A stretch of 63,875 nucleotides of DNA, the filler included, from Ministeria vibrans ATCC 50519 (lineage: Eukaryota; Protista; Filasterea): assembly GCA_943704425.1 (NCBI GenBank). It is 12 parts of 12 records of this genome, joined end to end, with 100 filler letters (N's around TTAATTAATTAA, not from the genome) between each part and the next. Parts side by side here need not be neighbours in the genome. Positions count along the whole stretch, not along the records: positions 6,500 to 17,167 come from CALSCP010001483.1; 11 more parts are not named here. One strand, 5' to 3'. A program made the translations under genes and the position numbers. Of this stretch, positions 1 through 63,875 are shown piece by piece. The stretch's first letter is position 1; each line of letters opens with the position of its first letter. A model generated the notes under the pieces. It had not been told where the DNA came from. It searched no databases and saw only the letters and a list, made by a program, of their open reading frames with translations.

Positions 1-194
1 TGGTGGGGCGCATCTGGAACGAGTGGAGCGGAGGCACAGCCAACAACGGAGACATTTTCTTGTACAAATATGGCAACGGTGTTCGCTAAGTCAATGCACT
101 TTTTAATTCTATTCGTCAACAATTCAAATACTTTTTTCAATCACCATTATAAATTATTATAAATTTAATAATAATTTACCTCCACTGAAGCGCC

Positions 195-3100
195 ATGGCC
201 TACGTCCGCGAATACGCTGCCGGCCAGGACTTTCATCGTACTCACCGCTTCGTTTCATCCTCTGAAAATATCCTCATTCTCTTCATTTGACACGCGCAGC
301 CTTCGTCTCTCTGTCCACCCTCCTTTCACATCCATCCTCTTTCTTCTCTCACCTCGTTGTGAGCCTGTCACTTTCCGTCTTTTGTGCTATGCGATTTTTT
401 TTCTCACTGACGAAAGTTCTAAACTTGTCTGTGTAGACTTCAAAACTGGCGTGGAAAGGCGCGTTACGCCCGAGGGTGTTCCTTACTTTGTCGAGTACGC
501 CACCTCGGCTGATCCTCCTCCCGTCACTTCGTCTCATGTTGTGCTTTTTTTTTTTCGTCTTCTCTTCTCTCTCTCTTTCTCTTTCTCTTCTCTCTCTCTC
601 TCTCTCGCCATCTCCACCTCCTTTAGTCTTGCCGATGAAACATCTGAGTGGCTCGACCCACGTGCCTATGCTATGAACATGAGTACGTCACTGTCACAGT
701 TCTTTTGCCGTTTTTCTTACGTTTTCAAAAATCATTTTTCCTCTCTCTCTTTCTCTTCCGCTCTCTCTCTGTCTCTCTCCTCCCCATTCCACACTCTCGC
801 TGTCTGCAGCGAAAGTCTTTGAACCCATCCGGCGGACTGCCTACCGCGTTGCCTACCACATGCGCTTCATTCAGCGTGAATTGTCACGTAAGCTGTGTGT
901 TCGTTTTTTTTCCCCCTATTTTTCGTTCTCTGACACTGATTGGTCGTTTGCAGTTGACAAGATCAGCCTCAAGGCCATTACAGACGCCTTCAATGCAAAC
1001 CACGTCAGTGAAGATGCCGATAAGGTGCGCACAAACGCATTCAATCGTTCTCCGTCTCTCAATTCCTTTTTTTTTTTTTTTTTTTTTTTGCTTTTTGTTG
1101 AAGTTGATGACTTCGGACGAAATGCTCAAAGTTCTCGAGCACATGTATGCGGATGTGGTGGGCAACGCCGAGTCTTCGGCGACGCTTGCGCTTGGCTGGC
1201 TCTTGAGCGTCTACGACCGCAAGCACTGCGGCAAGCTGACTATGCACGACTTCAAGATTGCGCTGACGGCTCTGTCGGCGTCCGGCCGTGGTCTGCGCCG
1301 TGTCTTTGAGGAGCACTTTAACATTGTGGACAGCAATCACGACTCGATGGTGTCGGCGGCGGAAATTGAGCGCTACGTGGGCACCCTGTGCAAGATGGTG
1401 TACACCATTGGCGAGGGCGCGAGCATGTGTGTGTCGATGGACAACATCAAGGCGTCGGTGGACCGTCTCTTTCCCACGGCTATGCGCGTCACGCGTGTGC
1501 AAGAGTTTGTAGGCTTTTGCCTCAGCGACGAACGTCATCTCATGTGGCTGCCGCTCATGTCGCGTCTGACAGCCTCCGAGGAGATCCGCCACGATGGCGC
1601 CTGTTTTGTGTGCAAGTTGGACCTGCGCGGTCTGCTTGTCAAGGCACGCAAATTCGGCCGTGGTAAGCTGTGCGAGCGCTGCTACATTGAAGGGCGCGAG
1701 GCAGGCCGTTTCCGCAATGGCCAACCGGTTCGCGAGTACGTGCTTGAGCCGTCGATTCTCGAGCGCTCGAGCGACTTCTTTGCGAGCGTGCGCAATACAG
1801 GCAAGAAGACGCGCCAGAATCGACTCACGACTGAGCCCAACTACCGCGACGACTTTGGCGAGCACTTGGCAAAGGAGAAGGCGCGCTCGCGCAGTGTGCG
1901 CGACCATGTGCGCAAGCAGCAGGAGGATCAGTTGCGCGCCCAGGCACTCGAAGTGGAGCGACAGAAACTGGCAGTGCAACAGCAAGAGCTGTTGGTGCAG
2001 CAGCAGGAGGCGGAGGCGCAGCTTGCAACGGCCAATCAGCGTGGCGGTGTCAGTGCGGGTGGTGCGGATCGTGACCGGGCGGCGCCGCCACCGCCCATGC
2101 CGGTGGTGCGCAGCAGTTCGTCGTCGTCGCAGGACGCGGAACAGGCACACACCAAGGTGCTGACGGTGTACGACCAGGAGACACACGCGCTCATTGCGCA
2201 GTTTGCAGCGCGTGTGGGTCAGCTCGAGTCGGGCCACGGCTCGTCGGCGCAGCTCACCAAGAACGCACCGTCGTACCGTCGCCCCGTTTCGTCGACGTCC
2301 GCCATGGAGACAACGTCGGCGAGCGAGTCGGAGACTGACGGTCCTGGAGCGCAGCGCTCGGTGGTCATTACGACGCAGACGAGCGACGACGAGTTTGGAC
2401 CGGTGATCACGGAGGAGATGTTGGTGGCAGGCCAGGCGGTGGCAGCGGGCGTCAGTGCGGTTAGCGACGCCGACGATGAGTTTGCGGCCGAGGGCGACCT
2501 GGTGAGCGCCTCGGCCGAGATGGAGTCGGTGGTGGCGCAAATGGCACTGTTTGGCGACGATTCGGACTCGGATACGGGTGACGAGATGCGACGACCGTCG
2601 TTTGGCGAGCAGCTGTTGCAGGCGGCGCGCAACGTTGCCAACACCACGTCGGCGTTGGTGTTGCAGGCGGCGGCGGTGAAGAAGGCGGAGGCGAGCGAGC
2701 AAGGAGGCAATCCGGACGAAGTGCGGGAGTGGACACAGACGGTCAACGACAAGGCGGCTGGCATGCACGAGGCTGCGCGCAAGCTGTGCCAGGTGATGAC
2801 GCGCGATCAAATGGGCCAGGCAAGCGAGGATGAGGTGGTACGCGGTGCAGAGGAGGTCAAGGCGGCGTCGACGGCGCTGCTCGACGCGTGTGCTGCCAAC
2901 GATGAGATGCACCCGAGCCCCTTGCCGTTTGCCACGACGGCCGTCGAGGCACGTCGCACGGCGGTCGAGAGCAAGGAGCACCTCGACGATCTTGTGGACT
3001 TTGCAACGCGTGCTACCAGCATGAGCTCAGCGCCACGCATGAGCACGGACCACGAAACGACAAGCGACGAGGGCGGCGCAGCTGCGGCGGCGGTGCGAGC

Positions 3101-4175
3101 GCACCAGAAGAAGCAGAAGAGCGGACGACGCGTGGGCTTTGGTGCGACGAGCACGTACTCGTACGGGGGCGGTATGACAACGACAACGGACGATGACGAC
3201 GAGACAACCGAGACAGACGCGCGCGTGACCACAACGGGCCCTTCGTCGGACAGCGAGACGGAACTGGCGTCGTCGTGGCGTCAGTACTCCATGGACCCAC
3301 ACCACTCGTCGGGCGGCGAGGAGTCTCCCTCGCCCGCTCCTGTGCGCCTCAAGCCCATTTATGACGGCCCCAACTTTGGCCGTAAGATCACTATGAAGCG
3401 TTTGTCTCTCCAGACGCAGAATCTCGCCGAGCGATGGCTGTACATTCTATTTGCCATTGAAGAGGAAGCCGGTAAGTTATGTTTTATTCTTTTGTGCATC
3501 TTTTATGTGTGACTGTGACTGTGTGTGTGACTAAGAGTGTGGGACGGTGTATGTGTGTATGTAGGAGTTGAGATTCCGGGCGTAAATGATCAGAATGTCG
3601 CGACCGAGCTGCCCAAGAAACTGCGCGATGGCACAGTGGTAAGACTAAAAAGACAGAAGAGGGAGAAAGAGAAATTTTTTGAAAAGAAAGAAAGAGAGAG
3701 AGAGAGAGAAAGGAGGGAGGGCGAGAGAGAGAGAGGGAGAAAAAACAAAGTGATAGAGAGAGAGAAGGAGGGAGGGAGAAAAAAACAAAGTGATATATAT
3801 ACATATAGAGAGAGAGAGGAAGAGAGTGGAAGAGAAATCCAAACATTCCTAAAATCCAAAGCACACTTATCTTTTTTCGCCTTTTTTCCCCGTGCAAAAA
3901 ATGCTCAGGTGTGCAAGCTGGTGAACGCATTCTTGCGCCGCCGCTCAAATACCGATGCAATTGTGCCGCATATGCCGGAAGAAGGGGCACGACTGGCAAC
4001 GATTCGAGTGATGGAGAACATGGAGTTTTTCCGCGATGGCTGTCGTCGGTTGGGTCTGTCTGACGGGGACCTGTGCAACACGTTTGATTTGGTGGAGGGA
4101 AAGGGTGGCATTGAGACGGTCCGTTGTCTTGAAGCCATTGTCCATTTTGGAAGAAGTATTCCTCAAAGCGAGTGA
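195..4175 (+). CDS. Dystrophin/utrophin-like WW-EF-hand-ZZ protein fused to a talin-type I/LWEQ domain and a C-terminal calponin-type CH domain (multi-exon)
   Basis: Spliced exons give WW 'GVERRVTPEGVPYFVD/LADETSEWLDPR'; EF region 'IRRTAYRVAYHMRFIQRELS/LDKISL...LGWLLSVYDRKHCGKL'; ZZ 'HDGACFVCK...LCERCYIEGR...PVREY'; I/LWEQ 'SFGEQLLQAARNVANTTSALV...GQASEDEVVRGAEEVKAASTALLDAC'; CH 'LRDGTV/VCKLVN...MENMEFFRDGCRRLGLSDGDLCNTFDLVEGK'. The ATG at 195 and the first two exons are tentative. Confidence 0.85.
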
Positions 4176-4389
4176 TGAAGTATTCCTCAACCGAGTGATT
4201 TTGTTGTTTTGTTTTTCTTTTGCTTTTCAAATAAATAACTCTTTATTTCGAAAATGTTCCGATTCTCTTTGACGTGGTGTCTTGGCATTTTGGTGCCAAT
4301 ATGTGTGCCTAACATTCTTTCATCGGGTCACTTACCAATAAAATTATTCATTTTTATTCATTATTGACACAATTTTCTCCCCTCGAAAC

Positions 4390-4613
4390 ATGCGACGCTG
4401 GCGCCTGAGCGTCGGCGAGCAGACTGCGGCGCGCGCGACCCTCGCACCGCCGCGCTTGCCCGACTGGAACATTGGGACGTTGCCCGTTCGGACGCTTGTC
4501 GACACTCCCATCCCCATTACACACTGGTATGCGACTCGACTTATGCCTGACTACATGTGCATGGCCGAAAATCCAGCGGGAATACGATAACTGTGGCACA
4601 CACAGACGATTGA

Positions 4614-4651
<38 letters not shown>

Positions 4652-5780
4652 CGTCTTTTTTTAAGGCAATTGAGACACCTTATGGTGTACGACGGGCACG
4701 TGGGGTGCGGAGGCTCTGAACGATCAGGCCGACTACTTTTTGTGAGCCGGGAGGGCATTGACACGCTTGATCTGAAGACGTTGGCGATTGCGAATTTGGC
4801 ACCGCTGAATTACATTCCAGTCAGTCTTGACATGAACTTGGGGTATATTGCGGCGTCTGGGCAGGAAGGGCAGCTTGATGTGTACGCGGCAGACTCGATG
4901 CGAGTAATGTAAGGCGTCTTGACTTGGCGGTTGTGTCGTGCTGAACGTGTTGTTGTCGTTGGTGTGTCAGAGCAAGACGGTCCACCATTTCCGAGGGTGA
5001 CATCTGCAACAGTGTGCGCATTGCGTCGTACAACAACATTCCAAGAATAATAGCGGGCTGCAACGATCGTCGTATTCAAGGTGAAGCGCATGCCGAAGGA
5101 AGAACAGGAGAAAATTAACTTGTATGTTTTATAGTGTTTGACATCCCATCAATGCATTGTCTGACGACGCTGATCTGCCCGTCTGCAGTCAACACAACCT
5201 GCACAAGCCCCGACGGCAAGATGATGGCGGTGGGCACTGACATGTCTGAGGCACTCTTGTTTAATGTGCAGGGAACGCACTATGAGCGATCAATGGTCTG
5301 CACCAACACACTGAATTCGTATTTTATTGACTGATCTGTGTGTGTGTGTGTGTGTAGACCTTGCAAGCGGCGAGCGATGCGGGATTTTCATGTACGTTTG
5401 ATGGGACGGGACGACAGTTGGCAGTGGGCTTCCAGGATGGTGTGGTTGCGGTGTGGGATGTGCGGATGCTGGGAACGCGTCTGGCGCTGCTGCGGACGCG
5501 GCAGCGGCGGGCGGGCGGGGCTGTGCGCAGTGTGCAGTACTGCCGGCAAGGGGGGTTGGATCTACTTGCGTTTTCTGAGCACACGGGCTATGTGCATGTG
5601 GTGGATGCGAGAACGTTTGCGACCGACCAGGTGGTCAGTGTGGCCGAGACAGGGCAGGACATTGCTGGCTTTGCCTTTACCTCCAGCGGCCTTGTAGCAG
5701 CCACCCCCGCCGGCATGGTCGAGATCAAGCTGGACTATGCCAGGAGACGTGCCTTTCCGTCGGGCGATTACATTGAGTGA
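4390..5780 (+). CDS. WD40-repeat protein, DUF2415 family (multi-exon)
   Basis: 'ITHW/QLRHLM' N-terminal motif, WD repeats 'GFQDGVVAVWDVR', and 'DLLAFSEHTGYVHVVDART' typical of DUF2415 proteins; GT-AG introns join the ORF pieces. Confidence 0.7.
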
Positions 5781-6023
5781 AAATATGATTGTATTAAAAT
5801 ATGATGACTATTGTTTGTGGATGAGCTGCATCGTCGTTGGTCGAACCGTGTTGATCTTTCAATTTTACATTGTTGACACACACATACACACACACAAATG
5901 AAAAGTATACAGTCGTGTTGTGAAGTGTGCGAGATGTGACGTGAAATATGTGTGAATAGTGAAATAGGTGTGAGTAGTTGGTGTGTGTGAGTGTGTCAAG
6001 GATAATAATGGTAAATACAATGC

Positions 6024-6399
6024 CTATTCTTGCATCGCCTCGTTGCTGTCCGTGTCGCCTTCAATGCGCGCCGCTTTGAGGCGGGAGACCATATTGTTGG
6101 ATTGGTCATCGCTGGCATCGCTCTCTTGCGACATTCTAGCGAGTCAGCGGTGGAAAGTTCAGCGTATGATAAAAAACAAACAACAAAGACGATTGAACCT
6201 TCGTTTGCGCACATTCGGCTGGACGGAGTGCAGGTAGATGGGGGTGGACGACTTGCGCCGTACCCGGTGCACGTGCGGGCGCTGAGGCAGCGGCATGACG
6301 TGCTGCCGGAACAGCGCCAAAAGGATTTCGCGTGGAAGTGACTGAAGTTTTCCATTCGGTTTTTGTGAGTTGGTCGCTGACGGAGGCAAGGTAGCGCAC
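6024..6399 (-). CDS. 3' part of a possible Ashwin (C2orf49)-like protein; 5' end lost at contig edge
   Basis: 'LPREILLALFRQHVMPLPQR...VRKR' splices in phase 2 (AG|gttcaa...ctag|A) to 'MSQESDASDDQSNNMVSRLKAARIEGD...*'; resembles the Ashwin 'LYVQHAIPLPQR...LRKR...RLK' pattern. Confidence 0.4.
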
Positions 6400-6499
6400 N
6401 NNNNNNNNNNNNNNNNNNNNNNNNNNNNNNNNNNNNNNNNNNNTTAATTAATTAANNNNNNNNNNNNNNNNNNNNNNNNNNNNNNNNNNNNNNNNNNNN
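6400..6499. other. Artificial contig spacer (N44-TTAATTAATTAA-N44); same spacer at 17168, 18490, 19688, 21414, 22844, 24944, 45614, 56874, 58860 and 62132
   Basis: Identical 100-nt block with an all-frame stop linker, repeated 11 times; genes are cut off at each one. Confidence 0.97.
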
Positions 6500-6533
<34 letters not shown>

Positions 6534-6572
6534 TCTTATTCACACTTCCTCTCTCCCGTCTGCGCTTTCCAG

Positions 6573-9500
6573 AGATCATGTTCCTGGGGCTCCTTGAGAA
6601 GGTACAGGATGAATTTGCGACGATCACGATCAGCGAGGACGGCACCATGACGTCGGTGAATCGAACGGCGATGGACTTGTTTGGATACACAACACACGAG
6701 ATGGTTGGCAAGAAAGTCAACATGCTACAGGTAGGTCGTGTGGTGTGGTGTGGTGTGGTGTGGTGTGGTGTGGTGTGTATGTATGTCTTTGTGGTGTGGT
6801 GTGTATGTATGTATGGCTTTGTGGTGTGTGTGTGTAATGCATGACTCGCACTCATCTTTTTATGTTTGTGAAGGCGGAGAGATATGCAGCGGCGCACGAT
6901 GGGTACCTGGAACACTATTTGCGCACCGGCGAACGTCGGGCCATTGGCCGACTGCGTCTCGTTGAGGGGAAGCGCAAAGATGGCTCTCTGTTCCCAATGC
7001 AGGTATGAGAGCAGAAAAAAACAACGTTGATTGCTGTGAACGCGTCGCTTTTGTTTAGTTGGCTGTGGAGGAGGACAAGTTTATAACGGGCGAGCGGTAC
7101 TTTCGGGGCATGATCTTTTCGATGGAGAGCTCCGACATGGATCCGATTATCAGTGGGGATGTGGCGACGGAGACAGTGCGCACCGCGAACAACTCGGCTG
7201 CTCTACTGTTTGGCTTTTCTAACACACACGCAATGGAGGGTCTCAAGATCACACAGTTGCTGCCGACCTTCTCGTGGGAGGGCGTCAAGGGTCACTCGTC
7301 GCTCGGCAGGATGATCCTGCCCGGGAGACACCAAGACGACACGCAGTTTCAAGTGTTTGTCATTGTCGAGGAGTACACGCTGGGCGGTGATCATCTCTTC
7401 AGTCTCAAGTGCAGGCACACATCACAGAAGAAGGTACGAATGGCTCTGAGTGACGGAGCGTGAGTGGTCAGTCTGATTCAGTGGAGATTTGCGTGATACA
7501 ACAGTGCATGTCTGAGTGAGTGTCTGAGATGGTGCATGTTTTAGCGGGTGTCTGAGTTAGTGGTCAGCGCGTCTTCAAATTAGAGTGTTTCAACTCTGTG
7601 TTTGAATCAGATGCTGAATCAATATGTTGAGTCACGTTGTGATTGAATCAGTATAATACGTTTTATTGGGTTTATTCGTTTTATTGCATTTTCACTTGCC
7701 CCTTTGAGTCNNNNNNNTCAGTATAATACGTTTTATTGGGTTTATTCGTTTTATTGCATTTTCACTTGCCCCTTTGAGTCCTTCGTCTACTCTGTTTAAC
7801 CCCTTTTGTTGCAGACTCAAGCGCGGTCTATTGGCGAAGGGGCACCACAGCAGCAACAATCGAGCCAGCAAAAGTCACCCTACCATGTTGATCTCGACAA
7901 GATTGGCCAGTACATCGGTCATTACCGTGTTGGAAAGGTAACAACTCCTGCCTTCCAAAAAAACATACAAAAAACGTCAAAATAAATATTTTTAAATCCC
8001 GTAGGTCATTGGCACTGGGTCGTGGGGCATTGTCATTAGCGCAACACACCGTCTGACGGGCAAGCTGGTCGCCATCAAGGCCATGCGCAACCCCAGCAAG
8101 GCCAAGCCGAGCGACCACTCGTCCGCCTCGTCTACCCAGCAGGGCACAAACTACCCCCCCGACGTCAACAGAGAGATCAAAATTCTCAAAACGGTACGAG
8201 AATGACACACACTAAAGAGAATCATTCTTATTTAATAATGTGTGACTGCTGTGTGTCTTTTTTTTTTTTTTTTTTTTGAATGTAGCTGTACCATCCTAAC
8301 ATTGCGTGTCTGTACGAGATCATTGAGACACCCGACACCGTCTTCCTTGTCATGGAGCACTGCTCGGGCGGTGAGCTCTTTGACTATGTGTGTCAGTATG
8401 AAAACGGCCTTGAAGAACACGAAGCGCGAAAGTACTTTCGGTACAGCTTGGACACAAGCAGTCTTCGTTTTATCTTACGATTATCATTGTCTTTTCTGTA
8501 GCGATGTGTTGGGGGCAGTGGACTATATGCACCACAAGAAAGTCATTCATCGTGACATTAAGCTTGAAAACCTTCTTCTTGACGCAGAGGTAAGGGGTAC
8601 TTTTGTATTGATTTCTGTACTCACAATTGATCTGCACGAATTGTATGATAGGGACATGCGAAACTCATTGACTTTGGCATGAGCAACTTTCACACCAACA
8701 TTGTGCGCATGTCGACCTTTTGCGGCTCACCCGCTTACACTTGTCCAGAGATCTTTATGGGAAAGCTCTATTCGGGTCCAGAGGTACGCATACACTCTCG
8801 ACGTGTTCACACAACGCATCGACTCAACACATTGCACAAGCTCTCGATTCACCCTCGAACTTTGCACACACACATGCACATGNNNNNNNNNNNNNNNNNN
8901 NNNNNNNNNNNNNNNNNNNNNNNNNNNNNNNNNNNNNNNNNNNNNNNNNNNNNNNNNNNNNNNNNNNNNNNNNNNNNNNNNNNNNNNNNNNNNNNNNNNN
9001 NNNNNNNNNNNNNNNNNNNNNNNNNNNCACTTGTTTCTTCCTCCTCCTCTCTCTCCCTTTTGCAATTATTCCTTTCGTACATCTTTGACGTATTCATTAT
9101 TCATACAATCAAACTTTGTTTTCTCTAGGTGGACATCTGGTCACTTGGCGTTGTGCTGTTTGCCCTTGTCTCGGGCTTCCTTCCCTTTGACGAGGACCCC
9201 CGTCGCATTCTTCGTGGCCACTACGCTCTCTCGCCACGTCTTTCCCCCGATTGTGCCGATCTTATTCGTTGTATGCTGGAGCCAAACGCATCAAAGCGCG
9301 TTAAAATTGATCAGGTGTCAACCACACCACAAACACACTCGCATCTCCCACAACTAAACCCATCTCGTTTTTTTTTTTTTCTCTCTCTCTCCTTTCCATC
9401 TTTCAAGATTATTGCGCATCCATGGGTCAATTTCCTGTCGCAACCCATTGTGCGCTTTGACGTCAATGTGTCCCCTCTGCCGCCCCCAAGCCAGTTCGAC

Positions 9501-10013
9501 AAGGAGATCATCATGCAAATGTCGCAGTTGGGCTTCCCACCCAAGGCCGTCAACAAGGCCCTTGAGGCCAAGGGGTTCAACCAGATCACCGCCACCTACC
9601 GTTTCCTCTACAGTGCCAAACAGAAGCGTATACACATGCTCGGTCACTCGCACCCGTCCTTGACCGACTCTTCCTTTTCTTTCACTTCTTCTGCACCCTC
9701 TGACGCCTCTGCTGCTGCCTCTGCCTCTGCACCCACCTCTTTTGTTACACACGACTCCGCCTGGCACCATTATCACACCTCGTCCGTCCTGCCCACCTCC
9801 CACTCTCTTTCTACCGGCGAATCCAACTCTCTCACCGACGAACTCGTCCTCTACAGCCAAATCGAGTCCCTCTACTCGCGCGCTGTCGCATCGCTTCCCT
9901 CCGCACCCCAGCCTGGCCCCCTCCCTTCCTCCCGCGTTGAGGCACATACTCGCATTGTCGACATGGTCACGCATCTTGCTGATACCCTCCAGTACCTTAA
10001 AGCACACCAATGA
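6573..10013 (+). CDS. Multi-PAS (FixL-like heme PAS) + MARK/AMPK-family Ser/Thr kinase + UBA; 5' end missing
   Basis: PAS '[69 protein letters not shown]'; second PAS 'ANNSAALLFGFS...ITQLLP'; kinase 'IGTGSWG', 'VAIK', 'HRDIKLENLLLD', 'DFG', 'TFCGSPAYTCPE', 'VDIWSLGV'; UBA 'DKEIIMQMSQLGFP...NQITATYRFL'. Confidence 0.88.
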
Positions 10014-10035
10014 AACATCTCCATTTTTATACGTA

Positions 10036-11136
10036 TTACATCTCTTTCTCTGCAATCGCTACTCCCTTAACCACACTTCGCTGTGCTCGTGCCAATGAGC
10101 CACGCGAGCTCTTCTCAACGCGCTTTAACACGTTTCCCGCCTGATGGATGGTGCAGCGTTCAAGTCGCCAAATGAGCGCGAAGTGTGCAAAATGTGCATT
10201 GAACACTCGCACAAATGCGCTGGGGACACTCTCGCTCGAAAGAATCACTCGATTGCCCTTGCCCGAACGTATCACCTACACAAAGTCGTCACGTGTAAGC
10301 CATGGAAATTCAAGCACATGGAATTGTCCATGGAAGACAAGGCACACACAGTCGTACGTTGAGGGCCATTCGACAAATGTTGATGGACAAGGCCGCAAAC
10401 GGAAACTCCTGAGCGTCACTCTGACTGATACGGAAGATTAGAGATGCACGGTACCGCATTTCCGGAGTGCCTCCAAGCAATCCCAAAAGCGATATCAGAC
10501 CCATGAGGCCCACTCCCCTCAAATCGGTCGTTGGGTCGTTGCCTGCTCACCCAATGGATAAAATTGAGCTACACTCTAACATTAATTTACAATTTTGACT
10601 TACCCTGAAATCCAATCTCAACCCAGTGTGGACCCACACGGTCAGGATCGGCAATTGCCAGAACATCGGGGTCTTGGAGCGGCGGGATTCGCCCCCTTTC
10701 GTGGCAGAGGGGCAGCGAAGCGCACAATTTGTACACGGTGACCAATATTCGCTCGTGTACAGCATGGCCGGTCTCGAAAGGCACCTTCCCCAGCGCGACC
10801 ATCAGGCCAAGATCATTCTCCAAGGGGTCTTGTCCGCCGAGAGTGGCCGCTGCACAGCAGGAGAGGCAACCCCGGTCGGTTGTCATGGCACTGGTGAACT
10901 CGTCGCGCGCCTGACCCTAAAACAGTGTATCGGGGCTCTTCTTTATAAGGGACGCGCCGTCGTGCATATCCTCTACAACGCGATACCTTCCACTGCAAAA
11001 GCTGGTCATTGGAAAGCCCTCTGAAGTGTTCGACTGCTTCTTCATATGAAATGAGTGGAGCAGTCGCACTCGTTCGGTTCCCCTCCAGCTCGCTTGAGAG
11101 ACTCCATTCTGAATTGGATCGCGAATCTTCATTCAT
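10036..11136 (-). CDS. ELMO-domain protein, ELMOD3-like ARF/ARL GAP (multi-exon)
   Basis: 'HERILVTVYKL...GPHWVEIGFQG/NDPTTDLRGVGLMGL...FPFAALSINI' is the ELMO/CED-12 domain signature. Confidence 0.85.
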
Positions 11137-11282
11137 GATATACCAGACTACCACTCTGCAGAGTCCAAGTGCCCATCAGCGACAGGAGAGCGACAGGGGA
11201 CACAAATGAGAAAATAAATAAACAAGTCGATTGAAATATTTTTTCAATTTTCATGGCAAAAAACAAATTAATTATATTCGAA

Positions 11283-12211
11283 ATGGAATGGTTTAAGGCG
11301 GCGATTGTGCCACACTCCAGCCCCATCGATTGGTGCGAAACCAACTACGAAGTGACCAGCTGGGTTGCTGAGTTTTGGAACACAACGTCGAATCTCCCAT
11401 TTCTCTTTGGTGGTCTCTACTAGTACGCCACGCGCACGCGATGCCTGCCCCATTCTTACCAACATTATCCGTAGCTTCTTCCACTCGCGCAAACATGGGC
11501 TTCCAATACACTTTCAGTGTCTTTTTCTCGTAATCGCAAAATGGCACGCATGTCAGTCAACTCATCCGCTGTCTCTCTCTCTCACTCTGCAGACTCTCAT
11601 CTTCATCGGCTTTGGCTCGGCCTACTTCCACGCCACACTGACACTGCTGGGTCAGCTCCTCGACGAACTCAGCATTCTGTTTGCCTTTCTCGTTGCCTTC
11701 AGTCAGCGCCTCCCTCTCCCCTTTGTGCTCGTCTCCGCACCCGTCCTCACCGTCACCATCATTGTCAGTCCAATCTTCTCTCCCATTGTCTTGGTCGTCT
11801 TTGGGTCCATCTCGGTCTACGTGATTGTCACCAGTGCTCAGAAGAACACGAACAAAGAGGTGAGCGAGACACACTAAGTGTTGTTGTACGTGTGCACTAA
11901 TGATTGGGAAATGTCTTCTTCTAACTGCTAACGTTTGCTGTTTGTGGTAGGCACGTCGTGCACTTTACACCTGTCTCATCTTGTGGGCACTGGCCATTTC
12001 ATCGTGGGCGAGCGAACGACTCGTCTGTGAGTATGTGCACAGGCTGCAGCTGCACGCTCTGTGGCACGTCTTTGTTCTGATGGCTGCCATCAATGCCATT
12101 TCGCTCGAAGCGTACTACCAGGGTGCCGAGGAGAAGCGTCAGCCGCGTCTTTTTGCGCCTTTTTCTGGCGTGGTTGTTCGCACTGAGTGGGCCGGCTCTA
12201 AAAACGTGTAG
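11283..12211 (+). CDS. ACER: Alkaline ceramidase (CREST family)
   Basis: 'SSPIDWCETNY...AEFWNTTSN', 'GSAYFHATL...LGQLLDELSIL', 'LHALWHVF'. Confidence 0.92.
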
Positions 12212-12442
12212 AATAAGTGTGTGTGTGTGCAGAGCCAGAGGGTTTGTTTGAGTCAGATGAAGAATTGTCCAATTGTCCAATTGTCATGGCCTCACGGGAT
12301 GCTATTGCGTTAAGTGTCTGCGTTAGTCTGGTGCATTGGGTCGGATGAGAGGGAGAAGAGAGGAAAGTGGAAGGTCGAAAAGTCGTATCAGTCAAAAGTC
12401 AAAACAATCAAATCATTTTTGACATTTCAATTTCTCGTGACG

Positions 12443-17029
<4,587 letters not shown>

Positions 17030-17118
17030 GTAAGCATGGCGACGACACAGACAGACAGACAGACAGACACACACACACACACACACTCTCTCTCTCTCTC
17101 TCTATCACTTTGTTTCTT

Positions 17119-17167
<49 letters not shown>

Positions 17168-17267
17168 NNNNNNNNNNNNNNNNNNNNNNNNNNNNNNNNN
17201 NNNNNNNNNNNTTAATTAATTAANNNNNNNNNNNNNNNNNNNNNNNNNNNNNNNNNNNNNNNNNNNN

Positions 17268-18217
17268 ACGCTCCACTTTCACTTGACCATAGCTTGATTG
17301 TCTTGTCCAAAGAAGCACTGAGAATGGTCTTTCCATCGAGTGAGAATCGCACTGACCAAACACTCCTACAAATCCAATTCCATTCCAAATCCAATTCCCA
17401 TTCGCTCTCTTTCTCTTACCTTTCGTGTCCCTCAAATGTCTTTTCGCACTCTTTCCTCTCAATGTTCCACAACTTCACTGTGTTGTCACCTGAACCACTC
17501 AGTGCTTTCTTTTCATCCGGTGAGAATTGCACATCCAACACATGACTACAACAAGGGAGAGAAGATCAACTCACACAAACACTGAGTCACAATCAATCGT
17601 ACAGTTTGTGTCCCACTAATGTGACTTTGCACTCTTCTCTTTCAATGTCCCACACTTTCACTGTGCAGTCATCCGAGCCACTCAGTGCCTTTTTGCCATC
17701 GCGAGAGAACACGCCAGACTCCACACCGCTAAAACAAAAATCACAACAGATTCCACGAGTGAACATTTCTTACTATTTGTGTCCTTTCAGTGTCTTTTTG
17801 CACTCTCCACTCTCAATGTTCCACACTTTAAGTGTTCTGTCCTGCGAAGCACTCAGAACACTCTTTCCATCGCATGAAACATCGACAGTCCAAATCCTAC
17901 TACGAATGACAAACAAACAGTCAAAATGATCCCAACCAGAAAGTGTCCACTCACCTTGTGTGTCCTTTCAGGTTACGCACTAATGTTTGGTCTTTGGTCC
18001 TCCACACTTTCAGCTCTCCACCATAACCTCCACTGATAATTGACGCCCCATCAGGTGTCACTGCCACACCCCTAATGCTCTCGCGGTGTCCTTTGATCGA
18101 CGCCAGAGGACACTCAATCTGATCAGTTCCCGTCTCACTCTCACCAAACAGAATCACTCTGTTTGTGTGTGGATCCGCATACGCAACAGCACACTCGCCG
18201 ATGCGCACGAACGGCAT
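17268..18217 (-). CDS. WD40-repeat protein, 5' part; one repeat per exon
   Basis: Repeats of 'GHxxxVxxVxFSxDGKxxLSxSxDxTVKVW'; internal exons 17899-17774, 17728-17603 and 17545-17420 are each 126 nt. Confidence 0.88.
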
Positions 18218-18646
18218 CCTACACCACCAAAGACAACGCTCAATCCTTGCAAATCGCCCTTTCGACTTCACTCGACGACAAAACAATCAAATCATTCGAC
18301 AAAACCAAAAGAGTGAAACCGTTTTCGTTCCCAAATCCCAAAATCCACAAACAGTCATTCACAACGACGGGAGGGCATGCCACCCCCTCCGTACGCGCCG
18401 ACTGCACCCCCCCTGCCACTGCGTCGCATCGCATCATTTCCCAAAATAAAATATGTTCGACTGATTTTCGTCCCACAAAAAAAAAAACANNNNNNNNNNN
18501 NNNNNNNNNNNNNNNNNNNNNNNNNNNNNNNNNTTAATTAATTAANNNNNNNNNNNNNNNNNNNNNNNNNNNNNNNNNNNNNNNNNNNNAAAAAAAAAAA
18601 AAAAAAAACGTAACGAGCAAAACATTTTTGTGTTTTTGACACACAG

Positions 18647-19565
<919 letters not shown>

Positions 19566-19787
19566 GTACCGACAGAGCCAAGGAGTGTGTGAGTGAAGTG
19601 ACTGGTGATTGAGTGTGTGTGAGTGAAGTAGTGACTGGTGATTGAGTGTGTGTGTTGACTTGTGTGTGTGTGTGTTTTTTTTTTTTTNNNNNNNNNNNNN
19701 NNNNNNNNNNNNNNNNNNNNNNNNNNNNNNNTTAATTAATTAANNNNNNNNNNNNNNNNNNNNNNNNNNNNNNNNNNNNNNNNNNNN

Positions 19788-19812
19788 TATTATTATTATT
19801 ATTATTATTATA

Positions 19813-19878
<66 letters not shown>
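19788..19878. repeat. (ATT)n microsatellite
   Basis: Visible trinucleotide run at the contig edge. Confidence 0.9.
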
Positions 19879-19945
19879 GTGACTGAGGACAATGTACATA
19901 ATATTATGTCACTCTTTGCGAGAGAAAAGTAGACAAAATAGGTAC

Positions 19946-20737
19946 TTTGGTAAGCGAATCTTCGACAGATTCGAGTTTTTCCACAATGGGAATGAGGTGC
20001 TGAACGAGCGAGAACCAGTGGGGGTTAGCAGAGACATCAGCTTCAAGGGTCGCTTTGAAGTTGGCGTCATCGACGAAGAGGCGTCGCAAAAGTGCGGGGA
20101 GTGCGGTAAGACAAACAAAGTGCCAGCATGAGTTGAAGTCGAGAGGTGAATTTGCGAGTGTTTCACGCGCTGAAGCAATCTGCGAGAGAGAGTTACGCTG
20201 CACGTCAAAGAAGGCAATGATGCGCATCAGAAGGGAGGGGCGATCGTGTGCCAGCGTGGATGCCTTGATGAGGCTGACAAAGGCAGGGACGGCGTGGACG
20301 CACTGGGCAAACAACCAAATGAGAGCGTTGCTGGCGTACGTGCGCCCCGAGTGCATGCTGACGGACTGAGAAAGCTCGCATACAAGCTGCGGCATGTTGA
20401 CGCGACCGGCAGCCGCAAGGGCGACCGTCAAGTGCGCGACAGTTTGCCAGACTTGAGCGGACTTGGATGGCGTCGACGACGCGCTCGTTTCGGTCGGGGC
20501 GACCTCGTCATTGGCAAGGGCGCGTTGGATAATCTTCAGCAGGGCATTGGTGACCAAGTGCTGGGGCAGGTCTGTGATGGTGAACCCGGTGATGCGTGTA
20601 AAGCCCGTTTCGGCGAGGAGGGCAAGCAAAAGGTCGACGTCGCGCTGATCGAGGGACTGTGCGGTCACGGGACGACCCATGACGAGGGCCAACGATGGAA
20701 ATACTGGGTTGTACAGTGCATCATCGTTGGGGTTCAT
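19946..20737 (-). CDS. First exon of a probable Mediator subunit MED23-like protein; 3' part missing
   Basis: 'DDALYNPVFPSLALVMGRP' and 'VWQTVAHLTVALAAAGRVNMPQLVCEL...GRTYASNALIWLFAQ' match the spacing of MED23 segments as I recall them (DKDLFEPQTALLRYVLEQP; LWQHLSSQLIFFVLFQFASFPHMVLSL...GRDHLMWVLLQ). Confidence 0.55.
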
Positions 20738-20829
20738 CGAGAAGTGAAAAAGGAAGAAAAAAAAATTAAAATTTTCAACTTGGCAGAATAATTATAATGT
20801 TTAGTTAAAGTTGTATACAGTCAATAAAA

Positions 20830-21287
20830 TTATTGGGATTCTTGACGAGCAAGCTCCTGGTTGGGATTGACGTCGCCGTGGCGTTCAAAGAGCACCTCTA
20901 TTTGCTCAAGGGAGCGACCGCGCGTCTCAGGAAGAAAGAAATACACAAAGAGAAAGCCAGCGACACAGATGAGGGCGTAGAGCCAGAAGGCGCCGGCCGT
21001 CGTGATAGCCTCGGTGAGGGACAAGAACGTCATGGACATGATGAGAGCAAAGATCCAGTTGACCGTGGCAGAGAGGGAGACGCAGAAGGAGCGAATGTGC
21101 AGGGGGAAAATCTCGCTGTTGACAGTCCAGGGAATAGGACCCATTCCCGGAGCAAAGAACGCAATGTACAACATGAGACCCAAGACTGCCATCCACGTCT
21201 GAGGCAGCGGACAATAGTTGAATGCCCACTTGTCGTCGGGACAAGCAAAGGGCTGCAACGGACTCGTGTCGTTGGTACCCGGCAGAC
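20830..21287 (-). CDS. MFS proton/myo-inositol (sugar porter) transporter, last exon; SLC2A13/INT-like
   Basis: 'WAFNYCP', 'FAPGMGPIPWTVNSEIFP...R', 'LPETRGRSLEQIE'. Confidence 0.88.
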
Positions 21288-21321
21288 TAAGTAGAGAGAG
21301 AAGAGAGAGAGAGAGAGCGAG

Positions 21322-21413
<92 letters not shown>

Positions 21414-21513
21414 NNNNNNNNNNNNNNNNNNNNNNNNNNNNNNNNNNNNNNNNNNNNTTAATTAATTAANNNNNNNNNNNNNNNNNNNNNNNNNNNNNNN
21501 NNNNNNNNNNNNN

Positions 21514-21564
<51 letters not shown>

Positions 21565-21894
21565 GGAAGTGAGTGCGTGTGTTAAGAAAAAGAAGGGGGA
21601 GGTAGAGGAGAGAATGAGCGAGGGAAAGGAGAGAGAGAGAGAGAGAGAGAGTGTGTGTGTGTGACTGACTCGCTTGTTTGTGAGTATGTGTTTAGCGACT
21701 CGCACGGACGATCTTCCCGAGTGTACAATGGCGTCACACGAAGAGTATTGTCGCTCGTACTATGCAAACTTCCGTCACTTGTCCGACTGAACACCAAAAT
21801 CATCTTTGTAACGTTAATGTTCTAATGTAACTTCCAATTCGTCGAAAAAAAGTTTGCTTCTTTTGTACAATTACACCCTCTTTGCCTTGCTATA

Positions 21895-22555
<661 letters not shown>

Positions 22556-22749
22556 GTTTGTCAAGAAGATTCAGAAAACAATAATAATTATTTAACTTGA
22601 ACAGACACGACTGAAACAAATATATTGTCGGTCTCTCCGGGACTGACGGCAGACAATACAGTCAAACTGCTTGCTTCCGGGAATGTCGGACGTCGGGATC
22701 GAACGAAAACAAACACACAGGAATCATTCATTGACACTATCTCTCTCAT

Positions 22750-22843
<94 letters not shown>

Positions 22844-22943
22844 NNNNNNNNNNNNNNNNNNNNNNNNNNNNNNNNNNNNNNNNNNNNTTAATTAATTAAN
22901 NNNNNNNNNNNNNNNNNNNNNNNNNNNNNNNNNNNNNNNNNNN

Positions 22944-24834
22944 TAAGGATTCCCCCTGCTAAAAATCCTGACAAAATCCTGTCAGGGTTACCCTTACAGG
23001 ATCAACCCCTGAATCCTGCCGCCAGTCAGCGTCAGGATCAACCAGGTTGATCAGGAGTGATCAGGGTGTGTCAGGGTGTGTCAGGGTGCATCAGGGTGTG
23101 TCAGGGTGAATCGATGTCAAAACAACTTTTTGAGCGAGATTTCAGGGAATCTCAAATTTGATGAGAATTTCCTACAAAATATCATTAATTTTTGAGAATT
23201 TACGGTGTTTTTGTTGTTGAGGCATTCAGAAGTTTGATCAATTCCTTGATCAAACCCAATCGTGTTTCTGAGCAGTAGTTTTCTCAGTTGCTTGACAACA
23301 TGATTCGCGCGGAGGCTTGTATTTTATACTATACAAATAGTTCCTCTCTCGTCGCGGCCGAGTCACCCCACATCTGACTCCTCGCCAAACTCTACGGACA
23401 GCAGAAGGGCGGCATTGGGGTTGCCCGTCTCCTTGCGCGCGCGCTTACCAGCCGATATTGGCAGTGTGTGCGGCTGGATCCACTGGCGCCGCTTCTGTGT
23501 GGACTCCCTGTACTGGGCCTGCGCCTCGCTGAAGCCATGCAGCAGACGCCACTTCTGCACATTGTGCAAGAAAATGATCGCGTCGAAGAGGTTGTTGTCC
23601 ATGTTGCTGCGTGTCTTGGGGTCGAGGCGAGTGGAAACACTGAACGTGCGCTCTGAGGGAGTGCTCGTTGCAACAATGACGCCGTACTTGCGGGCGAAGA
23701 AAAAGAGAGCAGGGTACACGCGAGCCATCTTGGATCAAAAGCCAGCCCACAGAAGCAGGTCTGCTTGGAGTTCGGGATTTGGCTCAGCACTCACCATCGA
23801 CATTACGTTGACTTGCGAGTACGCGCGGAACTCGTTCTTGGCGCTGTTGACTCTCGGAAGCGGCGATACCGTGTGGGGTCGCCGAACAGCGTAGGTGGCC
23901 GGCTGCACTACGCCTGACTTGGCCCGCAAGGCACTGACAAAGTCACGGGGTGGCGGAGCAGTTGCTGGTCCCCCGACACCGTCTGGATACTCTGTATAAA
24001 CGAAGAATACATATAAGTTTGCACACAAGACGACCGACAATTCCATACCGACACTTCCACCAACCTCTTCAACAATCGTTGCCGCAAGCTCCAACTGCTT
24101 CGCGTTGTCGTGCTTAATTCGCTCGTCACGCTTAGACGCTGCTTCTCTGGCCGACTCAAACCTAGCCTGTTCCTCCACTTCCTTCTCGAGCCTCTTCCAC
24201 CACGCCGTCGCAACACGATCGGTCCGGTAGCTGAGCTGGCGTGCTTCTGGGTGCTTGCAAGTCGGCGAGTGCTGAGCGTTTGGCCTGCGGCACCGGGCGG
24301 ACCAAGTAGTCGGTCATGCTTCCGCGTGCAAACGTTCGTCCACGGGCTTGCTCATCAGTCACCTCGGCCCAGCGCATTTTCATAACCACGTAGTCGCCGG
24401 AGTGCTGCTTCGTTGTGAGATGGCCTTTGCAGTCGGTCTTGCACGTCATAGTCAGCTCGCTGTTGCATAGAGCGCACTGGGCGGCGAGGCGCTTGACGTC
24501 GCTACCGTCGACGAGTCGAAACAGATCCCATTCTTCCCCAGCCGTCTTCATCAGTTGCTCCTTCTCCTCCTCGGTGACCTCAATGATCTTACCATCAGGC
24601 GCCGTGTGAGCGGTCTTCATTTTGGAAGCCATGCTGAGCAAAATACTTGAAATTTCCGAATATTTCGAGATCAAAACCGTGAAATCCTGACACCAGATAA
24701 AACCCCTGACACAGGCTTTCAGACCCTGACATCAGGACAAAAACCCTGAAAAATACCTGAATCCTCCCTGAAGATCGCCGATCGAGGAGAAACCCTGACA
24801 AGAATTTTTCGTTCAGGGTCAGGGGGACTCCTTA
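22944..24834 (-). mobile_element. hAT-superfamily DNA transposon, internally deleted (~1.9 kb)
   Basis: Terminal inverted repeats TAAGGATTCCCCCTG / CAGGGGGACTCCTTA (15 bp, 1 mismatch); subterminal TCAGGGT/ACCCTGA repeats at both ends; BED finger and hAT dimerisation motifs inside. Confidence 0.88.
23363..24632 (-). pseudogene. Defective hAT transposase (BED finger + C-terminal dimerisation domain)
   Basis: BED 'WDLF...AQCALC...KGHLTTKQH'; frame change near 24270; in-frame TGA at 23735-23737; hATC 'YPALFFFARKY..VATSTPSERTFS....KTRSNM'. Confidence 0.8.
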
Positions 24835-25043
24835 TAATGATTTTATAATTTCATTTTGCGATTTCCGACTAAATGGTGAAAAATGATCAACTCCTAAGAA
24901 TTCGAGAAGCGCTCGACGCTGGAGTGCCGCTGAAGACTCAGAANNNNNNNNNNNNNNNNNNNNNNNNNNNNNNNNNNNNNNNNNNNNTTAATTAATTAAN
25001 NNNNNNNNNNNNNNNNNNNNNNNNNNNNNNNNNNNNNNNNNNN

Positions 25044-25153
<110 letters not shown>

Positions 25154-25168
25154 TTTTGCTCCTTTTAG

Positions 25169-25405
25169 CAAGCCCATCTTCCACAAGAAGGCAAAGACGA
25201 CCAAGAAGATTACTCTCCGCATGGTATGCGCCAATGCATCATTCAAGATTTTGTGTGACACACTCTAACGCTGATCATCAATTGCCTTTCGTATTCCTAG
25301 GAATGCACCTCGTGCAAGTACAAGATGCAGATCTCGATCAAGCGCGCTAAGCACTTCGAGCTGGGTGGTGACCGCAAGACCAAGGGTGCCGCACTTACAT
25401 ACTAA
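25169..25405 (+). CDS. RPL36A: 60S ribosomal protein eL42 (L36a/L44), last two exons
   Basis: '[52 protein letters not shown]'. Confidence 0.95.
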
Positions 25406-25536
25406 ATGAAATTACCATTTCTTTTTGTGTGTTTTTACAACTAAGTTCTGACAAGCTTTTTATATTAATATCAGTCACTATCAGCCTTCTCGCCGATCTC
25501 TTTACTTTCTCTTCACTCATTTACCTTTCAATCAGC

Positions 25537-27517
25537 ATGGTCTGTCGACTGGGTGTGGTAGCCTTGCTTCTGGTCGGAGTGTGCTGCGGCAGTCGTGCCG
25601 TTGTTGTTCGACAGGCGCAAACACCGCTGCCGCCTCACGCCACGCTCGCCGAGTTCCTTGTGCATTCGCCGCCCACTGATCATGTCCGTGTCACTGGCAT
25701 TGCTCTGGGTCTTGAGCGTCGTGTGTTTCAGCTTGCGGATACACTGCGTTTGCAGACCAAAAGATTCACCATCTCGCTGCCCGAGGCGTCGCCTGGCATC
25801 CCCCTCGTGGTCTCCTTCCAAGTATGCTTCCCAGACACCACCGCTTGCGTCGAGGCGCATCTGGTGCGCTCTGGCACGCCCTTGAAAGGCTTTGTTGTTG
25901 ATCATTTGACCAACTCCTTTCGCGACACCGCCACCGGTCTGCCAGTGTTTCCCTACGGCTCCTACATTTACGGCGTCACCACAACGGGCGAGTTCAACGT
26001 CCCCGCCGACGAGGTAGTGTGAATAGAGAAGAAGCGATGTTTGTTTATCTGTTGCTTCTCCCTCCACCGAACCGCCACTCCAACACAGATCATTTTCGGA
26101 CAAAACTGGATTGGGCCATACACCAGCGACCCGGCTGGTCACGACAATGCAACCTGGACCAAAATCACCGACTTCCTTGTACGCTGTGGCGCTATTGGCG
26201 TGGGTGTTCACTACGCCCTCAACTCGATTGCCCCACTGCCTGACACGCCCGAAAAATGGAAGATCCTAAGTGAAGAAGTGAACCGTGTCAAGTCCTATTC
26301 ATCGATCAAGGCCTACTACCTTGCCGACGAACCCGACGGGCAAGGCATCTCGCCCAAGGTCCTCGCCGACACAGCTGACTACATCCGCCACAACCTCGAT
26401 GCCTCACGCCCCCTCTCGATGGTCTTCAACACGGCGGAGGGCCCCGCCAAGTACGAGTCGACAGCCGACATTCTTATGGTCGACCCTTACCCAAGTAAGT
26501 GAGTCCAAGCGGAGTCCAAGCATCAGATTGAAACATGCCGTTGGCGCTTTTTCTCGCACAGTTCCAAACGAATCCATCACGGCTGTGGCGACAGCACTCG
26601 ATGGCCTGGCGCAGTACAAGAAACCCATTCTGTTTGTCGAACAGTCTTTTGGCGGTGGCGAGTGGTGGGCGCGCAACCCGTCGAGCCAAGAGAACCGTGC
26701 CATGCTGTACCTCGGCTTCATCCACGGCGCAAACGGTACTTACGCAACCTTCCTCTCTTCCCTCACACCATCATCTTTATTTACTTTTTGTGACGACTTA
26801 GGCGTTCAGTACTTCAGCCGCAGTCCGCCCATGGCCTTTCCGTACTCGCCCTCGGCATGGTCGACCATCCGCCAGCTAGCCCTCGAGGCAGCCGACCTCA
26901 CTCCCTTCCTAGCTAGCGCTGACCAGGGCACCTTTAACATTTCGGTCGCCCCTGCTCCCGCAATGCACTTCCGTCTCTTCCGCACTGCCGCTCTTTGTAC
27001 CTTCCTCATCGTCCAGATTAACAACGTTCCCACGCCTATCACTGTCTCCATGCCGGCTTCCCTCCTTGCCCCAAACACAACCATCGATGTTCTCTTTCAG
27101 AACCGTCAAATCTCCTCATTCTCGTCGACCACCCATCATCCAACGACCTCCTCCTTTACTGACTTTCTCATGAACCTGGGGACTGCTGCCTTCCGCTTCC
27201 CCTGTGCCCCTGCCTCGCCTGCATCCCTCTCTTCCTCCTTGCCAATGCGTATCGCCCCCGACCCCTCCAACATGATTTACAACCCATCATACGAACAGGC
27301 CTTCAACATCGGCTCTCCCGACGGAAACTGTACGAGTGTACTTGTCTGTTCACCACCTCGTTTCGTTTTTATAACTATATTAATTTTTATTTTTTTTCTT
27401 TATTATTATTTTTATTATTATTATATTTTTTCGTTGTTATTCTTATTCTTATTATTATTATTCTTATTATTGTTATTGTTATTATTGTTATTATTATTAT
27501 TATTATTATTGTTATTA

Positions 27518-27577
<60 letters not shown>

Positions 27578-28249
27578 TTATTCTTATTCTTATTCTTATT
27601 CTTATTATTATTATTATTCTTATTTTTGTGAGTTCTTGCAGACCTCTCGCCCGCTGCCGACGATGCCTCAACTTTCTTCCAGGACCCTCGTCTTGCCGTT
27701 GATGGACTCTACTCGCTCCGTCTCACCTCCCCGTCCCCCTTCGCCGTACACACCAAATGCATACCCGTCCCCCCAATGCTCCTGCTCAACTCATTTTCAC
27801 TTTGCAGGGCATCACTGTAGCTCCCGCGCCAGTTGTCCTGCACGAAGGCTCCAACTACACCATATCATTTTGGCCAAGTATGGAGTGGCTACAGCGTTCC
27901 TGTAGCTCTTTGCTTTGCTGACACTTCCCTTTTTCTTGCTACTGCAGGGGCAGTGACGCTTACCAGTCAGTGACGTTTGTACCAGGATCTACCTTTATCC
28001 GCACTTACCAGCCTCTTACATTTCACTTTTCTACTCAATGGACTCGGTAAGTCTCTCGACGTTCTGTTATCCGACGTTCTTCCGCCCCTCCCCTTCCCAC
28101 AGTAACTCTCTCGTGTGTTTGCAATGTGCAGATACTCTTTCCTCGCGACGTCTCTCACGAGCGGTCGCAATCGAGGCAACTGGCTTTCCTACTCCATTGT
28201 CACTGCCGGTACTGTCTGGCTTGATCTCCTTCAGCTTGTCAAAGTCTGA
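25537..28249 (+). CDS. Secreted glycoside-hydrolase-like TIM-barrel protein with a CBM-like C-terminus (multi-exon)
   Basis: Signal peptide 'MVCRLGVVALLLVGVCCG'; 'AYYLADEPDG', 'DILMVDPYP', 'PILFVEQSFGGGEWWARNP...YLGFIHGANG/VQYF'; C-terminal 'IYNPSYE...GTVWLDLLQLVKV*'. Confidence 0.65.
27385..27625. repeat. Intronic (ATT/GTT/CTT)n microsatellite
   Basis: Long trinucleotide run; it produces the poly-L and poly-I artefact ORFs. Confidence 0.9.
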
Positions 28250-28378
28250 TTTTCATTTATTCGACTCTCTTTGCGAAGAAGAAGAAGAAATTTATTAACA
28301 ATAATTATTATTAATTTATTATTTTCATTACCTAACCTTTTTTAGTACAATAATACTATTATTATTCATTATTCTATA

Positions 28379-31300
28379 TCATTTTGCGCCTCCGTGACAA
28401 AAGGCACCAACAAAAGCAGCTGCATTGTTCTCTTGCACTGCCTTGTGACACGACGCAATCACCTGTGCCTTTTCTCGCCCCGCTGCATCAAACGCAGATC
28501 GATTAGAAAGAAAGTTGACATCCAATTAGAAAGAAAGTTTACAACAAAAAGTCAAACATAGTACTTCGACCATAGTGCCCTGGATTAGGGGAGCATTATA
28601 ATTTTTGTACACCTATATATATATATATACCTCTCAAGCGACTAGCTAGATCTGTAGTGCGGTTGATGAGCTTGAGTAGTCGCTGCAGCTCCCTCTCGTT
28701 TACACTGCGCTTGCGATACTCTTGAGTCAGCTCCCGGTTGGTGCTGTGCAATGACACGTAATGCCCTTTCATGTCGTGACTGCAGCCACACATAAAAAAA
28801 GCATGTAATATCATTGTTATTATCAATGTCACTATATACTCAAGTAAAAAACCCCCACAACTTATCATTATCTTGCGCTTACATGTTTCCCAGGGAGCGT
28901 GAGTCTTCTGCGCGTACAAGCAAACCGCGTGCGCGTTGGGCATATTCAGCAATGTCGCTTGTGAGCGCCTGCAACGTGCCCTCCAGCGCCCCCACCGCCC
29001 GAAGCGCCTCCACTACCGCATCCGTCTCGCCCACAAACTCAGCGGTCGACGACAGCTGGTCAAGGTGCAGGAAGCTCACCATAGACTGCACAATGTCGCC
29101 GGCTAGCTGTAGGTTGTTGGTGCGTACCGTCACCTATTAAATAGGAGTTTGTGGACACATGACAATATCAATCACAATCGAATGATCATATTTTAAAATC
29201 CATAACCTCTTCCAACTATCTTACTTGCTCGGTGCTCTTGGGATCAAATGCAATGGAGAGTGTCTCGCTTGAATTGCGCACAGAAACAAAAGAGAGAGTC
29301 ACCCGACCATCGCGACCAACAAGTGCATCAGGAGACTGGCGAAGGGGCACCGGCAGGAAGAAGACATGTTGGGCCCAGAGAGCAATGCGTTGGGCGCGCT
29401 CCGTCACCTGAAAGCGCACAAAGGAGGCAGAGGGTGCACCAAGTCGCTCGCGCACATGCGAGTACATCATGAAGCGAGGCAAGGAATGCGTGGACTCAAA
29501 TACTTGAAAGTGCGTGCTGCAAAATTAAAACGCCCGGAAAGCGACGGATCAATTGTAAAGAATGATTCATATTCGTTATAATTATTGTAAACCTTGCACG
29601 GTAGCCAACGAGCGTCTTGACATTGAGACTGAGTGAAACGTCACGCGGGGGCTGTAGACGCACTTGTACCACACTGCGCGCCTGTCCACTGCGCGGATGT
29701 CTATATATGCCAATTGCAAGATTTATGAGTAAAAATAACACTAATAATATAATTATTATTATTATTATTATTATTATTATTGTTGTTGTTGGTGTTGTTA
29801 TTATTCACTCTTCACTTTGCATTGTCGATCGTCTTACTCAATGTATGTGTCACCGTCCTCAAAGAGCCCCTCGGCAAATACAATCACGGAGCGCACAATC
29901 GTGTCATTGTTGGTCGAAACGGTCTGCAATTAAAACAATGATAATAATAATTATTATGATGATAACTATAATATAATTCAAAATAATTATTGATGAAATA
30001 ATTATAATAATTATTATAATATAAATAAAGACGTACGCGTTTTTATACGCATGTAGAATTATATTAATTAAACTTACGAAAAGAAGCGAGCCGGAACGAA
30101 CGGGTGTCGGGTCCTCAAGCTGGAGATCGACAAGAACCATGGTGCCGGTGGGAACAACCACTTGCGGACCCACACTGTGTACGTGCAAAATGGCGTCGGC
30201 ACTTGCGTCCTTGTCCCTCCCAATATGATGATCTGCGCTTGCGCCAGGTACAAGACCCTCCACTGGCAGCGCCGTCCGAACCCGCCCCGCCATTTCTTTA
30301 TCCATACGCTCCGGCGACAACGATCGTGGTGACGACGGAAGCACCTCTTTCTGCGCGTGCGTCGCCTGCTTATCACCCGGCGCCCACTTGGCATCCGTCC
30401 CGATCCGCCGCATCCCCACCATGTCCACCACACTCCCCTCCGCTCCTCGTGGTCTCTCTCCGGGTCCGACGGGTGTGCTTGCACTTCGACGTTCTTTTGC
30501 CAGTTCTGCCGATTCCTCCACATGTGAGATTTCCTTCAGCATATCCTACAAATATTCAAAAGAAAAAGGAAACAATAATAAGAATAATATCGAACTACTA
30601 ATAAAATAATTTTTCTTTTTTTTATCACAATAATAATCAAAAAAAATAATAATGATAGTAATAAAAGCTCAATCTTAAGCTTGCCTGCTTCTTCTGGTTT
30701 AGCGATCGCAACATCTCCTGCCCAATCTCTGCATTGAGAATGTTGGCGCGGGTCTCCGAGTCGGGAGTGCCATAGCCACGAACTGAATGATCAACATGAA
30801 ATGAACACAGCAATGCAAGAAACGTCAATACACAAAAACAAACACAAACATTATAATTACACCCCGGTGCTACAAGTACCTTCGCCACTCTGCGAGATGC
30901 ACACCACTTCCTTATGACCAATGCCGCGGTAGTCAGCCAGCGTCAGCGCCGCAACAGGACCGCCAAAGTGATCCCATAGCATTATCTCGCCCGTCTGGTC
31001 CGAACGCACGTCCACTCGCCCATTCGCCCATGCTTCAAAAAAAAAATACGTCATAATAATTCTTCTTCTTCTAATTTTTATTAGTGTACCTGTGATTAGC
31101 TCAGGGACTCCGTCGCCGTCCAGATCAAAAACACAAGAACCGCGCATGCCACAGCGATTGTGGATGCGCCACAGAGGACTCGTCCGCTCGTACGCCCCAA
31201 GCGTACCGTTACCCAGTCCAAATGCAAATCGATGGTGTCCCGGAAGTGGCGTCAATTGATGAACCACCGCCTTTTCGCTCACTTGATACATCACCTAAAT

Positions 31301-32377
31301 TTTGAAGTAAAGTCAGTCTTAATATTAATCACATAACTATAACTAATAATAACAGTAATAAAAGAATACAATTGAAATAAAATGCCAATCATAACAGTAA
31401 TAATAAGAAGAAGACGTACTGATCATGATGATGAAAAAATTAATAATAAAAATTTAATAATAATAATGCTGATAAAAATAATAATAATAATAATAATAAT
31501 AATCATGCGTATCATGATTGAAGAATGATCATGGTCATGATAAAAAAGTCAGACAACGTAGCATCGTAATGTTCCCGGCGGAATATTAATCACTAATGCT
31601 TATAGGATATGCACCTCTTCTCCGCGTAGCACACGAATCTCCCGGTCTTCTGACCCCACCAACAGTTGAAAGGTTCGGTCACCAGCCAAATCACCACACG
31701 CCATCGCACTCACACGATCCCCTTCATGATCCTTATTAATGAAGAAGAAGATCATAAATAATTATTTATATACCTGTCACAGTCCAAAACTGATCTCGCC
31801 CTTCCCAGTCGTAGCCCTGAATCGAACAAGTTCCTCCAATCAGCGCAACCGGTGTTGGGTCGTCGTGAAGCGAGCCCAGAGCAAGAACACTCACCCCATC
31901 GGCGACATCCTATTGTATGATAAGGAAGTGTTGGGGTTTGCCGTTGACATGTTGTCGTTTTTTGAAACAGATTGACACATCCGGCTTGAACTTAAAGACT
32001 CAACACAAACCTTGCTGAAGACGTTGGCGTTGTTTTCAACATCGTACGCTATTACTCGAGACGCGGTTCCAAACACAAGCGTGTCGCGTCCGGTCGGATC
32101 CAGTGAGCCTGGTTGCGAAAACAGAGACGCAGACCATTTTTTGAAAGGTTCACAAAATATCAGCCGCATCGCCATCTCTACTACCTGCGACAAGGCAAGT
32201 GACTTTCTGACTAATGTTGAGAGGCGATAAACGTGCTTCTCGCGAGTCATAGAGGAGAACACGGCCAGTGTCCGTTCCAATGGCCAAAGCCGAATTTCGA
32301 CCGTTAAACGCACCGCACGCCATCATGCGCGGCGCCACCGACGTCTCCAGTTGAATAGAGAACAATGGGACAAGCAT
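28379..32377 (-). CDS. BBS2: Bardet-Biedl syndrome 2 protein (BBSome), multi-exon
   Basis: 'MLVPLFSIQLETSVAPRMMACGAFNG', 'FAFGLGNGTLGAY', 'FDLDGDGVPELIT/WANGRVDVRS', 'LPRFMMY', 'ERAQRIALW', 'ASRLR'. Confidence 0.92.
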
Positions 32378-32473
32378 GGGAGCAGAGATGAAAAAAATAA
32401 ATTAATAACAATTCCAATTCATTTTTGAAGTCTGCTGTCTGAAACTACTAAGAAATAAAAAGGAACCCCTTCA

Positions 32474-34470
32474 CTATGGGTGATTGACAAGAGCAAACGT
32501 CATCGCCTTGAGGTCTTCAATGGTGTGTTCGTGGTCCTCAAAGGACCCGTCGTATGTTTGGTCGCACACGGGTTCGTCTTCGACATGATGGAAACAATAC
32601 GTGAACTCGCCATGGGGCTGAAAGTAAGGGTGTCCCAGACATTGCTCTAAACACAAACGATCAAAAAAACCGATCAAGACATTGTGATCCGTGCTTACCG
32701 GCACTCCATCGCTCCTCGTCGTCAATCTTGAGCATCTTATCAATCAGATCAAGTGCTGTGAAAAAAGAAAATGTCAAGTCGGACGTGACATAATTTTGTG
32801 CATTGTGTGTCATTGATGTGTGTGTGTGTTTGTGTGTGTGTGTCTTTGTGATGTGTCTACGTGGCGTGTCTTTACTATGTAAACGTGTGACTTTGGTTGT
32901 GTTTGCGAATGTGGTGGTGTACGCATGCGTGTGGATATATTATTCACAAAATGATTTTGTTTCAACGAACCGCCTTCACTGGCACCGGGAATGAGCTCGG
33001 CCAAGGGCTTCGGGTCGTACATACGGATTTCGCGCAGAAACTGGCGCGACTATATATCGACGCGAAACAGTCAGGAACACAAGAGCAAAGAATGGCGTAC
33101 CTTTTCGTTGTCAAGGCGGCCCACGACAGAGGGAGGGGGAGAACCGAGGAGAGAGAAAATCATGTGCAGCTGCGGGAAGTACGCAAACTGCTCATAGTCC
33201 CCTAGTAACGAGATACGAAAGAAAGATAGATGAGAAAGAAAGAAACAAAGTGATGAGATATATAATAAGAAAAGGACCCAAAGTGATAGTGATTGTGTGA
33301 GTAAGTAAGACAACAATGTAACACAGACATACGTTCGCTCTCGGCCGAGGGGAAGAGCGGCTGACGCTTAAAGAGTTCGGCCATGATACAGCCCACGGAC
33401 CAGATGTCAATCTTGCTGTTGTAGCGCTCCGGCATGAGCGACACCTCGGGCGCGCGCCACCACCTACACAACAACAGCACAAGCACAAACAGTAGTAGCA
33501 AGGTCAGCGAGTGTGACGATCGTGCGTGTGCGCGTGCCTAGTTGCGACGTAGTTGGTCATGGCCAGGCTCTGTGTGCGCGCAAGCCCAAAGTCAAGAATC
33601 TACACCAATTAATACGGACTTCATCAGTGACTCAACCTTCAAAGATTTTTTTTAAAAAAAAACCAAAACAAAAAGTGTACCCTTAAATCGCAGTCCTCCG
33701 TGATTCCAATGTTGCTTGGCTTCAGATCCTACGAAGAAAGTCACATGCATGTCATATGGATGGATGTCGCTTTCAGCGCATACGCGATGAATCACACCGG
33801 CCGAGTGGATGTATTTGAGTCCGCGCAGAATCTGGTAGATCAGAAGGCGAATCTCACGTTCGGTGTAGGGCTGCGAGCGGATAGTTGTGGCAAGGTCCAT
33901 GTCGAGCAGATTGGTCACAAGGTATCTACCAAAGATATACAAGTGAGACGTTCGACGAACACTTTGCACTCTCACTTCTGTCCTCCTTACATGTCTCTAC
34001 AGGTTTCGGACGTAGACCAGGGCGAGAAGGCGTCGAGCAGTTCAACAATCTACGTCGCGACAGAAGAGTGAGTGGCGAGAACTCGGGTGTTTCTGCACGT
34101 GAAGTCGGTTCGGTCGTACGTTGTCATGATGCATAAATTGCAAAAGCTTGACCTCTCGGTAGGTTCTCAGCGCATGGATGATGGTGTGGAATGGTCTGAT
34201 AAGCTTCTTGATGGCCACCACCTGGCCCGTGACACTGTCTTCGGCGGCGCTACGAGACAAACGTAAAAGTACGCTTTAAAAAGAGATTCGGACACACAAA
34301 CACACTTACGCAACGTGGCTGAACGTGCCACTGCCTACCATGGTGAAGTTCTGATAGCGATTGGGGGTCGTGAACGAAATGCCGTGGCTTGCAATGGTCT
34401 CGCGATGCCAGCCGGCGGGAATGGGCACGGACGCCCTGAAAGAGACGCACGGGTGAGTGTTAGTGGCCAT
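32474..34470 (-). CDS. p38-like MAP kinase (activation loop TNY)
   Basis: '[33 protein letters not shown]', '[26 protein letters not shown]', '[27 protein letters not shown]', '[14 protein letters not shown]'. Confidence 0.9.
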
Positions 34471-34653
34471 GTGCACGGCGTGTGTGTGTGTGTGTGTGTG
34501 TGTGGGATTACATGGTTCACTAGGATGTACGTCCGACGACACGTACAAAAAATCAAAAAATTGAAATGATAAACGAAAACAAAAAAGGCGTAAAAAATAC
34601 GAGTAATTACTAAAAACTGAAAATAATAATATTATTACTGCATTTCTCGTTGC

Positions 34654-36019
34654 ATGGTCGAATTAGGAAGAGGCATCTCTGTGGTTGCAGACGAAGACGG
34701 CCTGCACGACGTCGAGCGATTGGTGGTGGTGTACGACAGAGACGCGAGTGCCATTCCCGCTTCGCTGTGGACGCCGCGCGCCAAGTGGGCCGTCATGGAG
34801 CAGGCGCAGAGGCGCTTCAAGGGCATGTCGGTGATGGTGGCAGGGCCGTGGGAACTCATGATGGCCGACACGGACTTTCGCTTGGACGCCGCGTACTACT
34901 TCACCTTCAAAGTCGGTACACTGCGAAATCAATCCATCACAGTCCACTGCGTTGTGTCTCGCTCACCACGCCGCGCCTTTGTTCGTTGCAGATGGATTCA
35001 CGCAGAAGTTGCGTGCGGTGTGCAAGCCCAAAGACGAGTCGGTGTCCAGAGTGGAGACGAGCATGCAGGCTTGGCGTCCCGGCGACTCCATTCTCTTGCG
35101 AGGCGTGCCGCTGCTGTGGTTTGCCGACGCCACCGGCGAAGTGTCCATCGGCCTTGTCGAGGAGGCCTTCGGGGTGTTTGGCAATGTGAAGTGTGCCGAG
35201 GTGCACCAGGAGGCTCTCTATGTGCGCTACGAGGACGAGTCGAGCTTTCGGCGCGCCTTCAGTGCTCTCTCACGCTCGATGCGTCTGCGGCGCGTAGTCG
35301 AACGTCACAATAAGCGTAGTGGCGAGGGTGTTGCAGCAGTAGTAGCACCCACTGCCGTAGTGATACAGCTGGACGCGGTCACGCACGACAACACAGGCTT
35401 CATGCGCGACACGGCCATTCGCGAGCGGCGTTTTCAGCGTCGTCACGAACAACTACGACGTCAGGCGGAGATTCGCCGGAAGGAAGAGGCGGTACGAGAA
35501 GAAGAACGTCGTATGGCGCGCGAGAAGCGAGAGGAAGAAGAGGCGATGGAACGAGCGGAGCAGGAGCGAAAGCGAAAAGAAGCGCGACGTATTGAGCGCG
35601 AGCGACAGCGAGTTGAAGAGGAAGAAATCCGACTGAGACTTCTCGAGCAACAGCAGCGCCTGAGTGAATTACAAAGGGAACGAGCGCAGGAGGAGCAACT
35701 GCAACGGGAGCGAGAGGAGCTGGAACGACGGGCCAAGGAGCGTATTGAGAGGGAGGCAGAGCGACTGGCAGTGGAGGCGGCTGAGGCGGAGCTCCTGGCA
35801 AAGGAACAGGCGCAACAGCAACGCATAGCACAGGCGACCGAGCTAGAGGAGAAAATTGGGATGTTGGAGTATGAGAACCGAGTCATTGAGTATGTGTTGA
35901 CGGGGCGACGACTGGCGACTGAGCAACGCACAGTGCATCGGACACTGGCGGGTGCAGTGCCAGCGTCCGTCGTGTGCCGTCCCGACGAAGGTGACGGCGA
36001 CGCAGCCCACACTGCGTAG
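34654..36019 (+). CDS. AKAP17A/XE7-like splicing-associated protein (RRM-like + coiled coil)
   Basis: 'PGDSILLRGVPLLWF...FGVFGNVKCAEV', 'HDNTGFMRDTAIRERR', followed by a long E/R-rich coiled coil. Confidence 0.65.
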
Positions 36020-36145
36020 TGTAGACATTTTTTGTATGTACCGCTATCTATTATATACGATCCATGGGGGGAGCACGAGAGACATAAAAGATAAAAATTG
36101 AGGGATTGTACAAGAAAAGTGAAACAAAAATAATCCATGTTGAGA

Positions 36146-37215
36146 TTAGGAGGCGGGTTTAGCGTCGGAGGGAGCAGCAAGGCCATAAAGATGATTGAGG
36201 AACTTGTCGCTAAGCTGATTGTCAAAGTAGACCTATGCATAGCCAAAGTGAGTACTTAAGCGAAAGAAAAAGGAGAAAAGGAAAAGAAGAAACGATACCT
36301 GACGAATTTCAAGGAAGGTGTACAAGGTCAGCATGGAGTCGGAGCCGGCCTGGTGTTGCAGACCCACTCGCTCAATGTGCAGTGTATCCGCCACATCTTG
36401 CAAGCCCTACACATAAGGCAACATGCATGATGAGTAACTGTTATGGTGAGACAGTGCACGGTCGTACGCCTTGGAGGTTCTTGCAGGACAACATGAGATG
36501 CTTGATGTCGTAGATGCGCGGGAAGTACAGCTTGAGCAGCGAGTGGAAGTTGGCCTCAATCGCCTCCATAGGCAGACACGTTGCAACCTTGAGTAGGTAT
36601 GCAAAATCGTAGCCACTGTGAAAGGCAATCCAGGTGATTTCGGGGGTCGTCGAGAAGAGCAGTCCAGACGGAATGAGGAGCTCGCCAAACTCAAGCGGAT
36701 CAATGCCCTGTTAATGGTACAGAGATACACATCGTTTAATGTTGTGAAGAGATGCAACAGGTGGTGGGTTGATGTCACGTGAAAGAGTGTGTACCTCTTG
36801 CTCAAAACGCTTGAAATTGATTCCAGCGCGCTGCAAAAGATCAATCGAGTCGGGCGCACACATATCCTCCTGCAGACTGAACCGAAAGTTGAATTGCCAC
36901 GTTGACACGCCGCGTGGCGGCCGTCCGTGGGCGTCCGAGAATGACAGGCCCAGCTGAATCAGCTTCAGCATGTCCACATTACATCTTAGCTGCAACACAA
37001 CACACAAAGCGAAAAAAAAACACACAATGTCATGTCAATCATAAGAAGTCACTCTGGCGCAGCCCATCACATCGGCCGCATGCATCCATGCACACACCCG
37101 CACGTGCGACTGCGCCGACCCCCGCCCTTCCCGTCGTACTTGCTGGTAAGCGTAATCTGTCTGTTTTTGAAAGTTGCCCGTCGGCCGCGCAACCACCCCG
37201 GGAAACTCCGTGTCC
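36146..37215 (-). CDS. CAF1: CAF1/CNOT7-8 DEDD deadenylase; 5' end in gap
   Basis: 'DTEFPGVVARP', 'LRCNVDMLKLIQLGL', 'TWQFNF', 'FHSGYDFAYLLK', 'HQAGSDSMLT'. Confidence 0.95.
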
Positions 37216-37929
37216 TACGCCCCACCGCATACAAATCATCAGTGTTCCCTCCTTGACGACACCGTCCGACCCCAATGTGCCGTGGCAAAGAAAGAAAAGC
37301 CAAAAAAAANNNNNNNNNNNNNNNNNNNNNNNNNNNNNNNNNNNNNNNNNNNNNNNNNNNNNNNNNNNNNNNNNNNNNNNNNNNNNNNNNNNNNNNNNNN
37401 NNNNNNNNNNNNNNNNNNNNNNNNNNNNNNNNNNNNNNNNNNNNNNNNNNNNNNNNNNNNNNNNNNNNNNNNNNNNNNNNNNNNNNNNNNNNNNNNNNNN
37501 NNNNNNNNNNNNNNNNNNNNNNNNNNNNNNNNNNNNNNNNNNNNNNNNNNNNNNNNNNNNNNNNNNNNNNNNNNNNNNNNNNNNNNNNNNNNNNNNNNNN
37601 NNNNNNNNNNNNNNNNNNNNNNNNNNNNNNNNNNNNNNNNNNNNNNNNNNNNNNNNNNNNNNNNNNNNNNNNNNNNNNNNNNNNNNNNNNNNNNNNNNNN
37701 NNNNNNNNNNNNNNNNNNNNNNNNNNNNNNNNNNNNNNNNNNNNNNNNNNNNNNNNNNNNNNNNNNNNNNNNNNNNNNNNNNNNNNNNNNNNNNNNNNNN
37801 NNNNNNNNNNNNNNNNNNNNNNNNNNNNAAAAAAAAAAAAGAACGAAACGAAACGAAACGAAAAACGAAAAGATTAAAAAAAATCCCCAACGCGTCGCGG
37901 TCTGCGCCTCTTCTACGACGTCATCTTAG

Positions 37930-39884
37930 GACGACGGCACCACGCCCATACGATGACTGCTACTTCTTTCTGGAGGGGGCCTGCCGATACGTACGACGCA
38001 CTGAGTGCTCTGACGACGCGTTGTCATCGCTGTCCATTGTAGGGAGACGCCTGCCCGCGCCGCCACGCTGAAAGCGCCCGCGCTGCCTCGACAGTGTGCT
38101 CGAAGTGGCGTGCAAACTCGTGCACCGATCTCGGCTGCGCAGAACGACACATCGAAGGCAGTGTGAACAGTGCAGCGTCAGCCACCGCCGCACAGACCCC
38201 CACCTGCTACTACGAACGCCAGCCGTCCGGCTGCCTCAACCCCAACTGTCGATTTGCCCATACTCGTCCGCGCAACACGGTGACACCTGGCTCACCACCA
38301 AGCGCTGCAAAGCGCCTCGCCGCTGAGCCTCTTGAACCTGTGGCCATGCACAAAGTGGCGCGCATCAGCGAAACGTCGCCGGCTGATGAACAACGTCGCG
38401 CCGCCCGCTTTGGTCAGGTTATGCCAGTCATGGACTCGCCAATGACTCCTGTAGGTGTGTCACCTCAGGCCATGTTTGCCGTCATGATGGCCTCTCAACG
38501 CGCCGCCTCAATGGGCCTCCCCCCACGAGCAGCATTCCCCTCGTCTTTTTTTCCTCCACAGTTTCAGCAACAGCAACATCAACATCAACAGCAACACCAG
38601 CAACACCAACAGCAGCCTCGCACGGTGTCACAGCAACACGCACATTCTCGCTCACCCCCGCATCACGTGCAGCAACAGCAAGAACCCGTACGCTCCTCGA
38701 GCGCTCCAGTGCAAACCCCGTCGACATCGGAAGATGCCCCCATTGTTGTGGTTGCCGTCAAGGATGACGCCATGCAGCGCCGTGCCGCGCGGTTTGCCAA
38801 AGGAGCATCTGTAACCAAGACACCAACAGCAAGCTCTACTGCAACCGCTGTAACCAGTGCGACTGTGCAAACCGCAAAAGACAAGTCGCTCTCACCCGAT
38901 TCATCCAAACCCACCGCATCGTCTGCAAAGAGTCTTCCCGTCACCAAATCCACCGTATCGCCTGCAAAGAGTCTTCCCGTGACCAAACCCACAGCCGATC
39001 CCAAGAAGACATCTTCTGCGCCCTTGACCGTGTCTGTGCCTTTGTCGCGTCTTGAGAAACGCAAGCTTGAAATTGAACAGCTGCGCGTGTCGGGCAGTAT
39101 CAGCGACGAACAGGCCGAAAGAGCGATTGCGCAAGCAGAGGCGCTTTTGAACCGCTCGGGAGCCGCAGCAAAGCGACAGCAAAAGCCGCCACTTCCTGCA
39201 CCTCGTCAGACCGTGACCAAACCTACTGTGCCCTCCGTGACCGCCACAGTCAATGCCACCAAGTCAGCCACCGCCACCAAGTTGACCACCCCAGTGCAGA
39301 AGCAACCCACCATGGCCACACCACAGACCCCGGCATCCAGACCGCTTGCACCCCTTGCGGTCGCACCTGCGCAAGCTACGCCTACGCCTCCCAAGAAAAC
39401 GGCCGCACCTGCACAAGCTGCGCCTACGCCTCCCAAGAAAACGGCCGCACCTGCGCAAGCTGCGCCTACGCCTCCCAAGAAAACGGCCGCACCTGCGCAA
39501 GCTGCGCCTACGCCTCCCAAGAAAACGGCCGGTGCCCCAGCAAAATCAACAGTACCCAATCTCAAGTCGAAAGCCACTCCCACTCCCACTCCTACACCTG
39601 CGCCAAAACAGATCCAGACTGCCCCTTCTTCGTCGTCTGCGGCAATTCCAAACCGACGCGCCTCTCGCGTCAGTCTCGACGGTTCGCTCAACGAAGACGA
39701 TCTGGCCATTCAAGACCTCCTTCGCGTCCCTGTGCGCGGACCTCCGTCCGCACCGCTCGCTGCTGCGGTTGCCAATAACGACGACACCACCAATCCTATG
39801 GGTAGCAAAGACACGCACGATGACGATGACGATGACGACGAATTCGCTCGCGAAATGGCCGAACTGGACCGAATGCTCCAGTAA
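37930..39884 (+). CDS. ZC3H11A-like triple CCCH zinc-finger protein; start probably in gap
   Basis: 'DCYFFLEGACRY/GDACPRRHAESA...VCSKW...CAERH...CYYERQPSGCLNPNCRFAH', then a long low-complexity tail and an acidic C-terminal helix. Confidence 0.8.
39363..39530 (+). repeat. Coding tandem repeat, 4 x 42 nt (APAQAAPTPPKKTA)
   Basis: Four near-identical copies of GCACCTGCGCAAGCTGCGCCTACGCCTCCCAAGAAAACGGCC. Confidence 0.92.
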
Positions 39885-39902
39885 ATGATCGTACCAAGGA
39901 GG

Positions 39903-39941
<39 letters not shown>

Positions 39942-40041
39942 TAAGCAATACACTGTCGATCTTTTGTATATAATTACTCGTCAAGAGAGTTCTGTTTTTC
40001 TTTCCCATAATGTACATTTTACAAAAGTTGGTGCTTAGGGC

Positions 40042-40248
40042 TCACTTTCCCATTTTGTCCATGAGAGTCATTGGCGTGAGAATGTTCGAACGGTTCGTCT
40101 CAATGATGTGGCCGTTCATAATCATCTCGTCGAGTATCATGTGCGCCTTGTCCACGTGAAACATAATGTCCAGCTCGCACACATTCTCGAAGAAGCGATC
40201 GTACGTCTCCACCAGCGAATGGATAAACTCCAGCACACCCAGCTCATT
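40042..40248 (-). CDS. AP4S1: AP-4 complex sigma subunit, last exon
   Basis: 'NELGVLEFIHSLVETYDRFFENVCELDIMFHVDKAHMILDEMIMNGHIIETNRSNILTP'. Confidence 0.8.
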   Translation of the reverse strand, partial: NELGVLEFIHSLVETYDRFFENVCELDIMFHVDKAHMILDEMIMNGHIIETNRSNILTPMTLMDKMGK

Positions 40249-40341
40249 CTACACAAACTCTAAATCAGCATCTCTGCATCTCACGTTCTCTCACTCACTC
40301 TATCACTCTCCCTCTCTCTCTCACACACACTTTGTTTCTCC

Positions 40342-40400
<59 letters not shown>

Positions 40401-41082
40401 NNNNNNNNNNNNNNNNNNNNNNNNNNNNNNNNNNNNNNNNNNNNNNNNNNNNNNNNNNNNNNNNNNNNNNNNNNNNNNNNNNNNNNNNNNNNNNNNNNNN
40501 NNNNNNNNNNNNNNNNNNNNNNNNNNNNNNNNNNNNNNNNNNNNNNNNNNNNNNNNNNNNNNNNNNNNNNNNNNNNNNNNNNNNNNNNNNNNNNNNNNNN
40601 NNNNNNNNNNNNNNNNNNNNNNNNNNNNNNNNNNNNNNNNNNNNNNNNNNNNNNNNNNNNNNNNNNNNNNNNNNNNNNNNNNNNNNNNNNNNNNNNNNNN
40701 NNNNNNNNNNNNNNNNNNNNNNNNNNNNNNNNNNNNNNNNNNNNNNNNNNNNNNNNNNNNNNNNNNNNNNNNNNNNNNNNNNNNNNNNNNNNNNNNNNNN
40801 NNNNNNNNNNNNNNNNNNNNNNNNNNNNNNNNNNNNNNNNNNNNNNNNNNNNNNNNNNNNNNNNNNNNNNNNNNNNNNNNNNNNNNNNNNNNNNNNNNNN
40901 NNNNNNNNNNNNNNNNNNNNNNNNNNNNNNNNNNNNNNNNNNNNNNNNNNNNNNNNNNNNNNNNNNNNNNNNNNNNNNNNNNNNNNNNNNNNNNNNNNNN
41001 NNNNNNNNNNNNNNNNNNNNNNNNNNNNNNNNNNNNNNNNNNNNNNNNNNNNNNNNNNNNNNNNNNNNNNNNNNNNNNNNNN

Positions 41083-41193
<111 letters not shown>

Positions 41194-41197
41194 GTAG

Positions 41198-42370
<1,173 letters not shown>

Positions 42371-42463
42371 CATTAAAATTATCGCTTCCGAATTTGTTTT
42401 TCTTATCCTGTTCTTCGTTTCGCTTTTTTTTTTTTTTTTCTAATGTGAGTATTTAATAATTGT

Positions 42464-44401
<1,938 letters not shown>

Positions 44402-44833
44402 GATGGAGGGAGGAAACTAAGAAAAGAAGAAATTCGAATGAGATTATGTCATTATGAGAATATGTTATATGTCATATGAGATCATTGACGATTGAATAAG
44501 CCCCCTCTGTCCCCCTCTCCTCACCCCCCGTCGTTCAAGTCACCAGGTACTCGCCGCACTATGCAGTCAAAAGGCAGTGAAGAGGGTAAAGTGCGTATGT
44601 ACTGAATACTGATGGCTCTCTCTTTCCTCCTTTGAAATGTCAAGCGACACCTCTTCCCTCTTCGAAAGTACTTACTTAGACGTTACGTGTGCACCAGATG
44701 GTGCCCAAACGAACCCTGCTAAGATTATTCACGGCTTAGACGGGTCAGACCCTCAAATTAGTATCTCAGTCGCGTGTGTTGCTTTCTTGTGCTTGATTGC
44801 GGTAAAACTTGTGGACTGTTTGTTCTTCTTCTA

Positions 44834-45589
44834 CTAATTTGTGTCTGTGTTGGACAACGTCACACCATTTTGTCGGTAAAACTCCTGCTCAACAAGACGC
44901 CCTCGATTGTGCCCTTTAAATGGACTCTCGACGGGAACTCCGCTGCCATACTCGGAGGACGAGCGTCGCTCTCGCTGACGTTCGCTCTGGAACAAATCGG
45001 TTGCAGAGAGGCGTCGATCGTCACGATGGCGATGTGGGTTGTAGTCAGGTGCGGTCGCTTGGCCGTACACTGCGTCGTAGCTGTATTGTACCGAGCGTTT
45101 TCGTTCTTCGGGCGTCTGAAGTAAATAAATACGGAAAATGGGGTCATTTCTTGTACGTTAACGTTGAGTGACGCACACACTGCGAAAATGCGCTTACCTG
45201 ACTTGGAATGTGTGTACTGAAGTGGCCTGTAGTGCCGACTTGAGCAGCAGCAGCATAGGATGGAGGTGTGGTTGAGGATGCGGCTGTCGTGGAGGTGGAA
45301 GGGGAGAGAGCGGTGGGCGAAGATGTCGACGCTGCGCTCCATTTGGCTGCCAACGCGTTTTCTTTCTGCAAAATATATAAAGCCAAGAGTCAATACTCGA
45401 TATTGCTAAATGGCCCATGTTTCTCAGCTCGTCAATAAATCCAGCGAAAGCTCGAGTTGAGAGCACAAAAATTGTGTGAAATGAGGAGGAGATGAGGTTG
45501 CTATGGAGATTATTCTTCCTTACAGCTATCCGCTGCGACCAATTGGCAGATTCTTGTACAGGCGTATAGAATGTTGGCAGGCCTGCCAT
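44834..45589 (-). CDS. CFAP90: Cilia- and flagella-associated protein 90-like (C5orf49)
   Basis: 'SYDAVYG...DYNPHRHRDDR...SSSEYG...HNRGRLVEQEFYRQNG' matches the CFAP90 'YNQKLHRDDR...SSVYG...DFYRKN' pattern; proposed N-terminus 'ANWSQRIA/KEN'. Confidence 0.75.
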
Positions 45590-46036
45590 TGCAATAAGGA
45601 AACGGAAAAAAAANNNNNNNNNNNNNNNNNNNNNNNNNNNNNNNNNNNNNNNNNNNNTTAATTAATTAANNNNNNNNNNNNNNNNNNNNNNNNNNNNNNN
45701 NNNNNNNNNNNNNCACCTTCGTCGATGTCACAGTGATCTATTCGCGTCGGAGGAAAGTCAATGGCGATCTGTGTACGAGAAGGCAGTGCGGAGTGCCTTG
45801 GAGAGAGACGGAGTGGAGGGGAGTGAGATTGAGAGTGAGTTAATAATATTGTATGAGCATGAGAAAGCGCCCGCACAATTTCAAAGATGGGCTGCACAAT
45901 GAAGCATTACGAAGTTACGATACGCACTTTGAATCTTCAATCCTTCAAACTTTTTTTCCTAATCTCGATTTCTTATCTCATTCTAAGGTGATTGTATGTA
46001 ATATCCTTAATCGTTGGCAATCTTCACTATTTTGCT

Positions 46037-50706
<4,670 letters not shown>

Positions 50707-50856
50707 AACAAAATGAGTGTCATCACAATAAAATAAGAAAAATAAATAGAGAACGATAAAAATTTATATTTTTGATCATTCCTTCTCTCGTCGTATCCTC
50801 AATAAATAAATAAATTATTTTCATTGCTTCACATCCGATCAAGGTACAGCGACGCG

Positions 50857-51605
50857 ATGGAATCTGCGGCGCTGCTCGTGATCGCGAGCGTGCCCTTGGT
50901 CTACGTGGCGATCGTGGCCCTCAAATGGCTGCTCGGCGGCCGCGGGTACCGCAAGAGCCTCGGCGAACCCAACCTGCGCACTCTGGCGTATGCGTATGCG
51001 TCGCGCGCCGGCTGGGAGCGCTACCGCCAGCTCGTCCTTGACGGCATCCTCAGCACTGCCCTCGTCTCGCCGCTGCCGCTGCGCAGGATCGCCGTCGGCT
51101 GCCACACAGCGCTCCAGCGCGACATGGGAGACTACCGCGTCGCCAACGTCCGCCTTGAAACCGCTCCCGGCGTGTTCCTCGGCGCAAATGTGTACGAGCC
51201 GGGCGGGGACGCTGCCACGAGACGCCCTGCCATCCTGTGCCCGCACGGACACTTCGAGCGCGGTCGCTTTGGCGAGAATGTGCAGATGCGATGCGCCACA
51301 CTCGCTCGCATGGGCGCCATCGTCATTGCGTACGACATGGTGGGCTACGGCGACTCGCCCCTGAAGCACAAAGGCGTCCCGGGCGTGCTGGGAGTGCAGC
51401 TCTTCAACTCCATTCGCGTTGTGGACTACCTGACTAAGCGCAAGGACGTCGACCACGACCGCATTGGTGTCACAGGCGCCTCCGGGGGGGGCACCCAGAC
51501 CATTCTGCTGACTGCAGTTGACCCCCGCATCAAAGCGAGCGTTCCCTGCGTCATGGTTGCCTCCGACTTCTTTGGCGGCTGTGCTTGCGAAAGGTACATA
51601 CCACA

Positions 51606-51662
<57 letters not shown>

Positions 51663-52136
51663 CACACACTTCATTCTGTCGTCTTTTTCATTGGTTGCTT
51701 CCCATATTTTTGCAGTGGCCTTCCAATCCACCGCAGTGCAGCATACCAAACCAACAACGTGATGATAGCAGCGCTGGCAGCGCCACGGCCGCAGCTGGTT
51801 ATCTCGTGCGGTAATGATTGGACGCGCCACTGTCCCACTCGCGACTTCCCCGTCCTCCAGTCCATCTACTCACTCTACGACGTCCGCGACCGCGTATCAA
51901 ACGCCCACTTTCCCAGCGAACACCACGACTACGGCCCAAACAAACGCGCGGCCATGTACTCCTTCTTCATCGAACACTTTGCCCTGGCGCCCGTTCCCCC
52001 CGAATCCACTCTCTCCCTTCTCACTCCTTCGGATCTCTCGGCGTTCTCTCACTCCGACTCACTCTCTGCCTCTCAGTCTGTCTCCGAAGCCCGTCTCTAT
52101 CCCGCCTGTATGAAAGTTCTAAAGGACCCACATTGA
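50857..52136 (+). CDS. Alpha/beta-hydrolase, acetyl-xylan-esterase-like (bacterial type), N-terminal membrane anchor, one intron
   Basis: 'PAILCPHGH', 'YDMVGYGDS', nucleophile elbow 'IGVTGASGGGTQT', 'GGCACE', 'AAPRPQLVIS..NDW', 'HDY'. Confidence 0.85.
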
Positions 52137-52358
52137 AATGTGCATTGTCCTGAAATCTAACGCATCATTAAAAGTATAATAATTATTGTTTGTATAAAAC
52201 AATTGAAATAAAAAAATTAAAATACAAAATAAAATTAATTATTATTNNNNNNNCAATAGAGACGATAATTTATCATTATTATTAAAATAATTATTTTTAT
52301 TGTTTTATTATTATGTTACTATTCCTATAACAAAAATATTATTATTATAAATAATTAA

Positions 52359-55300
52359 CTATACAAAAGTGACTGAGAGGCGTCGCGTGTCAGTCTGGTC
52401 TCTGAGGGGATCTGTCAAGTCAATGGACAAATCTCGCTCACGCAACGAATGAGAAAGGCCCATGAGTCGATCGCCAGAGCCACTTCGACATGCATTGTTT
52501 CCTTCTTCCTCGCCTTCTCCTTCTCCTCCTCCTCCTTCTTCTTCTTCTTCTTCTTCTATGTCGAGGATGATCCCTCGGCCGCGCATTAAGGTGAATCCGG
52601 ACAGCTCCGCTGCGTTTGGTGTGGCTTCATCCTGGAGGAACCCGTCGGACGAAAGCTCGTGAGTGGACGCGTCGCCCGCCAGTGTGGAGGAGTCTGAGAA
52701 ACGCATCACACGGGGTGGAGACGCGATGGACGCCGCGCTGGCACTGAGCATGTCAACCGAGTGGGACGACGAGGAGATGGCGGAGGGGGTGGCCAGGTCG
52801 ATGGAGTGTGCGTGGGAGGACGTGGTCGTCTCGACCAACTGCTGCTCGTGCAACGACTCTTTGTGTGGGACGTAGCGAGGCGCAGTGGGCACTTGACGGT
52901 CTTGGCGACGGAAAATGCCACGTCGGATGGTCGAGAGCCAAGAGGAGGAGGTGGAGGTGGAAATGCCGGTGGACGACGACGCACCAGTGCTCACCGTGGG
53001 CTTGGTCTTAGTGCTGCTGCTCGTGCTCGTCGTCTGTACGCGCGGACGCAAGTGGAGTCGCTTGCGCCACTCGTCGAGTACACGCTGCTTGAAGCAGTAG
53101 ATGGCACAGATAAGCGCCCCTTGCAGCGTATTAAACACGACAAAGGGATACCAAAAGGCAAAGATGCCACTGGCAAGGGCAACAAACCCAAACGCCCAGG
53201 TGAGCCCAAGGACAATGAGGAAGGAGAGGTAGTACGAGAGCATGCGCGAGTCGGTCTTGACACTCTTGGCAGCCTTGAGCTCCACTCGCTTGCGCTGTGC
53301 TTGCTTCAGTGCCCGAATCGTCAGAAAAAACACCGTAAGATTGATGCAGAACAGTATCGCAACCGGCGCCACAAAAAACCCAATCAGACCGCCGCGAGAT
53401 GAAAACCTGAAAAAGTGAAAAAGAAAAACGAAAAAAAAAAAAACACAATAACAATCAGTAATGAATCAGTGTCACAACCCCTTTTCAAAAACAAAAACAA
53501 CGTACCAACAACGAGAGTCGGAACCAAACTCAAGGGAGTAGTCTGTCGCGGCATCGATGATAAGCGCGAGAAGTGCAAGGGCAACGGGAAGACCCCAGGA
53601 AAAGGCAAAGTAGCGACGGAAGAAGTTCTTATCACCAACACGCACTTCAATGAGATTGAGGTAGAGCGAGTGTGCAAAGCAGAGCATCCAACAGAACTGG
53701 CCCATTACAAAGACGTAGAGGAAAAAGGCGCTAGTGCGACACGCGGCAGTGTTGGCCGTGCGGTCGACGCCCGTCAGGAAGACCAGGTTGGTCAGGAAAA
53801 TCGCCGCGCTGAGGTTGAGCAGCAGCACCATCTGGTGGTTGCGCAGCTTACGCAGCACAGTAAATGTCACGAGAAATATAGCCGCGCCCAGCATGCTCAG
53901 AATACAGCCGACATACGTGAGCACCACGAGCGTCGTCTGGTTGCTGTTCGTGTCAAACCGCGCGTCCAGCAACACCGCAAAGTTGGTCAAATGGTTACAA
54001 CGACAAACGGTGCGAAGTGCGTCGCTCGAGACCATCTCACACCCGCGCGTCGACCACACCTCCTCAAAGGTGTCCCAAAACACACACGTGCGTGAGCCCG
54101 TCGATTGGCTGCGGTGGACCAGTGCCACTTCAACCTGCTCTGCTCCCACAATGTCTAGCGTGACGACTCCTTCAAAGCCAAACGAGATGACGGCCGAGTC
54201 TATTGCCTCCGTCTGATTGGCAATGTGCGACGCAAATGTTGACTGTTCATACACCACAAAGTGCCGCACATAACACAACTGTGACGGAGATCCATTGGAC
54301 GCAGTGGATGCCCCGGCGATGGTGAGGCTAGCGCCAATCGAAGAGGGAACCATAATAGAGGCACCACCACCCGCAACGGAGTACGTCTGGTTCAAGTGAG
54401 TGCCATCGGCAACGCCCGTCTCAACCTTCAGGTTGGCCGCCGCGGCATTGCGTGGGGACGCATTGCACGTCACATTGACACTGAGAGCATGGGCAAACTT
54501 TTCAACGACCAACGAGAGGCCGTTGGCGCCCACACCTCGCAGACTTTTTGAATTGGAAGGATCCGCCATCGAGTTGAGTGCATCGAGAACCGCCTCTTCC
54601 ACCGAGGCACTGCCGTTAGACGGGCTCAGTTGCAGAAATATCACGACACTGTCAAGCGCATTCAAGAGCACCTGCGCAGAGTACAGCGGGTCGGTCCCAT
54701 CTGCCCATGCGCTCTTTGACGTGTTGGTAACGGCCGACGACACCTTGAGAGCCCCATCAACACTTGTTACGCTGGTGAGTCCCTCCAGTGTCGAGATGGA
54801 GCACACAACCGAACCGTCTGCCCCACTGCCCGTCACTGTCAGCGCCGACGTCGCCACGGGCGCAAACATGTCGCGCACGGTAGATGCACACAACTCAGGA
54901 TTCGCCACGAACACAATCTCACCAGAGACAGTGTGAAGGGCCGAGGCAAACGCACGCACAGTGAGCAGTCTTGGATTCGAGTCAAACGTCAGTGAACCGC
55001 CCACAAATGCAAGTGAGACAAACGAGTGCGAAGTGGCGCCCAACCGGCTCAGTCGGCTGTTCAAGCGAACCACAAGCGAACTGCCAATGGAAGCAAGAAG
55101 GGGAGTGGTCACTCCGATGAGTTGCACATTGGACGTGAACTCAACTGAGCCACCGACACTCGCAAGTGCTTCCATCGAGACGTTTGTCAATGCACCATTG
55201 TCGTCAAACACGACGTCACCTTCAATCGCTTGCACTGCATTCATGTTGACAAAGAGCCTCAGACTGTGCATGCGTGCAACACGAAGCGCACCGCTGAGAT

Positions 55301-56873
55301 GTGTTACAGTGTGAAAGGCCGTAAAGTCTGTCAAAAGAGCATTGTCAACGAGACTCAGGCTGGCCAGATGTGACGGACCCACACTGCCTGTGCAGTGGAC
55401 GTACGCCAGTGAAGGATTGCGACTTATCACAATGGCGACACCTTTGTTGTTGTAGTGGGGAGCATCGAAGAGACAGTCGCCGCCAGGCGAGAGCGAGAGA
55501 CTCGCCAAGAGGAAATTGTCGAGAATGTCAATGGTGGACGGGAGACCCTGAGCGACACGGACCCCTTGCACACTTGTGAGACGGTTATTCTGACGGAGAG
55601 AAAAGGATTGTGTGTTCGAAAGGTCGGGCAGTCCCTCGAGAGAAGTAAGGCCATGCAATTGAGTGAGTTCGACACGGGACACGTTTGGTGTGAGTGCGAC
55701 TGAGCTGAGCGGGTAGAGAGATGTAATGTTGGGCAGATTGGACAGAGAGAGTGTGCCACCAACGACAAGAGATGAGGACAGTGCTGGCAAAGGCAGCTCG
55801 GGCAGTAGTGGCAGGTCCTTGAGCGTAAAGTTTCTACCCACAAAGACAAGACGCTCGAGTCGATGAGTGACGTCAGCGAGAATTGAAAGATTTGCAAACG
55901 TGAGTGATCCGTCGACACGCTCGAGATTTTGGAGACCATCGAGGGACGTGAGTTTCGGTAGATTCTGCAGTGAGATGCTTCCGGTGATGTTGACAGTGTT
56001 GGCAAGGCCCGGCAAAAGCGAGTCGATGTTGGTCGTGTCGCCAATGAAGAGCGATCCGTAGAGCGTTGTGCAGCCGGAGAGGCGCTCGAGGGCCGAACGC
56101 ACGAAGAGCGGCTCAGTCAACCGACAGTGGGATTGACAAAGTGGTCCGGCATAGAACGGAGGGCACACGCAGAGGAACCCGCCGCCGCCACTGATTGGCT
56201 GAGCAACGCAGGTAGCGCCGTTGGAGCAGGGTGACGAAACGCAGTCAGCCGACAATGCTGGAATGTTGCAATTGGGACCTGTGTGTGACTGAGGACAAGC
56301 GCAAAGATAGGTTGTCGCGGGATGCGGCAGGGAATGACATGTGCCGCCATTCTCGCAGGGTGAGGAGTCGCACGGGGAAAACACCGCCTGGATGCACAAG
56401 GCGGAGACAGTGCCACCAAAAAGGGTCTCGTGACACGTGTCGCCTGCACCGCACGGCGAAGAGGCACACGGGTCGCTCGAAGTGTCGCAGCGAGCACCAG
56501 TGAACTCCGTGGGGCACACGCAAGTCCAGGTGCCGCCCGAGTCAACACACGTGCCCGAGTTGGCACAGGGACTCGAAAGGCACGACGACGCTACGGTCTC
56601 ACTACAGTCGACACCGGTGAAGCCAATGAGGCAGACGCAAGTGAAAGAGGTACCTGACGATGCACAGTCGCCGTTGTTGAAACAAGGCAGCGACGCACAC
56701 GGGTCAATAGAGGTGGCGCAGTGTGCTCCCGTAAAGGTGGACGGACAGTCACACGCGTACCCGCCGTTGGAGTTTGGAGTACACACAGCCCCGTTCTGAC
56801 AAGGAGAAGAGTCGCACTTGTTCAACGGTACATCGCAGTAGATTCCAGTGAAAGAGGATGCGCACACGCAACG
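52359..56873 (-). CDS. Adhesion GPCR: EGF repeats + receptor-L domains + GAIN/GPS + 7TM; 5' end missing
   Basis: At least 5 complete EGF repeats; L-domain 'LSGCTTLYGSLFI...LQNLERVDGSL'; GPS 'CVFWD...WSTRGC...CRCNHLTNFAVLL'; family-B 7TM 'LTYVGCILS', 'WGLP', 'VLGLTWAFG', 'NTLQG'; intron 53505-53407. Confidence 0.92.
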
Positions 56874-56973
56874 NNNNNNNNNNNNNNNNNNNNNNNNNNN
56901 NNNNNNNNNNNNNNNNNTTAATTAATTAANNNNNNNNNNNNNNNNNNNNNNNNNNNNNNNNNNNNNNNNNNNN

Positions 56974-57059
<86 letters not shown>

Positions 57060-57112
57060 ATGGGTGGGTGTGACGAGAAAGAGAGCAAGAGAGCAATGTG
57101 TGGAGCTCACTT

Positions 57113-57893
57113 TGTGTTCGGGGACGCGGGGAGGGAGACGCGAGCGCAGGACGGCACGGATGGTCTGCGGGTTCATGTCAAGCGGAGCGCCAAACGGCAG
57201 AGCAAGGGAGACGCACACTTCTAGATCGCTTGCCATGGCAACAGTCTAAAATGTCATTGAAGAGAATGAGAAGGTGTTTGGGACGGGTGAAGATGTACCG
57301 GCTCCGTTCCAATCTGAGGAGATGCCAACTCTGAGAGTTGGTTAAGGATGTCAAGGGTCATTGTGACTTCGGGCATAAGAATGAGCGGGTCGCGAGGGTC
57401 GTTGGGGTCGGGCGATGCTTCGTGGATGGGACAGGCGCAGAAGAGAGCGTTGTGCTACACAGTCACAGTTCACAGTTGTTGAGTGTTCTTCTTTTGCGCC
57501 GTCTCGCGTGCGAATACCCTTCTGATGATGACAACGGGCCAGAGTGCATCCTTCCCAATGGTGTACACCGGGTTGGGGTCCTCCGAGTCGGCTGGGGCAA
57601 TCGCAGTGGCGGCAACTGTGCGAGAAAGAACGAGAATAATGAATCAAGTTAGGAATGCAATGCGTTTCGCGCCGACAGAGCGCTTGTACCCGCCGAAGCT
57701 TCAGCCAGTTCGCGATCCTTGGGGATCTCCACGTAGGCACACTCAAACGAGCGCTGGCGCAGCTCGACAGTGGGAAAGCGTCTGGGGACAAATGGAGTGA
57801 GAGACATCGAGGGTGTGATTGCGAGACGACGCACCGGGAGTATATCATTGCGCCTTGTGGCGTGGTGATCCACAATGCCCGCAGTGCAATCAT
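57113..57893 (-). CDS. AP5M1: AP-5 complex mu subunit, 5' part
   Basis: 'MIALRALWI...IYS/RRFPTVE', 'LWPVVI', 'ALPFGAPLDMN'. Confidence 0.8.
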
Positions 57894-58138
57894 TGCAATT
57901 GTTTATGAGTATTATTGAAAAATAAAAGTAAAAACTGAAACAAAATATTAAAACAAACAACGCAAAGAGCAGAGAGCAGTAGAACTCGCTCTTGGTCTAA
58001 TGATCAGCAATCTTGCACGAGTTGTAGCAGTAAACAAGTTTTACAGGTCATTCGAGTCTGAACTCTCTTTGTCGTTCGCACCTCAACAATAACTAATTTT
58101 TACTCCTCAATCATAACAAGGATGAATAGGTTTCTACA

Positions 58139-58537
58139 TTATACACTTCGGATAGCGTGACCCACCGCGACCAGCGCCTTCTTGGCAGCCGGGAAATCGC
58201 TCGTCTTGACTAGGATGTAGTCGGTGTCGTACGTGGACAGGGCGAAGATAGACACGTCCGCTTCGGCGAGAGTTGTCGCAATCATTGCTAATATGCCTTT
58301 CAATGCAAAATCAAGGGGCCCATCTACCCGCAACGCAGACCAGTGAGGCTCTTTCTTCCATGTGCTATCGCCGTAAGCAGACGACTCGGCGTTCTCCGGT
58401 ACAACAATCGATATTTCTTCGTCAGTCCGTGTCACAGAGAAGAAGTCTTGGGTAAACACTGAGGGCGGCACAATCGCTCCCAAGGGAGCGCGCAATACGA
58501 CAAAGGGGCCCGGGAATGTTGTAAATGACAAAGGCAT
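58139..58537 (-). CDS. Small intronless ACT-domain protein (CASTOR/GATS-type, ACT_7), 132 aa
   Basis: 'FFSVTRTDEEISIV', 'WSALRVDGPLDFALKGILAMIATTLAEADVSIFALSTYDTDYILVK'. Confidence 0.88.
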   Translation of the reverse strand: MPLSFTTFPGPFVVLRAPLGAIVPPSVFTQDFFSVTRTDEEISIVVPENAESSAYGDSTWKKEPHWSALRVDGPLDFALKGILAMIATTLAEADVSIFALSTYDTDYILVKTSDFPAAKKALVAVGHAIRSV

Positions 58538-58622
58538 AAAAAATATTAACATTTAACAGTGAGTAATGAGTTAACTCTTAACACTCTTTAACAATTCTCT
58601 TATTCATTACTATTATTTCACA

Positions 58623-58737
58623 ATGGACGATCACGACGCGCAGCGCGCCTGCTGGATCTGCTTCGACCCTGACGACGATGGCAGTGGTTGGGTTCAACCA
58701 TGCCAGTGTCGCGGCGATACACGCTGGGTTCATCAGA
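58623..58737 (+). CDS. RING-CH E3 ligase (MARCH5-like), first exon
   Basis: 'MDDHDAQRACWICFDPDDDGSGWVQPCQCRGDTRWVHQ' followed by a gtaag donor; divergent from the ACT gene, 85 nt between start codons. Confidence 0.78.
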
Positions 58738-58807
58738 GTAAGACTGCGACAATATTTCGTCCATGTTAAATATTGGCGTTCATTCCACTCTTCTCTCCTT
58801 CTTCTCT

Positions 58808-58859
<52 letters not shown>

Positions 58860-58959
58860 NNNNNNNNNNNNNNNNNNNNNNNNNNNNNNNNNNNNNNNNN
58901 NNNTTAATTAATTAANNNNNNNNNNNNNNNNNNNNNNNNNNNNNNNNNNNNNNNNNNNN

Positions 58960-61900
58960 GGCGACTACACGGACGCGACGAAGCAGACGGTGTGCAAGAC
59001 ATGCACTGTTGCGCACAAGTGTGTCAGTGGCATTCAAGTGATTTGCGAGGAAGGGTATCACCAGCCCACGGCTGGCCAGTCCACTTGTCTTGGCTGTGAA
59101 ATTTCACACTACTGCACAGCAGGCGTCCAAAAGGTGTGCGAGCCGGGTCTGTACAACATTGCCACGCTGCAAAACTCATGCCTCACGTGCAACGTTGAGC
59201 ATTCTTGCACCGGTGGAGACCAGACTGTCTGCTCCAATGGATGGCACCAGCCGGCCACTGGCAAGTCGGTGTGCATTGAGTGTGCCGTTGGTTCGTTCTG
59301 CGTGAGCGGTGCGGGCACCGAGGTGTGCGCCGAGGGTGACTACACCGATGCAACGCGTCAGTCGGTGTGTCTCACGTGCGAGAAGAACCACTACTGCACC
59401 TCCGGTATCAAGAAGGTGTGTGCCGAGGGCGAGTACACCGACGTGGGCGGACTCAACACATGCGCCGCGTGTCCCGCCACGTTCTTCTGCACTTCGGGAG
59501 TGCGCACTATCTGCCAGGAAGGCACGCACCAGCCACTCACGAGCAAGAACACATGTGCCGCATGCGCTGATGGCAGCTACTGCACCGCCGGTATTGAGTA
59601 TGTGTGCCCACAGGGCAAGGTGTGCACGTCGGGCTACCTCTTCGACTGCGATCCGGGCACCTACACGGCAGCAGCCGGCATGACCGAGTGTGCGACATGT
59701 CCGCTTGGAAGCATTTGCAACAACGGTAACCGAACGGTGTGTCCGCCAGGCGAGTACCAGGACGAGACGGGCCAGACGCAGTGCAAGGTGTGCAACACGG
59801 GCCACTCGTGCAACAACGGTTTCCAGACACTCTGTGCGGCCGGTACGCACCAGCCGCTGACGCATCAGAGTGTGTGTCTGACGTGTGCCGAGCTGAACTA
59901 CTGCACCAATGGTGTGGAGACGCTTTGCTCGGACGGTTCGTACACAAACACAACGGGCGCCAGCGTCTGTCTTACTTGTCCCCAGGGCTACAAGTGTCTT
60001 GATGGTGGCCTCGAAGTGTGCGCAGACGGAACCTTCCAGATGAATTTGGGCTCAACTACTTGTGAGACGTGTCCCACGGCGCACCGTTGTGTGGTGGGCA
60101 TTCGCTACATTTGTGACGAAGGCGATTACCAGAGTCTCACTGGCCAGTCGGTGTGCAGCACATGCGAAGTGGGCTACAGTTGCACACAGGGGGTGCGCAC
60201 CGCGTGTCCCGCATCGCAGTACCAGGGTCAGACAAAGCAAACCTCGTGCGAGGTGTGCCCCGAAGGCGAATACTCGGTGGGTTTGGCCAACTCGGTGTGC
60301 ACCGGATGTGAACTGAGCAACCGATGCACGCAGGGTGTAAAGTACAAGTGTGCGGACGGTCAGTACGCGAATACCACGTCGCAAGCTACATGCGACACTT
60401 GTGAGCCTGGCTATTGGTGTGTCAACGGTCTCAAGTATCTGTGTGCCATCACAACGTACCAACCCGGTTCGGGGGCAACCAGCTGCATCACGTGTCCGGC
60501 TGGCACACACCAGACCCAGCAGGCACAATCGACATGCACTGACTGTGCGCTCGGACACGAGTGCCAGAATGGTGTGGAGACACCCTGTGCTGCTCACAAG
60601 TACGCGCCCACGACGAAGATGTCCAGCTGCGTGCATTGTCCCCACGGCCAGTACAACGAAGAGACAGCACGTTCAACGTGCGATGCGTGCCCTGCCCACT
60701 ACTCATGCCAGTTGGGCGAGAAGACCATTTGCGCGGCGGGTACGCACACCAACGCGACGGGCCATTCGGATTGTTTGACGTGCTCCGAGGGCCACTTTTG
60801 CACCAGTGGCATTCAGAAGGTGTGTCCTAACGGCAACTTCCAGGCAGCGTCGGGGCGCAGCTCGTGCACCACATGCTCGGTGGGTCACTACTGCCAGGAT
60901 GGTTGGCAGCGTCTGTGCGCTCCAGGTGACTACCAGGAGGCGACGGGTACATCGGTGTGTCTTGCCTGCCCTGTTGAATGGAAGTGTCTCAACGGAGCAC
61001 GCACTCGGTGCGCCGAGGGTCTGCATCAGCCGCAGACCAAGCAGTCGGTCTGTGTTGATTGTCCCATTGGCTCGTACTGTGTTGGCGGTGGCACGCCTGC
61101 TGAGGTGTGTGTGGAGGGAGAGTACACCGACAATCTTGGTGAGAGCGTGTGCGACGATTGCGAGAGCAACTACTTCTGCACATCGGGTCTTCGCACAGTC
61201 TGTGTCGAAGGTGAGTACACAAACACGACCAACGAAAACTCGTGCGACGACTGCCTTGAGCGTCACTACTGCACAAGCGGACAGATTCGCGTGTGCCAAG
61301 AGGGTCAGTATCAGCCAAACGTGGGTCAAAGCTCGTGTCTTGCGTGCGACTACGGCTACTTTTGCACGGCTGGCGCCAAGACTATTTGTCCCATTGGCCA
61401 CAAGTGTGTCGGTGGTGCACTCATTCCGTGCGAGCCGGGCACGTACCAGAACGAGACGGGACGTGCCGAGTGCATTGCATGCCCGCCCGGCAGCTACTGC
61501 ATCAACGGTGAACGTACCGTGTGCGAGCCGGGTCAGTACCAGCACTCGCCGGGCAAGGCCACTTGCGACGTGTGCACCGCGACCAACTTCTGCATCAACG
61601 GTTTCATGAACGTCTGTCCGTTTGGCACGTATCAAACGCAGGCGGCTGCTTCCACCTGTGATGACTGCAACTCCAACTACTACTGCCAGAACGGTGTGCA
61701 GACGATCTGTCCCGAGGGTAACTACACAATGACCAGCAAGCAGGCGTGGTGCCCCACCTGCCCCGATCGTCACTACTGCACCGCCGGTGTGCTTATTTCG
61801 TGTGCCGCGGGTGACTATCAGCCCGAGACGGGTCAAAATTCGTGTCTCGCGTGCCCCGTGGGTGCGTCATGTAACGGCGGTGTGGCGACACGCTGCCCCG

Positions 61901-62131
61901 ACGGCCAGTACCAGAACACGACACGCCAGACACAGTGCATTTCGTGTCCCATCTCGCACAAGTGCGTCGAAGGACAGGTGCAGCCGTACATGTGCGACCC
62001 AGGCGAGTACCAGGATGCGGCAGGCAAGTCGGTCTGCAAGGAGTGCAACACGCATTACTACTGCGAACTGGGGAACCAGAATATTTGCGCAGAGGGCACA
62101 CAGACGTCTACTCCAGGGCAGTCAGTGTGCA
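58960..62131 (+). CDS. Internal fragment of a giant cysteine-rich repeat surface protein (Ephrin_rec_like/GCC2_GCC3-type repeats)
   Basis: Open frame across the whole 3.17-kb contig; ~31-aa units 'CxxGxYQxxxGQSxCxxCxxGxxCxxG'. Confidence 0.88.
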
Positions 62132-62243
62132 NNNNNNNNNNNNNNNNNNNNNNNNNNNNNNNNNNNNNNNNNNNNTTAATTAATTAANNNNNNNNNNNNN
62201 NNNNNNNNNNNNNNNNNNNNNNNNNNNNNNNTATATATATATA

Positions 62244-62293
<50 letters not shown>

Positions 62294-62338
62294 ATCAATT
62301 TGTCTCTTTCTCCCTCCTCTCTTTCTCTCTCTCCACAG

Positions 62339-63258
62339 GCATTGTGTGGCTTTCGTCCATTGCATGAAATCGCTGTGTTACTTCGAGAACACGCCGAGCT
62401 TCGCGCAGTCATTGGCGAGTCGGCTTGCTCGGCGCTTTACCAAGCTGTCGAATTAGGCGTGCCCACGTCGAGCATTGCCGACAGCCACAGGAGCAACGAT
62501 GACCAGGCATACAAACGTGCACAGTCTGCGCTTCGTGGGTGTTTCTCGGCACTTATGCTCTGTGACACCACCACGGTTGCCGACCAGCTCGCCCGTCTTG
62601 TGACCAAGCTTCAATCGCGAGACCCCATCACATCGTCTCTCTCTCATACAGAGCGCGTTGTAGTGCGATGCAATGCTCAGGTATGAGTTGTAACTGCAAA
62701 CAAACACACAAACATTTTGTATCTTATTTTTTTTTTTTGCAGTTTCCTTCGGACGTCGGGTGTTTCTGTCCGTTTCTTCTCAACACAATGACGCTAGCGC
62801 CCTACGAGGCGCTGTACCTGCCAGCCAACGAGCCGCACGCCTATCTCCTAGGCGACTGCGTTGAGACCATGGCAACCAGTGACAATGTTGTGCGTGCCGG
62901 CCTCACCCCCAAATTTCGAGACACCCACACGCTCCTTCAAATGCTGTCCTACTCATACTCCTCAGCGCAAGAGCGTCTTCTCAGACCCACCACCACCAAC
63001 ACCACTACGCGCACCTACAATCCTCCCACGCGCGAGTTCTCCGTCGCCCTTCACACCATCCCCTCAACTGCGTCGTCCGTTACCCTCCCCTCCCTTGCCG
63101 GCCCTTCCCTCTTCCTCGTCGTCTCCGGTGCAGCCTCCACCGCCGAGCACGCTCTTCCCACTGCCTCTGTCTGGTTCATTCCTGCTCACTTCAGCACATC
63201 TCTGACCGTCACTGATGCGCCTTTTGTCGCCTTCCAGTCGTACTGCGCTCCCAAGTAG
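62339..63258 (+). CDS. MPI: Mannose-6-phosphate isomerase type I, 3' part
   Basis: 'ALCGFRP', 'Q/FPSDVGCF', 'EALYLPANEPHAYLLGDCVETMATSDNVVRAGLTPKFRD'. Confidence 0.95.
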
Positions 63259-63447
63259 TTCACAGGAGGGAACTGACATTGTCAAAAAATAAGTATAAAG
63301 GACCGTCATTGAGACGTATAGATAGAAGAAAATAATATGGTTTTCATTCAACCCCGCTGACACACACATAGAATTAAAAAAGAGAGAAAGGGAGAAATCA
63401 AGGCGAAACGTAAACAAACACAAAAAGACAAAAAAAAACAGACAGAT

Positions 63448-63832
63448 TTAGAGAATCTTAAAGTCAGTGACATCAACGGACACGGCTGAGGACACGGGGA
63501 TATCGGCGCCACCGGCACCCAGTGCACGCGCTACGGAGAGGCCACACAGGGCCGTTTTGGACGCCAGATGCACTTGCACGGGAAACAGCACCGACGTGTC
63601 GTCCACACTATTCAGGACGAAACGAAAGGGAGGAGAAAAATAGATAAATGATTAACCAATCTGGGTCACACACATTATTGTTGATGATGAAGCTTACCCC
63701 ACTTTAAACTCAATGCTGCCCTTGGGCGAGTTCTTGTCGATAAGCGGAATGAACCACTCGAGCACACTGCGACGCGTGTCATTCTTAAAGTCGCCGTCAC
63801 ACTGAGCGATTGTCGGCACACCCGCATGGGCC
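63448..63832 (-). CDS. ARCN1: Coatomer delta subunit, last two exons
   Basis: 'PTIAQCDGDFKNDTRRSVLEWFIPLIDKNSPKGSIEF/...LFPVQVHLASK...FKIL*' fits the delta-COP mu-homology C-terminus; not in the ORF track. Confidence 0.85.
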
Positions 63833-63875
63833 CTACAAAAAAAAAAAAAAACAAAAGGCAACAAAAAGTCAGCGC

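Follow-up and report, generated by a model that had tools for sequence, protein, structure and literature searches.

A dystrophin-superfamily gene of Ministeria vibrans predicted to combine a WW-EF-ZZ module with a talin-type THATCH core and a C-terminal CH domain

According to published surveys, dystrophin arose at the base of animals, and its unicellular relatives carry the cysteine-rich domain only, in "otherwise-unrelated proteins" (PMC4582122; PMC10293626). Its membrane partner dystroglycan is not known from unicellular holozoans (PMC4582122). As for talin, its C-terminal R13 bundle does not bind F-actin when the dimerisation domain is removed, and the fourth helix of R13 (H4) contacts actin through K2429, Q2430, Q2437, V2440 and V2444 (PMC11831117). 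A sequence-only reading of the DNA studied here had proposed a protein that unites parts of both systems and had known of no described protein with such an architecture; we likewise found no paper describing a WW-EF-ZZ/THATCH/CH protein.

The window, i.e. the whole stretch of DNA analysed, comprises 63,875 nucleotides, filler included, from 12 joined parts of the genome of M. vibrans ATCC 50519 (GCA_943704425.1). Within it, positions 195-4175 of the plus strand are predicted to form a single protein-coding gene of eight exons and seven GT..AG introns (Table 1), based on consensus splice sites, frame arithmetic and homology. The exon phases are consistent, that of exon 1 fitting exon 2, and the relatives described below likewise have just a short leader ahead of the WW domain. 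The long open exon of the sequence-only reading was recovered with its end at 3471 instead of 3472, and its claim of one spliced frame held as well, all listed domains lying near where they had been placed and their joint occurrence being far beyond chance. That the model is an artefact, with the CH exons (3565-4175) or the WW exons (195-1024) being separate neighbouring genes and the long exon standing alone, is hardly credible: while prokaryote-style gene calling on one relative, P0001 (gene L001), broke the region into separate ORFs, L001 has the same junctions, the exons close into an in-frame coding sequence of 3015 nt (1004 codons plus stop), the first CH helix lies in exon 6 and the remainder of the same domain in exons 7-8, and two further relatives (P0151 and P0152) hold all domains in one reading frame. 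Exon 6 is shared by P0001 (E 5.8e-64) and covered by tblastn matches of P0151, P0152 and P0004.

Table 1. Predicted exons, domains and other features of the gene (positions in the window)
Feature	Position	Strand	Remarks
Exon 1	195-237	+	start codon, short leader of 14 codons + 1 nt; donor C|GTACTC
Exon 2	437-494	+	WW strands 1-2 (KTGVERRVTPEGVPYFV-D)
Exon 3	627-682	+	WW strand 3 (LADETSEWLDPR), second Trp and Pro
Exon 4	810-887	+	dystrophin-type EF1 region begins (TKVFEPIRRTAYRVAYHMRFIQRELS)
Exon 5	954-1024	+	EF1 continued; basis: sequence and tblastn
Exon 6	1104-3471	+	789 codons + 1 nt, open frame; EF1 end, EF2, ZZ-like, Q-rich stretch, SBS-like helix, acidic linker, THATCH core, S/T linker, first CH helix
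Dystrophin-type EF-hand region	1110-1571	+	EF-hand_2 C-terminal half, then EF-hand_3; basis: Pfam
Degenerate ZZ finger	1590-1748	+	basis: alignment to canonical ZZ of Pigoraptor P0152 and intermediate ZZ of P0151
Q/E/R-rich, coiled-coil-like stretch	1866-2063	+	basis: sequence only; gap in 4/4 relatives
SBS-like helix (VYDQETHALIAQFAARV)	2160-2225	+	basis: sequence conservation, alignment
THATCH core, five helices	2484-3026	+	H2 ~2601-2702, H4 ~2826-2894
Disordered S/T/D-rich linker	3027-3395	+	contains RRVGF (3126-3140)
First CH helix (KRLSLQTQNLAERWLYILFAIEEEA)	3396-3471	+	kept in 5/5 family members (R766, R777, W778, E786, E787)
Exon 7	3565-3638	+	CH loop and second helix (GVEIPGVNDQNVATELPKKLRDGTV)
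Exon 8	3909-4175	+	rest of type-3 CH domain and stop (TGA 4173-4175)
AATAAA polyadenylation-type signal	4230-4235	+	55 nt past stop

From its N- to its C-terminus, the predicted protein consists of a WW domain with Val for the first Trp, a dystrophin-type EF1-EF2 pair, a half-degenerate ZZ finger, a helix resembling the syntrophin-binding site (SBS-like helix), a THATCH (I/LWEQ) core of five helices and a type-3 CH domain; long disordered linkers, one acidic and one S/T-rich, precede and follow the THATCH core, respectively, and, by its coordinates, a lineage-specific Q-rich stretch falls between the ZZ finger and the SBS-like helix. The proposal of an N-terminal WW-EF-ZZ module joined in one protein to a talin-type I/LWEQ core and a single C-terminal calponin-type CH domain, with tandem CH domains and spectrin rod both absent, was thereby borne out. 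The notion of a one-off architecture was not, since our search returned a conserved family comprising a Pigoraptor protein (P0152) and three relatives from public assemblies (P0151, P0004 and P0001), all of them 26-40% identical to the window protein. The protein of Pigoraptor chileana (Filasterea; EukProt EP01137_P037629; 1016 aa), taken as transcript-derived, and P0151 (838 aa, on a 2.5-kb Logan contig that we read as a transcript) contain the full architecture in one reading frame. In P0001 it was read exon by exon, with an exon plan as in the window, and P0004 is a C-terminal piece reaching from the SBS-like helix to the CH domain. The same predicted architecture is present in at least four other lineages. 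Unlike the window protein, that of Pigoraptor has a canonical ZZ finger, both WW Trp residues and no Q-rich stretch; besides, it carries AP[SGT]YD repeats, and one isoform lacks THATCH-CH. Choanoflagellate proteins from Monosiga brevicollis (XP_001742662; A9UPN1) and Hartaetosiga balthica (P011614) share the N-terminal WW-EF-ZZ module (dystrophin match 5.8e-55). Their C-terminal regions score 24.4 and 15.9 bits against the family CH profile, a weak CH assignment that neither Pfam nor a PDB sequence search confirmed, and no THATCH-like bundle was matched in them at E<=1.

A WW domain is recognised by two Trp spaced 20-22 residues from each other, by paired aromatic residues in strand 2 and by a Pro that follows the second Trp. 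The window protein has the YF pair, the second Trp and the Pro, and Val (GTG 451-453) in place of the first Trp. As shifting the frame by one base would read TGG (452-454), the Val may stem from a 1-nt homopolymer error. Exon 2 matches PTGW..GIPYY in P0151 and LPPQWEER..GAPYF in L001, both of which keep both Trp, and the spacing from VPYF to W..P amounts to 18 residues, as in L001. While a Pfam WW match is impossible on the split 19-aa exons, the P0151 stretch equivalent to exon 3 falls within a HMMER alignment to the dystrophin WW domain. Further downstream, residues 41-96 of P0151 match positions 785-1018 (tblastn), and exon 4 resembles the FSAYRTAMKLRRLQK stretch of dystrophin. A dystrophin-type EF-hand pair is present: EF-hand_2 (PF09068) reaches 25.4 bits (E 1.6e-5; cutoff 27) on exon 6 alone, which carries only model positions 60-123, the rest lying on exons 3-5, and scores 51.7 and 66.2 bits in P0151 and P0152, respectively. 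EF-hand_3 (PF09069) scores 22.2 bits (E 1.8e-4; cutoff 21.7) and, in a genome search that found it at this locus only, 26.9 bits at 1314-1571.

The ZZ finger, typically built around two zinc sites (three CxxC pairs and two His), retains four of the eight usual zinc ligands in the window protein; the first and third CxxC pairs, forming the first-site CxxC...CxxC, are present, with both His and the second CxxC having been lost. Pfam ZZ gave no match in the window protein, where only ZZ_ADA2 appeared (E 0.18), yet the homologous position of P0152 bears a canonical ZZ (Pfam ZZ 1.9e-11), and the window ZZ is a degenerate member. With Val in its WW domain and no second zinc site, the docking module may dock less strongly or serve another purpose. 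The SBS-like helix, predicted as helical in P0004, comprises 15 consecutive residues that are invariant between the window and P0001, and its P0151 counterpart aligns to DDTHSRIEHYASRLAEME of dystrophin and DEEHRLIARYAARLAAE of dystrobrevin, which we take to be the syntrophin-binding site; at the sequence level, the window helix resembles this motif. A syntrophin-specific domain was not detected in the genome. Overall, P0151 matches dystrophin 3061-3444 (E 2e-30), the match covering WW-EF-ZZ and entering the DDTHSRIEHYASRL helix. Of the "dystroglycan-complex module" in the sequence-only reading, the homology to the beta-dystroglycan-binding region of dystrophin stands, and dystroglycan binding itself does not (PMC4582122).

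The helical bundle, formerly placed at ~2590-3020, was found to start at about 2484, with the upstream helix H1 included. Its Pfam I_LWEQ (PF01608) scores stay below the gathering threshold of 27.5 bits (window 18.7, P0001 13.9, P0151 15.8), and automated annotation missed the bundle because every member falls under this cutoff. Despite this, the I/LWEQ call proved real by profile and structure match. A search with the single sequence matched talin-1 R13 at E 5.9e-7, one with a profile did so at 3.6e-9, and residues 2304-2452 alone match the bundle within full-length talin. The AF2 model has five helices (pLDDT 75.8), and its best seven Foldseek matches are all THATCH domains, including talin R13 (8e-7), HIP1R (1e-5) and Sla2; the P0004 model repeats this result, with talin R13 and HIP1R THATCH as best matches. 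Within the genome itself, the family profile gives 46.8 bits for talin and 17.8 bits for the Hip1-like gene. The likeness to I/LWEQ might also be due to convergence between alanine-rich helical bundles, rather than to homology, as could be read from the sub-threshold Pfam scores of all members and the high compositional bias term (10-24 bits) in HMMER alignments to talin. Yet, of talin's 13 alanine-rich bundles R13 alone matches, the score rises with the profile, a second member (P0151) matches talin R13 independently, two independent models rank THATCH domains top among 350,000 chains, and the conserved blocks (upstream helix, FxEQxLxAA, W, SxxxxV..A..V...S..LL.AC) are collinear, making convergence very improbable. 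The bundle, with its five-helix THATCH fold and collinear similarity to talin R13, is a diverged homologue of the latter, closer to talin than to Hip1/Sla2.

On the other hand, the "actin-binding" label formerly attached to this part is doubtful. In the HMMER alignment, the five H4 contacts of talin are replaced by E, E, A, D and A in the window (0/5 kept), and K2443 and K2445 by A and N; in the genome's canonical talin (contig C12), all five are unchanged (K, Q, Q, V and V). The bundle is acidic, with a net charge of -10 to -20 versus 0 to -2 for the canonical I/LWEQ domains of the same genome. Talin's dimerisation helix is missing, as had been noticed from the sequence: neither the window sequence nor the P0004 model contains a latch or dimerisation helix after H5, where the segment is of low complexity, and the equivalent P0004 linker (residues 297-365) is modelled at a pLDDT of about 30 with no long helix. 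Actin contact, if any, is more likely to occur via the CH domain than via the bundle. The sequence-only reading had both C-terminal domains bind F-actin. On such a view, the protein would be an inverted dystrophin with two actin sites, whose bundle would act like talin ABS3 and be dimerised by the Q-rich stretch, similar to the central coiled coil of Hip1R/Sla2. The homology to R13 with all five helices kept, including the upstream one, would fit this, as would the coiled-coil-like stretch in the window protein and a block-2 Trp that contacts actin D363 in talin (PMC11831117) and is kept in 4/5 members. However, the Q-rich stretch is missing in all four relatives, conservation within the family is lower in H4 and H5 than in the other helices, and the failure of R13 to bind F-actin without its dimerisation domain (PMC11831117), the replaced contacts and the acidic charge render two actin sites unlikely.

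The C-terminal domain is a type-3 CH domain of the calponin/transgelin/GAS2/IQGAP class. It is split over three exons and Pfam CH (PF00307) does not match exon 8 alone, yet the relatives' unsplit domains score 28.6 (L001), 36.8 (P0004) and 33.7 bits (P0152) at a cutoff of 26. Exon 8 is 53% identical to the P0004 CH domain (tblastn 8.6e-26; 4.4e-24 for P0151), exon 7 matches GVKLTGVDPENAMRDLPKRLRDGVL of P0004, and the first CH helix corresponds to helix 366-388 in the P0004 model. The fold of this model matches GAS2-CH3 on F-actin, transgelin-2, calponin, IQGAP and Vav, and the A5 profile matches the CH domains of transgelin-2, transgelin, Vav and ARHGEF6. Membership in the CH class follows from the relatives' Pfam scores, the exon 8 identity and the P0004 fold. 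While many single type-3 CH domains, e.g. that of calponin, do not bind actin alone, F-actin contact by a single CH3 domain has precedents in GAS2 and IQGAP. CLIK repeats, known from calponin and transgelin, were not seen after the window CH domain.

Taken together, the gene, whose host is a unicellular holozoan presumably at the filasterean grade, probably encodes a cytoplasmic scaffold of ~1004 residues from the dystrophin/dystrobrevin superfamily, with the THATCH core as a fold-dependent interaction bundle and the CH domain as the likelier actin contact. Its N-terminal module would dock on a proline-rich or PPxY-type tail of a putative membrane protein, rather than on dystroglycan, and its C-terminal half would couple the complex to the cortical cytoskeleton, with direct F-actin contact being likelier through the CH domain. 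Because talin's actin-contact residues and dimerisation helix are lost, the THATCH core would most likely be a fold-dependent, possibly force-sensitive, protein-interaction bundle and not a talin-style actin-binding site. The former idea of a membrane-to-actin linker is supported only in part.

Alternatively, the bundle could be a cryptic, force-gated vinculin-binding module whose H2 would recruit vinculin once pulled open between membrane anchor and CH domain. H2 (LLQAARNVANTTSALVLQA) is the best conserved helix of the family (mean pairwise identity 0.55; 11 invariant residues), but this conservation is not specific by itself, as H2 belongs to the bundle core as well and I/LWEQ domains generally are conserved most strongly in block 1. 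In talin R13, the vinculin-binding site (VBS) is presumably formed by residues 2345-2369, the helix homologous to H2. H2 fits the vinculin-binding consensus LxxAAxxVAxxVxxLIxxA (PMC6001692) at 8/9 defined positions, the profile weakly matches a talin VBS peptide (3s90) at just this helix (E 0.24), a cryptic VBS has been reported from talin R13 (PMC11831117), and vinculin-family genes are present in the genome. Even so, we consider vinculin recruitment quite unlikely. More speculative still is a scenario in which a dystrophin-superfamily linker would have captured talin's C-terminal bundle before animals emerged and used it as a force-gated vinculin switch between the WW-EF-ZZ head and the CH tail, and not for actin; if true, unicellular ancestors had a mechanosensing part common to the adhesion systems of the dystrophin and the integrin type.

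In contrast to the picture drawn by the surveys, the similarity to dystrophin runs beyond the cysteine-rich domain into a helix like the syntrophin-binding motif, a CH domain already resides on pre-animal proteins, albeit at the opposite end, and a talin-derived THATCH bundle was added in one lineage. The scaffold proposed here should provide a concrete protein for testing the pre-multicellular assembly of membrane-to-cytoskeleton linkers by domain shuffling, and bears on how the animal cell-adhesion machinery was put together. It also indicates that a THATCH core can persist without a dimerisation helix or known actin contacts.

Compared with known systems, the bundle shares with talin R13/ABS3 the five helices including the upstream one, the collinear match and the best structural match, but differs in the absent dimerisation helix, the replaced H4 contacts, its strong acidity and its score below the Pfam I_LWEQ cutoff, and is preceded by neither a talin rod nor a FERM head. 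With the HIP1R/Sla2 THATCH core it shares the fold (Foldseek 1r0d, E 1e-5, TM 0.59; 9hdd), whereas sequence similarity is much weaker, HIP1R giving no sequence-level match in PDB. Hip1R and Sla2 feature an ANTH domain, a central coiled coil and a latch helix, none of which was seen in the window protein. Single type-3 CH domains (calponin, transgelin, GAS2, IQGAP/Rng2, Vav, ARHGEF6/7) are the closest to the window CH in structure and sequence, though the latter is the last, C-terminal domain of a protein of the dystrophin type. Dystrobrevin and dystrotelin have the same EF1-EF2-ZZ succession followed by a DEEHRLIARYAARL-type helix. Dystrobrevin is devoid of WW, THATCH and CH domains and pairs with dystrophin via coiled coils, which are absent from the window protein. 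With dystrophin and utrophin, finally, the protein has in common the order WW, EF1, EF2, ZZ and a next helix that aligns to DDTHSRIEHYASRL; unlike them, it lacks N-terminal tandem CH domains and spectrin repeats and carries this module at its N-terminus, with Val as the first WW Trp and a single zinc site.

The dystrophin-like gene is real. In our predicted splice model, whose junctions were read directly from the sequence, it is a single gene of eight exons on the plus strand (195-4175; Table). All seven introns have GT-AG borders, exon phases match at each junction, and the exons sum to 3015 nt, i.e. 1004 codons plus a TGA stop (4173-4175). GC content is ~60-67% in exons versus ~42-50% in introns, which carry (TC)n and (AG)n runs. 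Searches were run exon by exon and with natural full-length relatives; all exons were combined in the length arithmetic only. The domain anatomy came out as the sequence-only reading had described it, save for small corrections, and the architecture is conserved in relatives.

Table. Coordinates of the dystrophin-like gene and neighbouring features
Feature	Position	Strand	Content
Exon 1	195-237	+	
Exon 2	437-494	+	First part of WW-like segment
Exon 3	627-682	+	Second part of WW-like segment
Exon 4	810-887	+	
Exon 5	954-1024	+	
Exon 6	1104-3471	+	EF-hands, ZZ position, SBS-like helix, bundle, first CH helix
Exon 7	3565-3638	+	CH domain, next part
Exon 8	3909-4175	+	Rest of CH domain, stop codon
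Tandem duplication, 24 bp	4153-4199		Two copies, 91% match, across the stop codon
AATAAA	4230-4235	+	Downstream of stop codon
T run, 47 nt	4616-4662		Precedes WD40/DUF2415 gene
WD40/DUF2415 gene	4680-5780	+	Separate multi-exon gene downstream; WD40 propeller with DUF2415 (PF10313, E 4.2e-12 on 5361-5777)

These relatives emerged when 1.84 billion representatives were searched exhaustively with HMMER, which gave 251 matches. When the best 150 of these and three cluster members (153 sequences) were scanned locally with profiles, a THATCH-like bundle turned up only in P0001, P0002/P0151, P0004, P0152 and P0153. P0001, on a JGI metagenome contig (L001), has the same exon plan as the window gene; P0002/P0151, from Logan, is a full-length protein of 838 aa on a 2.5-kb contig that we read as a transcript, and P0004, likewise from Logan, comprises the C-terminal 503 aa. 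P0152 and P0153 are EukProt entries of the filasterean Pigoraptor chileana. Together with P0013 they look like isoform records: P0013 (670 aa) stops just ahead of the bundle, P0152 (1016 aa) has bundle and CH domain plus a hydrophobic Gly/Ala/Val insert of 17 residues, and P0153 (350 aa) consists of bundle and CH domain only. Two word-indexed protein searches returned one protein apiece (P0001 in one, the query's own cluster in the other), low-complexity words having probably filled their candidate lists; a metagenome scan with the family alignment gave zero matches and the ESM Atlas no usable one.

At the N-terminus, exon 6 alone matched Pfam EF-hand_2 (E 1.6e-5, the exon holding only model positions 60-123) and EF-hand_3 (E 1.8e-4; 22.2 bits, at or above cutoff), and a whole-genome search for EF-hand_3 found this locus only (26.9 bits). 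Exons 2 and 3 encode the WW-like segment (KTGVERRVTPEGVPYFV-D / LADETSEWLDPR), in which the aromatic pair and W..P are as far apart as in L001. While L001 retains both tryptophans (LPPQWEER...GAPYFA / C...TQWNDPR), the first is replaced by valine in the window (GTG, 451-453), with a TGG lying one base out of frame (452-454). This valine may be a true substitution or an assembly error in which one G is absent from a G run; adding a G there would break the fit of the upstream frame to exon 1. The ZZ position (1590-1748) retains CxxC...CxxC, its second CxxC pair and two histidines being gone; this half-lost state contrasts with a canonical ZZ in Pigoraptor and an intermediate one in P0151. Full-length P0151 matched human dystrophin 3061-3444 with an E value of 2e-30, in an alignment that starts at WW strand 2 and covers EF and ZZ.

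Further downstream, VYDQETHALIAQFAARV (~2160-2225) contains 15 residues in a row that are invariant between the window protein and P0001. In HMMER alignments, its P0151 counterpart pairs with dystrophin DDTHSRIEHYASRLAEME and dystrobrevin DEEHRLIARYAARLAAE, which we take to be the syntrophin-binding sites of both proteins; the similarity to dystrophin therefore extends past the cysteine-rich domain. A phmmer search of PDB with the 46-aa stretch alone, too short a query, gave no match, the similarity being visible in the full-length P0151 alignment. The syntrophin-specific families PF18012 and PF23012 had zero matches in the genome, but the controls likewise gave none. The following linker holds NAPSY (2262-2276), aligned with a P0152 linker region that carries four (Y)K.AP[SGT]YD repeats, and NAPSY/AP[SGT]YD may be a short linear motif. 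Besides, two acidic Ser/Thr motifs, TTSASESETD and TQTSDDEFGPV (2310-2405), are shared by the window protein with P0001 and in part with the other relatives, and look like phosphorylation clusters.

The bundle scored below threshold with Pfam I_LWEQ, both in the window (18.7 bits versus a cutoff of 27.5) and in relatives (13.9 and 15.8 bits). Besides this score, four lines of evidence support its homology to THATCH. Searched with phmmer against all PDB sequences, 2496-3101 matched talin-1 C-terminal constructs (best 2jsw, R13, E 5.9e-7), and full-length talin was matched solely at residues 2312-2452, its other twelve rod bundles giving no match. P0151 matched talin R13 on its own as well. The I/LWEQ assignment of the sequence-only reading was borne out by profile and by structure: a two-sequence profile improved the talin R13 match to 3.6e-9, reaching the upstream helix, and when the AlphaFold2 model of 2466-3050, a five-helix bundle (pLDDT 75.8, pTM 0.68), was compared with 350,542 chains in Foldseek, THATCH domains took all of the top seven places. 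These include talin R13 (E 8e-7, TM 0.58), HIP1R (1e-5, TM 0.59), the F-actin-talin R13-DD complex, full-length talin and Sla2; the model of P0004, a second family member, gave the same outcome, with THATCH on top. The family profile scored 46.8 bits against the genome's talin (contig C12), compared with 17.8 bits for the Hip1-like gene (C801); the bundle is accordingly a diverged THATCH core of talin-like type.

I/LWEQ and vinculin-family loci of this genome lie on contigs C12, C1887, C801, C1725, C173 and C579. The four canonical I/LWEQ loci comprise two that look talin-like and two read as Hip1/Sla2-like from sequence (only C801 was scored); with two vinculin-family loci, a full talin-vinculin set thus exists alongside the dystrophin-like gene. 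A short masked stretch and very long microsatellites of (TAA)n/(ATT)n type flank the vinculin gene on C173 (L009 840-1508, 1225-2745), and AT-rich microsatellite introns seem typical of the genome.

As to function, the bundle is a THATCH homologue without the features that talin needs for actin binding. The helix after H5 is absent from the window, an S/T/D-rich stretch taking its place (pLDDT ~30 for the corresponding linker in the P0004 model), and a cryo-EM study of talin ABS3 found no F-actin binding by R13 without its dimerisation domain (PMC11831117). The actin contacts of talin R13 lie on H4 (K2429, Q2430, Q2437, V2440, V2444) and are adjoined by K2443, K2445 and W2389 (PMC11831117). 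In the phmmer alignment to talin, the five contacts are E, E, A, D and A in the window, and K2443/K2445 are A/N; the genome's own talin retains K, Q, Q, V and V. The net charge amounts to -20 for the window bundle and ranges from -10 to -19 among relatives, versus 0 to -2 in the canonical domains of the same genome. Overall, the bundle probably does not bind actin in the manner of talin. Conservation within the family peaks at H2 (mean pairwise identity 0.55, 11 invariant positions), versus 0.37 for H4 and 0.26 for H5. H2 fits the vinculin-binding consensus LxxAAxxVAxxVxxLIxxA (PMC6001692) at eight of nine positions, a cryptic vinculin site has been reported within talin R13 (PMC11831117) and the genome carries vinculin genes, so that the bundle could possibly act as a vinculin switch. 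A predicted complex of H2 with the genome's own vinculin D1 (two exon-encoded chains) gave no verdict (score 0.00) and weighs neither way.

RRVGF (3126-3140), within the disordered linker that leads up to the CH domain, aligns with RRVRF in P0151 and RRLRF in P0004, and has no counterpart at the aligned place in P0001 and Pigoraptor; it resembles the RVxF docking motif of protein phosphatase 1. The CH domain itself is split over three exons, its first helix closing exon 6 (3396-3471). Exon 8 alone had no Pfam match, and in tblastn it matched the CH domains of P0004 (53% identity, 8.6e-26) and P0151 (4.4e-24). In relatives that have it in one piece or in fewer pieces, the domain passed the Pfam CH cutoff of 26 bits (L001 28.6, P0004 36.8, P0152 33.7). 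Every neighbour by sequence and fold is a single type-3 CH domain: transgelin-2, transgelin, calponin, Vav and ARHGEF6/7, and further S. pombe IQGAP and GAS2-CH3 bound to F-actin. To our knowledge, the calponin CH domain alone does not bind actin. GAS2 and IQGAP show that actin binding is possible for such a domain, and by analogy the window CH domain may bind actin. Of the two actin-binding domains proposed from sequence, both a THATCH homologue and a CH domain are thus present, but the claim is weakened for the bundle.

Adams and Brancaccio reported no dystrophin in unicellular holozoans (PMC4582122), and the paper on the Capsaspora genome speaks of "several components" of the dystrophin complex, giving no detail on their domains. 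The literature searched on LWEQ/THATCH with dystrophin, Capsaspora or Pigoraptor did not describe the architecture, although a description may exist elsewhere. Conserved as it is, the architecture has apparently gone undescribed so far; it is not a one-off, for Pigoraptor chileana and other relatives share it. The gene bears on the origin of the animal adhesion machinery. Monosiga brevicollis XP_001742662 and a Hartaetosiga balthica protein share WW-EF-ZZ with the window protein and have a C-terminal region that weakly matches the family CH profile, but lack the bundle; searching PDB with Monosiga P0016 did not confirm a C-terminal CH domain. On one reading, choanoflagellates and filastereans would have inherited an older WW-EF-ZZ...CH protein from their common ancestor, with the talin-type bundle either gained by insertion among filastereans or lost in other lines. 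The window protein combines known kinds, namely the dystrophin superfamily, THATCH and CH.

Follow-up and report, generated by a model that had tools for sequence, protein, structure and literature searches.

A single expressed gene of Ministeria vibrans ATCC 50519 joins a FixL-type heme-PAS domain, as classified from its sequence, to a degenerate PAS domain and a CAMKL (MARK/AMPK-like) Ser/Thr kinase, which makes its product a candidate gas-sensing kinase. We put the probability that the protein works as modeled below at roughly 60%. The gene occupies 6573–10013 on the + strand of the window (the whole 63,875-nucleotide stretch of DNA that was analyzed) and consists of ten exons with GT..AG borders. 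The sequence searches and structure models took the exons one at a time.

6500–6572, + strand: 3' end of an upstream intron, with a T35 run, pyrimidine tract and CAG; contig C1483 starts at 6500
6573/6575–6730, + strand: exon 1, N-terminal half of the putative heme-PAS, its last stretch opening with FGY; possible start codon ATG at 6578
6731–6873, + strand: intron 1, 143 nt, interrupting the PAS domain; (GT)n-type microsatellite
6874–7002, + strand: exon 2, predicted heme pocket (F-alpha helix, FG loop, G-beta)
7003–7058, + strand: intron 2, 56 nt, interrupting the PAS domain; GT..AG joint in three runs
7059–7127, + strand: start of exon 3, last two strands of the putative heme-PAS, LAVEEDKFITGERYFRGMIFSME; FixL-family HMM positions 105–125
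7125–7433, + strand: remainder of exon 3, second PAS-like domain
7434–7814, + strand: intron 3, 381 nt in the assembly, containing a tandem repeat and a 7-N gap
7815–7937, + strand: exon 4, Gln/Ser-rich linker, after which the kinase domain begins (YRVGK)
8005–8193, 8286–8440, 8502–8589 and 8652–8783, + strand: exons 5–8, kinase core; Pfam Pkinase match in each exon
8784–9128, + strand: intron 8, holding the gap 8883–9027; X3 DNA contigs end at both gap edges
9129–9314, + strand: exon 9, kinase subdomains IX–XI (VDIWSLG...); Pfam Pkinase positions 178–256
9408–10013, + strand: exon 10, end of the kinase, UBA-like segment, Ser/Pro/Ala-rich tail and TGA stop at 10011–10013

A FixL-type heme-PAS domain

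The first-pass annotation had proposed a FixL-type heme-PAS from a peptide that is indeed encoded by exons 1 and 2, and database searches bear the assignment out. Against the PDB (177,635 sequences), exon 2 matched only FixL heme domains, the best being that of S. meliloti FixL (1D06, E = 1.4e-11), with which it shares 26 of 42 residues (62%), a similarity well above what chance would give. The NCBIfam equivalog model for FixL, sens_FixL_Rhizob, matches the same exon with E = 2e-10, and exon 1 matches Pfam PAS (E = 1.6e-5) and TIGR00229 (E = 3e-8). Using a local FixL-family HMM made from 150 FixL-type domains, we obtained an unbroken fit across exon 1 (model positions 23–59), exon 2 (62–103) and exon 3 (105–125). 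All near-invariant columns of the family are retained: H, D, Y, Y, TG, IG, R, RKDG and FP. A search of the ESM Atlas returned nothing beyond a weak bacterial PAS cluster. By sequence, then, exons 1–3 belong to the FixL-type heme-PAS domains, which form cluster 3 (FixL/DosP) in Xing et al. 2023.

The residues predicted to hold the heme and its ligand are in place. The putative proximal histidine of the F-alpha helix (codon 6895–6897), already singled out by the annotation, aligns with SmFixL His194 and BjFixL His200 in a column that is His in 99% of the 150 domains. A distal arginine is likewise retained, but it is not the residue directly after IG, as had been claimed: the invariant arginine, which aligns with SmFixL Arg214 and BjFixL Arg220 and is present in 100% of the 150 domains, is the second Arg of IGRLR (codon 6955–6957). 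In FixL, this arginine stabilizes bound O2. The equivalent of Ile210 is retained, and Leu and Val occupy the positions of FixL Leu230 and Val232.

Elsewhere, the domain departs from FixL. His replaces Arg200 (6913–6915), as in 17% of the family, and Ala replaces Ile209 (6940–6942), as in 6%. Lys stands in place of the conserved Asn of the QNV motif, and the DIT linker motif has been lost, with FSME at its position. All of these changes count against the proposed function, as do the weak scores of the second PAS and UBA-like regions described below. The combination of His, Ala and Arg also occurs in P0084, a natural histidine-kinase relative (EHY...RAIGRxR).

Given these substitutions, the domain might bind heme and yet have NO, CO or the iron's redox state as its signal instead of O2, making the kinase a sensor of nitrosative or redox stress. 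We consider this unlikely: the distal Arg and the Leu/Val pair of the FixL pocket are kept, and the His/Ala pattern is found in bacterial FixL-family kinases as well. What lends the idea some weight is that the two altered positions both handle O2 in SmFixL. There, heme spectra of the oxy, deoxy and CO forms are still obtained with the R200H variant, but Arg200 variants autoxidize more readily in air and signal differently; Ile209 is important for O2 binding, and I209M lacks the oxy form yet binds CO (PMC10765370).

The remainder of exon 3 encodes a second PAS-like domain, which the annotation had described as degenerate. It aligns to the FixL-family HMM in two pieces (17–61 and 90–127), lacks the HDxY motif and has an F-alpha segment approximately 11 residues shorter, features that predict a domain without heme. 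Its scores are weak (Pfam PAS_8, E = 0.036); this region of exon 3 had no match in the PDB, and a single-sequence AF2 model of the exon reached a pLDDT of 40.

A MARK/AMPK-like kinase with a UBA-like segment

The exons that follow the PAS domains match Pkinase, and Pfam finds neither HisKA nor HATPase_c in the gene. The catalytic motifs are complete (GTGSWG, VAIK, HRDIKLEN and DFG), and the activation segment carries STFCGSPAY at 8712–8738, which aligns with TFCGSPPY of MARK3 and retains the T-loop Thr. Departures from other CAMKL kinases include the N-terminal PAS sensors, an insert of approximately 25 residues between VAIK and helix C, and an APE motif that reads CPE.

We placed the kinase by exon-by-exon searches of the PDB, in which MARK1–4 ranked first, followed by Snf1/AMPK and then SIK/BRSK/MELK. 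The exons of the activation segment and C-lobe find their best matches in MARK/Par-1, Snf1/AMPK and other CAMKL kinases (exon 9 against MARK2, E = 1.7e-10), with which the T-loop pattern xxTFCGSPxY is shared. This agrees with the annotated identity of an intact MARK/AMPK-like kinase, and from its sequence we classify it as a CAMKL Ser/Thr kinase. PASK and yeast Psk1 and Psk2 also carry PAS N-terminal to a CAMK-like Ser/Thr kinase, with regulation likely occurring within the protein. However, as the annotation had argued, the present kinase is not PASK-like: the same exon that matches MARK3 with E = 2.3e-10 matches PASK (3DLS) with E = 3.9e-5. The PAS domains of PASK are heme-free, and PASK has no UBA.

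This comparison bears on whether the first PAS holds heme at all. It could instead serve as a dimerization or small-metabolite module, as in PASK, with its FixL-like residues as inherited leftovers. The neighboring second PAS has clearly lost its pocket, PAS domains of eukaryotic kinases are usually heme-free, and heme binding by this one is a prediction. Even so, we think such a role improbable, as a relic would hardly retain every near-invariant pocket residue, the kinase does not resemble PASK, and the exonic differences among strains and runs are nearly all silent, with five synonymous changes and one Asp-to-Glu. A heme-binding PAS that senses O2 is the reading we favor from the conserved residues.

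As in other CAMKL kinases, the kinase domain appears to be followed directly by a UBA-like segment (approximately 9492–9638), although the scores are weak. Support for the UBA domain of the first-pass annotation is thus weak. The AF2 model contains three helices (29–40, 45–55 and 57–77; pLDDT 65–79), and Pfam UBA (E = 0.01, below the cut-off) and UBA_SIK3 (E = 0.019) point the same way; UBA and MARK-UBA chains fill the top rows in Foldseek, but with E > 1. The absence of KA1, also annotated, stands: exon 10 has no Pfam match to it and ends in a low-complexity tail. The protein thereby differs from MARK and AMPK, as it does in having no AMPK beta/gamma-binding tail.

The annotation went on to suggest that a gas sensor had replaced the usual regulation of the kinase. 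This is unsupported, because the protein retains the T-loop Thr and, behind the kinase, a UBA-like segment. To judge from these features, the sensor looks to have been added on top of the usual kinase regulation.

One transcript encodes PAS domains and kinase

Assembled RNA from three runs of three studies (X16, X8 and X18) yields spliced contigs that connect all ten exons. GT..AG joints at 7002/7059, 7433/7815, 7937/8005, 8440/8502, 8589/8652 and 8783/9129 are present in these contigs, and 8193/8286 and 9314/9408 are contiguous in them. At the junction of exons 1 and 2, the loose end before 6872 proved from RNA contigs to be the 3' end of exon 1. The PAS-to-kinase splice predicted by the annotation, 7433/7815, occurs in contigs of all three runs. 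Moreover, single spliced contigs from the three studies begin upstream of exon 1 and reach the stop codon (2529 nt in X16), so the PAS domains and the kinase share one transcript. In intron 3, we also noted a minor read-through contig of X8 covering 7404–7684 and ending in an A-run (poly(A) at 7684), at a depth of 3.9 compared to 178.

The assembly has two gaps at the locus, 145 N at 8883–9027 in intron 8 and 7 N in intron 3, and both are intronic. Because the splice 8783/9129 is seen in three runs, the larger gap falls within intron 8 and leaves the frame untouched; the flanking exons join in frame as GPE/VDIWSLG. Position 6500 of the window is base 1 of contig C1483, so the assembly lacks the 5' part of the gene. 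An earlier PAS, which the annotation had thought might precede exon 1, would lie beyond this contig edge. RNA contigs extend 89, 382 and 557 nt past exon 1. The known product has at least 712 residues, and either its N-terminus is incomplete, by up to about 185 further residues, or the ATG at 6578 is the start codon.

Elsewhere in the genome, only one further PAS match is strong. It lies near an end of contig C1296 and was considered as the missing 5' end, but it belongs to a different gene, NADPH-oxidase-like when read by eye. The genome also encodes a CHASE histidine kinase, with which a word-index search found bacterial matches only. The same kind of search with HSP70 gave 70–73% identity to animal proteins and no closer match; the HSP70 of this organism is also present in MMETSP0661. 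The integrin-beta and T-box genes of the genome point to a host that is an opisthokont relative of animals and fungi.

Bacterial contamination is excluded because spliceosomal introns interrupt the PAS domain, as the annotation had reasoned, and both introns 1 and 2 are spliced in RNA contigs. The genes adjoining the locus, strumpellin and ceramidase, are ordinary eukaryotic genes. Despite the fragmented assembly, its two N gaps and the contig edge at the 5' end, an artefact (contamination, a chimeric assembly or two genes read as one) is so improbable that we set it aside: as far as contigs can show, it is refuted by the introns within the PAS, the intronic position of both gaps, the full-length spliced contigs and a 98.5%-identical metagenome contig spanning exons 1–3. 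The locus holds a genuine nuclear gene that is expressed in a heterotrophic (non-photosynthetic) protist.

Comparison with known systems

Rhizobial FixL proteins (S. meliloti 1D06 and 1EW0; B. japonicum 1DRM and 1XJ2) belong to the same PAS subfamily and have the HDGY..Y..TG..IG..R..RKDG..FP pattern in common with the M. vibrans protein. Their output is HisKA/HATPase with FixJ, whereas here it is a eukaryotic Ser/Thr kinase. Apart from its spliceosomal introns, the M. vibrans domain is set off from FixL by the lost DIT motif and by His and Ala at the Arg200 and Ile209 positions.

FixL-type heme-PAS domains are already known in eukaryotes. Chromera velia A0A0G4HHW9 (P0046) has four such stretches (57% identity), but its output is a histidine kinase and not a CAMKL Ser/Thr kinase. 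In Chlamydomonas, the domains of FXL1 and FXL5 reportedly bind heme and O2, a finding attributed to Murthy et al. in 2012. Although these are eukaryotic FixL-type PAS domains as well, the FXL proteins are not CAMKL Ser/Thr kinases, and we know of no defined kinase output for them. Heme sets the activity of HRI, the heme-regulated eIF2-alpha kinase, which is likewise a eukaryotic Ser/Thr enzyme. However, HRI senses heme supply via non-PAS sites and is unlike this protein in fold, kinase family and logic.

When exon 2 was compared with 1.84 billion representatives, the best 150 matches by summed score were filled by proteins of 2.4–3.6 thousand residues with 10–13 tandem heme-PAS repeats. Among these best 150 FixL-type proteins, none matches the kinase exons, and neither an orthologue nor the gene's own cluster is listed. 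A word-index search with exon 3 matched only the window's own fragment, and metagenome scans at the DNA and at the protein level found nothing. In the literature, we found no paper describing a fusion of heme-PAS and MARK-like kinase. Both parts are thus known, in a combination for which we found no description.

A model for gas sensing

The predicted order of domains is heme-PAS, heme-less PAS, Gln/Ser-rich linker, CAMKL kinase, UBA-like segment and low-complexity tail. In our model, the F-alpha His would hold heme b, and O2 or another diatomic gas on the ferrous iron would be stabilized by the Arg at the FG loop and G-beta. The FG loop and β-sheet would shift as a result, and this movement would pass through the second PAS to the kinase. 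We know of no transduction path from PAS to a CAMKL kinase. Given the loss of the DIT motif found in PAS-histidine kinases and an apparently disordered linker, transmission would more likely run through changed docking or dimerization than through a coiled-coil. The signal would tune a kinase whose activity continues to depend on T-loop phosphorylation as well. If the protein behaves as FixL does, its deoxy form should be the active one and would couple hypoxia to a kinase of the energy/polarity type.

A more specific claim, which we advance only tentatively but regard as a serious possibility, is that O2 bound to its FixL-type heme-PAS switches this kinase directly, which would be a first for a eukaryotic Ser/Thr kinase. 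It would constitute a one-protein pathway from oxygen to phosphorylation, independent of HIF/PHD and feeding the AMPK/MARK family.

The heme-PAS oxygen switches of bacteria have been studied in depth, and AMPK and MARK kinases hold a central place in the control of energy and polarity in eukaryotes. If the model is true, the natural fusion of the two would illustrate how a bacterial gas-sensing module gets wired to a eukaryotic kinase, and studies and tool building would gain a compact kinase that is controlled by O2 and can be genetically encoded. As a gas-sensing kinase, the candidate is testable with standard heme spectroscopy and kinase assays. The HIF pathway is absent from sponges, ctenophores and unicellular outgroups (PMC5800844). 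If the model holds, M. vibrans would sense oxygen directly, in a lineage for which no direct sensor has been described.

The gene is expressed and spliced as predicted

The gene is expressed with the ten-exon architecture listed below, read from the + strand, with GT..AG introns of 56-381 nt. It lies on contig CALSCP010001483.1 (window 6500-17167, 10,668 bases; the genome comprises 29.7 Mb in 2,860 contigs), which opens with a T35 run. Because the window piece is the entire contig, starting at this run, the assembly, though not the organism, lacks any sequence 5' of 6500.

Exons of the heme-PAS/kinase gene and downstream neighbors (window coordinates, strand, feature)
6573/6575-6730, +, exon 1
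6874-7002, +, exon 2
7059-7433, +, exon 3
7815-7937, +, exon 4
8005-8193, +, exon 5
8286-8440, +, exon 6
8502-8589, +, exon 7
8652-8783, +, exon 8
9129-9314, +, exon 9
9408-10013, +, exon 10
within 10014-17167 (the downstream region that holds all three neighbors), -, convergent gene with an intron at 10274-10355; its 3' end/transcript overlaps the 3' end of the kinase gene
near 11365-11874, +, alkaline-ceramidase-like gene, downstream neighbor
~12.4 kb to contig end, +, strumpellin (WASH complex subunit), downstream neighbor

According to a run index, the kinase-gene stretch is present in 20 sequencing runs from 8 studies. We aligned contigs to 6860-10400 from three probable RNA runs (X16, X8 and X18, each from a different study and under a different organism label) and from one DNA run, X3. 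All three RNA assemblies leave out the predicted introns exactly. Each contains the 7433/7815 joint between the PAS part and the kinase, the splice that the first-pass annotation had proposed to check, as well as the 8783/9129 joint across a 145-N gap. The X3 contigs are collinear with the genome and end at both edges of this gap; therefore, together with the RNA joint, they place the gap in an intron. The exons on either side read ...LYSGPE and VDIWSLG..., a normal kinase subdomain VIII/IX junction. One X16 contig of 2529 nt extends from 540 nt 5' of exon 2 to just beyond the stop codon. Junction 6730/6874 is confirmed because the loose end 5' of 6872 is the end of exon 1. A 7-N gap falls within intron 3, inside a tandem repeat; this repeat (~120 nt, 7589-7781) is the cause of the gap, and X3 contigs and a metagenome contig, L013, likewise loop back there.

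The RNA contigs reach 89, 382 and 557 nt past exon 1, so the mRNA continues further 5', as coding sequence or as a spliced 5' UTR before the ATG at 6578. The 73 nt of contig before exon 1 resemble the 3' end of an intron. Separately, an X8 contig (7404-7684) is not spliced at the exon 3 donor but continues into intron 3, at a depth of 3.9 versus 178, and gives way at 7684 to a run of A that is not templated. This may be noise or a minor polyadenylated isoform, in which a stop 9 codons inside the intron would leave the PAS part alone.

Exon differences among the assembly, the four runs and L013 (98.5% identical) amount to five synonymous changes and one Asp-to-Glu, with several substitutions and indels in introns. 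The Asp-to-Glu change, in exon 6, is a G at 8336 in X8, X16 and X3 versus C in the assembly, X18 being without the change; a synonymous G for A at 8330 occurs in all four runs. Assembly errors or strain differences probably account for both.

A FixL-type heme-PAS precedes a degenerate second PAS

Searched against every PDB sequence, exon 2 (43 residues) has seven matches, all FixL heme domains, led by S. meliloti FixL (SmFixL; E 1.4e-11). Its top NCBIfam match is the FixL equivalog model (E 2e-10), and exon 1 also touches the FixL and DosP family models. On a local profile built from 150 FixL-type domains of the representative search, exon 1 covers positions 23-59, exon 2 covers 62-103 and exon 3, with its first 23 residues, covers 105-125. 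The FixL-type domain first assigned by eye is thus recovered as a single unbroken PAS domain, cut by two introns.

The near-invariant columns of the 150 domains are all retained: His (99%), Asp (93%), two Tyr (92-95%) and Arg (100%), along with Thr-Gly, Ile-Gly, Arg-Lys-Asp-Gly and Phe-Pro. Equivalents of SmFixL His194, Ile210, Arg214, Leu230 and Val232 are conserved; that of Arg200 is His and that of Ile209, a residue important for O2 binding (PMC10765370), is Ala. The same His/Ala/Arg pattern (EHY...RAIGRxR) recurs in P0084, a metagenomic histidine-kinase relative, and is therefore a natural variant. In SmFixL, R200H leaves oxy, deoxy and CO spectra normal and increases autoxidation (PMC10765370). 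Given the retained pocket residues, this natural variation and the R200H spectra, the domain likely binds heme.

Within exon 3, residues 23-124 align to the FixL-type profile as two separate stretches (positions 17-61 and 90-127), with an F-alpha segment shorter by ~11 residues and without HDxY, which agrees with the second, degenerate PAS noted earlier. Pfam reports PAS_8 alone (E 0.036), and the PDB search gave no match. We read this segment as a degenerate, heme-less duplicate. FSME stands in place of the conserved DIT motif, the coupling element between PAS domains and histidine-kinase helices.

The output is a MARK/AMPK-like kinase

Exons 5-9 each match Pfam Pkinase at consecutive profile positions (7-256). 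Every catalytic motif is present, and an insert of ~25 residues follows VAIK. The activation-segment and C-lobe exons match MARK1-4 best in the PDB (E about 2e-10), followed by Snf1/AMPK, SIK, BRSK and MELK, whereas PASK reaches 3.9e-5 on the kinase exons, upholding the MARK/AMPK-like, not PASK-like, assignment. The T-loop, STFCGSPAY, retains the Thr phosphorylated by upstream kinases in the AMPK-related family.

The proposed UBA domain fared less clearly. The segment after the kinase domain has weak matches to Pfam UBA (E 0.01) and UBA_SIK3 (E 0.019) and is modeled by AF2 as three helices; the top Foldseek hits, UBA and MARK/SIK/MELK kinase-UBA chains, are without significance. Consistent with the initial reading, KA1 was not detectable in the C-terminal exon, whose tail is Ser/Pro/Ala-rich.

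The fusion among known proteins

The pocket exon matches 3,797 proteins among 1.84 billion representatives, and a kinase like this one is absent from the best 150. Because this absence is judged from the best 150 of 3,797 matches to one exon, not to the joined protein, it is weak evidence that orthologues are lacking. All nine mid-sized matches scanned are histidine kinases. Among the matches listed, the single domains closest to it, at 65% identity, come from bacteria or metagenomes, e.g. Sulfuriflexus and Planctomycetota, and a Chromera velia histidine kinase provides a eukaryotic relative. Proteins P0001-P0044 include some 2,400-3,600 residues long in which a FixL-type heme-PAS is repeated 10-13 times in tandem; in Pfam, P0001 matches PAS families alone. 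Of two records matched by a full-text literature search on eukaryotic heme-PAS, threonine kinases and oxygen, the one listed, a general PAS survey that groups FixL/DosP as one cluster (PMC10468136), describes no such fusion.

The host and its other sensors

The genome contains three integrin-beta loci, two T-box loci and an HSP70 sharing 70-73% identity with its animal counterparts; the mitochondrial cox1 reading frame includes 13 TGA codons, and a search of the genome for psbA and LHC genes found none. 'Algae metagenome' runs contain the kinase gene. A near-identical HSP70 (P0393, same 90%-identity cluster) occurs in the MMETSP0661 transcriptome, filed as the dinoflagellate Alexandrium margalefii, which therefore probably carries transcripts of the protist as a culture contaminant. 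We infer that the host is a heterotrophic opisthokont-like protist living in algal cultures.

Related genes on other contigs of the genome (coordinates, strand, feature)
C795:21774-21890 (locus L010 4676-5592), -, second FixL-type heme-PAS gene, MHEFFMKRY...VIGTSRCVEG
C1296:1-3600 (locus L011), -, FixL-type-family PAS, 76 bits to the FixL-type HMM
C969:4951-8784 (locus L014 3451-7284), -, intron-free hybrid histidine kinase, 1277 residues, with CHASE, PAS, HisKA, HATPase and receiver domains

The C795 domain, 45% identical to the kinase's PAS and cut by one intron, retains the His, an Arg equivalent to Arg200 and the distal Arg; no output domain was found near it. In the C1296 PAS the His is retained and the distal Arg is replaced by Tyr. 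By eye, that gene has a NADPH-oxidase/ferric-reductase-type look (HPFTISS motif), with a cupredoxin-like segment before it. The domain set of the C969 kinase resembles that of a cytokinin receptor.

A probable gas sensor added to an AMPK-related kinase

The gene most likely encodes a heme-based gas sensor modulating a CAMKL kinase. A gas at the heme-PAS, with O2 as the first candidate, would modulate a kinase that still keeps T-loop control; alternatively, the signal would be NO, CO or redox instead of O2. The data establish the architecture and its expression; heme binding, ligand and switch direction are what we infer here. The earlier proposal that the sensor replaced the usual regulation is not supported, because the T-loop Thr control is retained: the sensor appears to supplement that regulation, not to be a substitute for it. 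On this reading the novelty is double: a heme-PAS sensor has a new output, and an AMPK-related kinase has, just as much, a new regulatory module.
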